The notes under the pieces are model-generated. The model was given only the letters and a program-made list of their open reading frames with translations. It made no database searches and had not been told where the DNA came from. A stretch of 64,000 nt of DNA from an uncultured Pelagibacteraceae bacterium (GTDB taxonomy: Bacteria; Pseudomonadota; Alphaproteobacteria; Pelagibacterales; Pelagibacteraceae). Of this stretch, positions 1 through 64,000 are shown in pieces. The DNA lies in the NCBI GenBank assembly GCA_902629285.1, contig CACOQN010000007.1:8180-72179 (forward strand), in the 5' to 3' direction. The position numbers and the translations under genes were made by a program. The stretch's first letter is position 1, and every line of letters starts with the position of its first letter.

Positions 1-77
1 TGTTAAAATACGCTTATATATTGAAAAAACATTGAATTTACTTGTGTTTTTGATCATAAAATAGTTCAAATAAGCTA

Positions 78-350
78 CTAAATATCAAATTTTTCAGATC
101 TCAATAAACGCAGCTTTGTCTTAATTCCACCTCTCCCTGAGTATCCACCAAGGCCTCCATCGGACCGAATTACTCTATGACATGGTATTTTGGGGGCATA
201 AGGGTTTTTTCCACATGCATTAGCTACAGCACGCGCTGATTTAGGGCTTTCTAAAGCTATTGCTATCTGTTTATAGGTTTTAACAGTGCCTTTTGGTATA
301 GTTTTAAGGTAATTCCAGACTTTTAATTGAAATTTAGTACCTTTCATCAA
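78..350 (-). CDS. ogt: O6-methylguanine-DNA methyltransferase, minimal C-terminal-domain form
   Basis: IPCHRVI active-site motif; TYKQIA...SARAVANAC HTH. Confidence 0.92.
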   Translation of the reverse strand: MMKGTKFQLKVWNYLKTIPKGTVKTYKQIAIALESPKSARAVANACGKNPYAPKIPCHRVIRSDGGLGGYSGRGGIKTKLRLLRSEKFDI

Positions 351-550
351 TAAAAATTTAAAATAATGAAGCAGACAATAAAGAAAACAGTTAAAATTGA
401 AAGATAAATAGTTTCCAGTGTTTTTCCAGATTTTCTATAATTAATAAAGCTCAATATTGCAAAACCAATAGATGTTATTAAGAAATATATTGGTTCAATT
501 ATTCCATCTATGCCCATTTTTATATAATATTTCATACTTGTTGTTCTCAC
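347..550 (-). CDS. Small membrane protein, two predicted TM helices, start uncertain
   Basis: Two hydrophobic stretches; GTG start; 4-nt overlap with ogt. Confidence 0.6.
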   Translation of the reverse strand: MRTTSMKYYIKMGIDGIIEPIYFLITSIGFAILSFINYRKSGKTLETIYLSILTVFFIVCFIILNFY

Positions 551-614
551 AATGCCATTAATTGTCCTTTAAATTAATAAATTATTTTATTTGACATTAT
601 AAAATACTTGATAT

Positions 615-649
615 ATTACTAACGATAATTAATTGTTATCAATAGTAAT
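615..649. other. Imperfect inverted repeat (14-7-14), candidate recombinase target/operator
   Basis: ATTACTAACGATAA-TTAATTG-TTATCAATAGTAAT; 12/14 arm positions complementary; ends 3 nt before recombinase ATG. Confidence 0.6.
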
Positions 650-652
650 TAT

Positions 653-1606
653 ATGACTAACTTAACCACAGACCTTAGATCGCTTAATGAAGCAACTTTA
701 AATAACCTAAAGAGCTCTAAAGCAAACAATACTTTAAGAGCTTACAAATCAGATTTTAAGGATTTCGGAGCTTTTTGCGTCAAACATGGTTTAAATTCCT
801 TACCCTCAGAGCCTAAAATTGTTTCATTGTACCTAACTCATCTTTCTAAAAATTTGAAAGTAAGCACTTTAAGAAGAAGGTTAGTTTCAATAAGTATGGT
901 TCATAAGTTAAAAGGCCATTATTTAGATACAAAACATCCTATTATTCTTGAAAATTTAATGGGAATAAAAAGGGTAAAAGGAAGTGTTCAAAAAGGTAAA
1001 AAACCTATATTAATCAGTCATTTAAAATCAATAATTAATGTAATTGATGAGAAAACAATAAATGAAATTAAAAATTCAAGAGACAAAACACTAATCTTAA
1101 TAGGCTTTGGTGGTGGTTTTAGAAGAACCGAACTAATTTCAATTAACTATGAGGATTTAGAGTTTGTACCTGAGGGACTCAAAATCACTATCAGAAGATC
1201 AAAAACAGATCAATTTGGTGAAGGAATGATAAAAGGACTACCCTACTTCACTAATGAAAAATATTGCCCAGTAGTAAATCTAAAAAAATGGTTAGATGTT
1301 TCTAAAATTAATTCAGGTCCTATTTTTAGAAGCTTTACAAAAGGTTTATCTTTAACTGAAAAAAGATTAACAGACCAATCTGTAGTTTTGTTAATAAAAG
1401 AATATTTAAATTTGGCAGGAATAGAAAATAAAAATTTTGCTGGTCATAGCTTACGATCAGGTTTTGCTACTGTTGCAGCAGAAGCTGGCGCAGACGAAAG
1501 AAGTATAATGGCTATGACAGGACATAAAACAACACAAATGGTTAGAAGATATATAAAAGAAGCAAATTTATTTAAGAACAATGCTTTAAACAAAGTTAAA
1601 ATTTAA
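653..1606 (+). CDS. Tyrosine recombinase, Cre-like/phage integrase family
   Basis: GFRRTEL (R), RRSKTDQ (K), GHSLRSG (HxxR), TGH...VRRY (H, Y); N-terminal SAM-like core-binding domain. Confidence 0.93.
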   Translation: MTNLTTDLRSLNEATLNNLKSSKANNTLRAYKSDFKDFGAFCVKHGLNSLPSEPKIVSLYLTHLSKNLKVSTLRRRLVSISMVHKLKGHYLDTKHPIILENLMGIKRVKGSVQKGKKPILISHLKSIINVIDEKTINEIKNSRDKTLILIGFGGGFRRTELISINYEDLEFVPEGLKITIRRSKTDQFGEGMIKGLPYFTNEKYCPVVNLKKWLDVSKINSGPIFRSFTKGLSLTEKRLTDQSVVLLIKEYLNLAGIENKNFAGHSLRSGFATVAAEAGADERSIMAMTGHKTTQMVRRYIKEANLFKNNALNKVKI

Positions 1607-2502
1607 TTATCAAAATAAACTATATCATTTAATTGTCCAATTTTAGGAATAATGAATTTTTTTATAAAATTAAAATTAAACTTATCAATGACATAAACCT
1701 CTCCATCATAATATCGAGAATGTCTTAATTTTCTTTTGCCAATACCACTTTTGCCAATAAAAATATACTCAGAATTTGAAGTTATACCTCTTGTCCAGGA
1801 TTTAATGTCAATAATAAATTTTTTTTTATTATAACTATAAATTTTTCCCAAATTAGAGGATGAAATTAAATAATCATCATTATATTTTTCCAAATCATGA
1901 GTATGAAATACATTATATAGATTTTCTATAATACCAGCTTCCAATCCATCAATGGTTTTATTCTGATATAAAGCCTGAATTGGAATTTTGATAATCTGAG
2001 CATTTTGAAATAAATTTTTTTTGTGACCATTATTCAAACCAATGAAAAGAAAATTATCGTCAATATTGATTGCATTAATATGATTTTTATCATCACGGAT
2101 TTTGCCAATTTCTATAAAAAATTCAATTGAATTGTTTTCTAGATTTAAAACCTGAATTCTATTTTTACCAGTTTCCGTAATAAAAATAAAGTTTTTATAA
2201 GAAGCAATTTGATGAACATCATAAAGATTATTAATAATTATTTTATTCTTAGTGACACCATTTAAAAAGTCATAAATATGAATTATAACATCCGTAGACT
2301 TTTCGTAGTTGCTATTTATTAAATTTTCTCTTGATGCAAAAATAATATTACTATTATTAGAACAGCTTAAACAGGTTCCAAAAAAACCTTTGCTGGGAAA
2401 TTTAAAAATACCTTTATGCCAATTACCTATTATTTTTGAAATTCTATCATTTTTAAGATTATATTGATAAACGCCCCTACTTGAAGTAATGAATAAATTC
2501 AT
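1603..2502 (-). CDS. Hypothetical beta-propeller protein (DUF4915/TIGR03032-like)
   Basis: Repeated short beta strands; HINAI, HTHDL and WTRGIT motifs. Confidence 0.6.
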   Translation of the reverse strand: MNLFITSSRGVYQYNLKNDRISKIIGNWHKGIFKFPSKGFFGTCLSCSNNSNIIFASRENLINSNYEKSTDVIIHIYDFLNGVTKNKIIINNLYDVHQIASYKNFIFITETGKNRIQVLNLENNSIEFFIEIGKIRDDKNHINAINIDDNFLFIGLNNGHKKNLFQNAQIIKIPIQALYQNKTIDGLEAGIIENLYNVFHTHDLEKYNDDYLISSSNLGKIYSYNKKKFIIDIKSWTRGITSNSEYIFIGKSGIGKRKLRHSRYYDGEVYVIDKFNFNFIKKFIIPKIGQLNDIVYFDN

Positions 2503-2535
2503 TTAGTTAATTTAATATATATTTAGTTAAGAATT

Positions 2536-3525
2536 ATGAATATGCATAATATACATAAAACAGCTCTAATTGGTACAGGATATTGGGGTTCTATAATTGC
2601 TAAAACTTTAACGAAAATTACTAAAAAAAAAATTATAGTGTTTGACAAAAATAAACAAAATTCAAATTTATTAAAAAAAAAATTTAAACAAATAGTAGCT
2701 GCTAAAAATATTAATGAAATATTACTAAACAAAAGTATAGAAAATATAATATTGGCAACACATCCTAGTATTAATTTTAAACTTGGAAAAGAAGTACTAA
2801 AAAAAAAGAAAAACCTATTTGTTGAAAAACCTATAGTAACGAATCAAAATAAATTATTAAAATTAATTAAATTGTCTGAAAAAAATAATAAAATTTTTAT
2901 GGGAGGATATATATATTTATATAATTCTTTTATTCGGAAAATAAAAACAATACTAAATAAAAAACAACTTGGGCAAATAAAATTTATTGAAATTCAAAGA
3001 AAAAATTTAGGTCCAATAAGAAACGAAATAGACTCTCATCTTGATTTAGGATCACATGATATAAGTATATTAAAATATTTTTTCAAAAAAAAAGTAGTTG
3101 TTAAAAATATTGTTAAACGAAACATATTAAAAAAAAATATATCTGATATTAGTTCTATTAATTTAAAAATAGGTCAAATAAATTGCGAAATTATTTCTAG
3201 CTGGCTAAATCCAACAAAAGAAAGAAAAATTCTGATCATCGGTTCAAAAAAAATGTTAGTTTTTGATGAAATGGAAAAAACTAACAAACTTAAAATTTTT
3301 AATAAATATGCATTTTACCCACCATTAACTAAATTTAAAAAAGATTATACATCAAATAGTGCCAGAATATATTTAGGAAAAACGAAAAAAATCAAAGTTA
3401 AAGAAAATGATACTTTAAGAAATGAATTAATTCATTTTGAAAAAAAGTGTTTTAAGAATCAGGAACCATTAACTAATGGTAGATTTTGTTTAGATGTACT
3501 TAAAACTATTAATTACAAAAGTTAA
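2536..3525 (+). CDS. Gfo/Idh/MocA NAD-dependent oxidoreductase, WbpB/WlbA-like sugar C3-dehydrogenase
   Basis: GTGYWG Rossmann motif, VEKP, DLGSHD. Confidence 0.85.
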   Translation: MNMHNIHKTALIGTGYWGSIIAKTLTKITKKKIIVFDKNKQNSNLLKKKFKQIVAAKNINEILLNKSIENIILATHPSINFKLGKEVLKKKKNLFVEKPIVTNQNKLLKLIKLSEKNNKIFMGGYIYLYNSFIRKIKTILNKKQLGQIKFIEIQRKNLGPIRNEIDSHLDLGSHDISILKYFFKKKVVVKNIVKRNILKKNISDISSINLKIGQINCEIISSWLNPTKERKILIIGSKKMLVFDEMEKTNKLKIFNKYAFYPPLTKFKKDYTSNSARIYLGKTKKIKVKENDTLRNELIHFEKKCFKNQEPLTNGRFCLDVLKTINYKS

Positions 3526-3611
3526 TTAATATTATTATAGAGTCAATTAAAATAATAAATAAAAGGAACTGTATCAAATTTTTTTAACAATATTTATGAT
3601 TATTTAAATTT

Positions 3612-4697
3612 CTAAAATGAATTTAAAACTTTAACAACTTTTTTTACTTCCGATTTTTTTAAAACCGGGTCAATTGGCAGACTTAAACATCTAGATGCAA
3701 TATACTCAGAATTAACAAATTTTTTATTTTTAAATAATTTACTAAAGCATTTAAGCTTATTAATTGGATTAGGATAATGTATTCCATATTGTATTTGATT
3801 TTTTTCCAAATGTTTTATTAAACTTTTTCTATTTTTTACTAAAACAACATATTGATGATAAACAGCATTTTTACTGTATTTAATGATATTTATTTTATTA
3901 TTTTTAATATTTTTTTTATAAAAATTTGCAATATTTTTTCTTTTTAAATTAAATTTCTTTAATGATTTTAATTTTAGATTTAACAAAGATGCTTGAATAC
4001 TGTCTAATCTACTATTGACACCTATTTCATCATGAATATTTTTTCTTTTTTGACCAAGATTTCTTAACTTTATTATTTTTTGGTAAAATTTGTTTTTGTT
4101 TGTAGTAATCATTCCTCCATCCCCATAACAACCAAGATTTTTTCCTGGATAAAAACTGTAGCAGGATAAGTCGCTATGTTTGCCAATATTATTTCCAAAA
4201 TTATCTTTACCCCCGTGTGCCTGAGCTGAATCCTCAATAATAAAAATTTTTTTATTTTTGATAATATTTTTAATCTCTTTAATATTAACAACTCCACCAT
4301 ATAAATTAACTGGCAAAATAACTTTTGTTTTTGAACTTAAATTTTTTTTAATTTCACTTAATGAAATCAAACAATCATCTTTATTAACATCAACCAAAAT
4401 AGGCTTTAAATTATTATTCACAATGGCTAATACTGTGGAAACCCAAGTCATAGCAGGAACTATTACTTCGGAATTTTTTGGTAAATTAAGAACCTTAAGG
4501 GCCAAATACAATGCATCGGTTCCATTGGCACATCCAACAGCAAATTTCGACTTTGTAAAATTTGAAAAATTAATTTCAAAATTCTTAACACTTTGACCTA
4601 AAATAAAATCACTTTTTTTGAAATGTTTTCGAAGCAATCCAATAAAAGTATTATGTAAATGTTTATCCTGTTTGTTAATGTCATAAAATTTAATCAT
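3612..4697 (-). CDS. DegT/DnrJ/EryC1/StrS PLP aminotransferase (WbpE/FdtB-like)
   Basis: EDSAQAHG, SFYPGKNLGCYGDGG (PLP Lys), GVNSRLD; ATG at 4697 preferred to TTG at 4703. Confidence 0.92.
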   Translation of the reverse strand: MIKFYDINKQDKHLHNTFIGLLRKHFKKSDFILGQSVKNFEINFSNFTKSKFAVGCANGTDALYLALKVLNLPKNSEVIVPAMTWVSTVLAIVNNNLKPILVDVNKDDCLISLSEIKKNLSSKTKVILPVNLYGGVVNIKEIKNIIKNKKIFIIEDSAQAHGGKDNFGNNIGKHSDLSCYSFYPGKNLGCYGDGGMITTNKNKFYQKIIKLRNLGQKRKNIHDEIGVNSRLDSIQASLLNLKLKSLKKFNLKRKNIANFYKKNIKNNKINIIKYSKNAVYHQYVVLVKNRKSLIKHLEKNQIQYGIHYPNPINKLKCFSKLFKNKKFVNSEYIASRCLSLPIDPVLKKSEVKKVVKVLNSF

Positions 4698-5448
4698 AAA
4701 CAATTTTTATATTATTTTTCACATACCTTATATCAGATATTTTTTTATTATTAAGAAAAGGTAATTGCATTGGAGGAAAAATAAATGCTTTAATCTGATT
4801 AAAATGTTTATCAGTAATTTTTTTTAATCTAAAATATTTCATTTTTTGATAATTCACCGATGATCTAGAAAAATAAGATCCTTTTTTTAATTTTTGTTTT
4901 TTAATTTTATATTTTTTATTTAAAATATTCTTAAAATTTTTTTTAAGTAGTTTAAGTGAATAAAACATTAAATTGTGGTAATTTTTAAAAGCATTAGTAT
5001 TTCTCCCAATTTTAAATTTTGTTGACGCGATTATGGGTCCTGTATCAATACCTTTATCTATTTTATGTAAAGTAATACCTGAAATTTTCTCTCCATAAAA
5101 AATTTGTAAAAAGTTGGTATGACATCCTCGATATTTGGGTAGTAAACTAAAATGAAAATTGAATAACTCTTTAGATAAAAATTTTTTTATATCTATTATT
5201 AAATCATATTCAATTGAAATGAATATTAAATTTTTTATCTTATAAAGTTCATTTATACTAACTATTCTATATCTATGTTTTTTTGCATATTTCCTTAATG
5301 AAGGCTGCCATGTGTCGGCCCCTTTATCTCTTTTACTTGGTAAGACTAAAATATTTTTTTTACTTACTTTTGATGAAATAAATTTTAGAAAGTCTATCGA
5401 ACATTTGTTCATCCCTGCTACGCATATAATATTATTTTGACCAAACAT
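4690..5448 (-). CDS. Sugar N-formyltransferase (10-formyl-THF dependent)
   Basis: NFHFSLLPKYRG and IDTGPII give the N/H/D catalytic triad; ATG at 5448 overlaps the GT stop (track start 5472 is an alternative). Confidence 0.85.
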   Translation of the reverse strand: MFGQNNIICVAGMNKCSIDFLKFISSKVSKKNILVLPSKRDKGADTWQPSLRKYAKKHRYRIVSINELYKIKNLIFISIEYDLIIDIKKFLSKELFNFHFSLLPKYRGCHTNFLQIFYGEKISGITLHKIDKGIDTGPIIASTKFKIGRNTNAFKNYHNLMFYSLKLLKKNFKNILNKKYKIKKQKLKKGSYFSRSSVNYQKMKYFRLKKITDKHFNQIKAFIFPPMQLPFLNNKKISDIRYVKNNIKIVYD

Positions 5449-7525
5449 ATTTAAAATTTTTTTTTGTGTCAAAAATTTTGTTTATTATAAAATCAGCAAT
5501 AATATTATTTTGAAAATAATTAAAATAACTTTTTTTACTTCTTATAGATCTTATTCTTAACTCTTTAGGTTTGTTGATTATTCTAATTAATTTATCAATC
5601 AAGTCTTCATGTCTCTCATAAATTATAATTTCATCATTATCAAAAAAATCCTGATATTTAACTTTTGAATGAATTAAAGTTAATACACCGTTACCCATTA
5701 ATGACGCTATCCTATTACTAGAAGCGTATTTATTGGGACCTCCCCTACTTAGATTGAGTGCCGTTTTAGATGTCATTAGCTCATTTGAATAAGCATAATT
5801 CCATTTAGGTTCTTCATTATATAATCCTAAAATATTAAAATTAATTTGATTATTTGACTGTAATATTAATTTATCAATAAAATTATATCTTTCATCAATT
5901 GTATTTTTTTTCAATTTTCCATAATTTACACCATGACTCAGTGCAAAAAATAAATCTTTATCCTTTTTTACATTATAAAATTTTCCATTTTCAATATTTG
6001 GATCAACTGGAATTGGTAAAAAATTGATTTTATTTTTCTTAATTTTAGTTTTAATTATATCTGGTGCTGTTGTGATAAAATAATGATCAATCAAATCATT
6101 ATTTTTTTCTATTAAATCTAGATTTTTTCTATAACTAGGATCTCCTTTCATTACATGATCTTCATACCATAAAGCAATTTTAACTCTAAATTTTTCTTTT
6201 AAAATTAACATTGTACTTCTTGATAAAGAATTGTTGTGACCAAATAATATTAAATCAGGTCTATAATTTTTTGTTATTGAAATAATTTTTTTATCTAAAG
6301 AATTATTTAAAAATAAACCTTCATTATGGTTTCTATAATCAAAATCAATTACGTCATGACCGTTACGAATAAAGCCATTTGAAATTTTTTTAGCTATAGA
6401 TAGGTTAAATAAACGATGATTATTTTTAATTCCAAAATTAGAAATATGCAAAATTTTAAAAGTTTTGTTAACCGCTGAAATTAATATTTTTTTTCTTATT
6501 CTTAATTTATCTAATGCATTAACACTTTCGTACGGCTTATGAATAACATTATTAAAATTTTTTTTTTGAATTTTGTTAAGTAAACTCTTATTTTCTATTA
6601 AATTTGAAATAGCATTAATTAATTCTTTCTTATTGTTGTTTTTCAATACATAGTTGTTTTCAAATGTTTCAGATAATCCTCCACTTTTTGATGTGATAAC
6701 AGCACATCCCCTAGAAGCACTTTCTAAAGCAGTACGACCAAAAGGTTCATCCCATGTAGGATTTACTACTGATATTGAAGATTTTTCATAAACTTTGAGT
6801 AAATCTTTATGGCTTATCCAATTATTTATTTTTAATCTTGAATGTGAAAAATTAAAACTTTCTCTTTGCTCATTTCCATAAACCAAAGCTTCCCATTTAG
6901 TATATTTTTTTAAAATTTTAATTATTGCACTTCCAAAAATTCCAAAACCTTTGCTTTTGTTTAATTTACCTGAAAAAACAATAATATTTTTTTTTTTAGG
7001 AAATTTATTAATTGTATTTATGAAGTTATAAATTACTTGAACATTGTTTTTATGACTAAAACTTAAATTTAAGAAAAATCTTTTTTTAACCCAATTACTT
7101 ACAAATATAATTTTATTGCAATTTTCTAATAAAAACTTTTTATAATCTGGTTTGTTACTATATCTTATTGTATTAGGGTCATTATGAAAAATTAAATTAA
7201 TTTTAAGATGAGGATTGTTTTTAATTAAATAATATGCGTATTCAGGTCGATTATGAATTTCAACGATTGAAATATTTCTTTTTTTAATTTCATAATCAAT
7301 ATTTTTAATATACTGCAAGTTTGTATAAAATTTACTTTTTACACTTATTGGTATAACGTTTTTATTAAGATATTTATAATAATTAGGAAGTTTTTTGCAA
7401 AAAATAAAATCTATATTTTTTTTAGTGTTTTTTAAATAGTAATCCACCCATATTGAAACTGCTCCAAAATCTTTATCAGAAAAACTTTCTTTTAGAGGAA
7501 GAATAATCGCTGATTTATTACTCAT
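5432..7525 (-). CDS. Two-module glycosyltransferase: N-terminal GT4 plus C-terminal CgeB-like GT-B
   Basis: EPFGRTALE GT4 motif; second module with ALNLSR...SNRIASLMGNG; 697 aa. Confidence 0.85.
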   Translation of the reverse strand: MSNKSAIILPLKESFSDKDFGAVSIWVDYYLKNTKKNIDFIFCKKLPNYYKYLNKNVIPISVKSKFYTNLQYIKNIDYEIKKRNISIVEIHNRPEYAYYLIKNNPHLKINLIFHNDPNTIRYSNKPDYKKFLLENCNKIIFVSNWVKKRFFLNLSFSHKNNVQVIYNFINTINKFPKKKNIIVFSGKLNKSKGFGIFGSAIIKILKKYTKWEALVYGNEQRESFNFSHSRLKINNWISHKDLLKVYEKSSISVVNPTWDEPFGRTALESASRGCAVITSKSGGLSETFENNYVLKNNNKKELINAISNLIENKSLLNKIQKKNFNNVIHKPYESVNALDKLRIRKKILISAVNKTFKILHISNFGIKNNHRLFNLSIAKKISNGFIRNGHDVIDFDYRNHNEGLFLNNSLDKKIISITKNYRPDLILFGHNNSLSRSTMLILKEKFRVKIALWYEDHVMKGDPSYRKNLDLIEKNNDLIDHYFITTAPDIIKTKIKKNKINFLPIPVDPNIENGKFYNVKKDKDLFFALSHGVNYGKLKKNTIDERYNFIDKLILQSNNQINFNILGLYNEEPKWNYAYSNELMTSKTALNLSRGGPNKYASSNRIASLMGNGVLTLIHSKVKYQDFFDNDEIIIYERHEDLIDKLIRIINKPKELRIRSIRSKKSYFNYFQNNIIADFIINKIFDTKKNFKYVWSK

Positions 7526-7527
7526 AG

Positions 7528-7797
7528 TTATTTATCTTGTTTGTATCTTAAAAATTTTAATTTAATCTTATTTCTTAATTTATAATTTTTTTTTAATTTG
7601 TATTCCTCTTTCATTGCTACCTGTTTATTTAGGTATTTTTTCTTAAATATTAATTCCCAATTAGATCCTCTTGTAAATTTAGCTCCTTTACCCGAATTAT
7701 GTAAGGATAATCTTTTTTTAATATTATTTGTATAACCTACATATGAAATTACTTTATCATTTTTTATTGTAGCTATTAAGTAAACGAAATATTGCAT
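7528..7797 (-). CDS. GIY-YIG nuclease family protein (UPF0213/YhbQ-like)
   Basis: YFVY...YVGYT...R...HNSGKGAKFTR...E. Confidence 0.9.
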   Translation of the reverse strand: MQYFVYLIATIKNDKVISYVGYTNNIKKRLSLHNSGKGAKFTRGSNWELIFKKKYLNKQVAMKEEYKLKKNYKLRNKIKLKFLRYKQDK

Positions 7798-7799
7798 TT

Positions 7800-7874
7800 T
7801 GGCGGTCCCTAGGGGAATCGAACCCCTCTTTCGAGGATGAAAACCACGTGTCCTAACCGATAGACGAAGGGACC
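7800..7874 (-). tRNA. tRNA-Glu (anticodon TTC)
   Basis: Reverse complement GGTCCCT...TTTTCAT...GGTTCGATTCC...GGGACCGCCA. Confidence 0.95.
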
Positions 7875-7921
7875 GAATTGCTGTTTTTTATTGTAAAATC
7901 AATAATTAATCAAGCATATCA

Positions 7922-8863
7922 TTATATGTTTTTTTTTAGTTTTATTACTTTTTTTAATCCTGACGATTTATGTGTCACTAATGTCTCTGAAATGAATTCA
8001 TTATCTTGAATTTCTATACCTTTAACCAAGTCTCCAGAAGTAATCCCAGTTGCACAAAAAATTGAGTCACCTGCAACTATCTCATTTAATTCATATTTTT
8101 TTTTTAAATCATTTATACCCATTTTTTTTGCTCTTATTTTATCTTTCTCAGTTTCAAATAGAAATCTTCCTTGAAAATTACAATTATATGCATCTAAAGC
8201 AGATGCAGCAAGAACACCTTCTGGTCCTCCACCAATACCTAAAAAAATGTCAACATTATATTTATCATCAGTTACTAGTAAAGCACCAGATACATCACCA
8301 TCTGTAATTAGTTTTAAATTAACTTTTAATCTTTTTAGTTCATCTATAACTTCTTTATGTCTTGGTCTATCAAGAATACATGCGGTTAAATTTTCTGGAT
8401 TCTTATTAAGATAATCACTTAAGTTAGAAATATTTTGTTCAACTGTATAATCTAAATCAATGACATTTTTTTCAGTTACTTTAGATGATATTTTTTCCAT
8501 ATAGGTTTCTGGTGCATTAAACAAACTATTCTTTTCTGCTACAGCTATTACAGATAAAGCTCCAGGTAGATTGTTTGCAGCAAAATTAGTACCTTCTAAT
8601 GGATCTACAGCTATATCAAATTCAGGACCATTATTTGTACCAAGTTTTTCTCCAATATATAACATTGGTGCCTCGTCTAACTCACCTTCACCTATTACTA
8701 TCTTACCTTTCATCTCTAAACAGTTTAATTCGAACCTCATAGAATCTACAGCTGCTTTATCAGCTGCTATTTTATCTTTTTTTCCAACTAAGTAAGATGA
8801 TGCTAAGGCTGCTTTAGAAGTTATGGAAGCAAATTTATTTATAAAATTTTTATTAATAGTCAT
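7922..8863 (-). CDS. glpX: Fructose-1,6-bisphosphatase class II
   Basis: VIGEGELDEAPML, DPLEGT, DGDV, GGPEGV. Confidence 0.96.
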   Translation of the reverse strand: MTINKNFINKFASITSKAALASSYLVGKKDKIAADKAAVDSMRFELNCLEMKGKIVIGEGELDEAPMLYIGEKLGTNNGPEFDIAVDPLEGTNFAANNLPGALSVIAVAEKNSLFNAPETYMEKISSKVTEKNVIDLDYTVEQNISNLSDYLNKNPENLTACILDRPRHKEVIDELKRLKVNLKLITDGDVSGALLVTDDKYNVDIFLGIGGGPEGVLAASALDAYNCNFQGRFLFETEKDKIRAKKMGINDLKKKYELNEIVAGDSIFCATGITSGDLVKGIEIQDNEFISETLVTHKSSGLKKVIKLKKNI

Positions 8864-9855
8864 TAAGCTTTTTCATCTATTAAATCCTCTTCTTTAATTT
8901 TAGACTCAAATTCTCTCAATCTTTTATATACACTAGCAAGCTCAATTATAGTTGGCCATGCTTTAAGTATGTATTGCATTGATCCCTCTACTCTTCCAAA
9001 TGCTCTAATAATTTGCTGCATTACACCAAGTGTTACTGCACCTGCAACTATAGCAGGAGCTAAAAAGACATATGCTGATAGTACATTTGCCTGCAAATAA
9101 GCTATTCTTCCTATATTAAAATATAAATATCTAATATAGCTTAAGAAATGAATACTTCTTACTCCATCAAATAACTCTTCAATAGTTTTTGGTCTTATAG
9201 TTCCATCATCTTCAGCAATTACAAGTATTTTTCTATAAGCCGCCTCTTTCTTTTGGAGATCATATTCAACTCCAACTAATCTCAAAATTAAACCAAGTAA
9301 AATTAAAAAAATTGTTCCTCCTACTGACCAAATTAATGCTCCAACAATTAATCCATAGTCCCAGTCACCAAAAAAGAAAATTGGTATACCTATGCTTAGC
9401 CCAAAAAGAATTGGCATAAATTCTACAAGTATCATTACAGCTTCGATTAAGCTTGTACCAAGAGACTCCATAATTCTAGAAAATTTGATAGTATCCTCTT
9501 GTACACGTTGAGCTGCTCCCTCTATTTTACGAGCTTTATCATATACACTGTGGTACCATTCAACCATAGCTGTTCTCCATCTAAATAAATAATGAGAGGT
9601 AAAGAAACTTACTATTACAGCGACACCAACATACATCGCTGCTAAGATAATAAATGATAATAAACTAGCCCAATATTCTTCGATAGTGATTGAATTTGGC
9701 GCCCCTAAGGCTTTTTGTATCATATCATAAAATTCACCAAACCATTCATTAATTTTAACATCTATCTTAACCTGGATCCAAAGAGACGATAAAATAATAG
9801 CCGAACCTATCCATGACCAAAGAAACCAATTTTGTTGTGTGAAAAATCTAAACAT
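8863..9855 (-). CDS. sbmA: SbmA/BacA peptide transporter
   Basis: FRWRTAM, IEGAAQRVQEDT, YDLQKKEAAYRK. Confidence 0.92.
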   Translation of the reverse strand: MFRFFTQQNWFLWSWIGSAIILSSLWIQVKIDVKINEWFGEFYDMIQKALGAPNSITIEEYWASLLSFIILAAMYVGVAVIVSFFTSHYLFRWRTAMVEWYHSVYDKARKIEGAAQRVQEDTIKFSRIMESLGTSLIEAVMILVEFMPILFGLSIGIPIFFFGDWDYGLIVGALIWSVGGTIFLILLGLILRLVGVEYDLQKKEAAYRKILVIAEDDGTIRPKTIEELFDGVRSIHFLSYIRYLYFNIGRIAYLQANVLSAYVFLAPAIVAGAVTLGVMQQIIRAFGRVEGSMQYILKAWPTIIELASVYKRLREFESKIKEEDLIDEKA

Positions 9856-9858
9856 CAG

Positions 9859-10143
9859 CTATTTTAAAAAATTATCTGCATAGGATTTCTTTACAGTTTT
9901 TCTTTTTCTAGGTTCAATTAATTCAAAATCAATTTTCTTTTTTTTTGCATAATTAATTGCCAATTCTTTTGAAGAAAATTCTAATTTTAACTCTGTATAG
10001 GTATCAGATGAACTCTCCCAACCCATCAAAGGGTTTTTCGTTGGATCTTTTGTTTTAAACTCTAAAATCCATTTATCATTTTTTGCTAATCCAGATTGCA
10101 TTGGATTTTTATTTGGAATGTAAATAATAGCTTTTTTCATCAT
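9859..10143 (-). CDS. Complex I accessory subunit, NDUFS4-like
   Basis: NPMQSG, NPLMGWESS, L.F...E.AI.YA. Confidence 0.9.
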   Translation of the reverse strand: MMKKAIIYIPNKNPMQSGLAKNDKWILEFKTKDPTKNPLMGWESSSDTYTELKLEFSSKELAINYAKKKKIDFELIEPRKRKTVKKSYADNFLK

Positions 10144-10146
10144 TGA

Positions 10147-10223
<77 letters not shown>

Positions 10224-10317
10224 ATCCGAGTACTAATACAGCAGTTATTGATAATTTCAATCTATAAAGAGGCCAAAATTAAAAGAAATTTCAATAAAAT
10301 CTGATATATAACAAATC

Positions 10318-10815
10318 ATGATAATTAGTTGCCCAAATTGTAACAAACAATTCAAAATTGATAATTCATTAATCCCACATGAAGGAAGAAAATTACAATG
10401 CGGTTCATGCGATAATGTTTGGTTTTATAAACTTGAAGAGAAAAATAATGAATCATTAATGTTAAATGAGGAGATAATTAGTAAAGATAATCAAATTAAA
10501 GCTGAAATAAAAAAAGAAAAAATAGATATAAAGAAACAATCACTAGAAAAAATTAATACTGAAATCAGTAACGAAAAAAAAGTAAAAATTTTAGAAAAAA
10601 AAAAATATCCAACTTCAATTAAAAATTCAAAAAATAAGGTAAGTAAATTTTTTTCTTATTTAATTGTATTTATTATATCTTTTGTGGCATTAATTATATT
10701 ACTTGATACACTAAAAACCCCATTAATTAATGTTTTTCCTGAGTTAGAAATAATTTTATTTAACCTATTTGAAACATTGCAAGATATAAAACTATTTATT
10801 ATAGACCTAACTTAA
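10318..10815 (+). CDS. MJ0042-type zinc-ribbon protein with C-terminal TM helix
   Basis: CPNC...CGSC...W at N-terminus; late hydrophobic segment. Confidence 0.8.
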   Translation: MIISCPNCNKQFKIDNSLIPHEGRKLQCGSCDNVWFYKLEEKNNESLMLNEEIISKDNQIKAEIKKEKIDIKKQSLEKINTEISNEKKVKILEKKKYPTSIKNSKNKVSKFFSYLIVFIISFVALIILLDTLKTPLINVFPELEIILFNLFETLQDIKLFIIDLT

Positions 10816-10821
10816 TTTTTT

Positions 10822-12003
10822 ATGATTAATTACTTATCAAAACCTTTTAGATGGTTTTTTAAATTAGAAGCCGCAAGTGGACTTGTGTTATTGTTTGCTG
10901 CAATAATAGCATTATTTATAAGTAATTCTGAGCTTGCGGATTTATATTTTGCTACTCTAAATAAATATTTATTCATAGGAATTAATAATTTTGGATTAAA
11001 ACTATCAGTATTGCATTGGATTAATGATGCTCTAATGGCAATTTTCTTTTTTTTTGTCACCCTAGAAATTAAAAGAGAATTTTTACAAGGGGAGCTTTCT
11101 AATATAAAGCAAGCACTATTGCCGATCATAGCTGCTGTAGGAGGAATGTTAGTTCCAGCATTATTTTATGTTTTTATAAATTTAGGTGATAGTGAAACTT
11201 TAAATGGATGGGCAATTCCCTCAGCAACAGATATTGCATTTTCACTGGGGGTGTTATCTTTGTTGGGTAAAAGAGTTCCTTTATCATTAAAAGTATTTTT
11301 AACGGCATTAGCTATAATCGATGATTTAGGAGCAATAGTAATTATTGCCCTATTCTATTCTGGAGATTTGAGTATCAAGTATTTAACATTAATGTTATTA
11401 GCTTTTATTATTTTACTATTAATTAATAAATTTAATATTAAAAAGTTTTTACCATATTTGGTTGTAGGACTTTTCCTTTGGGATTTTACGCATAACTCTG
11501 GCATCCACGCTACCATTGCTGGTGTTTTACTTGCTATGACAATACCTCATAGAAAAAAAGAAAAAGATTTTTCTTTATTGATAAAAGTTGAACATGCAAT
11601 CAGTCCATATGTTGCTTTTGGAATAATGCCTCTTTTTGCATTTGCAAACGCAGGAGTATCTTTGGAAGGTTTATCTTTAGCTTCATTATTAGATAAAGTT
11701 CCACTAGGTATCGTGCTTGGACTATTTTTAGGAAAACAACTTGGTGTTTTTATATTTTCATATGTATCCATAAAGGTGAAAGTAGCTCAAATGCCCAATG
11801 ATACAAGTTGGTATAATTTTTATGGTGTTGGAGTTCTTACAGGTATTGGTTTCACAATGAGTTTATTTGTTGGAAATTTAGCTTTTGCTGAAAACATGCA
11901 ATATATGGATGGCGTAAAAATAGGTGTGCTAACTGGGTCATTATTGTCAACTTTATTTGGTTATTTTTTGATATTGCTAACACCAAACAAACCTAGCAAA
12001 TGA
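10822..12003 (+). CDS. nhaA: Na+/H+ antiporter NhaA
   Basis: WINDALMAIFFF, ATDIAF, AIIDD, GIGFTMSLF. Confidence 0.97.
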   Translation: MINYLSKPFRWFFKLEAASGLVLLFAAIIALFISNSELADLYFATLNKYLFIGINNFGLKLSVLHWINDALMAIFFFFVTLEIKREFLQGELSNIKQALLPIIAAVGGMLVPALFYVFINLGDSETLNGWAIPSATDIAFSLGVLSLLGKRVPLSLKVFLTALAIIDDLGAIVIIALFYSGDLSIKYLTLMLLAFIILLLINKFNIKKFLPYLVVGLFLWDFTHNSGIHATIAGVLLAMTIPHRKKEKDFSLLIKVEHAISPYVAFGIMPLFAFANAGVSLEGLSLASLLDKVPLGIVLGLFLGKQLGVFIFSYVSIKVKVAQMPNDTSWYNFYGVGVLTGIGFTMSLFVGNLAFAENMQYMDGVKIGVLTGSLLSTLFGYFLILLTPNKPSK

Positions 12004-12542
12004 AAAAAGGAATATTATTATTATCTTTAATTATGTTTTTTTTTAAAACATCAACATCTGCAAACTATGAAAAAAAATTTTATGATTTCAGTATAGAAAG
12101 TATAACTGGAGAGACAATAAATTTTAAAGATTACAAAAATAAAATTATTTTAGTTGTTAATACAGCTAGTTATTGTGGTTTCACAAAACAATATGATGAA
12201 TTACAAGAATTATGGGATTTATATAAAGAAAAAGGGTTAATTGTTCTTGGTGTCCCATCTAATTCATTTAATCAAGAAAAAAACAATAATGCAGATGTAA
12301 AAGAATTCTGTGAAGTAAATTTTAATATTAACTTTCCACTAACAACTATAACAGAAGTTAAAGGTAAAAATGCTCATGAAGTTTTTAAATGGGCAAAAGA
12401 AAATCATGGCAAATCAGCTGTTCCAAAGTGGAATTTTCATAAAATTTTAATTAATAAGGAAGGTAAGATAGAAGACACCTTTGCATCAATGACAAAACCA
12501 ACTTCAAAAAAGTTGATTAAAACTATAGAAGATATTTTATAA
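12000..12542 (+). CDS. Glutathione peroxidase family protein (Cys type) with signal peptide
   Basis: NTASYCGFT, FNQE, KWNFHK. Confidence 0.93.
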   Translation: MKKGILLLSLIMFFFKTSTSANYEKKFYDFSIESITGETINFKDYKNKIILVVNTASYCGFTKQYDELQELWDLYKEKGLIVLGVPSNSFNQEKNNNADVKEFCEVNFNINFPLTTITEVKGKNAHEVFKWAKENHGKSAVPKWNFHKILINKEGKIEDTFASMTKPTSKKLIKTIEDIL

Positions 12543-13316
12543 ATTTATAGTTAATCCATCATGTGCTGGAATAACATTTTTAGGCAACATATTTTTAAGT
12601 ACTTTATAATCTAATACTGGTGATAAATTTGTAAGGATTGCTTTTTTTGGTTTAAATTTTTTGATCAAAGCTAAAGACGTTTCTAAATTAAAATGTGATG
12701 GGTGAAAATTATACCAAAGACAATCAATGATTAACCACTGTAAATTTTTAAAAAGTTTATAATCTTTATTGTAAATTTTACTGACATCGCTTATGTAAGC
12801 AAGTTTTTTATCTATTATGAAGCAATTTGATTTTACTTTTCCATGATCAACTTTAATTGATTGAATATAAATTTTTTTATTATTATTTTTAGTAATTATA
12901 AATTTTGGTAACTTATACAACTTAAGGGTTGCGGGATATTCTTTTGAATAGCTTTTAAATATGTAAGAAAATGTAGAATAAAGATATTTAGAAGTATATT
13001 TATCAGCATAAACATCTAGTTGTTTTCTGCTATTTATATAAAAAGATCTCAAATCATTAATTCCATGAGTTTGATCGCCATGCATATGAGAATATAATAC
13101 TTTATTAATTTTTTTAATTTTATGTCTTAAAAGTTGTTGTCGTAGATCAGGAGATGTATCTATAAGAATATTTTCTTCAGTAGTTTTTATTAAAGCTGAA
13201 CATCTTGTTCTGTAGTTTTTTTTATTATTAGGATCACAATTTCCAAAAAAGCCATCTGGTCTTGGTACACCCATTGAACTTCCACATCCTAAAATAATAA
13301 ATTTCATTAATGTCAA
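12537..13316 (-). CDS. MBL-fold metallohydrolase (PhnP-like)
   Basis: LGCGSSMGVP, DTSPDLRQQ, HMHGDQTHG. Confidence 0.88.
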   Translation of the reverse strand: MTLMKFIILGCGSSMGVPRPDGFFGNCDPNNKKNYRTRCSALIKTTEENILIDTSPDLRQQLLRHKIKKINKVLYSHMHGDQTHGINDLRSFYINSRKQLDVYADKYTSKYLYSTFSYIFKSYSKEYPATLKLYKLPKFIITKNNNKKIYIQSIKVDHGKVKSNCFIIDKKLAYISDVSKIYNKDYKLFKNLQWLIIDCLWYNFHPSHFNLETSLALIKKFKPKKAILTNLSPVLDYKVLKNMLPKNVIPAHDGLTINL

Positions 13317-14074
13317 TTAAAAAAAAGTTTATTAAAGTTTTCTGTAGTTTTTTTAACAAGATCTTCTTTAGATAAATTTTTAATCTCAGCTAATTTTGCA
13401 GCAGTAAAATCAATGAATGATGGTTCATTTTTTTTTCCTCTTTTGGGGACTGGCGCTAAAAAAGGGCTATCTGTCTCAATTAGAATATTATCAATTGGAA
13501 TAGATTTGAAAGTATCTTGCAAATCTATAGAATTTTTAAAAGTAATGATACCGCTTGCTGAAAAGAATGAATTTAAATTCATTAATTTTTCTGAAAATTT
13601 TTTTGATCCAGTAAAACAATGCATCAAAATTTTAAGGTTTTCATTTTTATATTCATTTAAAATCTCAAAAGTCTCTTTTTCAGCCTCTCTTGAATGGACA
13701 ATTAATGGAATATTAGTTTTTATAGATGCATCTATATGTTCTCTAAAACTTGCTATCTGCTTGTCTTTTTCGCTATTATTGTAATAAAAATCTAACCCAG
13801 TTTCTCCAATACCAATAATTTTAGGATTTTCATTCAGACTTTCAATAATCTTTTTTGAAGTAATAATATTTTTGGAACTTTCATGAGGATGAATACCAAT
13901 AGTACCATAGATCATTTGATCTTTATTGATTAATTCTTTCACTTTAGAAAAACTTTCAAACGAGGTTGAGATAGTTAATAATTTTTCTATACCTACTTCT
14001 TTTGATCTTTGTATTACGTTAGACAAGTCACTTAATAATGATTCGTGATCTAGGTGGCAGTGTGAATCAATCAT
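13313..14074 (-). CDS. tatD: TatD family nuclease
   Basis: DSHCH, GIHP, GETGLD, ETDSP. Confidence 0.95.
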   Translation of the reverse strand: MIDSHCHLDHESLLSDLSNVIQRSKEVGIEKLLTISTSFESFSKVKELINKDQMIYGTIGIHPHESSKNIITSKKIIESLNENPKIIGIGETGLDFYYNNSEKDKQIASFREHIDASIKTNIPLIVHSREAEKETFEILNEYKNENLKILMHCFTGSKKFSEKLMNLNSFFSASGIITFKNSIDLQDTFKSIPIDNILIETDSPFLAPVPKRGKKNEPSFIDFTAAKLAEIKNLSKEDLVKKTTENFNKLFFN

Positions 14075-15608
14075 TGTTTTTTTCTATTTTTTTAAAAAGT
14101 ATGTCTATTTTATGTATATCATTGCCTTTTTTTAAATAAACATTATTAGATACTGTATCTAACTTTATATCTTTTTCTTTAATATTAAAAATCCTTAAAG
14201 CCTTTAGAGAAGATTCAGGAATAATTGGATATAATAAAAAACTTATTTTTCTGACAATTTCTAATGTAGTATAAACAATAGTATTTAATCTAATTATATC
14301 GTCTTTCTTTTTCCATGGTTCTTGATCATTAAAATATTTGTTAGCCTCAAAAAGTGAATTAACAATATAATCTATATAAAAGTTAATATTTTGATTATCA
14401 ATTTGAGACCTAATATTATCTAGATTATCTTTATACTTATTTAGTATTAATAAATCCTCATGATTAAATTTAACTTCTAATGGAATTTTTCCATCACAAT
14501 TTTTTATTGCAAAAGCAGTTACACGCTGACACAAATTTCCATAATTGTTAGCTAAATCACTGTTAATACAATCTTCTAGTCTTTCTTGAGATATATTTCC
14601 ATCATTACCAAAAGAAACTTCTTTAATTAAATAGTATCTTAAAGGATCTAAACCATACTCTTTAATTATTTCAAGTGGATCAAGAATATTTCCTTTAGAT
14701 TTAGACATTTTTTCTTCCCCTGATAATATCCATCCATGTCCATAAACTCTTTTTGGTAAATCAATTTTTGCTGCTAATAAAAAAGCAGGCCAATAAACAG
14801 CATGGAATCTAAGTATATCTTTTCCAATTAAATGCATTGAGGCTGGCCAAAATTTTTTAAACAAATCATCCTCTTTATTTGGATAATTTAATGCACTTAA
14901 ATAATTTGTTAAAGCATCGAGCCAAACATATATCACATGGTTTTTATTATTTGGAACAGGTATGCCCCATGAAAAACTTTTTCTACTTACAGAAAGGTCT
15001 TTTAGACCACTCTTTACGAAGCTAATAACCTCATTTTTTCTAGATTGAGGAGAAATGAAATCTGGATTAGTTTCATAATGATCTAATAACGGTTTTTCCC
15101 ATTTTGAAAGTCTAAAAAAGTACGACTCCTCTTCAATCCATTCAACAGGAGATTTAGAGGATATAGAAATTTTTTTTCCATCTACTTTCTCAATTTCGTC
15201 TTCATTATAAAAGGCTTCATCTGAGACTGAATACCATCCTGAATAATTTGATAAGTATATATCATCGTTTTTCTCAAGTTCTTTCCAAAGATGTTGAACT
15301 GTTTTTTTATGTCTAGCTTCTGTAGTCCTTATAAAATCAGTATTTGATAAATTCAAAGTATCAGAAAGATCTCTAAATGTTTGGCTAATTTGATCACAAA
15401 ATATTTGGGGCTCCTTACCTGCTTTTTCTGCAGATCTTTGAATTTTTAAACCATGTTCGTCTGTACCTGTAAGAAAATGAACTTGATAATTATCAATTAT
15501 TTTAAATCTTGCAAAAAAATCTGCGATAATACTTGAATATGCATGACCCATATGAGGTTTAGCTGAGGGGTAGTATATAGGTGTGGTGATATAAAAAGTT
15601 TTATCCAT
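14067..15608 (-). CDS. metG: Methionine--tRNA ligase
   Basis: HMGH (HIGH), KMSKS, YVWLDAL. Confidence 0.97.
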   Translation of the reverse strand: MDKTFYITTPIYYPSAKPHMGHAYSSIIADFFARFKIIDNYQVHFLTGTDEHGLKIQRSAEKAGKEPQIFCDQISQTFRDLSDTLNLSNTDFIRTTEARHKKTVQHLWKELEKNDDIYLSNYSGWYSVSDEAFYNEDEIEKVDGKKISISSKSPVEWIEEESYFFRLSKWEKPLLDHYETNPDFISPQSRKNEVISFVKSGLKDLSVSRKSFSWGIPVPNNKNHVIYVWLDALTNYLSALNYPNKEDDLFKKFWPASMHLIGKDILRFHAVYWPAFLLAAKIDLPKRVYGHGWILSGEEKMSKSKGNILDPLEIIKEYGLDPLRYYLIKEVSFGNDGNISQERLEDCINSDLANNYGNLCQRVTAFAIKNCDGKIPLEVKFNHEDLLILNKYKDNLDNIRSQIDNQNINFYIDYIVNSLFEANKYFNDQEPWKKKDDIIRLNTIVYTTLEIVRKISFLLYPIIPESSLKALRIFNIKEKDIKLDTVSNNVYLKKGNDIHKIDILFKKIEKNND

Positions 15609-16530
15609 TTAGTATTTTATCCTTAAATTCCATAAATAACGTTTCCTCATCTAAATTATAAATTTTTGTATTATTAATTTTCTCTAAGAAATAATGGTAT
15701 GACTTTAGTAAACTAATATTTTTACTAGATATATTATTTCTAAAATAAAGTTCAATAAAAGAATAAATGATTTCAATTATTGATTTATCTTTTTTATAAA
15801 TTTTATCTTTTATCAGAGTTGTTAGAGTTGTATTTAAATCAAAATTGGCAAGATCTAAGTTATATTCATGAGATAACTTAATTAATTTACATAACTTTCC
15901 AGGAGTAGAATAATAATCAAATAACTTATCATTAATGATAATATTTATGTCATCGTTTAGCAATTGATTAACAATTCTAATTGACTGATCTTTTGATAAA
16001 AAAACTTTGAAATTCAAACATCTTGATTTAAGAGTTGGCAGCACTCTTTTATTATTATTAATTAAAATAAAAATTATGTTTTCATTAGGTTCTTCCAAAA
16101 TTTTTAGCAAAGCGTTAATAGAGTTTAAGTTTAATAATTCAATATTATCAATTAAAACAAATCTTTTTTTCTTGTTAAATGAAGATTTATTTAGGTTTAT
16201 TATCAATTCTCTAATTTGATTTATATCAATATTTTTCTTGTCTTCCAGGACATCTATTAGGTGAAAGTTTGGGTTAGATTTATTTTGTATTAGCTTATAT
16301 GATTTATTATCAGAGTTAATTATATTATTTTCATAGTCATAAGGGTGTTCTTTATTTTCTGACAATACTAAATTAATTAAATGATATGCTAATGTTGATT
16401 TTCCAATACCTTTTTCACCAGATAAAAGAATTTTATTTGGCAAATTATCGTTTTTATATAGTTTATATAGTTGATTAAAAATTTCTTTGTGCTCAAATAA
16501 ATTTATTTGAGTTGAGGGATTTAAATTCAT
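15601..16530 (-). CDS. holB: DNA polymerase III delta' subunit
   Basis: GEKGIGKST, NALLKILEEP, TLKSRC; follows tmk. Confidence 0.9.
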   Translation of the reverse strand: MNLNPSTQINLFEHKEIFNQLYKLYKNDNLPNKILLSGEKGIGKSTLAYHLINLVLSENKEHPYDYENNIINSDNKSYKLIQNKSNPNFHLIDVLEDKKNIDINQIRELIINLNKSSFNKKKRFVLIDNIELLNLNSINALLKILEEPNENIIFILINNNKRVLPTLKSRCLNFKVFLSKDQSIRIVNQLLNDDINIIINDKLFDYYSTPGKLCKLIKLSHEYNLDLANFDLNTTLTTLIKDKIYKKDKSIIEIIYSFIELYFRNNISSKNISLLKSYHYFLEKINNTKIYNLDEETLFMEFKDKILNG

Positions 16531-17144
16531 TTAATTAATTTTTTGAGTTGATTTAAAATTAAATCTTCATTTTTTTTAATATCTAAATTGGAGTCGATTA
16601 TCTTATAAGATTTTTTACTTGATTTAGCCAATTTTAAAAAACCATTTTGAACTTGGTTATAAAAATTTGCATTGAATTTATCATATCTGTTTAAAGATTT
16701 TCTTTTTTTTAATCTTAAGAAAAGATTTTTTTTACTTACAACATGAAGAAAAGTAAAAGTTATTTTAATATTTTTTAATAAAAATTGATTAATGATATTT
16801 ATAATTTTTAAATTAATACCCATCCCATAATGTTGATACGCGATTGTAGAGTCCGTAAATCTATCAATTAATATGACTTTTTTCCCATAAAATTTTGTAA
16901 TAGCATTAACATTTTCACTTCTTGCAGCTAAATATAAGAGCAAATCGGTTTTTTTATTAAAATTTGATTTTTTATTTAAAATAAGATTTCTTATTTTTTC
17001 TGAATTAAGACTACCACCTGGTTCCCTTATCTTAATGTATCCTATTTTTTTTTTTTCTAAAAATTTAGATACTTTGCTTATATGATAACTTTTTCCACTA
17101 CCCTCTATACCCTCAAAAACAATGATGGGTTTTTTATACATCAC
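16527..17144 (-). CDS. tmk: Thymidylate kinase
   Basis: FEGIEGSGKS, REPGG, DRFTDSTIAYQ. Confidence 0.96.
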   Translation of the reverse strand: MMYKKPIIVFEGIEGSGKSYHISKVSKFLEKKKIGYIKIREPGGSLNSEKIRNLILNKKSNFNKKTDLLLYLAARSENVNAITKFYGKKVILIDRFTDSTIAYQHYGMGINLKIINIINQFLLKNIKITFTFLHVVSKKNLFLRLKKRKSLNRYDKFNANFYNQVQNGFLKLAKSSKKSYKIIDSNLDIKKNEDLILNQLKKLIK

Positions 17145-18285
17145 CCCAAATTAAATAATTAATTGATTTTATCAACCTTGTAAAAAAATTAACTTTTTTA
17201 ATTTCTTTGGATGAATGTAAATCATATTCTCCAACCAATTCCTGATCATACACAACTCTAAGTGTTGCAATTTTTTGGTCTTTTTTAATTGGTGCTTCAA
17301 TTGGACCATCATACTTAACAATAACCTTTAAGAGTCTTTTTTTTGCTTTTTTTATTGTTTTATAAATATCTTCATTTGTATATGCATCAACACTATTTTC
17401 TTTTCCTAACCATACATCTATTTTATGAAGAGATTTTTTTGCTTTTGCTATCTCTACAAGATCATAATTAGTGAGACCATATGTCAGTAATTTTGTGCTT
17501 TCACGAGATCTAGAATTTTTTGTAGTAAAACCGCTTCCAACTGCAATCAATCTTCTTCCATTTCTGCTAATTGAAGAGGCTAATGAATATTTTTCAACAG
17601 CAAGATAACCAGTTTTTATTCCATCAGCTCCAAGATTTTTATACAGTAAAGGATTTCTATTTCCTTGAGTAATTGGATCGCCGCCTGTTCTGCTCCAAGT
17701 AAATTCTTTTTCAGCAAACATTTTATAAAACTCAGGATGTTCCTTAATTAAATATCTGGACATTTTTAAAATATCACTGACAGTTGAATAATTATCAGGA
17801 TCATTAATACCTGAAGAATTTGAAAAATTTGTATCATCCATACCTAATTCTCTTGCTTTTCCTGTCATTAAAATTGCAAATTCTTCCTCAGTGCCTGCTA
17901 TACCTTCGGCCAAAGCAACACAAGCATCGTTTCCTGAAGCAACAATAATGCCTCTTAATAAATTTTCAACTGACACCTCATCACCTACCATTATAAACAT
18001 TGATGAATAACCAGAAGTAGATAATCTCCATGCCTTTTCAGAGATTATGAATTTCTCGTCTAATTTTAAATCACCAGACTTTATTAAATCAAAGGCAATA
18101 ATTGCAGTCATAATTTTTGTCATTGATGCAGGATAAATAGAAGTATCGGAATCTTTTTCGTAGAGAATTTCTCCAGAATAATAATCCTGCAATATCGCAG
18201 TTCTGGCTTTAACATCAAAGTTAGCTTTTGATATATTTACGAATGAAAAACTTAAAAAAATTATAACTAATAGTATTTTAAACAT
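17134..18285 (-). CDS. dacA: D-Ala-D-Ala carboxypeptidase (PBP5/6)
   Basis: SMTK (SxxK), SGN (SxN), KTG. Confidence 0.95.
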   Translation of the reverse strand: MFKILLVIIFLSFSFVNISKANFDVKARTAILQDYYSGEILYEKDSDTSIYPASMTKIMTAIIAFDLIKSGDLKLDEKFIISEKAWRLSTSGYSSMFIMVGDEVSVENLLRGIIVASGNDACVALAEGIAGTEEEFAILMTGKARELGMDDTNFSNSSGINDPDNYSTVSDILKMSRYLIKEHPEFYKMFAEKEFTWSRTGGDPITQGNRNPLLYKNLGADGIKTGYLAVEKYSLASSISRNGRRLIAVGSGFTTKNSRSRESTKLLTYGLTNYDLVEIAKAKKSLHKIDVWLGKENSVDAYTNEDIYKTIKKAKKRLLKVIVKYDGPIEAPIKKDQKIATLRVVYDQELVGEYDLHSSKEIKKVNFFTRLIKSINYLIWGDV

Positions 18286-19039
18286 CTTTTAATATTTCTA
18301 TATTTTCAAAATTTAGTACTTTAATTTCATCAAACGATTTTTCCAGTTTTTTTATATCATTAAATGGACCTAATAATACCCTATATTTAGTTTTCGAAAG
18401 TTTCCTTATTACTGAACTTTTTATATTTGTTTCATTCTTGATTCTATCGATCATATTTTCAGCTGAATCTCTGTAATAAAAATCTGCGATCTTAATTGAA
18501 TATAAGAATTTATGTTTTTCTATTTTTGTTTTCTTTTTTTTTTCTGTTCCCAAATTATCTATAGTGATTCCATCCACTGGAGCTTTTTCAGCTACTTTTT
18601 TCTCTTCATCAAATGTTTTAGCTTTTTTAGCAACAAATGTTGAGTTCTTGGATATCAAAACAAGATCAATGTATGGTTCATTTGGCTCAAGAGAAATTTC
18701 TTCAGCTATTCTTCTCGTAATTACAGAGTTGTAAAAATCAGAGAATTCAACATTATTAGAAATCACTTCTGCTATAATTGATTTATTGTTGAGAGGATTC
18801 GTTATTTTTACAAATGAATTTTTTTTTATTTTTTTATGAAATATTAAAAGAGATCTGTTATCAATTTTTTTTGATATTTTTTTCGTTTTTTTTAATTTAT
18901 CTTCATAAATGAGAGCAAAACCAGTATTGCTATATTTTTGATCACTAATATAAACTAATGATTTATTATTTTTATCAAATTGATTACAAGCAGATAAGAA
19001 AAGTATATAAAATATTAAAATAATTTTTTTAAAGTTCAT
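18278..19039 (-). CDS. RlpA-like lipoprotein with C-terminal SPOR domain, degenerate catalytic domain
   Basis: LSAC lipobox; VKITNP..N.SI; YRVLLGPF; mltB-rlpA-dacA order. Confidence 0.75.
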   Translation of the reverse strand: MNFKKIILIFYILFLSACNQFDKNNKSLVYISDQKYSNTGFALIYEDKLKKTKKISKKIDNRSLLIFHKKIKKNSFVKITNPLNNKSIIAEVISNNVEFSDFYNSVITRRIAEEISLEPNEPYIDLVLISKNSTFVAKKAKTFDEEKKVAEKAPVDGITIDNLGTEKKKKTKIEKHKFLYSIKIADFYYRDSAENMIDRIKNETNIKSSVIRKLSKTKYRVLLGPFNDIKKLEKSFDEIKVLNFENIEILKDV

Positions 19040-20030
19040 TTTTAAATTTATCTTTTAATGTACAAACAGCTAAAGCAAATCGTAACGATCTGTTCCATTT
19101 TAATATAATCTCGTAGTTATCAAATACAATATATGCTGGGTTTAATGTTTCAGCATCAGGAATTATATCTTTATCTGGGGTTATAATTGCTACATTAAAC
19201 TTATCATATTTAACATTAATCCGATCATTATTTTTTATATATTTTCTAAAATATCTTAATTTTTTTTTATCGTGTAACTTTTTTGCAGAAATATTTAAAT
19301 ATTTTTTTGGAATATCTTTTGATAAATTGATTCTATAAAAACAAGGATTATCGCTTTTCCAACCAATTTGATTTAAATAATTTGATGCTGATGCGTAAGC
19401 GTCATTATTATTTTTTAGATCTATATATCCATTTTTATCATGATCAATTGCATAATTCTGCATTGTAGATGGCATAAATTGAAAATAACCAAAAGCACCA
19501 GCCCAAGATCCGTATAATGTTTTATGGTCTATTTGTTTGTCTTCAATCAGCTTTAAAAGAATTAATAATTCTTTAGTAAAAAATTCTGATCTTCTTTTAT
19601 CAAAGCTTAATGTTGCTAATGATGATAATATATCCATTTTTCCAACATACGTACCAAAATTAGTCTCAATACCCATTAGTGCTAATAATAACTCTTTTTC
19701 TATATCGAATTTGTTTTCAACAGAATCAATTAATTTTGAATTTTCGTTATAAAAAATTTTCCCTATTGAAACTTTTTTTGATGATGTTCTTTTTGAAATG
19801 TAAGTGTTAGTATCTTCATAAAATTCAGGTTGAAATCTATCATATTTAATTACATCTGATAAAAATTTGGTATCTGACATAACTATATCAAAAGTTTTTT
19901 CTGATATATTATTTTTTAAAGCTAATTTTTTGAAATCTATTTTCCAATTTTGAAAATCTTTATTAATATCAGCAAACGAACAATTGATAGATATTAAAAA
20001 AAAAAATAGAAAAACATTAATTTGTTTCAT
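19029..20030 (-). CDS. mltB: Lytic murein transglycosylase, MltB family
   Basis: GIETNFG, GSWAGAFGYFQFMPST, YASASNYL. Confidence 0.92.
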   Translation of the reverse strand: MKQINVFLFFFLISINCSFADINKDFQNWKIDFKKLALKNNISEKTFDIVMSDTKFLSDVIKYDRFQPEFYEDTNTYISKRTSSKKVSIGKIFYNENSKLIDSVENKFDIEKELLLALMGIETNFGTYVGKMDILSSLATLSFDKRRSEFFTKELLILLKLIEDKQIDHKTLYGSWAGAFGYFQFMPSTMQNYAIDHDKNGYIDLKNNNDAYASASNYLNQIGWKSDNPCFYRINLSKDIPKKYLNISAKKLHDKKKLRYFRKYIKNNDRINVKYDKFNVAIITPDKDIIPDAETLNPAYIVFDNYEIILKWNRSLRFALAVCTLKDKFKNEL

Positions 20031-20895
20031 GCAAATCCTTTAAATATATAACTACAGCAATCCAAATTAAAATAAAACTAACTAATTTAGTGATTGAAAA
20101 AGGCTCATTGTAATAAAAAAACCCTAATATAAACTGAAAAGTTGGTGTTATATAAAAAATCATTCCTGTTGGTCCTAAACCGCATAACTCAACACCTCTA
20201 ACATATAAAAATAAAGGAATGACTGTCATTGGTCCAGCAAGGAAAATAAATAGCATCATTGGAGGATCTGATAGTTGAAAATCATTATAACCTTTATTTG
20301 CTATTAAATAAAAAGCTACCAACGCAAATGGCAATATAAATAAACTCTCAATTAAAAGACCTACATCTGTATCAACATTAATTTTCTTTCTAATAAGATT
20401 GTAAAATCCCCAACTAAAAGCAACAATTAAACCTACCCACGGTAATGATTTTACACTTACTATTATCAAAAATACAATTGATAAAACTACTAGGATGATT
20501 GAAAAAATTCTTTTTTTATTAAGTTTTTCTTTAAAAAAAAAATACCCTAACATAACACTCAAAATAGGCATTATGAAGTAACCGAAGCTTGCATCTATAA
20601 TTCTATTAGTTGCGATAGCATATATCCACACACCCCAATTAATAAAAATTAAAAAACCAGAAATAAATAGATAGAATAAATTAGATTTACTTTTTATAAT
20701 TTCAAAGAAAATACTCCATTTAGAAAAAAAGAATGTTGTTAATAATAATGTGAATGCTGTCCATAGACATCTATGCACAACCAATTCGATATGACCAATA
20801 TAAGCAATGTATTTAAAATAAATTACACCAAAAAAACCCCACCAAAAAGAACCAAATCCAGCAAGTAATAAGCCTTTATTAAATTGTTTATTCAT
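20017..20895 (-). CDS. rarD: EamA-family transporter RarD
   Basis: DASFGYFIMP, YNLIRKK, FYITPTFQF. Confidence 0.9.
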   Translation of the reverse strand: MNKQFNKGLLLAGFGSFWWGFFGVIYFKYIAYIGHIELVVHRCLWTAFTLLLTTFFFSKWSIFFEIIKSKSNLFYLFISGFLIFINWGVWIYAIATNRIIDASFGYFIMPILSVMLGYFFFKEKLNKKRIFSIILVVLSIVFLIIVSVKSLPWVGLIVAFSWGFYNLIRKKINVDTDVGLLIESLFILPFALVAFYLIANKGYNDFQLSDPPMMLFIFLAGPMTVIPLFLYVRGVELCGLGPTGMIFYITPTFQFILGFFYYNEPFSITKLVSFILIWIAVVIYLKDLHETN

Positions 20896-20981
20896 AGGAT
20901 ATTTTGGTAGTCGTAATTAATAAGTTTATTAGACTATTTTATGGTTGAATTAAATAATTATAATTATAAAACCCTGTTCAC

Positions 20982-21071
20982 GGAGAGATGGCTGAGCGGT
21001 TGAAAGCACCGGTCTTGAAAACCGGCAAAGGGGCAACTCTTTCCTGGGTTCGAATCCCAGTCTCTCCGCCA
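20982..21071 (+). tRNA. tRNA-Ser (anticodon TGA)
   Basis: GGAGAGATGGCTGAG...CTTGAAA, long variable arm, ends CGCCA. Confidence 0.97.
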
Positions 21072-21335
21072 CTATAACTTAACATATTTAAAATTTTTGA
21101 ATAAATCTGTCACATTATTTTTTTCAATATAAACATCTGTCTTTAGACCATTTAGAAAATTATATAAATTTGAATCATCGATATCTAATAATTTTTCTAA
21201 TTTTATCAAATCATCTTTATTCAACTCATCAATATAAGTTTTGGTAAAAGCACCTAAAAGTTTATCCATCTCTTTAGTACCTCTATAATTAGAACGATAA
21301 ATAATTTTTTTTCTTAATTCATCTATATTGATCAT
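21072..21335 (-). CDS. sdhE: Succinate dehydrogenase flavinylation factor
   Basis: RGTKEMD (RGxxE) motif. Confidence 0.92.
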   Translation of the reverse strand: MINIDELRKKIIYRSNYRGTKEMDKLLGAFTKTYIDELNKDDLIKLEKLLDIDDSNLYNFLNGLKTDVYIEKNNVTDLFKNFKYVKL

Positions 21336-21360
21336 TATTTATAGAATATATAAATAGTTA

Positions 21361-23412
21361 ATGAATATTAAAAGAAATTATCAATATTTATTGTCTGATT
21401 TAAGTACACTAAAAGGTGTGGGTACAAAAACACAAAATCTATTAAAAAAGAAAAATATAAATAATTTATTTGATTTATTATGGAAACTACCAAAATCATA
21501 TACCGACAGAAGCTTATCTTCAAAAATTAAAGATTTGAAAATAGGAGAAATTCAAACTGTTGCTATAGTTCCTCAAAAATATAATTTTCCAAGAATCAGA
21601 AATTTACCTAATAGAGTCGTATGTAAGGATGAAACTGGCGAGATTGATTGTGTTTTTTTTAATAGCTATGAGGGATACATTAAGAAAATCCTACCTTTAG
21701 GAAAAGAAATTACTGTAAGTGGTAAAATTAATTATTTTAGAAAAAAATATCAATTAACAAATCCAAAATATGTATCTGAAAATTCATCTATTATACAACA
21801 AGTTCATAACAAATATTCATTAACTGAGGGGATCAGTGAAAAATTATACAATAAAATTATAAATCAAATAATAAATAATTTACCAACTCTTGATGAATGG
21901 CATTCTAAAAATATTTTGAGTAATTTTGGAAATATAAACTGGAATAATTCAGTTAAAGAACTTCATAAACCAGAAAATATAGGGAAATATAGAGATAATT
22001 TTTATCAAAGACTTGCTTACGATGAAATTTTTGCAACATTCTTAGTTAATTCAGAAATCAGGAAAAAAATCAAAAAAGTTAAAAAAAAAAATAAAATAAT
22101 TAATTTTGATAGTCAAAAATCTATAATAAATAAATTAGAATTTTCATTAACAAAAGACCAAACAAAAACGTTAATTGAAATTAATAAAGACCTAGCCTCA
22201 AACCAAAAAATGTTTAGACTCTTGCAAGGTGATGTTGGTAGTGGAAAAACAATTGTCTCACTAATTTCTGCATTAAATACAATTAATTCTGGTTTTCAAG
22301 TTGCCGTAATGGCTCCTACTGAAATTCTAGCAAGACAACATTATAATCTTGCAAAAAAAATATATCCAAAAAATATAAAAATCGAAATAATTTCAAGTAA
22401 ATCAGATTATAAAAATAAAAAAGAAATTTTAAATAAATTAAAAAATAACACAATTAACATAATTTTTGGTACTCATGCTGTATTTCAAAAAAAAGTAATC
22501 TTTGGAAAACTTGGATTAATTATTATAGACGAGCAACATAAATTTGGTGTAAATCAAAGAAAAAAATTATCTGATAAAGGTGGTGAAGATTGTGATGTTT
22601 TGTTAATGACAGCAACTCCAATTCCAAGAACATTAACTATGACAATATATGGTGATATGGATATTTCTGTTATAAGAGAAAAACCAAGAAGAAGAAAACC
22701 TATTAAGACTTACAGTAAACTGGAGAATAAAATTGATGAGGTCTTAAAATTTATTTCAAAAGAAATTAAAATTGGAAATCAAGTATTCTGGGTTTGTCCA
22801 TTGATTGATGAGTCAAAAAAATTAGATCACAGCTCTGCAATAAAAAAATTTGAATATCTTAATAAAATATTTCCTGATAAAGTTTCACTACTCCATGGTA
22901 AAACAGATATTCTTGAAAAAGAACAAATACTTAACGATTTTTTAAATAGAAAATTCCAAATACTTGTTTCAACGACAATTATTGAAGTAGGAATAGATTT
23001 CCCAAATGCAAATGTAATAATAATTGAAAATGCTAATAAGTTTGGGCTCTCTCAACTCCATCAATTGCGTGGTAGAGTTGGAAGAGGCGATAAAGATTCC
23101 ACTTGTATCTTAATGTTAAAATCTAACTTAAGTGAAAATGCAAAAAAAAGGATTAATATTTTAAAAGAGACCAATGATGGTTTTCTCATTTCAGAGGAGG
23201 ATATGAAAATTAGAGGATTTGGAGATGTTTTAGGTTTCAAACAAAGTGGCATTAAAAATTTTAAACTTGCTGATCCCATTCATAATAGTGATTTATTTTT
23301 ACTTGCTGAAAAAGAAATGAGAAGAATAGAAAAATCAAATGAGGATATTGGAAAATTTAAACCCTTGATAAAATTATATGATAGAGCCGATATAATAAAT
23401 GATATTGCTTAA
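21361..23412 (+). CDS. recG: ATP-dependent DNA helicase RecG
   Basis: QGDVGSGKT, DEQH, MTATPIPR, QLRGRVGR. Confidence 0.97.
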   Translation: MNIKRNYQYLLSDLSTLKGVGTKTQNLLKKKNINNLFDLLWKLPKSYTDRSLSSKIKDLKIGEIQTVAIVPQKYNFPRIRNLPNRVVCKDETGEIDCVFFNSYEGYIKKILPLGKEITVSGKINYFRKKYQLTNPKYVSENSSIIQQVHNKYSLTEGISEKLYNKIINQIINNLPTLDEWHSKNILSNFGNINWNNSVKELHKPENIGKYRDNFYQRLAYDEIFATFLVNSEIRKKIKKVKKKNKIINFDSQKSIINKLEFSLTKDQTKTLIEINKDLASNQKMFRLLQGDVGSGKTIVSLISALNTINSGFQVAVMAPTEILARQHYNLAKKIYPKNIKIEIISSKSDYKNKKEILNKLKNNTINIIFGTHAVFQKKVIFGKLGLIIIDEQHKFGVNQRKKLSDKGGEDCDVLLMTATPIPRTLTMTIYGDMDISVIREKPRRRKPIKTYSKLENKIDEVLKFISKEIKIGNQVFWVCPLIDESKKLDHSSAIKKFEYLNKIFPDKVSLLHGKTDILEKEQILNDFLNRKFQILVSTTIIEVGIDFPNANVIIIENANKFGLSQLHQLRGRVGRGDKDSTCILMLKSNLSENAKKRINILKETNDGFLISEEDMKIRGFGDVLGFKQSGIKNFKLADPIHNSDLFLLAEKEMRRIEKSNEDIGKFKPLIKLYDRADIINDIA

Positions 23413-24026
23413 GATGATTTAGTTGATGTTCCGGCCGAAACTATAAATTTTGAGGCTTCTTCAAAAGACATATTTAAATATATAACATCTTCAATAGGAA
23501 ACATTAATAGGAAACCACTTGTTGGATTAGGTGTTGTGGGAACAAAAACATTAATTAAATTTTTCCCTGTTTTTTGAGCCATTTCACCTTTGTTTTCTTT
23601 TGTTGCGAAACCAACAGCCCAAACACCTTTTCTTGGATACTCAATCAAAACAACACTTTTCTTTCCATCATCTTTTTTGGAAAAAGTTTCAGTCATTTGA
23701 ACTATAGCAGAGTAAACTGTTCTCAAAAAAGGAATTCTTTTAAATAGGTCATCAATCAATTTAAGAATTCTTCGACCAAAAAATGAAAGTGAAATTCCTC
23801 CAACTATTGTTATTAATAAAATTGAAATTACAATTTCCACTCCGGGAATATTAAATGGTAAATAACTGTTTGGATTAATATTTTTAGGAATTAAATTTGA
23901 TGAAATTCCAATTAAAATTTTTGTGAGGTATAAGGTAAACCCAATTGGTATTAAAACAACAACTCCAGCAATAAAATAGTTCCTTAGAGTTAATGAAAAT
24001 GATTTTTTATTTGATTTTTTTGCCAT
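23409..24026 (-). CDS. DUF502 membrane protein
   Basis: VFVPTTPNPTSGFL. Confidence 0.92.
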   Translation of the reverse strand: MAKKSNKKSFSLTLRNYFIAGVVVLIPIGFTLYLTKILIGISSNLIPKNINPNSYLPFNIPGVEIVISILLITIVGGISLSFFGRRILKLIDDLFKRIPFLRTVYSAIVQMTETFSKKDDGKKSVVLIEYPRKGVWAVGFATKENKGEMAQKTGKNLINVFVPTTPNPTSGFLLMFPIEDVIYLNMSFEEASKFIVSAGTSTKSS

Positions 24027-24030
24027 CTGA

Positions 24031-24108
24031 TTAATTATAACTCGCGTAGATTACAAATAAAACTGCAACGATAAATAATATTAATAATATTTTATTATTA
24101 AGATTCAT
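24031..24108 (-). CDS. 25-aa single-pass membrane microprotein (absent from ORF track)
   Basis: Manual translation MNLNNKILLILFIVAVLFVIYASYN*; stop 4 nt before DUF502 ATG. Confidence 0.6.
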   Translation of the reverse strand: MNLNNKILLILFIVAVLFVIYASYN

Positions 24109-24126
24109 GTTAAATTATATTTAACA
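24108..24126. promoter_or_regulatory. Perfect palindrome in divergent promoter region, candidate operator
   Basis: TGTTAAAT-TAT-ATTTAACA. Confidence 0.4.
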
Positions 24127-24139
24127 ATTTTATTATAAA

Positions 24140-24967
24140 ATGAATAGAAGAAAATTCTTATCGTATGTAGGTTGTGGATGCGGCAGCTTATTACTCCCAT
24201 CTTGTGGAACTGCTCCAATAACTGAGAGAAAACAATTAAAAATTGTTTCTGAGGCGAAATTAAATGCACAAGCTGCAAAGATCTATGAAAAAATTAAAGA
24301 AAAAGAAAAAATGAGTGATGACAAAGAAAAACTTAGAGAAATTAAAGATATTGGAAAAAGAATGGAAAATTCTATTTCGGAGTATTTTTATCAGGCTGGT
24401 TTAAAGGACCCAACAATAAACTTTGATTGGGAATATATTTTAATTGATCGAAAAAAAGTTAGAAATGCTTGGTGTATGCCAGGAGGCAAAATCGCTGTAT
24501 ACACAGGTATCTTAGAAGCAACAAAAAATACAGATGGACTAGCTGCAGTAATGGGACATGAAATAGCTCATGCTGTTGCAAAACATTCGGTAGAAAGAGC
24601 TAGCAGAGCAACTCTTGTTAATACTGGAACTCAATTGATAGATATTTTTAGTGGAGGTAAATTATCTGAGGTTAACAGAACTACAGGAATTAATACAGTA
24701 GGATTAATAACACAATTAGGTATTCTTAATCCCTTTAATAGAAAACAAGAGAGTGAAGCTGATTATCTAGGTATGATTTTTTCTTCTTTGTCAGGATACG
24801 ATATAAGAGAAACTGTAAAGATTTGGGAAAGAATGAAAAAACTTAATAAAGGTAAAGAACAACCTGAGTTTCTAAGCACGCATCCTTCATCTGATAACAG
24901 GATAAGAGATTTAAATGAAAAAATGAACGAAGTAATTTTGAAATATCCACCAATCAAAATAAGTTGA
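24140..24967 (+). CDS. M48 family zinc metallopeptidase, exported lipoprotein
   Basis: HEIAH, ESEAD, STHP; N-terminal RRKF and LPSC. Confidence 0.93.
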   Translation: MNRRKFLSYVGCGCGSLLLPSCGTAPITERKQLKIVSEAKLNAQAAKIYEKIKEKEKMSDDKEKLREIKDIGKRMENSISEYFYQAGLKDPTINFDWEYILIDRKKVRNAWCMPGGKIAVYTGILEATKNTDGLAAVMGHEIAHAVAKHSVERASRATLVNTGTQLIDIFSGGKLSEVNRTTGINTVGLITQLGILNPFNRKQESEADYLGMIFSSLSGYDIRETVKIWERMKKLNKGKEQPEFLSTHPSSDNRIRDLNEKMNEVILKYPPIKIS

Positions 24968-24976
24968 TAAGATAAA

Positions 24977-25052
<76 letters not shown>

Positions 25053-25136
25053 CCAAATTATTCAAATTGAATAATTGTTATATACAGAATTATTATATTT
25101 TTTCAAATGTCAATTTGAACTAAAAAACTATAACTG

Positions 25137-26249
25137 CTACAACTTATCAATGTATTTATTGTGAAATTGGTCAAAAGTGCCTTCAATAATATTTTTTCTA
25201 ATTGAAGCCATTAATTCTTGATAAAAATTAATATTATGAAGTGTCAGCAGCATGGATGCTAAAATTTCATTTGTATTAAATAAGTGATTCAAATAGTTTT
25301 TTGAATATTTATTCAAATTTAAATTGTCACAATTTGGGTCTAAAGGTGAATTATCGTTTTTATATTTGTTATTTTTAATATTAATTCTACCTTCCCAAGT
25401 AAATGCCAATCCTGTTCTGCCTGATCTAGTTGGCAAGACACAATCAAACATATCAACACCTCTTTTTACAGCACCTAATATATCAGAAGGCGTTCCAACA
25501 CCCATAAGATAATGGGGTTTTTCATCAGGAAGAAATTCCTTTATATCATCTAAAACTGAAAACATTTCATTTTGTGTTTCTCCAACAGCCAATCCACCTA
25601 TCGCATATCCATCGAAACCTATATTAATTAATTGTTCTAAAGATTTGAGCCTAAGGTCTTTAAATAATCCTCCTTGAACGATTCCAAACAGTGCTTTATG
25701 CGGGTTATTACCAAACGCTTTTTTAGACCTCTCAGCCCAGTAAAGAGAAAGATTCATAGATTTATTTATTAACTCATAATCATTTGTATTTTTAGGACAT
25801 TCGTCCATTATCATTACAATATCAGAATTTAACCCTAATTGAATTCTTATACTTTCTTCTGGACTTAGATAAAATTTTTTTCCATCAACATGCGAATTAA
25901 ATATAGCGCCTTTCTCTTTATCTATTTTATTTAATTTTGATAAAGACATAACTTGGAATCCACCTGAGTCTGTTAAAATTGGTAAATCACAATTCATAAA
26001 TTTGTGTAAACCACCAGCCGAACTGATTCTCTCTACACCAGGTCTTATCATTAAATGATAAGTATTTGATAAAATAATTTCTGAACCTGTTTTCTTAATA
26101 TCATCAATGGTACAAGCTTTAACAGTTGCTTGTGTTCCAACAGGCATAAAAGCAGGTGTATTAATTTTTCCCCGATGAGTTTCAATTAAACCACATCTAG
26201 CAAATTTGTCTTTTTTAGATACTTTAAAGGCAAATTTTTTTAATGCCAT
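25137..26249 (-). CDS. tgt: tRNA-guanine transglycosylase
   Basis: FMPVGT, TDSGGFQV, DECP, GGLAVGE, DMFDCVLPTR. Confidence 0.97.
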   Translation of the reverse strand: MALKKFAFKVSKKDKFARCGLIETHRGKINTPAFMPVGTQATVKACTIDDIKKTGSEIILSNTYHLMIRPGVERISSAGGLHKFMNCDLPILTDSGGFQVMSLSKLNKIDKEKGAIFNSHVDGKKFYLSPEESIRIQLGLNSDIVMIMDECPKNTNDYELINKSMNLSLYWAERSKKAFGNNPHKALFGIVQGGLFKDLRLKSLEQLINIGFDGYAIGGLAVGETQNEMFSVLDDIKEFLPDEKPHYLMGVGTPSDILGAVKRGVDMFDCVLPTRSGRTGLAFTWEGRINIKNNKYKNDNSPLDPNCDNLNLNKYSKNYLNHLFNTNEILASMLLTLHNINFYQELMASIRKNIIEGTFDQFHNKYIDKL

Positions 26250-26257
26250 TTGAAAAG

Positions 26258-26818
26258 TTATTTTGATTTAAAGCTTATAATTTTATCTGGATCTGTTACT
26301 GCTCCATTATTATTCTCGTCACCTCTTTTGATCATATCAATAAACTCCATACCTTCTAACACTTTACCAAAAACAGTATACTGTCTATCTAAAAAAGGTG
26401 CTGGCTTGAAACATATAAAAAATTGGCTATTCGCACTATTAGGGTCAGATGATCTTGCCATAGACAAAGTGCCTCTATCGTGTGGTAAGCTACTAAATTC
26501 TTGATCCAAATCTGGAAGATCAGAGCCACCCATACCAGCTCTTCTTAAATCAAATTCCTTTGACACTGAATTACCAAATTTTACATCTCCGGTTTGGGCC
26601 ATAAAACCATCAATAACTCTATGGAAAACAACATTGTCGTATTTACCACTATTGGCAAGTTCTTTTATTCTTTTTACGTGGTTTGGTGCCACATCTTCAA
26701 ACAATTCAATTTTAACATCACCATCTTTTAGTTTTAATATCATTATATTCTCCTTAGCTATTGATTGATTAGTAATTAAAATAAACAAAATAAATAGTTT
26801 AATATAAAATTTATTCAT
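26258..26818 (-). CDS. Cyclophilin-type peptidyl-prolyl isomerase
   Basis: FHRVIDGFMAQTGD, SMARS, NSQFFI. Confidence 0.95.
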   Translation of the reverse strand: MNKFYIKLFILFILITNQSIAKENIMILKLKDGDVKIELFEDVAPNHVKRIKELANSGKYDNVVFHRVIDGFMAQTGDVKFGNSVSKEFDLRRAGMGGSDLPDLDQEFSSLPHDRGTLSMARSSDPNSANSQFFICFKPAPFLDRQYTVFGKVLEGMEFIDMIKRGDENNNGAVTDPDKIISFKSK

Positions 26819-27308
26819 ATTTATCTTTCAAAGATTTGATTGTACTTTTGGTAGTAAATTTTTTTATATCACCTTTTAATTTAACAATATCTTTCACAAA
26901 TCTTGATGAAATAATTTGATTTTCTACATCAGACATTAAAAATATCGTTTCAATATTTTGGTTTAATTTTCTATTCATACCAGCCAGTTGAAATTCATAT
27001 TCAAAATCTGATACAGCTCTTAAACCTCTTAAAATAATATTTGATTTATATTTTTTGCATAAATCAGTAGTTAAAGATCCAAAAGTAACTACTTTTATTT
27101 TTTTTTGGTTTAACTTCAGATCTTTAAATAAGGCTTTATTGACTATTTCTATCCTTTCGTCTGAACTGAATAGATAATTTTTGTTACTTTCATCTGAAAC
27201 ACCAACTACTATTTTATCAAATAATTTTAATGATTTTTTAATGACATCTATATGCCCAAAAGTTATAGGATCAAATGTACCTGGATAAATAGCTGTTTTA
27301 TTCATCAA
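26811..27308 (-). CDS. coaD: Phosphopantetheine adenylyltransferase
   Basis: [24 protein letters not shown]. Confidence 0.97.
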
Positions 27309-29884
27309 ATCAAATTATCATCAATTTTGATTGAGGAAACAACTTTTTCTTCACCTGACAACTTGATTATTCTAACACCTTGGGTGTTTCTACTAGCAGT
27401 TCTAATTTCTTTTACCGCTACTCTTATAACTCTTCCTTTATTAGTAGAAATTAAAATTTCATCTCCCTCATAGACTGGAAATGAGGAAGTGATATTTCCA
27501 TTTCTTGGTGAATTAACGATTCCTATAATTCCTTTTCCACCCCTATTTGTAACTCTATAATCTATATGAGATGTTTTTTTTCCATAACCATTTTCACTTA
27601 TTGATAAGACAAATTTTTCTTTTGCTTTTATTTCAGATTTTTCATTTTTTGATTTTTTTTCATTATTTTTTATTTTATAATTATCTATTACAGATAAAGA
27701 TACAATTTGATCATTTGGAGCAAGTTCTATCCCTTTAATTCCTTTAGATGATCTTCCTTTAAATATTCTTAATTTTTTGGCTTCAAATCTTATACATTTC
27801 CCAAAATTAGTGCTTAAAATTACATCTTGATCATCTTTACATATTTTTACGCCAACAATTTTATCATTATTATCTAATTTCATTGCTATTTTACCAGAAG
27901 CATTAATAGATGAAAAATCTTCTAAACTATTTTTTCTAACTTTTCCTTGAGCTGTTGCAAAAATTATTTGATAATTTTTTAAGTCAGTTTCTTCTTCAGG
28001 CATTGGCATAATTGAGCTTATTGCTTGGTGACTCTTTAAAGGTAAAATATTAAATAAAGACTTACCTTTTGATGATGATGAACCCTCTGGAATCTTCCAC
28101 GCTTTGACCTTGTAAACTAAACCCTCGGTAGAAAAGAAGAGAACTGAGGTATGAGTATTTACAGATAATGTTTGAACAACAGAATCTTGATCTCTAGTTG
28201 TTATGCCTGATTTTCCCTTACCGCCTCTTTTTTGCTTTTTAACTCCATCCAAAGAGCCTCTTTTTATATATCCTTGTAATGTAACTGTAATTATTACCGA
28301 TTGTTTTTGGATAGTTTCCTCAATATCGTAATTTAAAACAGCATCAATAATTTTAGTTCTTCTTGGTACAGCAAATTTCTCTTTAATATTTTTTAACTCT
28401 TCACTGATTACTTTTAAAAGTTCTTTTTTTGACGAAATAATTTTTTTATATTTAGCTATTAGTTCAGCTAATTTTTTAATTTCAACTTCGATTTCATTTA
28501 TTCCCATTGCAGTTAATTTTTGAAGTCTTAATTCTAAAATAGCTAAAGCTTGTAGTTCAGATAAAGAGTAAAGGTTTTTACCCTTTTTTCCCTCTACTAA
28601 AGAAATTAATTTTTGTGATTTATTTATTTTCCATTTAGTTTTTAGAATTGATATTTTTGCATCATCAGGGGTTTTAGATGATCGAATGATTTTTATTATT
28701 TTATCTAAATTTTCAACTGAAACTGATAATCCTATTAGTATATGAGCGCGTTCTTCTGCTTTTTGAAGATCATATTTAGTTTTCTTGATTACTACATCTT
28801 CTCTAAAAGTTAAAAAATTGGATAAAAAATCTTTTAGGGTGCAAGTTTGAGGTTTTCCTTGAACAATTGCTAAAGTATTAAAACCAAATGAACTCTCTAT
28901 TTGAGTATTTTTATATAATTGTCTCTTTATAGTTTCTGGTTCTACACCGTTTCTTAAATCAATAGCTACTCTTATACCTTCTCTGTTTGACTCGTCTCTA
29001 ATATCTCTTATTCCCTCTATCTTTTTTTCTCTTACTAACTGAGCAATCCTTTCGTTTAAAACAGATTTGTTAACTTGATACGGTATTGATGTTATTACAA
29101 GTCGCTCACGTCCATTTTTTTGTTGTTCAATTGAGATTTCACCTCTTATCTTAAAGGACCCTCTTCCATTGTTATATCCTTGTTTAATTATATCTTTACC
29201 TATAATTACACCACCAGTAGGAAAATCTGGACCAGGTATATGTTTCATTAACTCTCTTATTTTAATATCTTTATTATCTATTAAGGCCAAAGTTCCATTT
29301 ATAATTTCACCTAAATTATGTGGAGGTATACTTGTTGCCATACCAACAGCAATACCACCAGCTCCATTTACTAACAAATTTGGAAACTGGGCTGGTAAAA
29401 CACTTGGCTCTTTTTCTGTTTCATCATAATTACTTTTGAATGAAATTGTATTTTTCTCAATATCATCAATCAAGAATTGAGAAACTTTTGATAAGCGAGT
29501 TTCTGTATATCTCATTGCTGCTGCTGGATCACCATCTATAGATCCAAAATTTCCTTGTCCTTGCACTAATGGTAAGCTCATGGAAAAATCTTGAACCATT
29601 CTAACTAAAGCATCATAAACAGATTGATCACCGTGGGGATGATATTTACCAATAACATCTCCAACTATTCTTGCAGATTTTCTAAATTGTTTAGACCAAT
29701 CATATCCACCCTTGTACATTGCATATAAAATTCTTCTGTGAACTGGTTTTAATCCATCTCTTACATCAGGAAGCGCACGACTAACTATTACGCTCATTGC
29801 ATAAGAAAGATATGATGAGCTCATCTCATCATGCATTGAGATTAGCTTTATATTTTTATCTTTAAACTCTTCAGTATTTTTCAT
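27305..29884 (-). CDS. gyrA: DNA gyrase subunit A
   Basis: YHPHGD, AAMRYTE, GyrA box QKRGGKG. Confidence 0.97.
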
Positions 29885-29889
29885 AAAAA

Positions 29890-30339
29890 TTAAAATGGAA
29901 TTTCATCATCCATATCTGACACTTGTGAAGAATCCTCAATATTATTATGTTGAGTTGTGTCATTTTGAATTCCGCCACTAGAATTTCCTCCACCCAACAT
30001 TGTAAGTGAAGAATTGTATCCTTGTATAACTATTTCAGTCGAGTATTTATCCTGTCCTGATTGATCATCTTTCCATTTTCTTGTTGTTAGTTGTCCCTCA
30101 ACATAAACTTGAGCACCTTTTTTTAAATATTGTTGAACAACATTTACCAAACCTTCGTTAAATACAACTACACGGTGCCACTCAGTTTTTTCTTTTCTTT
30201 CACCTGTGTTTTTATCTTTCCAGGATTGGCTCGTTGCAAGGCTTAATCTAGCAACACTTTTTCCATTTACCATTTGCTTAATTTCTGGATCTGCGCCCAA
30301 ACGACCAATTAATAATACTTTATTTAAACTTCCAGCCAT
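29890..30339 (-). CDS. ssb: Single-stranded DNA-binding protein
   Basis: [22 protein letters not shown] tail. Confidence 0.97.
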
Positions 30340-30430
30340 AATATTTAATATTTGTTAAATTAGTTAATTAGAATTATATCACAATTCCTCTGAATATTAA
30401 TTTTATTAACTCAAAGCAACTAAAATTATT

Positions 30431-33280
30431 ATGAAAAAGATAGTTATTAAGGGTGCCAAAGAACATAATTTGAAGAATGTTACTGTAGAGATTCCAAAAG
30501 ACAAATTTGTGGTCATAACGGGTCTGTCTGGGTCTGGAAAATCATCTTTAGCTTTCGATACTATCTATGCAGAAGGTCAAAGAAGGTATGTAGAGAGTTT
30601 ATCTGCATATGCGCGTCAATTTTTAGACAAAATGAAAAAACCAAATGTTGATTTAATTGAAGGATTAAGTCCAGCTATTGCTATAGAACAAAAAAACACT
30701 TCAAAAAACCCAAGATCTACTGTTGCAACTGTAACTGAAATTTATGACTACATGAGGGTTTTATATGCTAGAGCGGGAATTCCATATTCACCATTTACAG
30801 GTAAACCAATAACCTCTCAAACAATTACACAAATAGTAGATTTAGTTAAAAAATTACCAAAAAAATCAACAATATATATTTATGCTCCAGTAGTAAGAGG
30901 TCGTAAGGGTGAATATAAAAAAGATATTTTAAGTTACAAGAGAAGAGGATTTAGAAAAATTAAAATTGATAATGTTTTATACGATATTGAAACATCACCC
31001 AATCTAGATAAAAAACTTAAACATGATATTTCAATCTTAGTTGATAGAATAGTTTTAAATTCAAAACTTGGAAACAGATTAGCCGAAAGTATCGAAACAG
31101 CTGTAAATTTAGCTAACGGTTTAGTTTTTGTTGAATATGAAGATGAAACACTTCCACAGAAATATAGAAAAATTGAAAAATTAATTTATTCAACAAAATT
31201 TGCTTGTCCTGAGAGTGGTTTTACAATTGAAGAAATTGAGCCAAGACTATTTTCATTCAATAGTCCATATGGAGCCTGTGAAGAATGTGAGGGAATAGGA
31301 ATGAAATTAAATGTTGATCCAAATCTAGTGGTTCCCGATGAAAGAAAAAGTTTAGCCGATGGAGCAATAGAACCTTGGTCAAAATCAACCACATTATATT
31401 ATGCTCAAACTTTAGCATCTTTAGCAAAACATTACGATTTTTCTTTAGATGAAAAATGGAAAAAATTACCCAAAAAAATTAAAGATATTATACTTTACGG
31501 CTCAGATGAAGATGAGATTAAATTTAATTATGATGATGGATACGAGAAATATTCTTATAAAAAAACCTTTGAAGGTGTAATTAATAATCTCGAAAGAAGA
31601 TTTTTAGAGTCAGATAGTGAGTGGAAAAGAGAAGCAATAGCTGAATACCAATCAGACACTGCTTGTGAAGCCTGCAATGGTGATAGATTAAAAGAAGAAG
31701 CATTATGTGTAAAAATAAATGATCTTAATATAAGTCAGGTAGCAAAAAAATCTATTTTAGATGCAGCAGAATGGTTTAAAAACCTAGAAAATAATCTAGA
31801 TAAAAGACAATTCAAAATTGCCGAACATGTTTTAAAAGAGATAAATGAAAGACTAAACTTTCTCTTAAATGTCGGTTTGGATTATTTAACACTTTCAAGG
31901 GAGTCAGGAACTCTGTCAGGTGGTGAGGCTCAAAGAATAAGATTAGCATCACAGATTGGTTCTGGACTAACTGGTGTATTATATGTATTGGACGAACCTT
32001 CAATAGGTTTGCATCAAAAAGATAACGTAAAACTTATAAACGCTCTTAAAAGATTAAGAGACCTTGGAAATACTGTAATAGTAGTTGAACATGATACCGA
32101 GACTATGGAAAATGCTGATCATATTATTGATCTTGGTCCTGAAGCTGGAAGTAATGGAGGTCAAATAACATCTCAAGGGACATATGAAGAAATTAAAAAA
32201 GATAAAAATAGTATTACAGGGCAATATCTTGCAAACAAAAAATCAATTGAAATTCCAAAAATAAGACGACTTGCTAAAAATGGACGATTTGTTGAAATTA
32301 ATGGCGCTTGTGGGAATAATTTAAACAACGTAAATCTAAAGATACCAACTGGAACATTTACATGTGTAACTGGTGTTTCTGGAAGTGGAAAATCTACATT
32401 AATACTACAAACGTTGTTTCATGCATTAAATTTAACTTTAAATAATAAAGCCAGAAAAACACCTAAGTCTTTTAAAGGATATAAAGGTGTGGAGCTGATT
32501 GATAAAATTATTGACATTGATCAATCCCCGATTGGTAGAACTCCCAGATCAAATCCAGCAACATACACTGGTGCTTTTGGTCCTATCAGAGATTGGTTTA
32601 CAAGTTTACCCGAGTCAAAAACAAGAGGATATAAGCCTGGGCGATTTTCGTTTAATGTTAAAGGGGGAAGGTGTGAAGCTTGTGAGGGTGACGGCGTAAT
32701 TACTTATGAAATGCACTTCCTTCCAGACGTATATATTCAATGTGATGAATGTAAAGGTACAAGATATAATAGAGAAACCTTAGAAATAAAATTTAAAGGC
32801 AAAAGTATTGCAGATGTTTTGAATATGTCAGTTGACGAGGGATGTGAATATTTTGAAAATATTTCTAGTATAAAAACAAAACTATTAACCTTAAAAAAGG
32901 TAGGCTTGGGTTATATTAAAATTGGCCAACAAGCAACAACACTATCAGGGGGCGAAGCTCAGAGGATTAAACTTGCTAAAGAACTTTCAAAAAGATCCAC
33001 GGGAAGAACAATGTATATTTTAGATGAACCAACAACGGGATTACATCAACATGATATTAAAAAACTTTTAGAAATACTTCATACATTTGTGAAACTAGGA
33101 AATACAGTTGTTGTAATTGAACATAATCTAGACGTAATTAAAACAGCAGATCATATAGTAGATATGGGACCTGAAGGTGGTGTAAAGGGGGGAAATATTG
33201 TCGCCGAAGGAAAACCTGAGGAAGTATGTAAGGTTAAAGAGAGTTATACAGGCCAATTTTTGAGACCATTGCTCAATTAA
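30431..33280 (+). CDS. uvrA: Excinuclease ABC subunit A
   Basis: Two Walker A motifs, two LSGGEAQRI signatures, zinc fingers. Confidence 0.98.
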
Positions 33281-33351
33281 CCTTAAATATTATCTATTTT
33301 TACAAATTTATATGTTGATAATTTTAAACATTTAATTAAATAAAATTTATT

Positions 33352-33597
33352 ATGAAAAAAATTCTTTTAATCTTTACTTTTATAGTTATTACAACTAAAG
33401 CCTTTTCATATTCATGCCCAATGTTATGGGAAGAGTTAGATTTTGAAATTAATTTAGCGAAAAATTCAGGAATGTCGTTAGAAAAAATTGAAAAAATTAA
33501 AAAACTAAGAGATGATGGAGTAAAAGCGCATGACGAAGGTAATCATGAAAAATCTGAGGAAATACTTAATAAAGCTCTAAAAATGATTAAAAGTTAG
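33352..33597 (+). CDS. Small secreted helical protein
   Basis: Signal peptide; mature part starts near CP; LR..G..AH..G.H. Confidence 0.7.
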   Translation: MKKILLIFTFIVITTKAFSYSCPMLWEELDFEINLAKNSGMSLEKIEKIKKLRDDGVKAHDEGNHEKSEEILNKALKMIKS

Positions 33598-33598
33598 T

Positions 33599-33739
33599 AT
33601 GATTAATAAATTTCAAAAATTTATATTCAAAAATAAAACAAATAAATATCTTATAATGGGTAGCTTCTCATTTTTTTTTGTTAAGGGTTTAATTTGGCTT
33701 GGTATATTTATTTTAGCTGGATTTAATTTGATAAACTAA
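33599..33739 (+). CDS. 46-aa membrane protein (absent from ORF track)
   Basis: Manual translation MINKFQKFIFKNKTNKYLIMGSFSFFFVKGLIWLGIFILAGFNLIN*; ATG 1 nt after upstream stop. Confidence 0.7.
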   Translation: MINKFQKFIFKNKTNKYLIMGSFSFFFVKGLIWLGIFILAGFNLIN

Positions 33740-33748
33740 ATTTTTAAA

Positions 33749-34162
33749 ATGAATGATCAGTTTAATAATAATTCTGAATTTAAAATCTTTGGTCTTACAA
33801 TAGAAACATTTTCTGTTTTTTATGGATCTTTTTTAGTTTTTTGGGGAGTAATTGTAAGTTTTATAAGCGGAAGTAATTCTTTAACCTCGTTTATTCCATC
33901 TTTGATTGGTTTACCAATTTTAGTATTTTCAAATTTATCAATTAAATTTTCAAGTAAAAAAAAAATCTTTATGCATATTGTTGTTTTTTTTGGTTTAATG
34001 GCATTTCTAGCTGGTTTAGATTTTTTAAGATCCATTTTAGGTGGATCACTTTTTCAAAATTTTTGGGCTGATATTTCAAAGTTAATATTATTAATTACAG
34101 GTGGATACTTCATATATCAATGCATAAAGTCTTTTGTATTTGCTAGGAAAATTAATAAATAG
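33749..34162 (+). CDS. Four-TM membrane protein (TMEM14-like)
   Basis: SLTSFIPSLIG, KKIFMHIVV. Confidence 0.7.
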   Translation: MNDQFNNNSEFKIFGLTIETFSVFYGSFLVFWGVIVSFISGSNSLTSFIPSLIGLPILVFSNLSIKFSSKKKIFMHIVVFFGLMAFLAGLDFLRSILGGSLFQNFWADISKLILLITGGYFIYQCIKSFVFARKINK

Positions 34163-34167
34163 TTTTA

Positions 34168-34761
34168 TTAATCTAAAAGTGATTCAACATATTCCCAGTT
34201 AATTAGATTATTTACAAATTTATCTAAATACTCTGGTCTTCTATTTTTATAATCGATGTAATAAGAGTGTTCCCAAACATCGCAACCAAGAATTGGTTTC
34301 ATATTATTAATTAGTGGATTAGCAGCATTTGCTGTTTTTGTTACAACCAATTTTCCTTCGCTGATTGATAGCCAGCACCATCCAGATCCAAATTGAGTGA
34401 TACCAGCCTGTTTAAAATCTGTTTTAAATTTTTCTACACTTCCAAAATCTGATATAATTCTTTTTTCTAATTTTGAAGGCATATTACCTCCTCCATTTGG
34501 CTTCATACATTTCCAAAAAAGATTATGATTCCAATGTTGACTAGCATTATTGAAAATTCCTACTTTTGAACTATCATTTGAGCTACTCATTATTATCTCT
34601 TCTAAAGACATTTTTTCCATATCCGTATCTTTTATAAAATTATTTAAATTCGTAATATATGTTTGATGATGTTTCCCATGGTGTAAGTCTAAGGTTTCAT
34701 CAGACATAATTGGTGCTAAAGCATTTTTTGGATAATCGAGTTTAGGTAATACGTGTGACAT
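34168..34761 (-). CDS. sodB: Superoxide dismutase, Fe/Mn family, Fe-type signature
   Basis: HHGKHH, FNNASQHWNH, DVWEHSYY. Confidence 0.93.
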   Translation of the reverse strand: MSHVLPKLDYPKNALAPIMSDETLDLHHGKHHQTYITNLNNFIKDTDMEKMSLEEIIMSSSNDSSKVGIFNNASQHWNHNLFWKCMKPNGGGNMPSKLEKRIISDFGSVEKFKTDFKQAGITQFGSGWCWLSISEGKLVVTKTANAANPLINNMKPILGCDVWEHSYYIDYKNRRPEYLDKFVNNLINWEYVESLLD

Positions 34762-34823
34762 AAAAAATTTTATTTTATATAAATCTTTATATAGACTTTA
34801 ATTATTAATTCAAAGAATTAAAT

Positions 34824-35714
34824 TTATTTTTGATCATCATCCTTTAATATAGTTTTTTGAGAAACTTTCAGTCTAACTAAAATAGTATTAGCTATATAAA
34901 TTGAGGAATATGTTCCAAAAATAACACCAAGTATCATTGCTAGAGAAAAACCTTTTAAGATCTCGCCCCCAAAGAAATAAATTGCTAATAATGCTAATAA
35001 AGTTGTTGCAGAAGTAATTATGGTTCTAGACAATGTTTCGTTTATTGAAATATTTGTTAATTCAAAAATTTTTATATCAGAATACTTTCTTAAGTTTTCT
35101 CGTACGCGATCAAAAATTACTACTGTATCATTCATAGAATATCCAACAATTGTTAATACTGCTGCAATGATAGATAAATTTATCTCCAAACTAAATAAGG
35201 AAAAAACTCCAAGAGTTACGATTACATCGTGAAATAAGGCTAATATTGCCCCTAAACTAAATTGCCACTCAAATCTTATCCAAATATAAATAAGCATTAA
35301 TGCCAAAGACAAAGTTATTGCAATAACACCTGATTTCAATAATTCAGCACTTACTTTTGGGCCGACATTCTCTACTCTTCTAAAATCATATGTATTACCA
35401 AAAGAATTATCTAGATTTGATTTAATTTCCTCAATTATGTTATTTTTATTATCTTTATTTTCAAATTTTACCAAAAAATCTTTATCATTTCCAAATTTCT
35501 TAACAGAAACATCTCCTAAATCCATTTGTTTAAATCTATCTCTTAGTGAGCTTACATTAATTTTGGAGTCAGTAGCTCTCAATTCAATTAAAGTTCCACC
35601 CTTAAAATCAATTCCAAAATTTAATCCTTTAAGAATAAGTAATAATAATGAACTAATTATTAAAATTGTAGATAGTAAATTAAAGTGATTGTAATATTTG
35701 TTAAAAGAAATCAT
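34824..35714 (-). CDS. secF: Protein translocase subunit SecF
   Basis: GIDFKGG, VGPKVS, GYSMNDTVVIFDRVRE. Confidence 0.97.
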   Translation of the reverse strand: MISFNKYYNHFNLLSTILIISSLLLLILKGLNFGIDFKGGTLIELRATDSKINVSSLRDRFKQMDLGDVSVKKFGNDKDFLVKFENKDNKNNIIEEIKSNLDNSFGNTYDFRRVENVGPKVSAELLKSGVIAITLSLALMLIYIWIRFEWQFSLGAILALFHDVIVTLGVFSLFSLEINLSIIAAVLTIVGYSMNDTVVIFDRVRENLRKYSDIKIFELTNISINETLSRTIITSATTLLALLAIYFFGGEILKGFSLAMILGVIFGTYSSIYIANTILVRLKVSQKTILKDDDQK

Positions 35715-37267
35715 TAAATTAATTTTTCCTTATCTTTATTTCTAGCTACATAGACACTAGTGAATAATCTTGCTATGAAGTAAACAGAAAATAGTGTTGT
35801 AAATATTCCAACACCCAAAGTTACTGCAAATCCTTTTACAGGACCAGAGCCCATGAAAAATAAAATAATTGCAGCTAATAAAGTAGTAATATTTGCATCT
35901 AAAATAGCTGTTCTAGATTTCGTATAGCCACCATCAAAAGCTAAAATATTATTAGTCTCGTCTTTCAATTCCTCTTTGATTCTCTCAAAAATTAAAACAT
36001 TTGCGTCAACTGCCATACCAACAGTTAAAATAATTCCTGCTATACCAGGTAGTGTTAATGTTGCTTCAAATAATGTTAAAACACCTAAGAGTATAAATAA
36101 ATTTACTATAAGAGTTATATTTGTAATTAATCCAAATATTTTATATTTAACTAACATAAAAATTATCACCAATACAAAACCTATTGCTAGAGCTATCATT
36201 CCTGCATTAATAGAGTCTTGTCCAAGATCTGGTCCTACAGTTCTTTCCTCAATAATTTCTAACGGTGCGGGCAGTGCTCCTGATCTTAATAACAAAGCAA
36301 GATCAGTTGCAGATTGAAAGGTAAAACCACCACTAATCTGTCCTGATCCACTTGCTATAGTATCTCTTACTACTGGAGCGCTAATAATTTTACCATCTAA
36401 TACAATGGCCAGTTGTTTTCCTATACCAGTAGATGTAGCTTTACCAAACCTTTTTGCTCCTACTCTATCTAGAGTAAATGTTACAACAGTTTGATTTACC
36501 TGTGTATCCATTTTAGGCTGAGCATCTAATAAATTTTCACCGCTTATTATAATTCGTTTACTAACAGTGGCTTCATCAAGATCATTTTCAAATTTTAACT
36601 TTTCAATACCAAAACGATCGTTTTCATCATTAGTTACAAATCTAAAAGTAAGATTTGCAGTTTTACCAAGTAATGACTTTATTCTCATCGGATCATCTAA
36701 GCCAGGAAGCTCTACTAAAATACGATTATTTCCTCTTTTAAGAATATTAGGTTCATTTGTACCTACCTCATCAACTCTTCTTCTAACAATTTCTATAGCT
36801 TGATCTTGTGATGAAGTCTTCAGTTTGATTAAACCTTGTTTCGAAAAATTGACTTTTAAATTTAATCCTGTGTCTTCAATTTCTAATTGGTGTGATTTAA
36901 ATCTTGGATAATAAGGGTTAAGATCACTATTTTCATCCCTGAAAACATCTAAAATAGATTGTTTATCTTTTTCTGTTACGTTAAAAAAAATATTTTGTTT
37001 CTCTATTTTTATATTATTGATTTTAATGTTTTTCTCTTTGAAGTAATTTCTGATAATAGTAGTAAGATTTTGTAATTTTTTTTCGATTACTGGCTTATTA
37101 TCTATTTCAAGTAATAAATAAGAACCTCCCTGAAGATCTAATCCAAGATTAATTTTTTTATTGAAAAAACTATCATCAAATTTAAAAAGGTTTGATGAAG
37201 CGATTAAAATAAATAAAACAGAAAAAAGAGTTATAAATATAATTCTTAACTTAGAGAAATAAAGCAC
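35714..37267 (-). CDS. secD: Protein translocase subunit SecD
   Basis: LGLDLQGG, GMAVDANVLIFERIKEE. Confidence 0.97.
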   Translation of the reverse strand: MLYFSKLRIIFITLFSVLFILIASSNLFKFDDSFFNKKINLGLDLQGGSYLLLEIDNKPVIEKKLQNLTTIIRNYFKEKNIKINNIKIEKQNIFFNVTEKDKQSILDVFRDENSDLNPYYPRFKSHQLEIEDTGLNLKVNFSKQGLIKLKTSSQDQAIEIVRRRVDEVGTNEPNILKRGNNRILVELPGLDDPMRIKSLLGKTANLTFRFVTNDENDRFGIEKLKFENDLDEATVSKRIIISGENLLDAQPKMDTQVNQTVVTFTLDRVGAKRFGKATSTGIGKQLAIVLDGKIISAPVVRDTIASGSGQISGGFTFQSATDLALLLRSGALPAPLEIIEERTVGPDLGQDSINAGMIALAIGFVLVIIFMLVKYKIFGLITNITLIVNLFILLGVLTLFEATLTLPGIAGIILTVGMAVDANVLIFERIKEELKDETNNILAFDGGYTKSRTAILDANITTLLAAIILFFMGSGPVKGFAVTLGVGIFTTLFSVYFIARLFTSVYVARNKDKEKLI

Positions 37268-37281
37268 TTAATTAAAATTAA

Positions 37282-37575
37282 TTATTTTTTAACTTCTTGA
37301 GTATTTGTATTTATGAGACTTTGAATGCCAGTTGATTTAACTATTTCAACTTTAACATTTTCAGCAATTTCTACTTCAACTTTATCATTGTCTATTAGTC
37401 TTTCGACTGTACCTGTAATACCACCAGAAGTAACTACCTTGTCACCTCTTTTAAGACTTTCCACCATAGCTTTATGCTCTTTAACCTTTTTTTGCTGTGG
37501 CCTAATTAAGAAAAAATAAAAAATAACAAAAATTAAAATTAGCGGTATAAACTGACCTATTCCTGAACCTTCCAT
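37282..37575 (-). CDS. yajC: Preprotein translocase subunit YajC
   Basis: FLIRPQQK, GDKVVTSGGI. Confidence 0.96.
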   Translation of the reverse strand: MEGSGIGQFIPLILIFVIFYFFLIRPQQKKVKEHKAMVESLKRGDKVVTSGGITGTVERLIDNDKVEVEIAENVKVEIVKSTGIQSLINTNTQEVKK

Positions 37576-37629
37576 AAATCTCCTTATAAATTATGTGAAT
37601 ATTTATACTATCTAATTAATTAAAACAAC

Positions 37630-38889
37630 TTATTTAGCTGAAATCAAATCTAAATTATTCATATACGGTCGCAATACTTTAGGGATAATAATTGTACCAT
37701 CTTTTTTTTGGTAGTTTTCCAATACAGCGATTAAAGTTCTTCCTATGGCTAAACCACTTCCATTTAATGTTCCAACGAAAACTGTTTCTTTATTTTTATT
37801 CTTATATCTTGCTTTCATTCTTTGTGCCTGAAAAGTTGAACAAGATGAACAAGATGATATTTCACGATATTTATTTTCTGAAGGTAGCCATACTTCGATA
37901 TCGTATGTTTTTTCAGCACTAAAACCCATATCGCCTGAACATAGAATGACCTTTCTGTATGGTAATTCTAATTTATCTAATATATCAGTCGCACAATTTG
38001 TCATTCGCTCTAGTTCTTCTAAGCAATTTTCTTTTTCTACAATACTAACTAATTCAACTTTATAAAATTGATGTTGTCTAATCATTCCTTTAGTATCTTT
38101 TCCATAGCTACCAGCCTCTTTTCTGAAACATGGAGTTGAGGCAACAAATCTCATTGGTAAATCTTTTTGATCAACAATTTTATCTTTTACAATGTTAGTA
38201 AGTATGACTTCGGCGGTTGGTATTAAAAATTTTCTATCAGATCCTTCATCAAATTTAATCTCAAACTGATCGTTCTCAAATTTAGGTAATTGACCGGTTC
38301 CATACATTGTATTGTCTGAAGCTATCAGGGGTGGTGAGATTTCTTGATAGCCGTTTTTAAGAATATGAGTATCTAGCATAAAATTAGATAGAGCTCGTTC
38401 TAATAACGCTAGCTCTTTTTTAACAAATACAAACCTAGATCCAGTCGTTTTTGTTGCAAGATCAAAATCAAGCATGCCTAAATTTTCACCAAGTTCGTAA
38501 TGAGATTTGGGTTTAAAATCAAACTCAGGAATTTTTCCAGCTTTTAAAACCTCTTCATTATCATTTTCATCTTTCCCATTTGGAACATCTTGATGAGGTA
38601 TATTTGGTATACTTGATAGAATATTATCTAATTCAGATTTAGTATTTTTTTGCTTCTCAGTAATCTTTTCTAATTCTGTAGATATTTCTTTAGATTTTTT
38701 GAATAAACTTTCATCTTTAGATTTTGAAATATCTTTTTTTTCTTTTTCTAAGTTTTCTTTCTTTTGAATTAAATCTCTATTCAACTCATCAAGTTTTTTT
38801 AAATTATTAAAATCAATTTTAACTGAACGATTTTCAAGATCTTTTTCAAATTTTGAAAAATCTTTTCTAATTTCTTTTAAATTATGCAT
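37630..38889 (-). CDS. serS: Serine--tRNA ligase
   Basis: LIPTAE, FRKEAG, TLNGSGLAIGR. Confidence 0.97.
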   Translation of the reverse strand: MHNLKEIRKDFSKFEKDLENRSVKIDFNNLKKLDELNRDLIQKKENLEKEKKDISKSKDESLFKKSKEISTELEKITEKQKNTKSELDNILSSIPNIPHQDVPNGKDENDNEEVLKAGKIPEFDFKPKSHYELGENLGMLDFDLATKTTGSRFVFVKKELALLERALSNFMLDTHILKNGYQEISPPLIASDNTMYGTGQLPKFENDQFEIKFDEGSDRKFLIPTAEVILTNIVKDKIVDQKDLPMRFVASTPCFRKEAGSYGKDTKGMIRQHQFYKVELVSIVEKENCLEELERMTNCATDILDKLELPYRKVILCSGDMGFSAEKTYDIEVWLPSENKYREISSCSSCSTFQAQRMKARYKNKNKETVFVGTLNGSGLAIGRTLIAVLENYQKKDGTIIIPKVLRPYMNNLDLISAK

Positions 38890-39652
38890 CAGTCTTTTCT
38901 AAATTTTTGTTTTCTATAAATTTTACTGAAAATATTGATAATTCATATAAAATTAATAATGGAATTGCTAAACCTATTTGAGTAATTGGATCTGGTGGTG
39001 TAAGTAATGCAGCAGCAGCAAATATAATTACTACTACATACTTTCTTCTTTCTTTTAAAAATTGACTATCAACAACACCTATTCTTGCTAATAAACTTAA
39101 GACTATCGGAAGTTGGAAACTTATTCCAAATGCAAAAATTAATTTCATAACAAGTGATAAGTATTCATTTACTTTGGCTTCTAATTGAATTGGTAAACTT
39201 GTAGACATCCCCGTGCTTTCAAATGATAAAAAAAATTTAATAGCTAGAGGCATTATCAAATAGTAAACAAGCATACCTCCCAAAAAGAAAAGGATAGGTG
39301 TTAATATAAGGTACGGAAGTATGGCAACTTTTTCATGTTTATATAATCCCGGTGCAATAAATTTCCATATTTGCATTAGAATAAAAGGACAGGTCACAAA
39401 AAAAGCAGTGAAAAAAGACACTTTAATATAAGTTAAAAAAGTTTCTTGTAAGGCTGTAAAAATAAGTCTTCTATCAGATCCATCATCTTTTACAGCTTGA
39501 GCAAATGGGTCAACTAAAAAACCGTAAATATGTTCTGCAAATATATAACATATAACAAAAAAGATTATTAGAAATATAAAACTATGTATTAATCTTTTTC
39601 TTAGTTCTGTTAGATGGCTTACAAATCCACCTTCATTTTCCTCATTGCTCAT
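38882..39652 (-). CDS. tatC: Twin-arginine translocase TatC
   Basis: HLTELRKR, FQLP, TPPD. Confidence 0.97.
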   Translation of the reverse strand: MSNEENEGGFVSHLTELRKRLIHSFIFLIIFFVICYIFAEHIYGFLVDPFAQAVKDDGSDRRLIFTALQETFLTYIKVSFFTAFFVTCPFILMQIWKFIAPGLYKHEKVAILPYLILTPILFFLGGMLVYYLIMPLAIKFFLSFESTGMSTSLPIQLEAKVNEYLSLVMKLIFAFGISFQLPIVLSLLARIGVVDSQFLKERRKYVVVIIFAAAALLTPPDPITQIGLAIPLLILYELSIFSVKFIENKNLEKTDA

Positions 39653-39863
39653 TTTTTTTAGTTTCTTTTTTTATTTCTTTATCAATTTTTTCTTCGTCAA
39701 TTTCTAAATTAGAAACTTCATTTTGAATGTTACTTACATATCTTTTTGCAGTACCTATCCATGACCCTGCTTTCTTTAACATGATTGGAAAATCTTTTGG
39801 ACCAAGAACAACAATTGCAATACCAACAACTATTAATATCTCAAACCAACCAATAGTAGGCAT
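39642..39863 (-). CDS. tatB: Twin-arginine translocase TatB (short)
   Basis: IGWFEIL, LGPKDFP. Confidence 0.92.
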   Translation of the reverse strand: MPTIGWFEILIVVGIAIVVLGPKDFPIMLKKAGSWIGTAKRYVSNIQNEVSNLEIDEEKIDKEIKKETKKNEQ

Positions 39864-39868
39864 GTGAT

Positions 39869-40069
39869 TTAATCTTTTTTTTCTGAGTCTTTATTTTCGT
39901 CGGATATATTTTTTGGCTCTGTATCGTCAGTTACATCTGACGCCATCCCTTTTTTGAAACTTTTAATTCCCTTAGCTACATCACCCATCAGACCAGAGAT
40001 TTTACCCCGTCCAAATAATAAGACTACTAATATAACTACGATTGCTATTTGCCAAATTCCTATGCTCAT
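39869..40069 (-). CDS. tatA: Twin-arginine translocase TatA
   Basis: [16 protein letters not shown]. Confidence 0.95.
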
Positions 40070-40116
40070 GAAAAACTTATAACCTTTTTATGATTAATTT
40101 AAAAGTTACTTTTTTG

Positions 40117-40818
40117 TTATTCTTTCTCTTCTGTTTCAAGAGTGCTATTTAACATCTCATCAATATTAGAATAAATGTCCTCTTTTTTTTCTTCCTGTTT
40201 TTCTTTGTAGAATTTACCAGTTCCAAAAATCGCATTATCAATACTGGAACTATCTATAAGACCAGCCGCACCTAGTTCATCAATTGTTGGTAAATCAGAT
40301 AGTTTTTGTAGATTAAAATGACTTAAAAATTCGTCTGTTGTAACATACTGAATTGGTCTGCCTGGCACATCTTTACGACCGCCTGGTTTGACCCAGTTAA
40401 GTTCCATCAATATTTCTAGAGTATTTGTTCCAAAAGCAACACCTCTTATTTCTTCTATCTCAGCTCTAGTAACGGGTTGGTGATAAACAATTATAGCCAA
40501 AGTCTCTACAGCAGCTCTAGAAAGTTTTTTTTCAACTGTCCTTTCTTGTGACATGATGTTTGACAAGTTAGGAGAAGTTCTGAAGGACCACTTTTCTTTA
40601 ATACAAACTAGATTTATTCCTCTTTTAGAATATTCTTGCTGCAACTTCTCTAAAGCTTTTGTTACACTACCTTTTTTTGTAATTTTACTTTCAATTGTAT
40701 CCACATCTAATGGCTCAGCAGCAGCAAATATGACTGCTTCAATCTCTTTTTCTAAATCAGTTAGCTTAGAAGGAAATTTAACAATATTATCTTTTGCGAT
40801 TTTTTCTTTTTTAATCAT
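40117..40818 (-). CDS. scpB: SMC-Scp complex subunit ScpB
   Basis: ETLAIIVYHQPVTRAEIEEIRG. Confidence 0.96.
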   Translation of the reverse strand: MIKKEKIAKDNIVKFPSKLTDLEKEIEAVIFAAAEPLDVDTIESKITKKGSVTKALEKLQQEYSKRGINLVCIKEKWSFRTSPNLSNIMSQERTVEKKLSRAAVETLAIIVYHQPVTRAEIEEIRGVAFGTNTLEILMELNWVKPGGRKDVPGRPIQYVTTDEFLSHFNLQKLSDLPTIDELGAAGLIDSSSIDNAIFGTGKFYKEKQEEKKEDIYSNIDEMLNSTLETEEKE

Positions 40819-41554
40819 TATTTTCCTTCACATAAATATCATCAAATAATTTATCTTGTTTCATAGTCAGGTTTCCTTCTTTAACTAGTTCTAATGAACC
40901 AGCAAATATTCCTGCTTTCCCAGTACGTTTATATTTTGAACCATTTTTAAAATTTTTAGGAATTAAATCATCTAATTTTTTCCAATCAACTAATTTTCCA
41001 AAAAATTCTCTTATCGTTTTAATTCCATCCTCTGCAGTAAACACAGGTAATTTTGGGATATTCATTTTTTGAAAGTCTTTGGTCATAATAATTGTTGAAT
41101 ATGACTTAAGTAGTTCAAATAAACTTAAATTATATTCTGTGCTATAAATAGATCTTATATTTCCCTTCATTCCTCTTGATCGAATTTCTCTTCCTAATCT
41201 TTTTCTTTTAAGCATTTGTTCAGAAAGCAATCTTATCAACTCTAATTTTTTAAGCTGTAATTTTAATTTTTCAGCAACTTCTTGAACTTTAAATTCTTCT
41301 TCTGGAGTTCCCGGAAGTAATAATTTAGATTTCAAATATGCTAACCAAGTTGCCATCAATAAATATTCTGAGGCAATTTCTAAATTTAAATCTTTTTCTT
41401 TTGTAATATATTCATGAAACTGATCTGCTAATTTTGTAATTGATATTTCTTCAAGATCTACTTTTTGAGCTTTTGCTAAATCTAAAAGTACATCTAAAGG
41501 GCCATTATAGTTATTTATATTGACGTTAAATAGTGCAGAATCAGAAATACTCAT
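40811..41554 (-). CDS. scpA: SMC-Scp complex subunit ScpA
   Basis: GPLDVLLDL, YLLMATWLAYLKSKLLLP. Confidence 0.95.
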   Translation of the reverse strand: MSISDSALFNVNINNYNGPLDVLLDLAKAQKVDLEEISITKLADQFHEYITKEKDLNLEIASEYLLMATWLAYLKSKLLLPGTPEEEFKVQEVAEKLKLQLKKLELIRLLSEQMLKRKRLGREIRSRGMKGNIRSIYSTEYNLSLFELLKSYSTIIMTKDFQKMNIPKLPVFTAEDGIKTIREFFGKLVDWKKLDDLIPKNFKNGSKYKRTGKAGIFAGSLELVKEGNLTMKQDKLFDDIYVKENND

Positions 41555-41563
41555 GCTCCAATA

Positions 41564-42514
41564 TTAACTTAAAATTTTATAAAATAGTGATGTTTTTTTT
41601 ATAATAAAATTACTTACCTTTGGTGAATTATCACCAACCACCCTCATTTCAGACAATTTACCATTGCAATGAAGAGCAAGATTACAACCTGCACTAAATG
41701 TTTTGATTGTATTGGTTTTTAAATTATCTTTTAAACTTTTCATTGATAAATCATCTGAAATCAGAATGTTTTTAAAGCCAATTTTTTTTCTAATTAAATT
41801 TATAATTTTTTTTGAGTGTGTAGCTGTATTTAACTTATCAATACTTCGATATATTACATGGGCTGTCATTGCAAAAAAACTCTGTTTTTTCTTGAATGGA
41901 AAAAAATCATTTTTATTTAAATAATCTAAGTTTTTTGTAACTATAGGAGTAAATTTATGACTATCTACCTTAGCTAATCCATGTCCTGGTATATGTTTCA
42001 TCACAGTTCCAATGGAATTTTGATGAAAATAATTAATACAAATATCTCCAATTTTAGAGATTTTTTTTTTATTTTTTGAAAAAGATCTATCACCAATAAT
42101 ACTACTGGCTCCTTTAACTCGAAGGTCTAAAACAGGAACGGTGTTTATATTAACACCGATTGATTTAAGTAAATATGAAGTCTTATCGATAAATAATTTA
42201 TAAATCATATTAAATTTTTTCTTATCTTTTGAGAATAAATTACCAAAATATTCAGCAGTCAAATTATCAAATGATATAATTTTACTTAATCGATTTACAC
42301 GTCCACCTTCTTGATCAATTAATATTGGGTATTTTTTATCTTTAAATATCTTTTTTATTCTATCAGTAAATTTTTTAGTTTGTTCAATTGAAGTTATGTT
42401 TCTTGAAAATAAAATAACACCCCATGGCTTATATTTTTTTAAAAAAGCAATTTCTTTATTTGATAACTTTGATGATTTCAAACCAACAATAAAGGATCTT
42501 CTGTTCTTAATCAT
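41564..42514 (-). CDS. nagZ: Beta-N-acetylhexosaminidase
   Basis: DQEGGRV, KHIPGHG, DSH, SDDL. Confidence 0.95.
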   Translation of the reverse strand: MIKNRRSFIVGLKSSKLSNKEIAFLKKYKPWGVILFSRNITSIEQTKKFTDRIKKIFKDKKYPILIDQEGGRVNRLSKIISFDNLTAEYFGNLFSKDKKKFNMIYKLFIDKTSYLLKSIGVNINTVPVLDLRVKGASSIIGDRSFSKNKKKISKIGDICINYFHQNSIGTVMKHIPGHGLAKVDSHKFTPIVTKNLDYLNKNDFFPFKKKQSFFAMTAHVIYRSIDKLNTATHSKKIINLIRKKIGFKNILISDDLSMKSLKDNLKTNTIKTFSAGCNLALHCNGKLSEMRVVGDNSPKVSNFIIKKTSLFYKILS

Positions 42515-42767
42515 TCTCTAAAAGTTTCCAAAAATTAAACTTTTTTTTCTTTTTTTTATTTGTTTGCTTCACGTATTCTATTATATTTTGAGTATCATTT
42601 TCTAAAACAGGTAAATTTTTTGAATATAATTTAATTTTTTCATCGATATTTTTATATGATCTGTATGATTTCTTCTTATTTTCATCTGAAAAATAATATC
42701 TACCAGTCAAAAAAATAAATAAAACAATTACAACAATGAATATTAAATACTTAATTTCTTTTAGCAT
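42507..42767 (-). CDS. Small single-pass membrane protein between argS and nagZ
   Basis: N-terminal TM helix; overlaps both neighbours. Confidence 0.75.
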   Translation of the reverse strand: MLKEIKYLIFIVVIVLFIFLTGRYYFSDENKKKSYRSYKNIDEKIKLYSKNLPVLENDTQNIIEYVKQTNKKKKKKFNFWKLLEND

Positions 42768-44500
42768 TACATTTTATCTGGTGTATCTACGCCAACTATA
42801 TCCATTCCTGATTTTACAACGTTAGATATTGCTTTTAAAAAAATCAATTTATCTGGAGAAACTGTTTTTTGATCATTAATAAATCTTTTTTCTGGGTTTT
42901 GCTTACCAAGATTCCAATAATAGTGAAATTCTGAGGCAAGATCATATAAATAAACAGGTATTCTATGCGGTTCTAATTTTGAACTAGCTGCATGAATGCA
43001 TTTGGGCCATTCTGAAATCTTTTTTAAGATTTTGATCTCATCATTTGAATATTCAAAACTAAAATCATCTAATTCAATCTTTGAATTTAAATCTTTATCA
43101 ATATGTCTAAAGACAGATGAAATTCTAGCATAACAATATTGAACATAGTATAATGGATTATCTTTAGATTTTTCTTTTACAGCATCAAAATCAAAATCTA
43201 ATTCCACATCACTACTTCTGTTAAGCATGATAAATCTAGTTGCATCTTTTCCAACCTCTTCAATTAAATCATCAACGGTAATATAGTCTCCCTTTCTTTT
43301 GGACATCTTAAATGGTTTGTTGTCTTTAATTAATTTTACAAGCTGACTAATTTTACAAATCAATTTATCTTTTTTTCCTGATAATGCTTCAACTGAAGAT
43401 GAAATTCTTTTGATGTAACCAGCATGATCTGCTCCAAGGATATTTATTAAATAATCAAATTTACGATCTACTTTATTTTTATGATAAGCAACATCACTAG
43501 CAAAATAGGTCCAGGTTCCATCTGATTTTTGTAATGCTCTATCTTTATCGTCACCAAAATCAGTAGATTTAAAAAGTAATTGTTCTCTTTCTACCCAGTT
43601 TTTATCGTCTTCTCCAGCTGGAGCTTTAATTTTTCCTTTGTATACAAATTTATTCTTTTCTAAAAATTTTATTACACTCTCTACTTCATTGTTTAAAACA
43701 ATACTTTTTTCACTAACAAAATTATCGTGGTTAATTCCTAAACTCTTAAGGTTTTTTTTAATTAACAGTAGCGCTTGTTCTATAGATAAAACTGTTAACT
43801 TATCGCTTATTTCCTCATAATTATCAAAATTTAGATCTGAATTATCGGAAACTATATTTTTTGCAAAATCGATTAAATAATCTCCAGGATATAAATCAGG
43901 GTTATCTTGAGGAAATGTTTCATTAAATTTTACTTCCCTAATTCTAAAGTATACAGATTTTGTAAAATTTATAATCTGGTTACCATAATCATTTACATAA
44001 TACTCTTTTGTAACCTTGTGTTTATTAAATTTTAACACATTAGATATGACATCACCTAAAATAGCTCCTCTACAGTGACCAACATGCAAAGGTCCTGTTG
44101 GGTTGGCTGATACGAATTCAACTAAGTAGTTATTTTTTTTCTCTTTCTCATTAATTCCAAATTTTTCAGCGTTATCAATAATTTCTTTAATAAATTTTGA
44201 CCAAAAAGATGGCTTAAATTTAATGTTTATGAAACCAGGTTTAGCAACGGATATATTGTCTATTTGATCATCGTTATTTTTTATTTCAAGCGCAAGGTTT
44301 TCTGCCAATTCTATTGGTGAGGTTTTATTTTGTTTAGATAAAACCATTGCAACATTAGTTGAAATATCACAATCAAATTTTGGAGGTGGTATTTCCGCAT
44401 TAATACCATTGAAACTTTCTGGAACGATGAGTTGATTTTTTTTACTAAGCTCTACAATAATAGATTTAATTTTATCTAAATATAATTCAAAAATATTCAT
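42767..44500 (-). CDS. argS: Arginine--tRNA ligase
   Basis: SANPTGPLHVGH, KMSKR, YVQYCYAR. Confidence 0.97.
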   Translation of the reverse strand: MNIFELYLDKIKSIIVELSKKNQLIVPESFNGINAEIPPPKFDCDISTNVAMVLSKQNKTSPIELAENLALEIKNNDDQIDNISVAKPGFINIKFKPSFWSKFIKEIIDNAEKFGINEKEKKNNYLVEFVSANPTGPLHVGHCRGAILGDVISNVLKFNKHKVTKEYYVNDYGNQIINFTKSVYFRIREVKFNETFPQDNPDLYPGDYLIDFAKNIVSDNSDLNFDNYEEISDKLTVLSIEQALLLIKKNLKSLGINHDNFVSEKSIVLNNEVESVIKFLEKNKFVYKGKIKAPAGEDDKNWVEREQLLFKSTDFGDDKDRALQKSDGTWTYFASDVAYHKNKVDRKFDYLINILGADHAGYIKRISSSVEALSGKKDKLICKISQLVKLIKDNKPFKMSKRKGDYITVDDLIEEVGKDATRFIMLNRSSDVELDFDFDAVKEKSKDNPLYYVQYCYARISSVFRHIDKDLNSKIELDDFSFEYSNDEIKILKKISEWPKCIHAASSKLEPHRIPVYLYDLASEFHYYWNLGKQNPEKRFINDQKTVSPDKLIFLKAISNVVKSGMDIVGVDTPDKM

Positions 44501-45615
44501 TTATTATCATTATAAAGGTTAATTGCGTATCTATCAGTCATACCAGATATAAAATCTGAAATAGCTCTATATTTGTCTTTAGTCAATTGCTCTTTAGTAA
44601 GAAATTTTCTAGGATTTGATTTAATTATTTTAAATAATTTCTTAATTATCATTTTACCTCTTTGATTCTTATTAAGCACTGATTTATTGTCATACATTCT
44701 ATGTCTTAAAAATGATCTGATTTCTTTTTCTGAATCTTCTATTTTATCTGAAAAAGAAACTGTTAATTGATTTGATTTAGATACATCTTTTAATGACTTT
44801 ATTTTAAATTTTTTAATATTTTTTTCAGTATTACTTAGTAAATCTCTAATCATAATATCTATTGAATCTCTGATGATTTGATAAATAGCAATTTTATAAT
44901 TTTTTTTATTAATTTTGTTTTTATATTTTTTGTAAATATTTTTGAAAAAATCTATTTCAACTAATTCCTCAAGTTTAAATAAGTTAGCTTTAATCCCATC
45001 TTGAATATCATGATTATTATAAGCAATATCATCTGATATAGCTGATATTTGAGCCTCTAACGATGGATAAGTATTAAAATTAATTTTATTTTTGAAAACT
45101 TTTATACCAATTAGTTTATTGATCATGCTAAGATCATCTATTGGACCGTTATGTTTTAAAAGTCCTTCTAAAGTTTCAAGAGTTAAATTTAGTCCAGCAA
45201 ATTTAAAATATTTATTTTCTAAAAACATTACGATTCTTAGTGTCTGAAGATTATGATCAAAACCACCATAATCTTGCATACATTCATCTAGAGCATCCTC
45301 TCCTGCATGACCAAAAGGTGTGTGGCCTAAATCATGTGCGAGACTCAAGGTTTCTGCTAAATCTTCGTTTAATTTTAGGTATTTTGCAATTGATCTTGCT
45401 ATTTGAGCAACTTCAATTGAATGAGTGATCCTGGTTCTAAAATGATCCCCTTCTGTGTTAACAAATACTTGGGTTTTATGCTTTAATCTTCTAAATGATG
45501 CACTGTGAATTATTCGATCTCTGTCACGTTGAAAAGGAGATCTGTATTTTGAATTAGCTTCTTTATTAAGTCTACCTTTACTTTTAAATACGCCTAACAA
45601 AGTGTCTTTTTTCAT
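44497..45615 (-). CDS. dgt: dGTP triphosphohydrolase (HD domain)
   Basis: FQRDRDRI, LAHDLGHTPFGH, DDIAY. Confidence 0.95.
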   Translation of the reverse strand: MKKDTLLGVFKSKGRLNKEANSKYRSPFQRDRDRIIHSASFRRLKHKTQVFVNTEGDHFRTRITHSIEVAQIARSIAKYLKLNEDLAETLSLAHDLGHTPFGHAGEDALDECMQDYGGFDHNLQTLRIVMFLENKYFKFAGLNLTLETLEGLLKHNGPIDDLSMINKLIGIKVFKNKINFNTYPSLEAQISAISDDIAYNNHDIQDGIKANLFKLEELVEIDFFKNIYKKYKNKINKKNYKIAIYQIIRDSIDIMIRDLLSNTEKNIKKFKIKSLKDVSKSNQLTVSFSDKIEDSEKEIRSFLRHRMYDNKSVLNKNQRGKMIIKKLFKIIKSNPRKFLTKEQLTKDKYRAISDFISGMTDRYAINLYNDNK

Positions 45616-45665
45616 CCTTTAATTTAAATAATTAAGTATTATATTAGTAATACCAGTGTTCAGAC

Positions 45666-45983
45666 ATGATTAAAGAAATTAAATTTACGGATAAAGCGTT
45701 AAAACAAATAGATAATTTGTTATCAAAAAAAGACAAAGGATCATTCTTCAGAATCGCTATTAAAGGTGGAGGATGTTCTGGTTTTCAATATGAGTTTACT
45801 TTTGATAAATCAAAACAACATGATGATTTAAATTATCAAAATATTTTAATTGATAAAACCTCAGCTGATTTACTTAAAGGATCTGAGGTTGATTATGTGT
45901 CAGAATTAATTGGTGAACAGTTCAAAATATCTAATCCACAAACCAAATCTTCTTGTGGTTGTGGAGTTTCTTTCTCACTTTAA
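45666..45983 (+). CDS. erpA: A-type Fe-S carrier (HesB family)
   Basis: GGCSG, CGCGVSF. Confidence 0.88.
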   Translation: MIKEIKFTDKALKQIDNLLSKKDKGSFFRIAIKGGGCSGFQYEFTFDKSKQHDDLNYQNILIDKTSADLLKGSEVDYVSELIGEQFKISNPQTKSSCGCGVSFSL

Positions 45984-46759
45984 TGCTCATTTCATCTTGG
46001 AATGTTAACTCGGTAAGAGCAAGAATTGAAAATATCAAAAGTTATTTATTAAAATATAAACCTGATATTTTAATGATGCAGGAAATCAAAACTGAAGATG
46101 TAAATTTTCCATATGATGATTTTTCATCAATTGAATATGAAAGTCATGTATTTGGTCAAAAAAGTTATAATGGTGTGGCAATCATCTCAAAAAATAAATT
46201 AAAAAATGTTAAAACAGATTTAATTAAGGATAAGTTAAAACAATCAAGAATAATTTCAGCTGAATTTGAACATAAGAAAAAAAATATACAATTAATAAAT
46301 ATTTACACCCCAAATGGTAATCCTGTAGATACAGAGAAATATGATTATAAAAAAAATTGGCTTAACCAATTAATAAAGCAATTAAAAACTTTATCCAAAA
46401 AAAATTCTAATATTATTTTAGCTGGTGATTTTAATATCATTCCATCAGCAGAAGATGTTTACAATGTTAAAAGTTTTGAAGATGATGCTTTGTACCGACT
46501 TGAAATAAGAAAAAAATTTAGAGAAATAATTAATCTTGGTTTCAATGATGTCTACAGACATTTTCATGAAGATAAAGAAGGATATACATTTTGGGATTAT
46601 ATGCGGGGAGCATGGCAAAAAAATAATGGCATGCGAATTGATCATTTTTTAGTTTCAAACTCTATAATTGAACATATTAAGGATATTAATATTAATAAAG
46701 ATCCACGTGGAAGAGAAAAGCCCTCTGATCACACACCTATTGAGATTAATTTAGCTTAA
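45983..46759 (+). CDS. xth: Exodeoxyribonuclease III
   Basis: SWNVNS, QEIK, GDFN, SDH; ATG at 45983 (TAATG overlap) preferred to track start 45953. Confidence 0.95.
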   Translation: MLISSWNVNSVRARIENIKSYLLKYKPDILMMQEIKTEDVNFPYDDFSSIEYESHVFGQKSYNGVAIISKNKLKNVKTDLIKDKLKQSRIISAEFEHKKKNIQLINIYTPNGNPVDTEKYDYKKNWLNQLIKQLKTLSKKNSNIILAGDFNIIPSAEDVYNVKSFEDDALYRLEIRKKFREIINLGFNDVYRHFHEDKEGYTFWDYMRGAWQKNNGMRIDHFLVSNSIIEHIKDININKDPRGREKPSDHTPIEINLA

Positions 46760-47749
46760 AGATTTAATTTTGTTTACTAATTTTTCGTTAATATTTCTTG
46801 GACCAGTGTCCATTCTATTCTTGTGACGTCTTTCTCCGGGTAGTCTTACTTCGCCCATTGATTTCATTTTTTGAAAAAATTCCTCAGCATGTTTTTGCCA
46901 ATTAGTACCTGATGTTTTATCTGGGTTAATAGCTAGTATGAATTCACCACCACTTGGAGGACCGCCATCATTATTATCTTTAGCAGCTGTTTCAAAACTA
47001 AAATTGTCTCCAACTAATGCACCTGCCATTAATTCTACCATCATTGCAATTGCCGATCCTTTGTAACCACCAAAAGGTAATAAAACACCACCATCAGTAA
47101 TTTCTGCTGGATCAGTTGTCTCTTTACCATCTTTAGTTAAACCAGTTCCAAGTGGAACTTTATGCCCTTCTCTTTTAGCAACTTGAACTTCTCCCATCGC
47201 CATTGAGGCTGTTGCCATATCATAAACAACTGGTGTTTTCCCTGGACGTGGCCAAGCAAAAGAAATTGGATTAGTTCCAAACAATGGCTTTATAGCACCA
47301 GCAGGTGCTACAGCAGGCTTGTAAGATGTACAAGCAAATGCAACCAAACCATCTTCTGCTAATTTTTCTGTTTCAGGCCACATAGCAGCCATGTGATGTG
47401 AATTGTTTATTGCCAATACCGCTACACCATTTTCTTTTGCAGCTTTGGCCAATTCAGGCAATCCTCTATTCAAAACAACAGGTGCTAAACAATTATTTCC
47501 TTCAACTTTGATAACAGATGAAGATATTTTTTTTACTTCTGGCTTCCCCTTTCCATTAATCTTTCCACTTTTAAGTCCTGTCACATACGCTGGTAATCTA
47601 AACAAACCATGTGATACTGAACCATCTCTTTCGGCATTTCTAATTAAATCTGATAAAATTGATGCTGTTTCATTATCACATCCATTTGCCAATAGAGTTT
47701 TTTTAGCTAGATCAAATATTTCATCTAAACTTAAAGTTACAGTACTCAT
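46751..47749 (-). CDS. Type 2 malate/L-lactate dehydrogenase family oxidoreductase (ComC/DpkA-like), substrate unresolved
   Basis: SHGLFRLP, FGTNPI, GYKG, RLPG. Confidence 0.9.
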   Translation of the reverse strand: MSTVTLSLDEIFDLAKKTLLANGCDNETASILSDLIRNAERDGSVSHGLFRLPAYVTGLKSGKINGKGKPEVKKISSSVIKVEGNNCLAPVVLNRGLPELAKAAKENGVAVLAINNSHHMAAMWPETEKLAEDGLVAFACTSYKPAVAPAGAIKPLFGTNPISFAWPRPGKTPVVYDMATASMAMGEVQVAKREGHKVPLGTGLTKDGKETTDPAEITDGGVLLPFGGYKGSAIAMMVELMAGALVGDNFSFETAAKDNNDGGPPSGGEFILAINPDKTSGTNWQKHAEEFFQKMKSMGEVRLPGERRHKNRMDTGPRNINEKLVNKIKSLS

Positions 47750-48147
47750 TATTTTGATTTACATTTCTTACATAAACCAAAAAATTCTAAATTATATTTG
47801 CTATATTTCATTCCTGAACTGTCTGAAAAATTAGATAAATATTTTGAAAGTTTTGAATTACTTATTTCGGATACATTTTCACAACTCTCACAAATTGAAA
47901 ATGCTGTAGCTTTTGAAACCTGGCAGTTAGAATTTTGACAAGCTATAAAAGCATTTCTACTCTCAATCTTATGAATTTTTCCAATTTCAACTAACTTATC
48001 TAGCGCTCTATAAACTTGTAATGGCGCTTTAATTCCTTTTTTTTGAACATTAAATAAAATTGAATAAGCTTTCATTGGTCCACGGGATTTATCAATAAGA
48101 TCAAAAATAATTTTTTGATTTTTAGAAAGATTATGTTCTTTTTGCAT
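47749..48147 (-). CDS. zur: Zinc uptake regulator (Fur family)
   Basis: VYRALDKL, HKIES, two CxxC; follows znuCB. Confidence 0.92.
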   Translation of the reverse strand: MQKEHNLSKNQKIIFDLIDKSRGPMKAYSILFNVQKKGIKAPLQVYRALDKLVEIGKIHKIESRNAFIACQNSNCQVSKATAFSICESCENVSEISNSKLSKYLSNFSDSSGMKYSKYNLEFFGLCKKCKSK

Positions 48148-48171
48148 CTTTAAATTCTTATCAATTAGTTA

Positions 48172-48975
48172 TCAGTTTTTCAATTTAATCGATTGTTTAA
48201 TGTTAAGTAAAGACAATATAAATAATACTAAGGCCGCCATAATTATTGAAGGCCCAGAAGATGTGTTAAATTCTAATGAAGAAAATAAACCTAATAAAAC
48301 AGATAAAAGACCACCAATTATTGAGAATAATACCATCTTTTGTGGACTGTCCGATAAATTTCTTGCCATAGCAGCAGGTATAATCAGCATTCCAGTAATT
48401 AATAATAATCCGACCATTTTAATTGATATTGCAATCACTGCCGCCATAAGAATAGTAAATATAGCTTTTGCTCTATCAGGATTTAATCCTTCTGCTTCAG
48501 CTAATTCATAATTAACTGTCGATGCAAATAAAGGTTTCCATATCAATTTAAGAACTAATAAAATCAAGGCTCCACCAGTCCAGATAATTAACAAATCATC
48601 AGTTGTAACAGCTAATATATCACCAAATAACAGCCCCATAATATCAAAACGAATAAAAGTTAAAAAACCTATTACAACTAATCCGACTGCTAATGAGGAA
48701 TGAGCTAATAAACCAAGTAAAGCATCACCTGGTAAATTAGTTTTTTTTTGTAACTGAATTAATATTAATGCAACTACAGATGAAATTAAAAATACAGTTA
48801 ATGCAATATTAATTTCAAACGAATACGCTATTGTTACTCCTAATAAAGCTGAATGCGATAATGTATCACCAAAATAAGATAATCTTCTCCAAACGACAAA
48901 ACAACCAAGAGGTCCCGTCACTAAAGCGATACCAAGACCTGCAATAAGTGCCCGTATGAAAAAATCATCAAACAT
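48172..48975 (-). CDS. znuB: Zinc ABC transporter permease
   Basis: WRRLSYFGDTLSH, LFGDIL. Confidence 0.94.
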   Translation of the reverse strand: MFDDFFIRALIAGLGIALVTGPLGCFVVWRRLSYFGDTLSHSALLGVTIAYSFEINIALTVFLISSVVALILIQLQKKTNLPGDALLGLLAHSSLAVGLVVIGFLTFIRFDIMGLLFGDILAVTTDDLLIIWTGGALILLVLKLIWKPLFASTVNYELAEAEGLNPDRAKAIFTILMAAVIAISIKMVGLLLITGMLIIPAAMARNLSDSPQKMVLFSIIGGLLSVLLGLFSSLEFNTSSGPSIIMAALVLFILSLLNIKQSIKLKN

Positions 48976-48976
48976 A

Positions 48977-49723
48977 CTAATTCTTCTTTATTTCACCTTT
49001 ATCCGAATGAACGTGATCATGTTTATGTTCATATACAGAAAGAATTTGAGATGCTTGTTCACCAAATAAGGTTTTATATTCATTGTTTTTAGCAACATCC
49101 ATTGGTGTACCTGAACAACAAACATGACCATTTAAACAAACAACATGATCTGTTGCAGTCATGACTGTATGTAAATCATGAGATATTAGTAAAATTCCAC
49201 AATTTAGTGTGTCAGAGATTCTTTTAATTAATTCATATAAAGCAATCTCACCAGTGTAATCTACACCTTGAACTGGTTCATCAAGAACCAATAGTTCTGG
49301 CTTTTTGGAAATTGCCCTTGCAATTAAAACTCTTTGAAATTCACCGCCTGACAAATTTCCTAAGTTTTTATTCTTAAGGTGTATAACTCCAGTTAAGTTA
49401 AGAGCTTCATCTATTACTTCATCTTTAATATTCTCTGTTAAAAGCATAAAATCGTGAACTCTAAGTGGCAGTGTCCAATCAATTGATATTTTTTGAGGAA
49501 CATATCCAACCTTGTTTGTATATTTCTCAACACTTCCCTCTATATTTTTGTAAATTCCCAATGCAATTTTTGCAGTAGTACTTTTCCCAGAACCATTCGG
49601 TCCAATGAGGGTAACAATTTTTCCTTTTTCAACAGTTAAGGAAACACCTTCTACTAGCCATTTATCATTTTGTTTAAAACCGGCGTTATTTAATTTTACT
49701 AATGTACTGTTTTCTAAACTCAT
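48977..49723 (-). CDS. znuC: Zinc ABC transporter ATPase
   Basis: GPNGSGKST, LSGGEFQR, His-rich tail. Confidence 0.94.
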   Translation of the reverse strand: MSLENSTLVKLNNAGFKQNDKWLVEGVSLTVEKGKIVTLIGPNGSGKSTTAKIALGIYKNIEGSVEKYTNKVGYVPQKISIDWTLPLRVHDFMLLTENIKDEVIDEALNLTGVIHLKNKNLGNLSGGEFQRVLIARAISKKPELLVLDEPVQGVDYTGEIALYELIKRISDTLNCGILLISHDLHTVMTATDHVVCLNGHVCCSGTPMDVAKNNEYKTLFGEQASQILSVYEHKHDHVHSDKGEIKKN

Positions 49724-49741
49724 AAATTGCTTGACTTATAA

Positions 49742-49775
49742 ATGTTATATTATTACATACTGTTATATTATAACA
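49742..49775. promoter_or_regulatory. Tandem Zur boxes
   Basis: Perfect 7-1-7 TGTTATA-T-TATAACA at 49761-49775; near-copy ATGTTATATTATTACAT at 49742-49758; between divergent znuC and znuA. Confidence 0.8.
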
Positions 49776-49794
49776 ACCAATTAAATTACTTATT

Positions 49795-50808
49795 ATGAAA
49801 AATATTAAAAAAATACCTCTTATATTCTCAATATTATCAATTTTAACATTCTTTACACCAGCAAATGCTGAAATAAAAGTAGTTGCTTCTATTAAACCAA
49901 TTCATTCATTAGCCAGTTATTTAATGGACGGTATTGCTAAACCTGATCTAATAGTTGATGGATATGCATCTCCACACGGATTTGCTATGAAACCGTCACA
50001 CGCAAAAATGCTTCAAAATGCTGACCTAATATTCTGGGTTGGTGAAGATTTGGAAAATTTTTTAGAAAAACCATTGAGTTCAATAGCTAAGAAAGCAGAA
50101 AAAATTGAATTAATGGAAACTAAAGGATTACAGGTATTAAAATTTAGAGAAAGAAATATTTTTGACGAACATGATCATGACGATCATGGACATGATGATC
50201 ACGGTAAAAAAGAGGATGATCATGACCACGATCATGATGACCACGGTAAAAAAGAAGATGATCATGACGACCACGGACATGACGATCATGATGGACATGC
50301 ACATGGTGAATTTGATCCACACATTTGGTTAGACCCAATTAATGCAAAAGTTATGTTAAATGAAATGACGTTGCATTTAATTGAAAATGATCCAAAAAAT
50401 GAAGCTAAATACAAAAGTAATTTAGCTAAAGCTTTACAAGAAATCGACAAACTTACAATTGATGTAATGACAGATTTAAGCAGCAGCGTTTCTTCAATTG
50501 TATTCCATGATGCTTATCAATATTTTGAGGAAAGATTTAATGTTAAAGTGTTAGGTGCATTTACTGTTAATACTGACGTAATGCCTGGTGCTGAACAGCT
50601 AGCTGAAATAAGAGAAATTATTGAGCATGATAAAGTTTCTTGTGTGTTCTCTGAGCCTCAATTTAATCCTGATATTATCAAAGCAGTAGCAAAAGATATG
50701 AAGATTAAAACTGGTGTTTTAGATCCCCTAGGTGCAACATTAGACCCAGGTAAAGATCTATATTTCAATTTAATTAGAAATATGTCTGCATCTTTCAAAG
50801 GCTGCTAA
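49795..50808 (+). CDS. znuA: Zinc ABC transporter substrate-binding protein
   Basis: SPH, His/Asp-rich loop, DPHIWLDP, FHDAY. Confidence 0.95.
   Translation: MKNIKKIPLIFSILSILTFFTPANAEIKVVASIKPIHSLASYLMDGIAKPDLIVDGYASPHGFAMKPSHAKMLQNADLIFWVGEDLENFLEKPLSSIAKKAEKIELMETKGLQVLKFRERNIFDEHDHDDHGHDDHGKKEDDHDHDHDDHGKKEDDHDDHGHDDHDGHAHGEFDPHIWLDPINAKVMLNEMTLHLIENDPKNEAKYKSNLAKALQEIDKLTIDVMTDLSSSVSSIVFHDAYQYFEERFNVKVLGAFTVNTDVMPGAEQLAEIREIIEHDKVSCVFSEPQFNPDIIKAVAKDMKIKTGVLDPLGATLDPGKDLYFNLIRNMSASFKGC
50191..50268 (+). repeat. Near-identical 36-nt direct repeat, period 42, inside znuA His loop
   Basis: catgatga(t/c)cacggtaaaaaaga(g/a)gatgatcatgac at 50191 and 50233. Confidence 0.9.
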
Positions 50809-50847
50809 TTTAAAGGAATAAAAATTAAATTTTAGTTTCCTCTATAA

Positions 50848-50865
50848 TTGTAATAAATTCGTAAC
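50848..50865 (+). promoter_or_regulatory. Pho-box-like 11-bp-period direct repeat
   Basis: TTGTAATAAAT-TCGTAAC matches 14/18 positions of CTGTCATA(A/T)A(T/A)CTGT(C/A)A(C/T). Confidence 0.45.
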
Positions 50866-50888
50866 AAAAATTACAAATAGAGGAGACT

Positions 50889-51110
50889 ATGTTTATTAAA
50901 AAATATCTAAAATGGATTAGTACAGCTCTTGTTTTAACAGGTATATTGTTAACTAATTTAAATATCTACCCTGTCAATATTTACTTTCATGGATTAGGAG
51001 TTGTGGGTTGGACTATTGCAGGATTTATATCAAAAGATAAGGCTATATTAACTAACTTTGGATTACAAATACCATTGTTTGTAATTGGAATTTATAAAAT
51101 TATTTTCTAA
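50889..51110 (+). CDS. Small three-TM protein (DUF6552/PnuC-half-like)
   Basis: KW.ST.L.L.G, LNIYP.N, GW...G...KD; strong SD AGGAG. Confidence 0.75.
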   Translation: MFIKKYLKWISTALVLTGILLTNLNIYPVNIYFHGLGVVGWTIAGFISKDKAILTNFGLQIPLFVIGIYKIIF

Positions 51111-51544
51111 TGAAAAATATCTTATTCGTTTGTACAGGTAACTCAGCTAGAAGCATAATAGCTGAAAGTATTATAAACAACAAATATTCAAATAAATTTA
51201 AAGCTTATAGTGCTGGAAGCAATCCAACAAGAAAAATTAATGAAAATATCAAATTATATCTTACTAAAATAAAAAATTTTAATCTTGAAAACTGTTCTTC
51301 AAAAAATTTTGATATATTTTTAAATAAGAAATTTAATATAGATCATGTAATAACAGTGTGTAATAACGCAAATAAAGAAATTTGCCCTGTATGGCCAAAT
51401 AATAACCAAATTATTCATTGGGATGTTGAAGATCCTGTATCAAAATTTAAAAATTCAAATGAAAAACAGATAAACAAAATTATTAGTGAGACTTACGATA
51501 TAATAAGTAAAAAAATAGAAATTTTGTTAGAAAATGAAAATTAA
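51110..51544 (+). CDS. arsC: Thioredoxin-type arsenate reductase (LMW-PTP fold)
   Basis: CTGNSARS P-loop; TVC...CP redox Cys pair; HWDVEDP. Confidence 0.88.
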   Translation: MKNILFVCTGNSARSIIAESIINNKYSNKFKAYSAGSNPTRKINENIKLYLTKIKNFNLENCSSKNFDIFLNKKFNIDHVITVCNNANKEICPVWPNNNQIIHWDVEDPVSKFKNSNEKQINKIISETYDIISKKIEILLENEN

Positions 51545-52184
51545 AAAAAACATAGTTATTGGCGAATTTTTAGGAAGTTGCTTTCTTGTAATGATCATCG
51601 TTGGTTCTGGTATAATGGCAGAAAATCTAACAAATGATGATGGTATTAAACTTTTAGCCAATACAATTGCTACTGGAGCTGGATTATTTGTTTTAATTAC
51701 AGCCTTTGCTGATATTTCAGGAGCTCATTTTAATCCTTTTGTAAGTTTAGCGATGTTTTTTAGAAAAAAAATCAAAAGTGATCTTTTAAAATATTATATT
51801 CCTGCACAAATATCTGGTTGTTTATTTGGAGTAATGTTAGCTAATATTTTTTTTGAACACGCTATTTTAGAGTTATCAACTAAAAATAGAGATGGATTGC
51901 ATATATTTTTTTCAGAAATTATTGCTACCTTTGGTCTGATATTTGTTATTTTTGCAACTTTAAAGGATGGAAAAACAATAGTAGCGATTAGCGTAGCAAC
52001 ATATATTTCTGCAGGTTATTGGTTTACTTCTTCAACATCTTTTGCAAATCCAGCTGTATCTATAGCTAGAACATTTACTGATTCTTTTACTGGAATAAAT
52101 TATCTTAATACACCAACATATATTTTAGCTGAATTTATTGGATTAATTTTAGCAGCGTATATTCTTAAAATTATCTATAAATAA
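51534..52184 (+). CDS. MIP/aquaporin channel, AqpS-like arsenite channel
   Basis: SGAHFNPF, YWFTSSTSFANPA; overlaps arsC stop. Confidence 0.9.
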   Translation: MKIKKNIVIGEFLGSCFLVMIIVGSGIMAENLTNDDGIKLLANTIATGAGLFVLITAFADISGAHFNPFVSLAMFFRKKIKSDLLKYYIPAQISGCLFGVMLANIFFEHAILELSTKNRDGLHIFFSEIIATFGLIFVIFATLKDGKTIVAISVATYISAGYWFTSSTSFANPAVSIARTFTDSFTGINYLNTPTYILAEFIGLILAAYILKIIYK

Positions 52185-52443
52185 CACAACTTATATATGT
52201 AAATTATATTTAAATTTTATTTACATAATTTACAAATATTATATTAAGGGCGAATCCACATAAGGTTTCTCAAAATAAAATAATTCACTTATAGACTTCT
52301 CTTTAGCTTAGACTAAAGATGGATGAATCTTTTCTTTGATTCTCAAATAAATAAATTTAATCGTAGAATTTTTTACCTTTAACGAATATTTACTTTCTCA
52401 AGTCATGAGACGGAACCGAAAACAATAATATATAGGAGAAAAA

Positions 52444-53409
52444 ATGGATATGACTTTAGTATACACAGGTATAGGGTTTGCCCTAGCTGGATATAGCGTA
52501 ATCGCTAATGACTCAATTCAAACACTTGGTACCTTTATAGCCTCAAAAAAGAAGTGGTTTAAATGGTACATACTAGCTGGATCAGCATCTGCTGTTATGA
52601 TTTTTGCGTTAGCTTGGGGATGGTATGCGTATGATGGTGATATTTCTTATGGAAGATTAACTAGAATACCTTATCAAGAGATTCAATGGTATCATGCAGT
52701 AGCACCTGCGATACTGTTATTATTAACAAGAATTGGAATACCGGTATCAACAACCTTTTTAGTTCTTTCAGCATTTGCTTCAACAGTTGTGTTAGAAAAA
52801 ATGTTGTTAAAAAGCGTTGTAGGTTATGGATTAGCAGCAATGGTTGCTTATATAGCCTGGATAGCAGTATCAAAGTTCATTAATGAAAAATTTGATGAAG
52901 TAGACGATAAATGGAGAGGATTTTGGAGAAACTCTGTTTGGATTTCATCAGGTTGGTTATGGTGGGTTTGGTTATCTCACGATGTAGCTAACATTGCAGT
53001 ATATCTGCCTAGGCAATTAGATTTATCATTACTTTTAATTGTAATGGCTTATTTTACTTCTTTGTTATTTTACATTTTCTACATTCAAGGTGGACCAATT
53101 CAAAAAGTTGTTCTTGAAAAAACAGGAACAAGATATGCAAGATCAGCTACAATTATTAATGTGATTTATGCTGGTGTTTTATTCTACTTTAAAGAGCTTA
53201 ATGATTTGCCAATGTCAACAACATGGGTGTTCGTTGGGTTATTGTGTGGTAGAGAACTTGCAATATCAACTATGAATAAAGACTATAAATTTAAGTATGT
53301 CTTCCCATTAATTGGTAAAGACTTTCTTAAAATGATTTTTGGATTAAGTGTTTCAGTAGGTATCGTTTTAGCGATCCACTACATAATAATTCCAAATAAT
53401 TGGTTTTAA
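52444..53409 (+). CDS. Divergent PiT/PHO4-fold inorganic anion transporter-like protein
   Basis: Two repeats: ANDSIQ...GIPVSTTF and SHDVAN...LPMSTTW; SD AGGAG. Confidence 0.65.
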   Translation: MDMTLVYTGIGFALAGYSVIANDSIQTLGTFIASKKKWFKWYILAGSASAVMIFALAWGWYAYDGDISYGRLTRIPYQEIQWYHAVAPAILLLLTRIGIPVSTTFLVLSAFASTVVLEKMLLKSVVGYGLAAMVAYIAWIAVSKFINEKFDEVDDKWRGFWRNSVWISSGWLWWVWLSHDVANIAVYLPRQLDLSLLLIVMAYFTSLLFYIFYIQGGPIQKVVLEKTGTRYARSATIINVIYAGVLFYFKELNDLPMSTTWVFVGLLCGRELAISTMNKDYKFKYVFPLIGKDFLKMIFGLSVSVGIVLAIHYIIIPNNWF

Positions 53410-53433
53410 ATAAATCTTTATGGTCGTGTTATA

Positions 53434-54639
53434 TTATTTAACACGGCCATATACATCTTGATATCTAACAATATCACTTTCTTTCAAAATTGAGCCAATT
53501 TGAGCTTCGACAATTTTTACAGGTTTTTTTCCTGAGTTTTGAACCCTATGGATTGCCTCTAACGGAATGAATATATGTTCACCTGGTTTTTTAACAATTA
53601 TATCTTTATTAAGAGTTATTTTAGCATTGCCTTGTGTAACTAACCAATGTTCTGCTCGGTGATGGTGTTTTTGTAAACTTAAGATGCCTTTTGGTTTTAC
53701 GTATAGTTCTTTTATTAAAAACTCTTTTCCTTCAAAAAGATTGGTGTATCTGCCCCATGGACGGTAATAGACATTTTTTTTCTTAATATATTTGTTTTTA
53801 TTTTTGTCATACATCTTCAAAATTTCTTTCCAACTACCAAGATCTGACCAAGGAATATCAAGTTTGATAGCGTTAATTTGTTTGGTTTTTTCTAGAATTG
53901 CATAATCGAACGATTTAGCAGTCGCTTTTATAAATGAAGCTTTATTTAAGTAATATGTATTAAATTTGTATTTTGCTTTATTAACTGCATTTAAACAATT
54001 TCTATAAGTTTTGGGCTGATATTTTTTAAAGTTATTAATAATTGAATCTTTTCGAAGATAAAACATTCCAGAATTCCAATAGCCTTTATTCTTTATAATT
54101 TGTTTTGCTTTTGCTTCTTTTGGTTTTTCAATAAATCTTGTTACTTTATTGATATTACCTTTGATTTTTTTTGTTAAAAAATAACCATATTCACTAGATG
54201 GTGAAGTTGGTTTTATCCCAAATATAAATATATTTTCTTCATTAAGATTTGATTTATTTTTATTTATTGCCTTATTAAAAATACTCATTTTTTCAATCAA
54301 ATGGTCTGCTGTAAAAAACATTAAAGGTTGATTGTCGGGTATATCTTTAATTAAAGCCGTGCTTAATATAGCTGGTGCAGTATTTCTTTTTGCTGGTTCT
54401 AGAACAATTTTATATTTACTTATTTTAAGTTTTTTAAGATGCTGTTTTACTTGTTTAAGATATTTTTTGTTTGTACTTATAACTGGAGCGTCAAATATTG
54501 ATGCTTTTGTTCTCTCAAGTGTTTTTCCAAGTAAAGTCCAATTACCAAAATCAATGAACTGTTTAGCTTGATGATTTTTAGAATTTGGCCAAAGTCGAGT
54601 TCCAGCACCTCCACATAAAATAACTGGACGAATTTTCAT
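53434..54639 (-). CDS. manC: Mannose-1-phosphate guanylyltransferase / mannose-6-phosphate isomerase
   Basis: GGAGTRLWP, WNSGMF, WSDLGSW, RPWG, SLQKHHHRAEHW cupin. Confidence 0.92.
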   Translation of the reverse strand: MKIRPVILCGGAGTRLWPNSKNHQAKQFIDFGNWTLLGKTLERTKASIFDAPVISTNKKYLKQVKQHLKKLKISKYKIVLEPAKRNTAPAILSTALIKDIPDNQPLMFFTADHLIEKMSIFNKAINKNKSNLNEENIFIFGIKPTSPSSEYGYFLTKKIKGNINKVTRFIEKPKEAKAKQIIKNKGYWNSGMFYLRKDSIINNFKKYQPKTYRNCLNAVNKAKYKFNTYYLNKASFIKATAKSFDYAILEKTKQINAIKLDIPWSDLGSWKEILKMYDKNKNKYIKKKNVYYRPWGRYTNLFEGKEFLIKELYVKPKGILSLQKHHHRAEHWLVTQGNAKITLNKDIIVKKPGEHIFIPLEAIHRVQNSGKKPVKIVEAQIGSILKESDIVRYQDVYGRVK

Positions 54640-56357
54640 TAAATCTCTGAATAATCCTTAACTTCTTTTTTCTTACCAGGATGTGTTGGTGCACCTAAAT
54701 ATGCGGGTCCGACTGTTTGTGCATATTTCCATAAAGTACCAGATCCAAAATCTGATTTTCTAGCTTTCCATTTTCTTTTTCTTGTAGCCATTTCTTTTTT
54801 AGAGAGCCTTACATTGATTGTTCCTTTTTCGGCATCAATATCAATGATATCTCCTGTACGTAAAAGGCCTATAGGACCCCCTAGAGCGGCCTCAGGGCCC
54901 ACGTGACCGACACAAAAGCCTCTTGTAGCCCCAGAGAACCTACCATCAGTAATAAGAGCTACTTTCTCTCCTTTGCCTTGTCCATAGATTGCACCTGTTG
55001 TCGATAACATTTCTCTCATACCTGGACCTCCAACAGGTCCTTCATATCTAATTATTATTACATCACCATCATTATACTTTCTGCTTTGAACTGCTTTCAT
55101 TGCACTTTCCTCATTATCAAAGCATCTTGCTTTTCCAGTAAATTGTAATTTTTTAAGTCCAGCAACTTTTACAATTGCACCTTCAGGAGCTAAGTTCCCT
55201 TTTAACCCAACAACACCTCCTGTTGGTGATAATGGATTTTTATAAGATCTCATTACTTTTTGTTTTGGATTAAATTTAATACTTTTTAAATTTTCCTTCA
55301 TAGTTTTTCCAGTTACAGTCATGCAATCACCATGAATATATCCACCTTCATATAAAGTTTTTAATAACATTGGAACACCGCCTGCTAACCACATATCTTT
55401 TGCAACGTATTTTCCGCCTGGTTTTAAATCTGCAAGGTATGGTGTTTTTTTAAAAATTTTAGCAACATCCATTAAATCAAATTTAATTCCTGCTTCATTT
55501 GCAATAGCAGGTAAATGTAAACCTGCGTTAGTAGATCCTCCAGTTGCAGCCACAATTGTTGCAGCATTTTCTAAAGCTTTTCTTGTAACAATATCTCTTG
55601 GCTTAATTCCTTTTTTCAAAAGGTTCATAACCATTTTACCACTAGCTTTGGCGTATTTATCTCTTTCTTCATATGGAGCTGGTGTTCCAGCAGAATAAGG
55701 TAATGCTAATCCAATTGCTTCTGAAACACATGCCATTGTATTTGCAGTAAATTGTCCACCACAAGCACCTGCACTTGGACATGCAACTAATTCTAATTTT
55801 CTAAGTTCTGCAGCAGACATTTGACCAGATGAATGTTTTCCAACTGCTTCAAATACATCTACTACTGTTACGTCTTTACCTTTGTATCTACCTGGAAGAA
55901 TTGATCCACCATATATAAATACACTAGGTACATTTAATCTAACCATAGACATCATTAGACCTGGTAAGGATTTATCACATCCAGCAATACCTACTAAAGC
56001 ATCATAACAATGGCCTCTAACAGTAAGTTCAGCTGAGTCTGCTATCACTTCTCTAGATATCAATGAGGACTTCATTCCTTCATGACCCATAGCAATACCA
56101 TCTGTTACAGTAATGGTACAAAATTCTCTTGGAGTTCCACCATTAGTTCTAACTCCTTTTTTAACCGATTGTGCCTGTCTCATTAAAGCAATATTGCATG
56201 GTGCTGCCTCATTCCACGTAGAAACCACACCAACAAAGGGTTTTGCTACATCTTTCTCAGTTTCTCCCATGGCATAATAAAACGATCTATGTGGAGCTCT
56301 ATCTGCTCCTAGCGATGTATGTCTACTTGGAAGTTTCTTTTTATTAAATTTAGACAT
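54639..56357 (-). CDS. ilvD: Dihydroxy-acid dehydratase
   Basis: [27 protein letters not shown]. Confidence 0.97.
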
Positions 56358-58984
56358 TATATACCCTTTATTGTTAATGATATTTTCTCAATATCATTCT
56401 TTAGATTATTATAATTATTTTTTTCTTGTTCAACAATCTCTTTTGGAGCACGATCTACGAAACTTTTATTATTTAATCTTTGAGATATTTTATTCATCTC
56501 TTGCTCTAATCTACTTTGTTTATTGGTTAAATTTTCTTTTATCAATTTTAAATCAACATCTTTATCAAAATAAACCTTAAACAAATCACCAGAAACAACC
56601 ATTGTAGCAGCTGGTTTATCTAAATCTTTGTCTAGTATCGTATTTATTCTGCCAAGTTTCTTAAGAATAATTTCATTTGTATTAATAAAATCTTTTTGAT
56701 TTGTATTAATATTACTTATTGATACATCAATAAATGAGCCTGGACTTACATTTAGCTCATTTTTAAATGATCTAATTTCTGAAATAATATTAATGATATT
56801 TTCAACTTGTTCGGTACTACTATCCTTATTTATTTCACCAGATAGCCAGTTTTTTAACATTAAATAATCGCTACCATTATTATCAAATTTATTTTTGAGC
56901 CAAATTTCCTCTGTTACAAAAGGAATAAAAGGATGCAGTAAAATCAAAATTTGTTTGAATACAAAAGATGATACCTTCTTAACCTCCGTTTTAGCTTTTT
57001 CATCATCTGAAAAGAGTATAGTTTTAGATAGCTCTAAATACCAATCACAATAAGAATGCCACGCAAATTGATAAGCATTTTTAGCTGCTTCATCAAATCT
57101 ATAATCCTCTAAGTTTTGTTCTATTTTATTTTTTGTTTCAACAAGTTCCGAATAAATCCATTTGTTAATATTTACATTTAAACTTGGAACCTTATCTATA
57201 TCTTTAAAATCGCATTCATTGGTGATTAAAAAATTATTTGCATTCCATAATTTATTTAAAAAATTTCTATAACCTTTTACTCTATCCTCAGAAAGCTTAA
57301 CGTCTGTACCAGGTGATGCCATTGATAACAAAGTAAATCTAAGTGCATCTGCACTATATTTTTCAATTAAATCCAAAGGATCAATTACGTTGCCTTTCGA
57401 TTTAGACATCTTTTGTCCCTTCTCATCTCTAACTAATGCATGAACATAAATATCTTTAAAAGGTTCTTTGTTTAAAAACTCTGTACCAAACATAATCATT
57501 CTAGCCACCCAAAAAAATATAATATCAAAACCTGTAACTAATACTGATGTTGGGTAAAATTTATCTACATATTTATTATCATCAGGCCAACCAAGTGTTG
57601 CGAAAGGCCATAAGCCAGATGAGAACCAAGTATCTAAAACATCTGGATCACGATTTAAAACAACTTCTTTTCCATAATGTTTATTAGCTTGTTGTTTTGC
57701 ATTACTTTCATTTTCTGCAACAAAAATTTTTTTATCAGGACCATACCAAGCTGGAATTTGATGTCCCCACCAAAGCTGTCTTGATATACACCATGGCTCA
57801 ATATTATCCATCCATTGAAAATAGGTTTTTGACCAATTCGCAGGAAAGAAGTTTGTTTTTTTTGAATTAACAACTTCTTTAGCTTTGATTGATAGTTTGC
57901 CAGCATCAGCAAACCATTGTTCTGTTAGAAAAGGTTCAATAATTGAATTTGATCTATCTCCATAAGGAACTTTATTTTTAATATTTTCTTCTTTAACAAA
58001 AAATTCTTTTTCTTTTAGTTCTTTTAAAATTCTTTTTCTTGCTTCAAACCTATCAAGACCTACATAATTCTTTGGAGCATTTTTATTTATTTTACCGGCT
58101 TCGGTAAAAATATTAATTATTTCAAGATTGTTTCTTTGACCAACATCATAGTCATTAAAATCATGCGCTGGTGTAATTTTTAATGCACCTGTTCCTTGCT
58201 CAGGATCAGCATAATCATCTTCAATGATTTTAATTTTTCTTTCAACAATAGGAATGGTTGCTGTTTTTCCAACAAAGGATTTAAATCTCTCGTCTTTTGG
58301 ATTAACAGCTATAGCTGTATCACCGAGCATTGTTTCAGGCCTAGTTGTAGCAATTGTAATGAATTCTTCAGTCCCTTCTATTGGGTATCTAATGTAATAA
58401 ATTTTAGAATTCACTTCTCTTTGATCTACTTCTAAATCTGAAATAGCTGTTTTTAAAACTGTATCCCAATTAACTAATTTTTTATCTTTATAGATCAGTC
58501 CTTTTTTATAAAGGTCTACAAAAACCTTAATTACTGATTTAGATAAATTCTCATCCATAGTGAAGGCATTTCTTGACCAATCACAAGAGCAACCAAGTTT
58601 TTTTAATTGGTTAATTATGATGTCTCCATATTGCTCTTTCCACTCCCAAACTTTTTCAATAAATTTTTCTCTACCTATTACATTTTTATCAATTTTTTCA
58701 GAACTTAATTTTTTTTCTACTAAGGCCTGAGTAGCTATACCAGCATGATCTGTACCTGGTTGCCATAAAGTTTCAAAATTATTCATTCTATGATATCTAA
58801 CTAACAAATCTTGGATAGAATTATTAAGTGCATGTCCCATATGTAAACTACCTGTTACATTTGGTGGTGGAATTACTATTGAGAATTTTTTTGAATTTTC
58901 CTTAGGTTTAAAAAGACCATTTTTTTCCCAATAAGAATAAATTCTATTTTCAACATCAGAATGTATATATTTATCACTACTCAT
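56357..58984 (-). CDS. valS: Valine--tRNA ligase
   Basis: [26 protein letters not shown]. Confidence 0.98.
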
Positions 58985-59108
58985 TGACGTTAAAGTTTAT
59001 AATTTAATAATCATAATTAACAATAATCAATTTAGTTCGTTATTTAATAGACTAATAGAAAAAATTTAATATAAAAAGGCATCTGCAGCTAGAAGCTAAA
59101 AATAAGAT

Positions 59109-59182
59109 GGCAACGTGGCGGAATGGTTACGCAGAGGATTGCAAATCCTTGTATCCCGGTTCGATTCCGGGCGTTGCCTCCA
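59109..59182 (+). tRNA. tRNA-Cys (anticodon GCA)
   Basis: GGCAACG...TTGCAAA...CGTTGCCTCCA. Confidence 0.97.
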
Positions 59183-59232
59183 AAAAAAATCTTGTTTTAG
59201 TTTTAAAAAAAAGTAAGTTGAACTTTTTACAT

Positions 59233-59308
59233 TCCTCGGTAGCTCAGTTGGTAGAGCAGTTGACTGTTAATCAATTGGTCGCAGGTTCGAGTCCTGCCCG
59301 AGGAGCCA
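59233..59308 (+). tRNA. tRNA-Asn (anticodon GTT)
   Basis: TCCTCGGTAGCTCAG...CTGTTAA...CCGAGGAGCCA. Confidence 0.97.
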
Positions 59309-59360
59309 AAAATAATTACACAGCTTAAAAATTAAAATGGGGTCAGCTAAAGATTAATTT

Positions 59361-59732
59361 TTAAACTACTTTTGAAATACTTGATCCTGATAATTGTAAA
59401 GATTTACTAAATTTGATTTTTTGATCAGCATTAAGTTCTGAATATAATTTTACTAAAAAGTTATAATTTACATTCATATGACCTTCTTGTGATTTTTCTA
59501 AATTTACTAAATACTCTGAAAAATCCTCAAAAAAATAATTAATTGGCACTTTTAAATAATTTGCAAGTTGAAGTAATCTAATTGAACTTACACCGTTAGT
59601 ACCTTTTTCATATTTTTGAATTTGTTGAAATGTTACGTTTATAGCTTTTGCAACTTTGGTTTGAGTTAAACCTAAAGCTAATCTTCTTAGCTTAAGCTTG
59701 TTGCCTAAGTGTTTATTGAAATTATCTTCCAT
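59361..59732 (-). CDS. XRE-family HTH regulator, alphaproteobacterial PraR-like group
   Basis: VTFQQIQKYEKGTN signature. Confidence 0.92.
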   Translation of the reverse strand: MEDNFNKHLGNKLKLRRLALGLTQTKVAKAINVTFQQIQKYEKGTNGVSSIRLLQLANYLKVPINYFFEDFSEYLVNLEKSQEGHMNVNYNFLVKLYSELNADQKIKFSKSLQLSGSSISKVV

Positions 59733-59921
59733 TAAGACCCCTCTTAATTAAATTTTAAAATACTATTGAACAGATTAATTAATGTTACTGCAATAGAAAA
59801 ATTTATAAATTTTCTTAGAAACATGAGATAATTAAAAATACTGTCAAGCATTAGTTAGATGCAAAATAAAGATATTTAGGTTGTTTATATCAAATATTAT
59901 GCCTTAAAAATTATATATATT

Positions 59922-60656
<735 letters not shown>

Positions 60657-60659
60657 AAT

Positions 60660-62102
60660 TTATCGCTCTGTTTTATATTTCTGTTCTAGATTATAGCTAT
60701 ACTTACTCATTGCATAACAAATAATCCAGAAAATTATAGCAGCAAAAACATAGCCTTCCATTGCAAATCCCAACCATTTAGGATTAGTTTTTGCCAAATT
60801 CAACATTCCTACTATCTCAAGTAATCCAACAACAAATATCAAAGGTGTGTCTTTTACTAAAGCTAAAAAGGTATTTGCTATTCCAGGTATAACCAGTTTT
60901 AAGGCTTGAGGTAAAATTACAAATATATGCATTCGCCAATAACCCATACCTAGAGATTTTGCGGCTTCATATTGACCACGTGGTAATGCTTGTAATCCAC
61001 CTCTTATAACTTCAGCAACATAAGCAGCTTCAAATAAAGAAATGGCTATGATGCATCTCACTAATTTATCAATAAAAAAATCTGCTGGTAAAAACATTGG
61101 AAACATTACAGCAGACATAAATAGGACTGTAATTAATGGTACACCTCTCCAAAACTCAATAAACCCTATTGATATATATCGAATTAATGGAAAATCAGAT
61201 CTTCTACCTAATGCAAAAGCCATTCCTATAGGAAAGCAAAAAATAAGACAGAAAAATGAGATTATAAAAGTAAGAGACAAACCACCCCAAGCACCCGTTT
61301 CAACCCAATTAAGTCCATCAAGTTTACCTAATTCAATTAATTCTTCGTAAAAAATAAAATATTTTAGAACTATATAGAGAGTTATTGGAACAAATAAAAA
61401 ATAGTAAAATTTAAATTTACTTGGGATGAAAAAACCTATGATTATTGAGATTACAGCTGCAATAATACCATATGAGAAATCAAAAAATACTGGACCTCCA
61501 GAAATGAAGAAGAAAATAAATAAGAATGCTATAAATGGATAAATTACTACATAGTACAAAGTTAAATATTTTTTAAATTTTTCGGTAGCAAAATAACCAA
61601 CTGATCCTAAAAGAGTTAAAGCTAGAAAAGATAAATTAATTCTCCACTGTTCTGCATTTGGATACATTCCGTACATAAATCTTCTGAACCAGACCTTAAT
61701 ATAAGTCCAACAAGCTCCAGAACCAGAACAGACATCTTTACTATCTCCTGCAAAACTTGCATCCACTATAAACCAACTTAAAATAGGAGGAGTCACTTTG
61801 ATAATTATAAAAATTATAAGTAAAGATAAGATAGCATTAAAATTATTTGTATTAATATTCTTATTTACTTTATCTAAAAATTTATAACCACTATGCTCAA
61901 TTCTAATAAAGTATAAACCAATAAATCCAAATACAATTGGAATTATAAAACTCAATGATGAAGGTAAAAAACTAGTAATATTAAAACTAAAAAATGAATT
62001 AATAAAAACATCAATAACACTAATAAAAAATAAGAAAGACCCTGCAAATAAAAAGGTGTTTAAATTTTCTCTATCAGGTTTAAAAAGATTAATTTTTGAC
62101 AT
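60660..62102 (-). CDS. aapM: General L-amino acid ABC transporter permease
   Basis: GACW, WGGL.LT, FWRGVP, EVIRGG. Confidence 0.88.
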   Translation of the reverse strand: MSKINLFKPDRENLNTFLFAGSFLFFISVIDVFINSFFSFNITSFLPSSLSFIIPIVFGFIGLYFIRIEHSGYKFLDKVNKNINTNNFNAILSLLIIFIIIKVTPPILSWFIVDASFAGDSKDVCSGSGACWTYIKVWFRRFMYGMYPNAEQWRINLSFLALTLLGSVGYFATEKFKKYLTLYYVVIYPFIAFLFIFFFISGGPVFFDFSYGIIAAVISIIIGFFIPSKFKFYYFLFVPITLYIVLKYFIFYEELIELGKLDGLNWVETGAWGGLSLTFIISFFCLIFCFPIGMAFALGRRSDFPLIRYISIGFIEFWRGVPLITVLFMSAVMFPMFLPADFFIDKLVRCIIAISLFEAAYVAEVIRGGLQALPRGQYEAAKSLGMGYWRMHIFVILPQALKLVIPGIANTFLALVKDTPLIFVVGLLEIVGMLNLAKTNPKWLGFAMEGYVFAAIIFWIICYAMSKYSYNLEQKYKTER

Positions 62103-63254
62103 CTATTTTTCCTTAATTGCAATTTTTTTATTGTACCAATTCATTAAAATTGAAATTGAAATACTTAGAGTTAAATAAGTAAGCATTGTTATAGAGACAA
62201 TTTCAATCGCTTTTCCAGTTTGCATCAATGCTGTACCAGCAAAAACTAATACTAAATCGGGATAAGCTATAGCAGCTGCTAATGATGAATTCTTAGTTAA
62301 ATTTAAATATTGGTTTGTTGTTGGTGGAATAATAATTCTCAATGCTTGTGGCATTACTACTAACTTTAATACCTGATTGGGGTTTAATCCTATAGAAGCA
62401 GCAGCCTCTTTCTGACCTTTACCGACACCTTGAATACCAGCTCTTACGCACTCAGCAATAAAAGTTGCTGTATAAAGAGCTAACGATAAAGTTAAAGCTA
62501 TTAATTCAGGTGGTAAACTTACACCACCTTCATAAATAAATGATGTTGTTGCTAACTGTTTTAACTTTGGTATTTCAAATGATAAACTAACACCTCCTAT
62601 TAAAAAACTTAATAAAGGCAAAATAAATATCAATCCAACTGATATCAAAAATACTGGTAATTGTTTACCTTGGGTTTCTTGAACTTTTCGAGCATAAATT
62701 CTTATCACGACGATTGCTACAATTGCTGCAATTAAAGAATTCAAGAAAACATTAAGATTTTCCCAAATGAAAGCTGGGACATACAAACCTTTAATTGTTA
62801 AGAAAAAAACTCCCAACATTGCATCTGCATCTTGAGGTAATGGTAATGCTCTTAAAGCTGCAAAATACCAAAAAAAAATTTGTAAAAGTAATGGTATGTT
62901 TCTAAAAAATTCTACATAAAATGCAGCAAATTGATTTATTAAATAGTTTGGTGAAAGTCTAGCTACACCAACTATAACACCTAAAATTGTAGCAAAAATT
63001 ATTCCAATAACGGACACTAAAATTGTATTAAGTAAACCAACTAAATAGGCTCTAAAGTAAGAATGCGATCCATCATATTCTATAAGTGAAAACTGCACAT
63101 CAAATGATGACTCTTGAGAAAGAAATCCATAACCAAAATCAATACCTCTGTTTTCCATATTGATTTGAGCGTTGTAAGTAAAAAAACCAAAAACTAATAC
63201 TACAACTAAAACAGTAATAAGTTGGGGAATGATTTTTTGTAATTTCAGGTCCAT
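62103..63254 (-). CDS. aapQ: General L-amino acid ABC transporter permease
   Basis: RNIPLLLQ, AECVRAGI, KNSSLAAAIAYPD. Confidence 0.88.
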   Translation of the reverse strand: MDLKLQKIIPQLITVLVVVLVFGFFTYNAQINMENRGIDFGYGFLSQESSFDVQFSLIEYDGSHSYFRAYLVGLLNTILVSVIGIIFATILGVIVGVARLSPNYLINQFAAFYVEFFRNIPLLLQIFFWYFAALRALPLPQDADAMLGVFFLTIKGLYVPAFIWENLNVFLNSLIAAIVAIVVIRIYARKVQETQGKQLPVFLISVGLIFILPLLSFLIGGVSLSFEIPKLKQLATTSFIYEGGVSLPPELIALTLSLALYTATFIAECVRAGIQGVGKGQKEAAASIGLNPNQVLKLVVMPQALRIIIPPTTNQYLNLTKNSSLAAAIAYPDLVLVFAGTALMQTGKAIEIVSITMLTYLTLSISISILMNWYNKKIAIKEK

Positions 63255-63266
63255 TTGAACGCTTAT

Positions 63267-63299
63267 AAAAAAAAGGGCTAGAAAAATCTAGCCCTTTTT
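63267..63299 (-). terminator. Intrinsic terminator between aapJ and aapQ
   Basis: Minus strand GGGCTAGA-TTTT-TCTAGCCC followed by T8. Confidence 0.85.
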
Positions 63300-63317
63300 A
63301 ATTAGTTAAATATACAA

Positions 63318-64000
63318 TTATCTTGCAGGTGGTACGTAAAGAATTCCACCTTTAGTCCATAATTCATTTGGACCTCTATCAGGTAAAATTCCAGTGTCAG
63401 CTATATTTCTTTTATAGCTTTCACCATAGTTACCAACTTGCTTAATAATTCTTAAGCTCCACTCGTTGTCTAGACCAAAAGCAGCTCCCAATTCACCTTC
63501 AGCTCCAACCAATCTTTTAACAGCTGGGTTGTCTGAAGTTTTCATAGAGTCTGCATTTGCTGAAGTAATTCCATACTCTTCAGCTTCAATCATAGCATTT
63601 AAAGACCATCTAACGATATCTTCCCACACAGAGTCACCTTGTCTTACAACTGGTCCTAAAGGCTCTTTAGAAACAGTTTCAGGTAAAACGATATGTTCAT
63701 CTGGGTTCGTCATTTTAGTTCTTTGTGCAGCAAGACCTGATTTATCAGTAGTGTAAGTATCACATCTACCAGCATCATAAGCAGCTACGACTTCATCCGC
63801 TTTTTCAAAAGCAACTGGCTCATAAGAAATTCCTTTAGAATTAAAAAAGTCTCTCATGTTCAGCTCAGTAGTTGTACCAATGTTTGTACAAGCTGAAATA
63901 CCATCTTTGAATTGGCTTGTAGAAGTTATACCAGAACTTTTTCTAACCATGAAACCCTGACCGTCGTAGAAGTTCACTCCAACGAAAGTAAGTCCGATAT
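63318..64000 (-). CDS. aapJ: General L-amino acid ABC substrate-binding protein, 5' end outside window
   Basis: FYDGQGFMV, SKEPLGP, VGNYGE, YVPPAR. Confidence 0.9.
   Translation of the reverse strand, partial: IGLTFVGVNFYDGQGFMVRKSSGITSTSQFKDGISACTNIGTTTELNMRDFFNSKGISYEPVAFEKADEVVAAYDAGRCDTYTTDKSGLAAQRTKMTNPDEHIVLPETVSKEPLGPVVRQGDSVWEDIVRWSLNAMIEAEEYGITSANADSMKTSDNPAVKRLVGAEGELGAAFGLDNEWSLRIIKQVGNYGESYKRNIADTGILPDRGPNELWTKGGILYVPPAR

What the first reader, a model, noticed from the sequence alone, without database searches (positions are those of the whole stretch)
615..1606. Cre-like recombinase with an adjacent dif-like site: candidate single-recombinase chromosome dimer resolution system
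Seen: a 14-7-14 inverted repeat (12/14 matches) ends 3 nt before the ATG of an intact tyrosine recombinase. Its inner core is ATAA-N7-TTAT. It lies just downstream of a TTGACA hexamer (591-596), and the gene has no SD. About 75% of genes in the window point toward this end. Established: the E. coli dif core is ATAA-N6-TTAT; streptococcal XerS and epsilonproteobacterial XerH act as single recombinases on a site next to or near their own gene; lambda-type cores have 7-bp overlaps. Inference: this may be an undescribed one-protein Xer-like module near the terminus, autoregulated by binding over its own promoter, or a resolvase domesticated from a mobile element.
Basis: partly seen in the sequence, partly recalled or inferred. 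Interest (0 to 1): 0.85.

Follow-up and report, generated by a model that had tools for sequence, protein, structure and literature searches.

The report
Cre/lox-like dimer resolution in SAR11
Pelagibacter (SAR11) and its whole family lack the usual XerC/XerD-dif machinery for unlinking chromosome dimers; at the replication terminus they carry one Cre-like recombinase next to its own conserved 35-bp lox-like site, apparently recruited from plasmids.

Summary
The 14-7-14 inverted repeat (615-649) ends 3 nt before the ATG of an intact 317-aa tyrosine recombinase. On its own the repeat is not significant: five such repeats occur in the window.

Five results make it significant.
- **Conservation:** 47 of 47 orthologous loci from six genera keep GATAA-N7-TTATC at a fixed distance from a TTGACA -35 box and just before the start codon. 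The site has one copy per genome.
- **Only recombinase:** this gene is the only tyrosine recombinase in the window's genome and in most genomes of its family. The sister family has a typical XerC plus XerD pair.
- **Terminus:** in 10 genomes or contigs from four genera the site lies 1-11 kb from the GC-skew maximum. In a complete genome it lies 49.9% of the way round from the skew minimum.
- **Supporting genes:** FtsK with a gamma domain is present, and RecA is present in complete relatives.
- **Relatives:** the fold and profile are closest to Cre. Homologues at 32-45% identity sit on over 2,400 plasmids and carry a lox-like site (CTAACTTCCGATAA-N7-TTATCGGAAGTTAG) next to their genes.

Best reading: a plasmid-derived Cre/lox-type module that replaced XerCD/dif for chromosome dimer resolution in Pelagibacteraceae. 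No recombination was shown. The held literature says Pelagibacter has no dif/Xer system.

The parts
591..596 (+). -35 hexamer TTGACA of the recombinase promoter
   Evidence: TTGACA or TTGACT is present in 47/47 orthologous upstream regions, always 32-34 nt before the GATAA of the site.
614..619 (+). -10-like hexamer TATTAC, 17 nt after the -35, overlapping the outer left arm
   Evidence: The hexamer 17 nt after the -35 is TATTAC, TATATT or TATTAT in 35 of 47 loci. It is below the tool's consensus threshold in this window. The promoter assignment is inferred.
615..628 (.). Left arm of the dif/lox-like site (ATTACTAACGATAA), a presumed recombinase binding site
   Evidence: The inner GATAA is present at all 47 loci. 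The outer positions switch together with those of the right arm between site classes A and B.
629..635 (.). Asymmetric 7-bp central region TTAATTG, the presumed strand-exchange region
   Evidence: TTAATTG or TTAATGG in 42 of 47 loci; the rest differ by a single base. It is asymmetric, as needed to give the site a direction.
636..649 (.). Right arm of the site (TTATCAATAGTAAT)
   Evidence: 12/14 positions are complementary to the left arm. The A.A mismatch at arm position 8 is conserved in class A.
653..1606 (+). Gene of the 317-aa Cre-like tyrosine recombinase, the sole tyrosine recombinase of the genome
   Evidence: PF00589 scores 67.6 bits and Phage_int_SAM_1 23.7 bits. It is the only PF00589 hit in the genome. 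R157, K184, H265, R268, H291 and Y300 are invariant in 18 diverse orthologues and align to Cre R173, K201, H289, R292, W315 and Y324. The fold is closest to Cre.

Best explanation
This is the chromosome dimer resolution module of Pelagibacteraceae. It consists of one Cre-family tyrosine recombinase and its 35-bp target site (14-bp arms, 7-bp asymmetric centre) at the replication terminus, and it functionally replaces XerC/XerD-dif.

**Proposed mechanism (inferred by homology with Cre, XerS and XerH).** When RecA-dependent crossing-over joins the two sister chromosomes into a dimer, the dimer carries two directly repeated copies of the site. Two recombinase monomers bind each site. Four monomers synapse the two sites. 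Tyr300 cleaves at the edges of the central region, and two sequential strand exchanges through a Holliday junction yield two monomers. FtsK, which is present with a gamma domain, most likely brings the two sites together at the septum. It may or may not activate catalysis.

**Autoregulation (inferred).** The site lies over the -10/+1 region of the gene's own conserved promoter. Binding should therefore also repress transcription and keep the recombinase level low.

**Origin (inferred).** The module descends from a widespread plasmid and phage family of Cre-like recombinases that carry a lox-like site next to their own gene.

**Shown here:** the anatomy, conservation, single-copy status, terminus position, absence of XerCD and dif, and the homologies.
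**Not shown:** binding, cleavage, dimer resolution, autoregulation and any dependence on FtsK.
For: 1. **Site conservation.** GATAA-N7-TTATC lies directly before the start codon in 47/47 orthologous loci from six genera with 52-89% protein identity. The -35 box is at a fixed 32-34 nt, while sequence further upstream differs.
2. **Copy number.** The 17-bp core occurs in 354 of 401 family genomes, nearly always as one perfect copy. The reversed-pattern control is near zero. The window's genome holds only one copy.
3. **Arms change together.** Two site classes exist, and both arms switch in concert. Class A is ATTACTAAYGATAA / TTATCAATAGTAAT. Class B is TTTCCGATAA / TTATCGGAAA. The class matches a 12-aa segment of the protein: present in 22/22 class A loci and absent in 25/25 class B loci (one of the class B loci was classified from the sequence).
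4. **Sole tyrosine recombinase.** The window's genome has one PF00589 hit. Six-frame phmmer with sister-family XerC and XerD finds only this ORF, both in the window's genome and in a complete relative. Most genomes of the family have exactly one hit, whereas sister-family genomes always have two, of XerD type (316-330 bits) and XerC type (315 bits). Every genus of the family has one orthologue per genome.
5. **Terminus position.** In complete genome G013 the site is at 617,601-617,635. The cumulative G-C maximum is at 615,774, the T-A minimum at 620,847 and the G-C minimum (origin side) at 1,290,841. The site is therefore 669,979 bp, or 49.9%, from the minimum. The distance from site to G-C maximum is 0.9-2.4 kb in G000, G008, G024, G041, G052 and G200. 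It is 10-11 kb in G004, G005 and G012.
6. **No canonical dif.** The best matches to E. coli dif have at least 7/28 mismatches and lie away from the terminus.
7. **Supporting genes.** FtsK with a gamma domain is present at 100.7 bits. RecA is present in 6/6 complete relatives.
8. **Cre homology.** Foldseek ranks Cre first (E 2e-13, TM 0.70), ahead of XerH (3e-9), XerA and XerD. hhalign to P1 Cre gives 96.6% probability over 260 columns.
9. **Outgroup modules.** Twelve of 17 outgroup loci carry CGATAA-N7-TTATCG with CTAAC(T/C)TC outer arms next to the gene's 5' end. These loci include plasmids of Alicyclobacillus, Protochlamydia and Hymenobacter, a Sporomusa phage-like region, a ParA/primase plasmid-like contig and sporadic alphaproteobacteria. 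Their arms share 10/13 bases with the loxP arm, which 0.06% of random 14-mers from the window reach.
10. **Experimental precedent.** Cre/loxP put in place of dif resolves E. coli chromosome dimers and needs FtsK C-terminal activity (PMC2965235). Legionellales, also once listed as lacking dif/Xer, turned out to have a single-recombinase XerL/dif system (PMC9765430).
Against: - **No direct evidence.** Nothing here shows binding, cleavage or recombination.
- **No element using the site.** Extra core matches carry one mismatch and look like chance. The one checked (G404) lies inside an nrdR-like coding frame.
- **No KOPS-like word.** No strongly skewed word was found in the complete genome, so FtsK guidance is unsupported.
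- **Few independent events.** The link between site class and protein insert may rest on only one or two evolutionary events.
- **Skew offset.** In three contigs the skew maximum is 10-11 kb from the site. At single-gene scale the skew apex mostly reflects the point where gene orientation converges.
- **Conflicting annotation.** A 2026 preprint on Arctic Pelagibacterales speaks of 'XerC and XerD' from automatic annotation. I could not check their genomes; my census suggests this is a naming effect.
- **recA gap.** recA was not found in the window's own 94%-complete assembly.
Confidence: 0.78

Rival explanations
1. Regulatory element only. The palindrome is just an operator, or a 5'-UTR RNA hairpin, that controls the recombinase gene. 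The enzyme's real recombination target, if any, lies elsewhere.
For: The site overlaps the conserved promoter. As RNA the region folds to -10.5 kcal/mol, z = -3.2. Arms that change together would also preserve a hairpin.
Against: - With the conserved -35 and -10 boxes, transcription should start inside the left arm, so the full hairpin would not be transcribed.
- The 7-nt 'loop' and the inner arms are nearly invariant across 52-89% protein identity, which is not expected of a mere stem.
- Homologues in other phyla keep the same DNA arm sequence with free-varying spacers, as lox-type sites do.
- No other copy or related site exists in the genome to serve as a target.
- The exact terminus position is left unexplained.
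Confidence: 0.08
2. Integrase of a mobile element or of the adjacent flexible gene cassette. The gene and site are the remains, or the active integration module, of an island that happens to sit near the terminus.
For: The family is mostly plasmid- or phage-borne. A slot with 0-4 variable ORFs lies right after the gene. Databases name the gene 'integrase'.
Against: - It is a single-copy core gene in every genus of the family, with a conserved left neighbour (MGMT) within the genus and a conserved right anchor.
- Genomes with an empty slot keep both gene and site.
- The variable slot is on the far side of the gene from the site.
- No second (attL/attR-type) site is present: no other 35-mer with up to 8 mismatches in the window's genome, or up to 7 in G013.
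- It is the only tyrosine recombinase in genomes that lack XerCD.
Confidence: 0.06
3. Another terminus-linked role. For example, the enzyme could be a DNA invertase or a driver of rearrangements around the terminus, or a protein-DNA complex that marks or blocks the terminus without resolving dimers.
For: Blocks of genes lie on opposite sides of the site in different genomes, a symmetric inversion across the terminus.
Against: Inversion by a tyrosine recombinase needs two inverted sites, and only one exists per genome. Symmetric inversions around the terminus are common in bacteria without any site-specific system (general knowledge). The full catalytic set is conserved, which a pure roadblock would not need.
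Confidence: 0.03

Closest known systems
Cre/loxP of phage P1, including the engineered Cre/loxP inserted in place of dif in E. coli
   Same: - Best structural match (Foldseek E 2e-13, TM 0.70) and profile match over both domains (hhalign 96.6%).
- A single recombinase acts on an inverted-repeat site that lies upstream of its own gene. In P1, loxP is at 35-68 and cre at 485-1516 of X03453.1.
- Arms of the wider family share 10/13 bases with the loxP arm.
- The natural role of Cre includes plasmid dimer resolution (general knowledge).
- loxP in place of dif resolves chromosome dimers with help from FtsK (PMC2965235).
   Different: - Only about 18-22% identical to Cre.
- H291 stands in place of Cre W315.
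- The layout is 14-7-14 (35 bp), not 13-8-13.
- The site overlaps the promoter and lies 3 nt from the ATG, rather than about 400 nt upstream.
- It is chromosomal, vertically inherited and positioned at the terminus.
XerS/difSL of streptococci and lactococci
   Same: One recombinase replaces XerCD. The site lies directly upstream of the recombinase gene at the terminus. FtsK is present.
   Different: - The XerS model scores 43.7 bits against a cut-off of 267.
- XerS has 356 aa.
- difSL is 31 bp, with a different centre and unlike arms.
- The left-arm resemblance (TTTCCGAAAA against TTTCCGATAA) may be chance.
XerH/difH of Helicobacter and Campylobacter
   Same: A single recombinase, a palindromic site that can lie near the gene, and a terminus location. 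It is the second-best group of structural matches (E 3e-9).
   Different: Sequence match to XerH is marginal (E 2.7e-3). XerH is longer (about 360 aa) and its site is different.
XerL/dif of Legionellales
   Same: A lineage listed in 2009 as lacking dif/Xer that in fact uses a divergent single recombinase at a terminus site with varying flanking genes (PMC9765430).
   Different: - XerL is larger, with its catalytic Tyr at 387-389.
- Its site is not described as adjacent to the gene.
- It was found through a mobile element that uses the site, whereas none was found here.
- Homology to XerL was not tested.
XerC/XerD-dif (canonical; present in the sister family of the same order)
   Same: The same presumed task, the same terminus position, and inner arms of ATAA/TTAT as in E. 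coli dif.
   Different: - One protein instead of two.
- XerD and XerC models score 69 and 54 bits against cut-offs of about 330.
- The centre is 7 bp rather than 6.
- The arms are 14 bp and nearly symmetric.

Membership tests
Tyrosine recombinase superfamily (Pfam PF00589) | The domain scores above the Pfam cut-off. | tested here: met
   67.6 bits against a cut-off of 27.1. The N-terminal SAM-like domain scores 23.7 against 22.3.
Tyrosine recombinase superfamily (Pfam PF00589) | The catalytic residues R-K-H-R-(H/W)-Y are conserved. | tested here: met
   R157, K184, H265, R268, H291 and Y300 are invariant in 18 orthologues. They align to Cre R173, K201, H289, R292, W315 and Y324.
XerC / XerD (NCBIfam TIGR02224 / TIGR02225 equivalogs) | The whole-protein score reaches the curated cut-off. 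| tested here: not met
   XerD 69.3 against 329.6, and XerC 54.3 against 335.15. Sister-family proteins score 315-330 bits on the same models.
XerS (NF003462) and archaeal XerA (NF040815) | The whole-protein score reaches the curated cut-off. | tested here: not met
   XerS 43.7 against 267, and XerA 64.9 against 220.
Cre-like recombinases (fold and profile level) | Closest solved structures and full-length profile homology to P1 Cre. | tested here: met
   Foldseek ranks 1-30 are all Cre or its engineered variant Tre, with a best E of 2e-13 and TM 0.70. hhalign gives 96.6% probability over 260 columns at 22% identity. The model has pLDDT 81.3 and pTM 0.60.
Cre-like recombinases (fold and profile level) | A lox-type target: two inverted arms of 13-14 bp round a short asymmetric spacer, recombined by the protein alone. 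| tested here: inconclusive
   The 14-7-14 architecture is present. Outgroup arms share 10/13 bases with the loxP arm, but the window's own arms share only 8/13. Recombination cannot be tested with these tools.
dif-type chromosome dimer resolution site (criteria of Carnoy and Roten 2009, PMC2731167) | The site lies in non-coding DNA. | tested here: met
   It lies between the upstream ORF and the ATG at 653. The same holds in 47 loci.
dif-type chromosome dimer resolution site (criteria of Carnoy and Roten 2009, PMC2731167) | [quoted passage not shown] | tested here: met
   It lies 0.9-2.4 kb from the skew maximum in 7 genomes or contigs and 10-11 kb in 3, across four genera. In G013 it is 49.9% of the genome from the skew minimum.
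dif-type chromosome dimer resolution site (criteria of Carnoy and Roten 2009, PMC2731167) | Palindromic structure, and one copy per chromosome. | tested here: met
   12/14 positions pair in the window, and the arms are perfectly paired in class B. Most of 401 genomes hold one perfect core copy.
dif-type chromosome dimer resolution site (criteria of Carnoy and Roten 2009, PMC2731167) | Sequence homology to known dif, with a conserved XerD-binding arm. | tested here: not met
   Only the inner ATAA/TTAT is shared. The best genome matches to E. coli dif have at least 7/28 mismatches and lie elsewhere.
Single-recombinase dimer resolution systems (XerS, XerH, XerA, XerL as a functional class) | No second Xer-type recombinase is present in the genome. 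| tested here: met
Single-recombinase dimer resolution systems (XerS, XerH, XerA, XerL as a functional class) | The recombinase is necessary and sufficient for recombination at the site, and its loss gives a filamentation or growth defect. | not testable with these tools
   This needs plasmid resolution assays and complementation of an E. coli dif/xer-deficient laboratory strain.
Single-recombinase dimer resolution systems (XerS, XerH, XerA, XerL as a functional class) | Coupling to FtsK, through KOPS-guided translocation and/or activation. | tested here: inconclusive
   FtsK with a gamma domain is present. No strongly polar 7- or 8-mer was found in the complete genome.

The most novel reading that the evidence does not exclude
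At the root of Pelagibacteraceae, XerC, XerD and dif were lost and replaced by a plasmid-type Cre/lox module installed at the terminus. This would be a natural counterpart of the engineered 'loxP in place of dif' E. coli strains. The recombinase may be constitutively active like Cre. It would then be held in check only by autorepression through its own site, and FtsK would merely align the two sites rather than activate catalysis. The gene and its site are passed on, and occasionally exchanged between genera, as one unit. Two specificity classes (A and B) may not cross-react.
Probability: 0.55. Interest if true: 0.8.

Novelty: new variant of a known kind. Interest (0 to 1): 0.72.

Why it matters
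SAR11 is the most abundant bacterial group in the sea and a model of genome streamlining with very high homologous recombination. [quoted passage not shown] That leaves open how it copes with chromosome dimers.

A one-gene, one-site Cre-type solution would close that gap. It would add a fifth, phylogenetically separate type of single-recombinase dimer resolution, after XerS, XerH, XerA and XerL. It would also show that a plasmid dimer-resolution module can take over the chromosomal task.

On the practical side it gives:
- a precise terminus marker for SAR11 genomes and metagenome-assembled genomes;
- a large family of Cre-like recombinases with predicted cognate sites (two specificity classes in SAR11, many spacers on plasmids) that could serve as orthogonal recombination tools.

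Tried and rejected
- **KOPS-like words.** I ranked 7- and 8-mers of complete genome G013 by leading-strand bias, using the site as terminus. Nothing approached KOPS-type polarity; the best observed fractions were 0.6-0.76.
- **Canonical dif.** Searches with E. coli dif and with an ATAA-N6-XerD-arm pattern gave only chance-level hits scattered over the genome.
- **Mobile elements using the site.** Among 401 genomes, second core matches nearly all carry one mismatch and recur as the same unrelated sequences. The G404 pair, 19 kb apart, has its second copy inside an nrdR-like coding frame. The two perfect copies in G300 are the same locus at two contig ends.
- **RNA hairpin reading.** The fold is better than shuffled sequence. 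I rejected it as the main function because the predicted transcription start lies inside the left arm, and because the DNA sequence of the arms is conserved across phyla.
- **Promoter scan.** The consensus tool did not list the TTGACA promoter, because the -10 TATTAC ends in C. The promoter rests on conservation alone.
- **Independent coevolution events.** The tree allows one or two switches of site class, so the perfect class-to-insert correlation is weak as statistics.

Full report
**What is there.**
Window 615-649 reads ATTACTAACGATAA-TTAATTG-TTATCAATAGTAAT, a 14-7-14 inverted repeat with 12/14 complementary positions. It ends 3 nt before the ATG (653) of a 317-aa ORF (653-1606). TTGACA lies at 591-596, and no Shine-Dalgarno sequence precedes the start. 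To the right of the gene, 42 of 56 ORFs of at least 100 aa point towards this end of the window. The repeat alone is not remarkable: in this 29% G+C sequence, five 14-7-14 repeats with at least 12/14 matches occur in 64 kb.

**The protein.**
It has a Phage_integrase catalytic domain (67.6 bits) and a weak SAM-like N-terminal domain. It scores far below the curated cut-offs of all named Xer families:
- XerD 69 bits against 330;
- XerC 54 against 335;
- XerA 65 against 220;
- XerS 44 against 267.

In 18 orthologues down to 53% identity, R157, K184, H265, R268, H291 and Y300 are invariant. They align to Cre R173, K201, H289, R292, W315 and Y324. An AlphaFold model (pLDDT 81) matches Cre structures first (E 2e-13, TM 0.70). 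XerH (3e-9), IntI4, XerA and XerD (4e-7) follow. hhalign of the orthologue profile against P1 Cre gives 96.6% probability over 260 columns. 'Cre-like' is therefore a fair label at the level of fold and profile, although identity to Cre is only about 20%.

**It is the only tyrosine recombinase.**
The window's genome (94% complete) has one PF00589 match, and it is this gene. A six-frame phmmer search with the sister family's XerC and XerD finds only this ORF, both in the window's genome and in a complete relative.

Across 111 genomes of the order, those of the window's family mostly have exactly one match. Extra matches are longer integrases present in some genomes only. All seven sister-family genomes have two strong matches, and these score as XerD type (316-330 bits) and XerC type (315 bits).

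In 251 genomes of the order, nine of the ten genera sampled, including six genera of the window's family, have a match. In those six genera it is one orthologue per genome at E of 1e-98 or better. The few genomes without a match are mostly fragmented assemblies. Public names for the protein are 'integrase' or 'site-specific integrase' of Candidatus Pelagibacter.

**The site is conserved with the gene.**
Forty-seven orthologous loci all have GATAA-N7-TTATC 4-19 nt before the start codon. All have TTGACA or TTGACT 32-34 nt before the GATAA, while sequence further upstream differs.

The centre is TTAATTG or TTAATGG in 42 of 47 loci. The 17-bp core occurs in 354 of 401 family genomes, nearly always as one perfect copy, and the reversed control pattern hardly ever occurs.

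There are two site classes:
- Class A: ATTACTAAYGATAA ... TTATCAATAGTAAT.
- Class B: TTTCCGATAA ... TTATCGGAAA.

Both arms change together, as expected for a palindromic protein-binding site. The class matches perfectly with a 12-aa segment of the protein (residues 226-237 here). It is present in 22/22 class A loci and absent in 25/25 class B loci. That segment aligns to the Cre stretch around residues 240-256. The gene tree needs only one or two class switches, so this counts as consistency rather than statistical proof. The tree also places some genomes of other genera inside the class A clade. This suggests that gene and site are occasionally exchanged as a unit.

**Position.**
In the complete 1,343,202-bp genome G013:
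- the site is at 617,601-617,635;
- the cumulative G-C maximum is at 615,774, with a plateau from 615,014 to 618,962;
- the T-A minimum is at 620,847;
- the G-C minimum is at 1,290,841.

The site is therefore 49.9% of the way round from the presumed origin.

The skew apex lies 0.9-2.4 kb from the site in the window's own contig, in G008 and G024, and in complete genomes of three other genera (G041, G052, G200). It lies 10-11 kb away in G004, G005 and G012.

Gene order confirms the picture. Genes converge at the 3' end of the recombinase gene, and blocks of genes swap sides across the site between genomes, as in symmetric inversions around a terminus.

No canonical dif exists. FtsK with a gamma domain is present. 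RecA is present in six of six complete relatives, though it was not found in the window's incomplete assembly.

**Where it came from.**
A profile search finds 3,948 clusters at E of 1e-30 or better. The nearest ones outside SAR11 score 250-315 bits and are called 'site-specific integrase' in unrelated bacteria. More than 2,400 plasmid records hold a homologue, the best at 38-45% identity. Other contexts include a phage-like region in Sporomusa, a plasmid-like contig with ParA and a primase, and a BREX island.

Among 298 other alphaproteobacterial genomes, only 10 scattered ones have a homologue.

Twelve of 17 outgroup loci carry CGATAA-N7-TTATCG with outer CTAAC(T/C)TC arms next to the 5' end of the gene, with a different spacer in each. 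Two examples are CTAACTTCCGATAA-CCTTTCA-TTATCGGAAGTTAG and, in a marine alphaproteobacterial metagenome bin, ATTACTTCCGATAA-CATACAA-TTATCGGAAGTAAT.

These arms share 10 of 13 bases with the loxP arm ATAACTTCGTATA, which 0.06% of random 14-mers from the window reach. In P1 too, loxP lies upstream of cre.

The SAR11 module is thus a vertically inherited, terminus-fixed member of a mobile Cre/lox-like family.

**Interpretation.**
The simplest account is that Pelagibacteraceae resolve chromosome dimers with this one recombinase at this one site. The steps of binding, synapsis, cleavage by Tyr300 and Holliday-junction exchange are inferred from homology. Autorepression is inferred from the overlap of the site with the conserved -10/+1 region. 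A role for FtsK is inferred from its presence and from two experimental precedents. Cre/loxP in place of dif resolves E. coli dimers only with FtsK C-terminal activity (PMC2965235). XerS/difSL also needs a septum-borne FtsK (same paper).

**Rivals.**
- **Operator or RNA hairpin only.** This does not explain the terminus position or the cross-phylum conservation of the DNA arms.
- **Island or mobile-element integrase.** This is contradicted by core, single-copy inheritance, by the lack of any second site, and by genomes with an empty neighbouring slot that keep the module.
- **Invertase.** This needs two sites, and only one exists per genome.

**Novelty.**
In the searched library nothing describes this system. 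[quoted passage not shown] The same paper listed Legionellales as lacking one, and that group was later shown to use XerL/dif. A 2026 preprint mentions 'XerC and XerD' in Arctic Pelagibacterales from automatic annotation. My census suggests this is a naming effect, but I could not check those genomes. I rate the finding a new variant of a known kind: single-recombinase dimer resolution, here with a Cre-family enzyme and a lox-like site.

**Limits.**
- Nothing here shows recombination.
- No KOPS-like word was found.
- No element exploiting the site was found.

Noticed in passing
window 1603-5472: Four genes fill a slot between the 3' end of the recombinase gene and a conserved 697-aa glycosyltransferase gene (5432-7525). 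The first is DUF4915-like by Pfam. In other genomes the slot holds 0-4 different ORFs, so a small flexible sugar-modification cassette sits exactly at the terminus.
   Followed up: partly
flanks of the site in G000, G013, G008, G005, G004, G024, G012: Two gene blocks (clusters c14-c28 and c17-c27) lie on opposite sides of the site, in opposite orientation, in different genomes of the genus. This is a symmetric inversion across the terminus.
   Followed up: no
whole genome G000: recA (PF00154) was not found in the window's own 94%-complete assembly. It is present in six of six complete relatives, so an assembly gap is the likely reason.
   Followed up: partly
window 78-350 (-): A 90-aa methylated-DNA-protein-cysteine methyltransferase DNA-binding domain protein (PF01035, 110 bits) is the conserved left neighbour of the site within the genus and in one other genus. 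It is short for an Ogt and may lack the N-terminal domain.
   Followed up: no
L193/L194 (Pusillimonas-type metagenome contigs): A 317-aa homologue lies head to head with a BREX operon (BrxA, BrxB, BrxC and a methyltransferase), with only a weak site-like repeat about 110 nt upstream. It may be a recombinase tied to a defence island.
   Followed up: no
L197 (Alicyclobacillus plasmid pAACI01): Here the lox-like site (GATGTCCGATAA-GTGATTG-TTATCGGACATC) lies 880 nt upstream of the recombinase gene, with an AbrB/PIN toxin-antitoxin pair in between. This may be a combined plasmid-stability operon.
   Followed up: no
recombinase residues 301-317 (window 1553-1603): The tail after the catalytic Tyr (IKEANLFKNNALNKIK) is almost invariant across the family, more so than most of the protein. 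It could be the helix exchanged between subunits, as in Cre, or a partner-binding tail.
   Followed up: no
gene tree of 47 orthologues: Recombinases of some genomes from genera g5 and g8 nest inside the class A clade of genus g1. The gene tree therefore disagrees with the genus assignment, which hints at replacement of the gene-plus-site unit by homologous recombination between genera.
   Followed up: partly

What the first reader, a model, noticed from the sequence alone, without database searches (positions are those of the whole stretch)
25236..25331. TGT missing two of four structural zinc ligands
Seen: PLDPNCDNLNLNKYS...LHN. Established: bacterial TGT binds Zn through CxCxxC plus a His 31 residues after the first Cys. 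Here that Cys and His are kept at the right spacing, but the second and third Cys are Asn and Leu, while catalytic motifs are intact. Inference: a zinc-free TGT, a metal-sparing adaptation.
Basis: partly seen in the sequence, partly recalled or inferred. Interest (0 to 1): 0.6.

Follow-up and report, generated by a model that had tools for sequence, protein, structure and literature searches.

The report
Zinc-site-free tRNA-guanine transglycosylase of SAR11
The SAR11 (Pelagibacter) copy of Tgt, the enzyme that puts the queuosine precursor into tRNA, has lost the structural zinc site that the literature calls absolutely conserved, yet looks like a working enzyme; the same loss is found in all of Pelagibacterales, in all sampled Hyphomicrobiales and in other lineages, so it is a recurrent variant and not a special ocean adaptation.

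Summary
The gene at 25137-26249 (minus strand) is an orthologous bacterial tgt. Aligned to Z. mobilis TGT, it keeps Cys307 (C318) and His338 (H349), but C320 is Asn309 and C323 is Leu312.

The loss is not a quirk of this genome. None of 60 Pelagibacterales TGTs (two families) has more than two of the four ligands. Different lineages keep a different leftover Cys, and several keep none, including two members of the window's own genus. Catalytic and pocket residues are invariant and dN/dS is 0.03-0.13, so the enzyme is maintained. A zinc-independent fold is well supported, though only by inference.

The "metal-sparing adaptation" reading is not supported. All 35 sampled Hyphomicrobiales (soil, plant and animal associates) have at most two ligands, and 120 of 120 Bartonella clusters have one. 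Marine Rhodobacterales keep all four. Published work on B. henselae and S. meliloti shows that tgt works in Hyphomicrobiales, whose sampled TGTs lack the site.

Known context: Pelagibacteraceae have tgt and the QPTR transporter but no queA or queG. PreQ1 salvage was already proposed for them in 2024.

Earlier notes of this scan reported zinc-free TGTs on other DNA. I found no paper describing natural ones. This is a new variant of a known kind, of moderate interest.

The parts
25137..26249 (-). tgt, tRNA guanosine(34) transglycosylase, 370 aa (P0001)
   Evidence: TIGR00430 equivalog at 472.6 bits against a cut-off of 306.75. PDB phmmer gives E 3.5e-129 to Z. mobilis TGT. The AF2 model has pLDDT 95.7 and superposes on 1ozm at RMSD 1.1 A, TM 0.96.
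25236..25331 (-). Degenerate zinc-site segment, Cys307 to His338 (the finding's coordinates)
   Evidence: Translation and alignment to Zm C318...H349.
25329..25331 (-). Cys307 codon, at ligand position 1 (Zm C318); kept here
   Evidence: Cys at this position in only 18 of 60 Pelagibacterales TGTs.
25323..25325 (-). Asn309 codon, at ligand position 2 (Zm C320); lost
   Evidence: Cys at this position in 16 of 49 sequences of the family, all from other genera.
25314..25316 (-). Leu312 codon, at ligand position 3 (Zm C323); lost
   Evidence: Cys in 0 of 49 sequences of family f1, and kept only in family f2.
25236..25238 (-). His338 codon, at ligand position 4 (Zm H349); kept here
   Evidence: His in 50 of 60 Pelagibacterales sequences, Asn in the rest.
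25968..25970 (-). Asp94 codon (Zm D102, catalytic)
   Evidence: Invariant in 49 of 49 SAR11 sequences and in 100 of 100 rows of alignment A2.
25443..25445 (-). Asp269 codon (Zm D280, nucleophile)
   Evidence: Invariant in 49 of 49 and in A2.
25578..25598 (-). GGLAVGE loop (residues 218-224), the preQ1-type pocket signature
   Evidence: G219, A221, V222 and E224 are invariant and L220 is 48 of 49 in SAR11. PMC11570991 reports the same signature for Pelagibacter.
26258..26818 (-). Cyclophilin-type peptidyl-prolyl isomerase, directly upstream of tgt (8-nt gap)
   Evidence: In Hyphomicrobiales a gap of about 1.2 kb separates ppi from tgt, and in Brucella and Rhizobium queA lies there.
26811..27308 (-). 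coaD, head of the coaD-ppi-tgt run
   Evidence: TIGR01510 at 180.3 bits.
24977..25052 (-). tRNA-Lys(UUU) just downstream of tgt (context only)
   Evidence: ARAGORN.

Best explanation
This is the orthologous, working bacterial Tgt of SAR11, and it folds without the structural zinc ion. It exchanges G34 of tRNA-Asn, -Asp, -His and -Tyr for a 7-deazaguanine base. That base is most likely preQ1 imported by the QPTR/YhhQ transporter. It uses the usual Asp nucleophile and a preQ1-type pocket. The zinc ligands were lost after the constraint on them relaxed in or before the ancestor of Pelagibacterales. Descendant lineages now carry different relics (0 to 2 ligands), filled in with aliphatic or small polar residues. 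In this genus Cys307 and His338 remain. Because Pelagibacteraceae have no QueA, QueG or QueH, the product probably stays preQ1-tRNA.

Shown: the ligand loss, its distribution, the purifying selection, the gene context and the missing pathway genes.

Inferred: metal-free folding, enzyme activity and the identity of the base.
For: - The ligand columns are C, N, L, H against Zm C318, C320, C323, H349.
- Among 60 Pelagibacterales TGTs the maximum is 2 of 4 ligands. The patterns are S-N-C-H (family f2), [VIL]-C-S-H (early f1 genera), C-x-L-H (crown Pelagibacter and g2/g5), and no ligand in genus g4 and in two early-branching members of the window's genus.
- No other conserved Cys or His is specific to SAR11. 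No other column tracks zinc-site status.
- D94, D149, C151, Q192, the GGLAVGE loop, Y247, M249 and D269 are invariant or nearly so in 49 sequences. dN/dS is 0.03-0.13 in 13 pairs.
- tgt was found in 44 of 46 good-quality family genomes and 54 of 54 good-quality order genomes.
- The AF2 model has pLDDT 95.7 (86-92 across residues 301-320) and RMSD 1.1 A to 1ozm.
- All four GUN tRNAs are present. QPTR is present, TIGR00697 at 100.8 bits.
- queA was found in 0 of 101 family genomes. queC, queG and queH were not found in the window's genome.
- Zinc-poor TGTs coexist with queA in family f2 (36 of 40, adjacent to tgt) and in the GTDB family around Brucella (149 of 151).
- All 120 Bartonella TGT clusters read S-x-C-P-A-A...N. 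B. henselae TGT complements E. coli with preQ1 (PMC11570991).
- An S. meliloti tgt mutant behaves like que mutants and is not rescued by preQ1 (PMC3568095).
Against: - No metal analysis or enzyme assay exists for any SAR11 Tgt.
- AF2 does not model metals, so a confident fold does not prove metal-free stability.
- Cys307 and His338 are kept in the 13 crown-Pelagibacter sequences read. On the gene tree the Cys may even have been regained, which hints at some residual role.
- From my own knowledge (Chong et al. 1995, listed in the references of PMC3074131), single ligand mutations wreck zinc binding and activity in E. coli TGT. Loss therefore needs compensation, and I could not identify any.
- The B. 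henselae and S. meliloti sequences themselves were not read. Only genus-wide and family-wide samples were.
- preQ1 as the substrate rests on pocket residues and a published proposal. No preQ1 riboswitch was found.
Confidence: 0.75

Rival explanations
1. Adaptive metal sparing. Selection for a lower zinc quota in zinc-poor surface ocean removed the site. Together with loss of the Zn- and Fe-S-dependent de novo queuosine enzymes, this left a metal-free queuosine branch.
For: - The whole order of ocean oligotrophs lacks the site.
- The de novo enzymes and QueA/QueG are gone, and only QPTR plus a zinc-less Tgt remain.
- The Q pathway is reported to be metal-hungry and to fail under Zn restriction in A. 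baumannii (PMC11672702, PMC9894224).
- The window genome's ribosomal proteins L36, L31, S14 and L28 are the Cys-poor forms.
Against: - The same loss occurs in 35 of 35 sampled Hyphomicrobiales with large genomes from soil, plants and animals. Marine Rhodobacterales (27 of 27) and a marine Rhodospirillaceae MAG keep CCCH.
- The relics are scattered (a different Cys kept in different lineages), as expected for drift after relaxed constraint.
- One zinc atom per Tgt molecule is a trivial share of any cell's quota (inference).
- Cys-poor ribosomal proteins are usual in Alphaproteobacteria (my own knowledge), so they are not specific evidence.
Confidence: 0.12
2. A residual or remodelled metal site. 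In crown Pelagibacter, Cys307 and His338 (perhaps with Asp305, Asp308 or water) still bind Zn or another metal weakly, so the protein is zinc-poor and not zinc-free.
For: - Cys307 and His338 are kept at the canonical spacing in the 13 crown-genus sequences read, and in g2/g5.
- Earlier branches have V, I or L at position 1, so the Cys may have been regained twice.
Against: - Two members of the same genus (L145, L146) and all of genus g4 have neither residue. Ten of 60 sequences have Asn in place of His. Yet these proteins are equally conserved elsewhere.
- Two protein ligands do not make a structural Zn site of useful affinity (general coordination chemistry, my own knowledge).
Confidence: 0.1
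3. A decaying or repurposed gene. With queA and queG gone the pathway is broken, and tgt is either a relic on its way out or now acts on another substrate.
For: - queA, queG, queH and queC are missing.
- tgt is interrupted in a few genomes, for example split into two frames in closed genome G066.
- tgt was not found in 2 of 46 good-quality family genomes.
Against: - dN/dS is 0.03-0.13 and every catalytic and pocket residue is invariant.
- The gene is retained across about 20 genera of extremely streamlined genomes, together with QPTR.
- The zinc site is equally degenerate in family f2 and in Hyphomicrobiales, which keep queA. Zinc-site loss is therefore not a symptom of pathway decay.
Confidence: 0.03

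Closest known systems
Canonical bacterial Tgt (Z. mobilis and E. coli tRNA-guanine(34) transglycosylase, EC 2.4.2.29, TIGR00430; PDB 1pud, 1q2r, 1ozm)
   Same: About 55% identical over the full length. Same predicted TIM-barrel plus C-terminal subdomain (RMSD 1.1 A). Same catalytic Asp residues, the same preQ1-type pocket (DEC, GGLAVGE) and the same tRNA substrates encoded in the genome.
   Different: Two of the four zinc ligands are replaced here (C320 to Asn, C323 to Leu), and up to all four in close relatives. No QueA or QueG lies downstream in the pathway.
Tgt of Hyphomicrobiales, including Bartonella henselae bTGT (Quaiyum et al. 2024, PMC11570991) and S. meliloti Tgt (PMC3568095)
   Same: Degenerate zinc site (0-2 ligands) with an intact GGLAVGE pocket. 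Same coaD/ppi-(queA)-tgt neighbourhood. Bartonella, like Pelagibacteraceae, has cut queA out and keeps only tgt plus QPTR. Published experiments show function in this order.
   Different: The replacements differ: mostly Ser-x-Cys-Pro-Ala-[Ala/Ser/Thr] with Asn, Ile, Ala or Val for the His. The gene tree places Hyphomicrobiales with the CCCH-bearing Rhodobacterales and Rhodospirillales (98% SH-aLRT), so the loss is probably independent. The AU test does not reject one clade (p 0.105). Neither paper mentions zinc ('zinc' occurs 0 times in the main text of PMC11570991).
Zinc-independent paralogues or variants of zinc proteins (DksA2, FolE2/GCYH-IB, QueD2, C-minus ribosomal proteins)
   Same: A structural or catalytic zinc requirement is dispensed with while function is kept. 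Several of these belong to the same queuosine and folate pathway (PMC11672702).
   Different: Those are extra, Zur-regulated paralogues that back up a zinc form. Here the only copy has lost the site constitutively, across whole orders, and no regulation is implied (one search finds one tgt in the genome).

Membership tests
Bacterial tRNA-guanine(34) transglycosylase Tgt (TIGR00430 / PF01702) | Sequence profile match above the curated cut-off | tested here: met
   TIGR00430 equivalog at 472.6 bits against 306.75. PF01702 is precomputed for the protein.
Bacterial tRNA-guanine(34) transglycosylase Tgt (TIGR00430 / PF01702) | (beta/alpha)8 barrel with a C-terminal subdomain | tested here: met
   AF2 pLDDT 95.7. 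Foldseek to 1ozm gives TM 0.96 and RMSD 1.1 A over 368 columns. This is a prediction, not a solved structure.
Bacterial tRNA-guanine(34) transglycosylase Tgt (TIGR00430 / PF01702) | Catalytic aspartates (Zm D102, D280) and base-binding D156 | tested here: met
   D94, D269 and D149 are present and invariant in 49 of 49 SAR11 sequences.
Bacterial tRNA-guanine(34) transglycosylase Tgt (TIGR00430 / PF01702) | preQ1-type pocket (Cys158, Ala232-Val233 in GGLAVGE) | tested here: met
   C151 and GGLAVGE 218-224. Also reported for Pelagibacter in PMC11570991.
Bacterial tRNA-guanine(34) transglycosylase Tgt (TIGR00430 / PF01702) | Structural zinc site CxCxxC...H, called 'absolutely conserved' in PMC3074131 | tested here: not met
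   The columns read C, N, L, H, and there are 0-2 ligands in all 60 Pelagibacterales TGTs. This hallmark is evidently not universal in the family: 24 of 144 full-length cluster representatives have at most one ligand. Orthology is shown by profile, tree and synteny, so I keep it in the family as a zinc-site-free variant.
Bacterial tRNA-guanine(34) transglycosylase Tgt (TIGR00430 / PF01702) | Substrate tRNAs with G34-U35 (Asn, Asp, His, Tyr) in the genome | tested here: met
   ARAGORN finds tRNA-Asn(GTT), -His(GTG), -Tyr(GTA) and -Asp(GTC).
Bacterial tRNA-guanine(34) transglycosylase Tgt (TIGR00430 / PF01702) | Guanine/preQ1 exchange activity on tRNA | not testable with these tools
   Support is indirect only: purifying selection and published activity of tgt in Hyphomicrobiales, whose sampled TGTs lack the zinc site.
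Complete bacterial queuosine pathway (Tgt-QueA-QueG/QueH) | QueA and an epoxyqueuosine reductase present | tested here: not met
   queA was found in 0 of 101 Pelagibacteraceae genomes. queG and queH were not found in the window's genome. The sister family f2 does have queA, in 36 of 40 genomes.
Queuine-salvaging bTGT (Chlamydia type) | Widened pocket GG[LS][AS]G in place of GGLAVG | tested here: not met
   GGLAVGE is kept. PMC11570991 makes the same point.

The most novel reading that the evidence does not exclude
The zinc site of Tgt was removed by selection and not by drift. In Pelagibacterales this would complete a queuosine-type tRNA modification branch (QPTR plus Tgt, ending at preQ1-tRNA) that needs no metal cofactor at all. 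It would be a zinc- and iron-economy trait of the most abundant ocean bacteria. The Cys307/His338 pair of crown Pelagibacter would be a secondarily regained feature with its own role, for example weak metal or redox sensing.
Probability: 0.12. Interest if true: 0.6.

Novelty: new variant of a known kind. Interest (0 to 1): 0.4.

Why it matters
Tgt is a textbook zinc enzyme and a drug target in Shigella. Its four zinc ligands are described as absolutely conserved across the three domains, and one published survey discarded sequences that lacked them (PMC3074131).

This work shows that whole orders carry a conserved, evidently functional Tgt with 0-2 ligands. These include the most abundant marine bacteria, and also the rhizobia, Brucella and Bartonella. 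That corrects the hallmark. It also offers natural test cases for how a Cys3His structural site can be replaced by ordinary packing.

It bears as well on how zinc limitation affects queuosine modification, which would not act through Tgt in these lineages. It does not reveal a new function. The salvage context of Pelagibacter tgt was already published.

Tried and rejected
- Alternative metal site. I looked for SAR11-specific conserved Cys or His. Only residues conserved in all TGTs turned up (H65, H82, H120, C151, C270, H322).
- Shared compensatory change. I compared every column between 122 CCCH sequences and four zinc-less groups. Only the ligand columns differ systematically.
- Single origin with Hyphomicrobiales. 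The 'NCPAS' motif of early SAR11 genera resembles rhizobial 'NCPA[AST]', and the synteny is shared. However, the tree puts Hyphomicrobiales with CCCH-bearing orders, and 'CPA' is simply the ancestral CxCPAC context. The AU test is inconclusive (p 0.105).
- Genome-wide zinc sparing judged from ribosomal proteins. L36, L31, S14 and L28 are Cys-poor, but this is usual for the class, so it is uninformative.
- preQ1 riboswitch as a pointer to the substrate. None was found near yhhQ or, for RF00522, anywhere in the genome.
- Literature. Two searches for natural zinc-free TGTs found none. The library lacks most subscription journals.
- The sub-threshold QueC and QueF hits in the window's genome (27.1 and 25.6 bits) were taken as other superfamily members and not followed up.

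Full report
**What is there**

The finding's coordinates (25236-25331, minus strand) translate to CDNLNLNKYSKNYLNHLFNTNEILASMLLTLH. These are residues 307-338 of a 370-aa ORF at 25137-26249.

- The ORF passes NCBIfam's Tgt equivalog (TIGR00430) at 472.6 bits against a cut-off of 306.75.
- It aligns over its full length with Z. mobilis TGT (E 3.5e-129).
- In that alignment the four zinc ligands Zm C318, C320, C323 and H349 face Cys307, Asn309, Leu312 and His338.
- The catalytic and pocket residues are intact: Zm D102, D156, C158, the GGLAVGE loop and D280.
- The nearest database proteins are named Candidatus Pelagibacter.

**Is it real and maintained?**

I read tgt from 60 genomes of the order Pelagibacterales, covering two GTDB families.

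- No sequence has more than two canonical ligands.
- Family f2 reads S-N-C...H, so Cys3 is kept.
- The early-branching genera of family f1 read [V/I/L]-C-S...H, so Cys2 is kept, in an 'NCPAS' context.
- Crown Pelagibacter and genera g2/g5 read C-x-[L]...H, so Cys1 is kept.
- Genus g9 keeps only the His.
- Genus g4 and two early-branching members of the window's own genus (L145, L146) keep nothing, with Asn in place of the His.

Against this variability, D94, S95, D149, C151, Q192, G219, A221, V222, E224, Y247, M249 and D269 are invariant in 49 of 49 sequences. Pairwise dN/dS is 0.03-0.13.

There is no SAR11-specific conserved Cys or His that could build another site. No column other than the ligand columns separates zinc-less from CCCH proteins.

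An AlphaFold2 model has pLDDT 95.7, with 86-92 over residues 301-320. It superposes on 1ozm at 1.1 A. AF2 does not see metals, so this is only consistent with a metal-free fold and does not prove one.

**Context**

The gene is the last of a coaD-ppi-tgt run on the minus strand and is followed by tRNA-Lys(UUU).

- The window's genome (94% complete) has one tgt.
- It has a QPTR/YhhQ transporter, TIGR00697 at 100.8 bits.
- It has the four GUN tRNAs.
- I found no queA, queC, queG or queH in it.
- queA was found in 0 of 101 Pelagibacteraceae genomes, many of them closed.
- The sister family f2 has queA in 36 of 40 genomes, directly upstream of tgt.
- In Hyphomicrobiales a gap of about 1.2 kb separates ppi from tgt. 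In Brucella and Rhizobium queA lies directly upstream of tgt.

So queA was cleanly cut out in the ancestor of Pelagibacteraceae. Zinc-site decay is independent of that event.

Quaiyum et al. 2024 (PMC11570991) already reported that Pelagibacter, like Bartonella, has tgt and QPTR only. They also reported that it keeps a GGLAVG (preQ1-type) pocket, and they proposed preQ1 salvage. 'Zinc' does not occur in that paper's main text.

**How general is the loss?**

Among the 150 best representatives of 50%-identity clusters, 144 are full length. Of these, 119 have all four ligands, one has three, 18 have one and six have none.

In a named sample of alphaproteobacterial genomes:

- All 35 Hyphomicrobiales have 0-2 ligands, typically S-x-C-P-A-[A/S/T] with Asn, Ile, Ala or Val for the His. 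The sample includes Rhizobium, Mesorhizobium, Brucella, Bradyrhizobium, Methylobacterium, Methylosinus, Xanthobacter and Devosiaceae.
- All 27 Rhodobacterales, many of them marine, keep CCCH.
- All 4 Rhodospirillales keep CCCH.

A queA-less 1.5-Mb genome of the Brucella family proved to be a Bartonella. All 120 Bartonella Tgt clusters read S-x-C-P-A-A...N.

Published experiments show that tgt in this order works. B. henselae bTGT complements an E. coli queDF tgt mutant with 10 nM preQ1. An S. meliloti tgt mutant has the que phenotype and is not rescued by preQ1. I did not read those two exact sequences. The inference rests on genus-wide and family-wide uniformity.

**One loss or several?**

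With the ligand columns removed, a maximum-likelihood tree gives:

- Pelagibacterales as one clade (100);
- Hyphomicrobiales as one clade (98);
- Hyphomicrobiales inside a clade (98) with the CCCH-bearing Rhodobacterales and Rhodospirillales.

This implies independent losses. The AU test does not reject a SAR11 plus Hyphomicrobiales clade (p 0.105).

Independently of the tree, Cys1, Cys2 and Cys3 each survive in some Pelagibacterales lineage. The ligands therefore decayed within the order. Whether Cys307 of this genome is a relic or a regain is unresolved, because earlier branches have V, I or L at that position.

**Interpretation**

The best-supported reading (0.75) is a functional, zinc-independent Tgt in a minimal QPTR-Tgt salvage route that probably ends at preQ1-tRNA.

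- The trait follows phylogeny and not habitat.
- The relic pattern looks like drift after relaxed constraint.
- One zinc atom per Tgt molecule is a trivial saving.

It cannot be excluded (0.12). A residual Cys/His metal site in crown Pelagibacter (0.10) and gene decay or repurposing (0.03) are less likely.

**Novelty**

PMC3074131 states that the four zinc ligands are absolutely conserved, and it removed sequences lacking them from its survey. PMC9894224 lists Tgt as a zinc metalloenzyme. Two literature searches found no description of natural zinc-free TGTs, but the library is incomplete.

Earlier notes of this scan had already reported zinc-site-free Tgt on other DNA: Tsukamurella and Gordonia, CPR bacteria, and an alphaproteobacterium. 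My independently agree that the loss is recurrent.

**Caveat on data**

The tallies include genome G068, and that includes G180. Both are flagged unpublished. No specific claim rests on them.

Noticed in passing
window 24977-25052 (-): A tRNA-Lys(UUU) gene lies 85 nt downstream of tgt on the same strand. Its sequence also produces the spurious 82-aa ORF at 24763-25011.
   Followed up: partly
window 25137-27308 (-); L054, L056, L068, L082, L135; G254, G267: coaD-ppi-tgt is contiguous here, with an 8-nt ppi/tgt gap. In Hyphomicrobiales a gap of about 1.2 kb separates ppi from tgt, and queA lies directly upstream of tgt in Brucella, Rhizobium and Pelagibacterales family f2. In Bartonella (L135) only about 500 bp remain between ppi and tgt. 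queA was thus excised twice from the same slot.
   Followed up: yes
G066:C1:548574-549682 (same genus, closed genome): tgt is split into two overlapping frames (residues 1-162 and 154-370). This is either a frameshifted pseudogene or a sequencing error. Two good-quality family genomes (G046, G075) gave no tgt match.
   Followed up: no
tree; L145, L146 versus L004-L015: Cys at ligand position 1 occurs only in crown Pelagibacter and in genera g2/g5. Earlier branches of the same clades have V, I or L. Either the relic was kept twice against many losses, or Cys was regained twice at the old ligand position.
   Followed up: partly
G000:C5 (L133:1393-1947, +): The QPTR/YhhQ queuosine-precursor transporter gene starts at the stop of the upstream ORF. 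It has no preQ1 riboswitch, and no RF00522 match occurs anywhere in the genome.
   Followed up: yes
G000:C1, C5, C11 (the window's genome): Ribosomal proteins L36 and L31 have no Cys, and S14 (long form) and L28 have one Cys each. These are the zinc-independent forms, as is common in Alphaproteobacteria.
   Followed up: partly
window 24140-24967 (+): An M48-family (HtpX/LoiP/BepA-like) zinc metalloprotease lipoprotein with an HExxH motif converges on the tgt end of the operon.
   Followed up: no
P0131, P0139, P0177, P0181, P0186, P0190, P0191, P0203, P0207, P0243: Several unnamed metagenomic Tgt clusters outside Alphaproteobacteria also lack the zinc ligands. They fall in at least three separate small clades on the tree.
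   Followed up: partly

Follow-up and report, generated by a model that had tools for sequence, protein, structure and literature searches.

A putative arsenate-detoxification operon adjoining a PiT-like transporter gene in an uncultured Pelagibacteraceae bacterium (SAR11)

Arsenate handling in SAR11 was described by Giovannoni et al. (2019, mBio; PMC6426599), who reported the module 'LMWPc_ArsC + adjacent aquaporin' in subclade Ia.3. Arsenate did not inhibit growth of HTCC7211 at As/P ratios above 65:1, arsC was induced 2.3-fold on phosphate starvation, and the frequency of arsC was inversely related to ocean phosphate. In the arsR-aqpS-arsC-arsH operon of Sinorhizobium meliloti, a channel of the MIP family takes the place of an ArsB/ACR3 pump and lets out the As(III) formed inside the cell (PMC6138428). 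For phosphate uptake, the available part of Tucker et al. 2025 (PMC12636525) reports pitA in Pst-less offshore SAR11; the supplements of PMC12636525 hold no pitA or arsC entries. The available part of the SAR11 Genome Atlas preprint (10.64898/2026.08.15.744057) describes OG0001433 as lacking a COG, KO or Pfam assignment, as matching 6L85 in Foldseek (about 16-17% identity) and as anti-occurring with Pst/Pho genes. Both halves of the locus described below are therefore already published, the arsC-aquaporin pair in 2019 and the PiT-like gene (pitA/OG0001433) in 2025-2026, and for both the novelty claimed in the preliminary description of this DNA had to be given up. New here are the shared locus, the linkage of DUF6552 to arsenic and phosphate genes in other alphaproteobacterial families, and a flavobacterial phoB-phoR-PiT-like-acr3 operon.

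The window, i.e. the whole stretch of DNA that was analysed, comprises 64,000 nucleotides from an uncultured Pelagibacteraceae bacterium (SAR11). Four co-oriented open reading frames are present within it (Table 1). The arrangement first proposed, three coupled genes followed by a co-oriented PiT-like gene, was found as claimed. The junction of DUF6552 and arsC reads TAATG (1-nt overlap), and arsC and the MIP gene overlap by 11 nt; translational coupling of the three genes is therefore plausible. The order DUF6552-arsC-MIP recurs in several genera, and the complete order DUF6552-arsC-MIP-PiT-like was found in 9 further species-level SAR11 genomes (L022-L028, L031, L043), all of them without pstA. 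This recurrence shows that the gene order is not due to chance.

Table 1. Features of the locus; positions are counted from the first nucleotide of the window.
Feature	Coordinates	Strand	Remarks
Region 5' of DUF6552	50839..50888	+	candidate promoter/operator of three-gene operon
DUF6552 small membrane protein	50889..51110	+	73 aa; first gene of putative operon; PF20189
ArsC, LMWP-fold arsenate reductase	51110..51544	+	144 aa; PF01451; thioredoxin-coupled type by cysteine pattern
AqpS-clade MIP channel	51534..52184	+	216 aa; PF00230
Intergenic region MIP/PiT-like gene	52185..52443	+	259 nt; candidate promoter/leader in 3' portion
PiT-like transporter	52444..53409	+	321 aa; PiT fold; corresponds to SAR11 'pitA'/OG0001433

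The locus probably consists of two adjoining functional units, a detoxification operon and a PiT-like importer, placed in a flexible phosphate/arsenate locus of SAR11. The first unit would be the translationally coupled operon DUF6552-arsC-aqpS. ArsC, presumably recycled by thioredoxin, would reduce cytoplasmic arsenate to arsenite, and As(OH)3 would then leave down its gradient through the AqpS-type MIP, a route that would operate without a pump, ATP or an ArsR sensor. The second unit would be a compact secondary transporter of the PiT superfamily with a conserved promoter/leader of its own. In other SAR11 genomes this chromosomal position is taken by pstSCAB-phoU-phoB, either in place of the PiT-like gene or beside it. 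The cassettes, namely arsC-MIP, a lone MIP, the PiT-like gene and Pst, appear to have been shuffled between lineages.

Compared with the module of PMC6426599, the window comes from the same clade, has the same two gene families with the aquaporin gene following arsC on the same strand, and likewise contains no other ars genes. PMC6426599 makes no mention of DUF6552 ahead of arsC or of a neighbouring phosphate transporter, whereas both are present in the window. The partner in the window is a PiT-like carrier without Pst, while arsC usually accompanies Pst in the sample of 151 genomes considered below. The likeness to the AqpS pathway of S. meliloti lies in the MIP, which shares 45-51% identity and the loop-E motif with MIPs of such operons. 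Unlike the S. meliloti operon, the window has no ArsR and no ArsH, its reductase is of the LMWP/Trx and not the Grx type, arsC precedes the MIP gene, the first channel box is NPF, and DUF6552 leads.

The source genome is estimated to be 94.5% complete. No pstSCA, phoU, canonical PitA, PhoU_div or PhnE-like gene was found in it. Searches of the whole genome with PF01022 (ArsR) and PF02040 gave no match, though control genomes matched both (14/14 for PF01022), and tblastn of the genome with ACR3, ArsR (two proteins), Grx-ArsC, ArsH and ArsK gave none either. The lack of ArsR, Acr3 and ArsB first noted for the window thus extends to the genome; because of the stated completeness, the absence of hidden Pst or ars genes is probable, not certain. 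Neither the ArsR nor the ArsB or ACR3 pump of a canonical ArsR-regulated ars operon was found.

The product of the first gene matches PF20189 (E 3.5e-10; 40.5 bits, cut-off 27) and contains three predicted transmembrane helices. It represents a divergent subfamily with 33-48% identity to canonical members. The AlphaFold2 model is a helical bundle (pLDDT 88.9). Matches to generic three-helix bundles and to SemiSWEET entries stood only at E 1.6-5 (SemiSWEET 3-5), too weak for a functional assignment. Upstream of the gene lies a conserved, Pho-box-like direct-repeat motif, TTGTAATAAATTCGTAAC, set within a longer inverted repeat that extends to the Shine-Dalgarno sequence; the motif TTGTAATAAAT(T/C)nGTAAC is kept at this place in pst+ and pst- genomes alike. 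This region is a candidate promoter/operator of the DUF6552-arsC-MIP operon. A PhoB orthologue is absent from the source genome, where the best match has only 33% identity.

DUF6552 may be a functional third part of an arsenate or phosphate system, for example as a small oligomeric channel or as a partner protein that joins ArsC or AqpS at the membrane, and not just a chance neighbour bordering an insertion hot spot. The coupling to arsC points this way, as does the conservation across alphaproteobacterial families, which is 60-69% identity for DUF6552 and 33-34% for ArsC. Outside SAR11, arsenic or phosphate genes neighbour DUF6552 in five of seven loci, representing three of four families: it is coupled to arsC beside PhoU_div-PitA in one genome (G358), convergent with ArsH (TIGR02690, 383 bits) in another (G436), and, in three genomes that belong to a single family, separated from pstSCAB-phoU-phoB by about 2 kb. 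The two loci of family f121, however, have unrelated neighbours, and within Pelagibacteraceae the gene is nearly core and stays where arsC and MIP are missing. It was matched (E <= 0.001) in 53 of 58 high-quality genomes, a few of the weakest matches being spurious because they carry internal stops, and it lies far from arsC-MIP in genera g12, g14 and g17. A fold search against the PDB also gave no significant match. A role as third component is thus possible, if rather unlikely.

The second protein matches PF01451 (LMWPc) with 57.2 bits (cut-off 23.2), and sequence matches in the PDB are the ArsC structures 1lju, 1jl3 and 1jf8. The best NCBIfam model is TIGR02691 (arsC_pI258_fam); its score of 65.4 bits is below the cut-off of 174.3, and the name ArsC therefore rests on residues and context. 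The phosphate-binding loop with the nucleophilic cysteine, C8-TGNSA-R14-S, aligns to C10-X5-R16 of pI258 ArsC (C-X5-R). For the second and third redox cysteines, C82 and C89, the counterparts are C84 and C92, whose loop is longer by one residue (C-X7-C), and the catalytic Asp is present in D105-P. These residues bear out the initial assignment to the Trx type and support the view that the protein is a divergent LMWP-fold reductase of the thioredoxin-coupled type (pI258/B. subtilis). A TrxB homologue (46% identity) is encoded in the source genome. The window ArsC is about 65% identical to the ArsC of pst+ genomes.

The channel protein matches PF00230 with 97.8 bits. Its second box is NPA (residues 172-174), within the loop-E motif NPAVSIAR; the first box, earlier read as NPF, is indeed NPF (residues 67-69). 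The third position of this box also varies in relatives from ars operons, where NPA and NPV occur. The nearest relatives were sought in a plasmid collection and are MIPs within ars operons, namely arsR-MIP-arsC-arsH-arsK in Agrobacterium, arsC-arsC-MIP in Ralstonia, and an Arthrobacter plasmid locus in which an ArsR gene stands on either side of the MIP gene and arsC and trxB lie nearby. These proteins and the window MIP all share YWFTxSTSFANPA..R as an invariant motif. The identification as an AqpS channel is thereby supported, and the channel presumably allows As(OH)3 to leave the cell passively. Releasing the arsenite made by ArsC cannot be all that it does, as nine genomes, seven of them with the PiT-like gene, keep an intact MIP without arsC.

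These nine genomes raise the question of whether the channel mainly serves to pass a different small uncharged solute, for example glycerol, urea, boric acid, silicic acid or a methylated arsenical. The NPF box common to SAR11 would fit this, and transport of MMA/DMA by aquaporins was raised in PMC6426599. The MIP gene nevertheless stands directly downstream of arsC in 60 of the 61 genomes with arsC, and the closest relatives in the plasmid collection belong to ars operons and share the loop-E motif. Another main solute is considered improbable, and arsenite exit is retained as the preferred function.

The fourth protein has no Pfam match at threshold; with PF01384 (PHO4) it scores 11.2 bits (E 0.18), below the cut-off of 33.7. 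Sequence and family-profile searches against PDB chains gave no match, and only comparison of folds was successful. With the AlphaFold2 model (pLDDT 80.7, pTM 0.80), Foldseek found TmPiT (6l85_A; E 3.7e-4, prob 1.00, TMq 0.65) as the only significant match in the PDB, the next one having prob 0.25 and TM 0.17. The PiT fold originally suggested, which has 5+5 inverted repeats and two re-entrant hairpins, is thus borne out by model and fold search together. A direct homologue search returned only near-identical SAR11 proteins; an exhaustive search of representative sequences reached a wider family of about 800 clusters at 50% identity in several phyla. Among 36 diverse members of this family 19 match PF01384 at E <= 1 (best E 5.2e-7), and hhalign against canonical PitA gave prob 46% and E 2e-4. 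By description the protein belongs to the same family as pitA/OG0001433, and three points given for it in the available parts of these sources were reproduced independently, namely the lack of a Pfam match, the match to 6L85 and the anti-occurrence with Pst. The available parts of PMC12636525 and 10.64898/2026.08.15.744057 do not report the pst slot being shared by a PiT-like gene beside DUF6552-arsC-MIP, the neighbourhood of the PiT-like gene and pst where both occur, homologues in other phyla including the phoBR-PiT-like-acr3 operon, or the conservation of phosphate-ligand residues.

As in TmPiT/SLC20 (6L85; PMC7413737), the protein is built of two repeats in inverted orientation, and both have a signature helix with (N/H)D and a hairpin with P-x-S-T-T at its tip. 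All eight phosphate ligands of TmPiT (D22, D258 and two S/T/T triplets; PMC7413737) have counterparts, D23, D180, S102-T103-T104 and S258-T259-T260, which are invariant in alignment A3. The hairpin tips, P100-V-S-T-T and P256-M-S-T-T, likewise show no variation in A3 and hardly any in A1. In TmPiT the Asp of each signature binds Pi and Na. In the signature of repeat 1, A-N22-D23-S, both Asn and Asp are kept (N21/D22 in TmPiT). In that of repeat 2, S-H179-D180-V, Asp is kept and Asn is replaced by His, or by Gln in relatives (N257/D258 in TmPiT); H179 stands at the Na2-site Asn. The differences from TmPiT are the low identity (about 16%), the signatures ANDS and SHDV in place of G-Phi-N-D-Phi, and the scaffold helices TM4 and TM5, in place of which the model has a 9-residue linker (residues 146-154) between the repeats. 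Of the I-x-x-x-W-Phi motif, which belongs to TM3 and TM8 in PiT transporters, the first half of the protein has an invariant W139, whereas nothing equivalent is apparent in the second half. A DUF47/PhoU_div partner gene is lacking. On the predicted structure, the protein is a compact, divergent transporter of the PiT/SLC20 superfamily. Its gene appears to be the only recognisable importer of inorganic phosphate in the Pst-less source genome, and the protein is therefore also the likely entry route for arsenate.

The 3' ~180 nt of the intergenic region (52262-52443) are conserved 5' of the PiT-like gene, with a near-invariant, -10-like hexamer TAGAAT at ~52364-52369 and repeated GAATC words. 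The leader is kept whatever precedes it, be it MIP, DUF6552, a zur-like gene or znuA, and judging from this conservation it is a promoter/leader owned by the PiT-like gene. No terminator-like site was seen in 52185-52443. A riboswitch or structured leader was rejected, as this region has no Rfam match at E <= 1 and RNAalifold on 18 homologous leaders found no consensus structure (0 pairs); a conserved promoter/operator sequence is preferred.

Canonical PitA is encoded about 5 kb from a divergent PiT-like gene in two genomes (G109, G067), so the two proteins may differ in substrate or coupling. The PiT-like protein might even be a carrier of another oxyanion, or a sensor or transceptor, and owe its position to island mosaicism only. 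The score below the PHO4 threshold, H179 and the missing second IxxxW counterpart could be taken in this sense. It is nonetheless very unlikely, as all eight ligand positions are kept, as eight near-complete genomes that must import phosphorus carry the PiT-like gene but lack both Pst and canonical PitA, as the neighbours are pst-phoU-phoB in SAR11 and phoB/phoR-like genes in Flavobacteriales, and as a sulfate carrier is improbable in SAR11, which is said to lack assimilatory sulfate reduction, reportedly according to Tripp et al. in 2008.

Co-occurrence was followed in 151 Pelagibacteraceae genomes, many of them incomplete. In this sample arsC is found with MIP in 60 of 61 arsC genomes, and the pair is accompanied by Pst in 47 of the 61. 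Only four of the 44 genomes with the PiT-like gene contain arsC, against ~18 expected if the genes were independent (44 x 61 / 151). Among 21 near-complete genomes of the same genus as the source, eight have the PiT-like gene only, twelve Pst only, one both and none neither (Fisher p = 4e-5, kinship ignored). Where Pst and the PiT-like gene occur together they are neighbours; if the PiT-like gene is missing, phoB-phoU-pstBACS comes immediately after MIP. Among cultured SAR11, HTCC7211 combines Pst with arsC-MIP, and HTCC9565 has DUF6552, MIP and the PiT-like gene but neither arsC nor Pst. The four genes thus behave as separate cassettes of a shared locus and not as a single unit, with Pst and the PiT-like gene as alternatives to each other.

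That the four genes form a single co-selected and co-regulated module, a minimal ATP-free unit whose parts are passed on and expressed jointly, was the core of the preliminary description, and only part of it stands. The genotype itself exists: the source genome lacks Pst and combines an ATP-free importer with reductase and channel. With the 9 genomes named above, the Pst-less genotype with all four genes recurs in at least 10 species-level genomes of several lineages. The pairing of importer and detoxification is likewise supported by the independent flavobacterial phoB-phoR-PiT-like-acr3 operon, and the divergent DUF6552-arsC and PhoU_div-PitA genes of another alphaproteobacterial family might be read in the same way. 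A single unit is nevertheless highly improbable. The genes assort separately, the outcome that the preliminary description itself had named as a refutation, both in the few PiT-like genomes with arsC and in the preference of arsC-MIP for Pst; the arrangements DUF-MIP-PiT-like, DUF-PiT-like and PiT-like alone each equal the four-gene order in frequency; the PiT-like gene has its own conserved upstream region; and DUF6552 is kept in genomes that lack arsC or MIP. In Micavibrio, Bdellovibrio-like and other non-SAR11 loci the neighbours of the PiT-like gene are mostly unrelated housekeeping genes (argG, argH), so that the arsenic/phosphate context outside SAR11 is clear only in four flavobacterial loci. 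Two adjoining units remain the preferred reading.

In a wider reading, which is regarded as unlikely, proteins of the DUF6552 subfamily would make up a small membrane component that has so far escaped recognition, and the PiT-like family would be a distinct class of phosphate/arsenate carriers. On the side of DUF6552, the component would serve arsenic/phosphate handling in marine Alphaproteobacteria, where its gene is coupled to arsC (window, G358), stands by ArsH (G436) or is found by pst elsewhere. On the side of the carrier, the Pi ligands are all kept with His/Gln at the Na2 site, and its usual genomic neighbours would be genes for arsenite exit, namely AqpS in SAR11 and ACR3 in Flavobacteriales. 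If true, the two readings together would amount to a detoxification scheme that needs no ArsR and is part of the import system itself.

No new kind of system is revealed by this locus. Its value lies in three findings. One chromosomal locus receives, as cassettes, both the alternative importers (Pst or PiT-like) and the genes for arsenate detoxification; the Pst-less combination of the PiT-like gene with ArsC and AqpS is met again in several lineages; and DUF6552 and the divergent, putative PiT-like carrier consistently have arsenic/phosphate genes as neighbours in taxa that are not related. SAR11 is the most abundant heterotroph of the surface ocean, and the ways in which it takes up phosphate and copes with arsenate shape the cycling of phosphorus and arsenic.

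The four ORFs of the preliminary description were confirmed at their positions, all on the plus strand (see table). The DUF6552 and arsC genes share a TAATG overlap, and the arsC and MIP genes overlap by 11 nt. The window has a G+C content of approximately 28-30%. The host genome (1.31 Mb in 36 contigs, 94.5% complete) has its closest public relatives among single-cell and isolate genomes of Pelagibacteraceae (SAR11). ZnuA contains a long His/Asp-rich repeat loop whose length apparently varies among genomes; the sole Rfam match in the region, mir-598 (E 0.027), sits in the low-complexity repeat of znuA and is spurious.

Features of the locus, with positions in the window
Feature	Position	Strand	Remarks
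zur, znuB, znuC	upstream of the four genes	minus	
znuA	upstream of the four genes	plus	
His/Asp-rich loop of ZnuA	50130-50340		inside znuA; DHDDHGHDDHGKKEDDHDHDHDDHGKKEDDHDDHGHDDHDGHAHGE
Pho-box-like direct repeat	50839-50888		directly 5' of DUF6552; TTGTAATAAATTCGTAAC, 11-bp period
DUF6552 ORF, 73 aa	50889-51110	plus	PF20189, 40.5 bits (cut-off 27)
arsC ORF, 144 aa	51110-51544	plus	PF01451, LMWP fold
MIP ORF, 216 aa	51534-52184	plus	PF00230
PiT-like ORF, 321 aa	52444-53409	plus	259-nt gap after MIP
GMP/PMI gene, ilvD, valS	downstream of the four genes	minus	

The same 151 Pelagibacteraceae genomes were searched with each of the four proteins and with PstA. The arsC and MIP genes are almost inseparable, MIP being present in 60 of the 61 arsC genomes. 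DUF6552 is nearly core (53 of 58 high-quality genomes at E <= 0.001, some of the weakest matches having internal stops and being spurious) and is kept even where arsC and MIP are missing. The PiT-like gene is accessory (44/151 genomes) and anti-occurs both with Pst and with arsC; four of these 44 genomes carry arsC, while Pst accompanies arsC in 47 of the 61 arsC genomes, both counts being uncorrected for phylogeny. Within the genus, 21 near-complete genomes comprise eight with the PiT-like gene only, twelve with Pst only, one with both and none with neither (Fisher p = 4e-5, phylogeny-uncorrected). In a synteny sample of 20 genomes and 80 public loci, one locus, bordered by the znu/zur genes on one side and by GMP-PMI-ilvD-valS on the other, was found with varying contents: DUF6552 alone, adjoining phoB-phoU-pstBACS; DUF6552-arsC-MIP followed by the pst operon; DUF6552-MIP-PiT-like; DUF6552-PiT-like; PiT-like alone; and the full four-gene order, seen in the window and in public loci L022-L028, L031 and L043. 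No pstA was found in 17 genomes with PiT-like loci, nine four-gene ones among them; wherever Pst and the PiT-like gene were both present, they were neighbours. Given this co-occurrence and variable synteny, the four genes assort largely independently, and the proposal that they form one unit was not upheld. The arrangement described earlier stands, and its interpretation does so in part.

Two further observations concern the same locus. In locus L013 (genome G126), only the first 57 codons of arsC remain behind DUF6552, together with another, partial copy of DUF6552 (3157-3790). An intact arsC-MIP pair lies at 18075-19143, with other genes filling the approximately 14 kb in between. The layout resembles a scar left by recombination where the cassettes insert. 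A PhyH-family dioxygenase gene between znuA and DUF6552 (L009, 5685-6566; L023, ~4478) is a further variable cassette.

The approximately 180 nt ahead of the PiT-like gene show conservation regardless of the preceding gene and include an almost invariant TAGAAT and recurring GAATC words; neither an Rfam family match nor a predicted consensus RNA structure was obtained for this leader. It is read as a putative promoter/operator, and the PiT-like gene therefore as its own candidate transcription unit. A direct repeat TTGTAATAAAT(T/C)nGTAAC 5' of DUF6552 is conserved whether or not a genome has pst/phoB. In the window, the repeat lies within a longer inverted repeat, CCTCTATAATTGTAAT ... ATTACAAATAGAGG, extending to the Shine-Dalgarno sequence; it resembles a Pho box, although no PhoB orthologue was found in the host genome (best PhoB-like tblastn match, 33% identity). 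Loci L049 and L050 (Pelagibacter sp. Uisw_116 and Uisw_136) carry both Pst/PhoB and the PiT-like gene. There the usual PiT-like leader is replaced by one containing TTGTAATTAATAATTAAC, a Pho-box-like repeat of the same kind, ~30-50 nt upstream of 7001, so the PiT-like gene may be Pho-regulated where PhoB exists.

At threshold, neither Pfam nor NCBIfam assigned the PiT-like protein to a family, and it matched no sequence in the PDB; its top sub-threshold Pfam match was PF01384 (PHO4; 11.2 bits, E 0.18). An exhaustive search (E <= 0.001) delimited a family of 813 clusters at 50% identity, and 19 of 36 diverse members touched PHO4 (best E 5e-7). Profile-profile comparison with canonical PitA aligned NDSIQTLGT with GANDAANVFGT and GIPVSTT with GLPVSTT (E 2e-4, with a probability score just short of even). 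Only one PDB entry was significantly similar to the AlphaFold2 model (pLDDT 80.7, pTM 0.80), namely the Na-phosphate symporter TmPiT (6L85; top probability score, TM 0.65), the runner-up scoring low (TM 0.17), in agreement with the PiT fold proposed earlier. The PiT family is marked by two inverted repeats with G-Phi-N-D-Phi, P-Phi-S-x-T and I-x-x-x-W-Phi motifs, and TmPiT binds phosphate through D22, D258 and two S/T/T triplets (PMC7413737). All eight ligands are matched, by motif correspondence, in the PiT-like protein (D23, D180, S102-T103-T104 and S258-T259-T260), and these residues are invariant in 26 homologues from several phyla. In contrast to TmPiT, the window protein has Ala for the signature Gly, His179 (His or Gln in its relatives) for the Na2-site Asn, and, in the model, a 9-residue linker in place of two scaffold helices. 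On the modelled structure it is a PiT-fold protein predicted to work like PiT, yet it falls below the curated family threshold. In two genomes of genus g12 (G109:C17:161563-168405 and G067:C26:596-7738), the PiT-like gene lies ~5 kb from a gene for canonical PitA (PF01384), so the two carriers may not be redundant there; the region adjoins PhnE-like and alkaline-phosphatase-family genes.

The best NCBIfam model for ArsC was the pI258-type thioredoxin-coupled reductase, at 65 bits far below the equivalog cut-off of 174. Its C8-X5-R14, C84, C92 and D105 align with the catalytic C10-X5-R16, C82, C89 and Asp of pI258 ArsC in solved ArsC structures, with one residue more between the two distal cysteines. 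The host genome encodes a TrxB homologue. The closest relatives of the MIP in the plasmid collection (45-51% identity) lie within ars operons: arsR-MIP-arsC-arsH-arsK in Agrobacterium, arsC-arsC-MIP in Ralstonia and, on an Arthrobacter plasmid, MIP between two ArsR genes, arsC and trxB being nearby. The loop-E motif YWFTxSTSFANPA(V/A)xx(A/G)R is invariant across these and the window MIP; its Arg, usually right after NPA, is displaced by four residues to the fifth residue after NPA in AqpS clade MIPs. As described earlier, the first box is NPF (residues 67-69), the second being NPA (172-174); the last residue of the first box differs among clade members (A, V; F in SAR11). Judged by sequence, the MIP is therefore an AqpS-clade channel, and NPF is a trait of the SAR11 lineage at a variable position.

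The window MIP shares 77-79% identity with MIPs of arsC-less DUF6552-MIP-PiT-like genomes versus ~70% with those of DUF6552-arsC-MIP genomes. The window ArsC shares ~65% with ArsC of the latter, 95% with that of L022 and 86% with that of L023. This split points to the entry of two or more arsC lineages into the same slot. In G083 (C1:265671-266740), an intact PiT-like gene and a pst operon directly adjoin arsC and MIP copies that have each become a pseudogene through multiple in-frame stops, which suggests decay of the detoxification pair in one lineage.

PstS, PstC, PstA and PhoU (SAR11 queries) had no tblastn match in the host genome, nor had ACR3, Grx-type ArsC, ArsH, ArsK, ArsI-like, PhoU_div or PhnE-like permease. 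ArsB (PF02040) and ArsR-type HTH_5 (PF01022) had no match in the host genome and did match in control genomes; the absence of ArsR, Acr3 and ArsB reported for the window thus extends to the near-complete genome. Canonical PHO4 was found in 0/21 genomes of the genus and only 10/151 of the family.

Outside SAR11, four marine Flavobacteriales/Crocinitomicaceae loci (L082, L083, L085 and L088, ~5180-9120) carry PhoB-like, PhoR/PnpS-like kinase, PiT-like and ACR3 genes (TIGR00832, 401 bits, cut-off 283) on the same strand, with no arsenate reductase seen in the immediate neighbourhood; their PiT-like protein shares ~61% identity with that of SAR11. Genome G358, from another alphaproteobacterial family, has DUF6552 and LMWP arsC in translational coupling, and the pair is divergent from PhoU_div (DUF47) and canonical PHO4 PitA. 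DUF6552 is convergent with ArsH (383 bits, cut-off 292) in G436, lies ~2 kb from pstSCAB-phoU-phoB in three genomes of one family and has unrelated neighbours in two loci of a fourth family. The DUF6552 subfamily retains 60-69% identity across alphaproteobacterial families, the values for ArsC being 33-34%. DUF6552 was modelled with confidence as a helical bundle (pLDDT 88.9), for which the fold search gave no significant structural neighbour. Gene context is suggestive of a functional tie of DUF6552 to arsenic or phosphate handling.

Each half of the finding has been published before. SAR11 LMWPc_ArsC with its adjacent downstream aquaporin was reported as the clade's sole arsenic genes and linked to arsenate tolerance of HTCC7211, low-phosphate oceans and 2.3-fold induction under phosphate starvation (Giovannoni et al. 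2019, PMC6426599). The pst operon is missing from HTCC1002 and HTCC9565 (Grote et al. 2012); the HTCC9565 locus (L048) is DUF6552-MIP-PiT-like. According to Tucker et al. 2025 (PMC12636525), offshore SAR11 genomes without Pst/Pho appear reliant on pitA alone. In the SAR11 Genome Atlas preprint (10.64898/2026.08.15.744057), OG0001433, by its description the same family, lacks any COG, KO or Pfam assignment, shows anti-occurrence with seven Pst/Pho genes and is labelled a candidate TmPiT-like transporter (Foldseek match 6L85, 16.8% identity). Relative to these sources, as far as they were accessible, new here are the single locus shared by alternative importer cassettes, the recurrence of the Pst-less four-gene genotype, the conserved phosphate ligands with the His/Gln swap at the Na2 site, and the broader distribution of the PiT-like family with its phoBR-PiT-like-acr3 operon; the linkage of DUF6552 is also new.

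In the proposed scheme, the PiT-like secondary carrier would import phosphate and, unavoidably, arsenate; ArsC would reduce the arsenate with thioredoxin as reductant, and arsenite would exit via the AqpS-type channel (pathway reviewed in PMC6138428), all of which could work without ArsR, pump or ATP. It is quite probable that this route operates with importer and detoxification operon as separate, independently assorting cassettes. The idea underlying the preliminary description is supported: arsenate detoxification is located next to the phosphate importer of the cell, whichever that may be.
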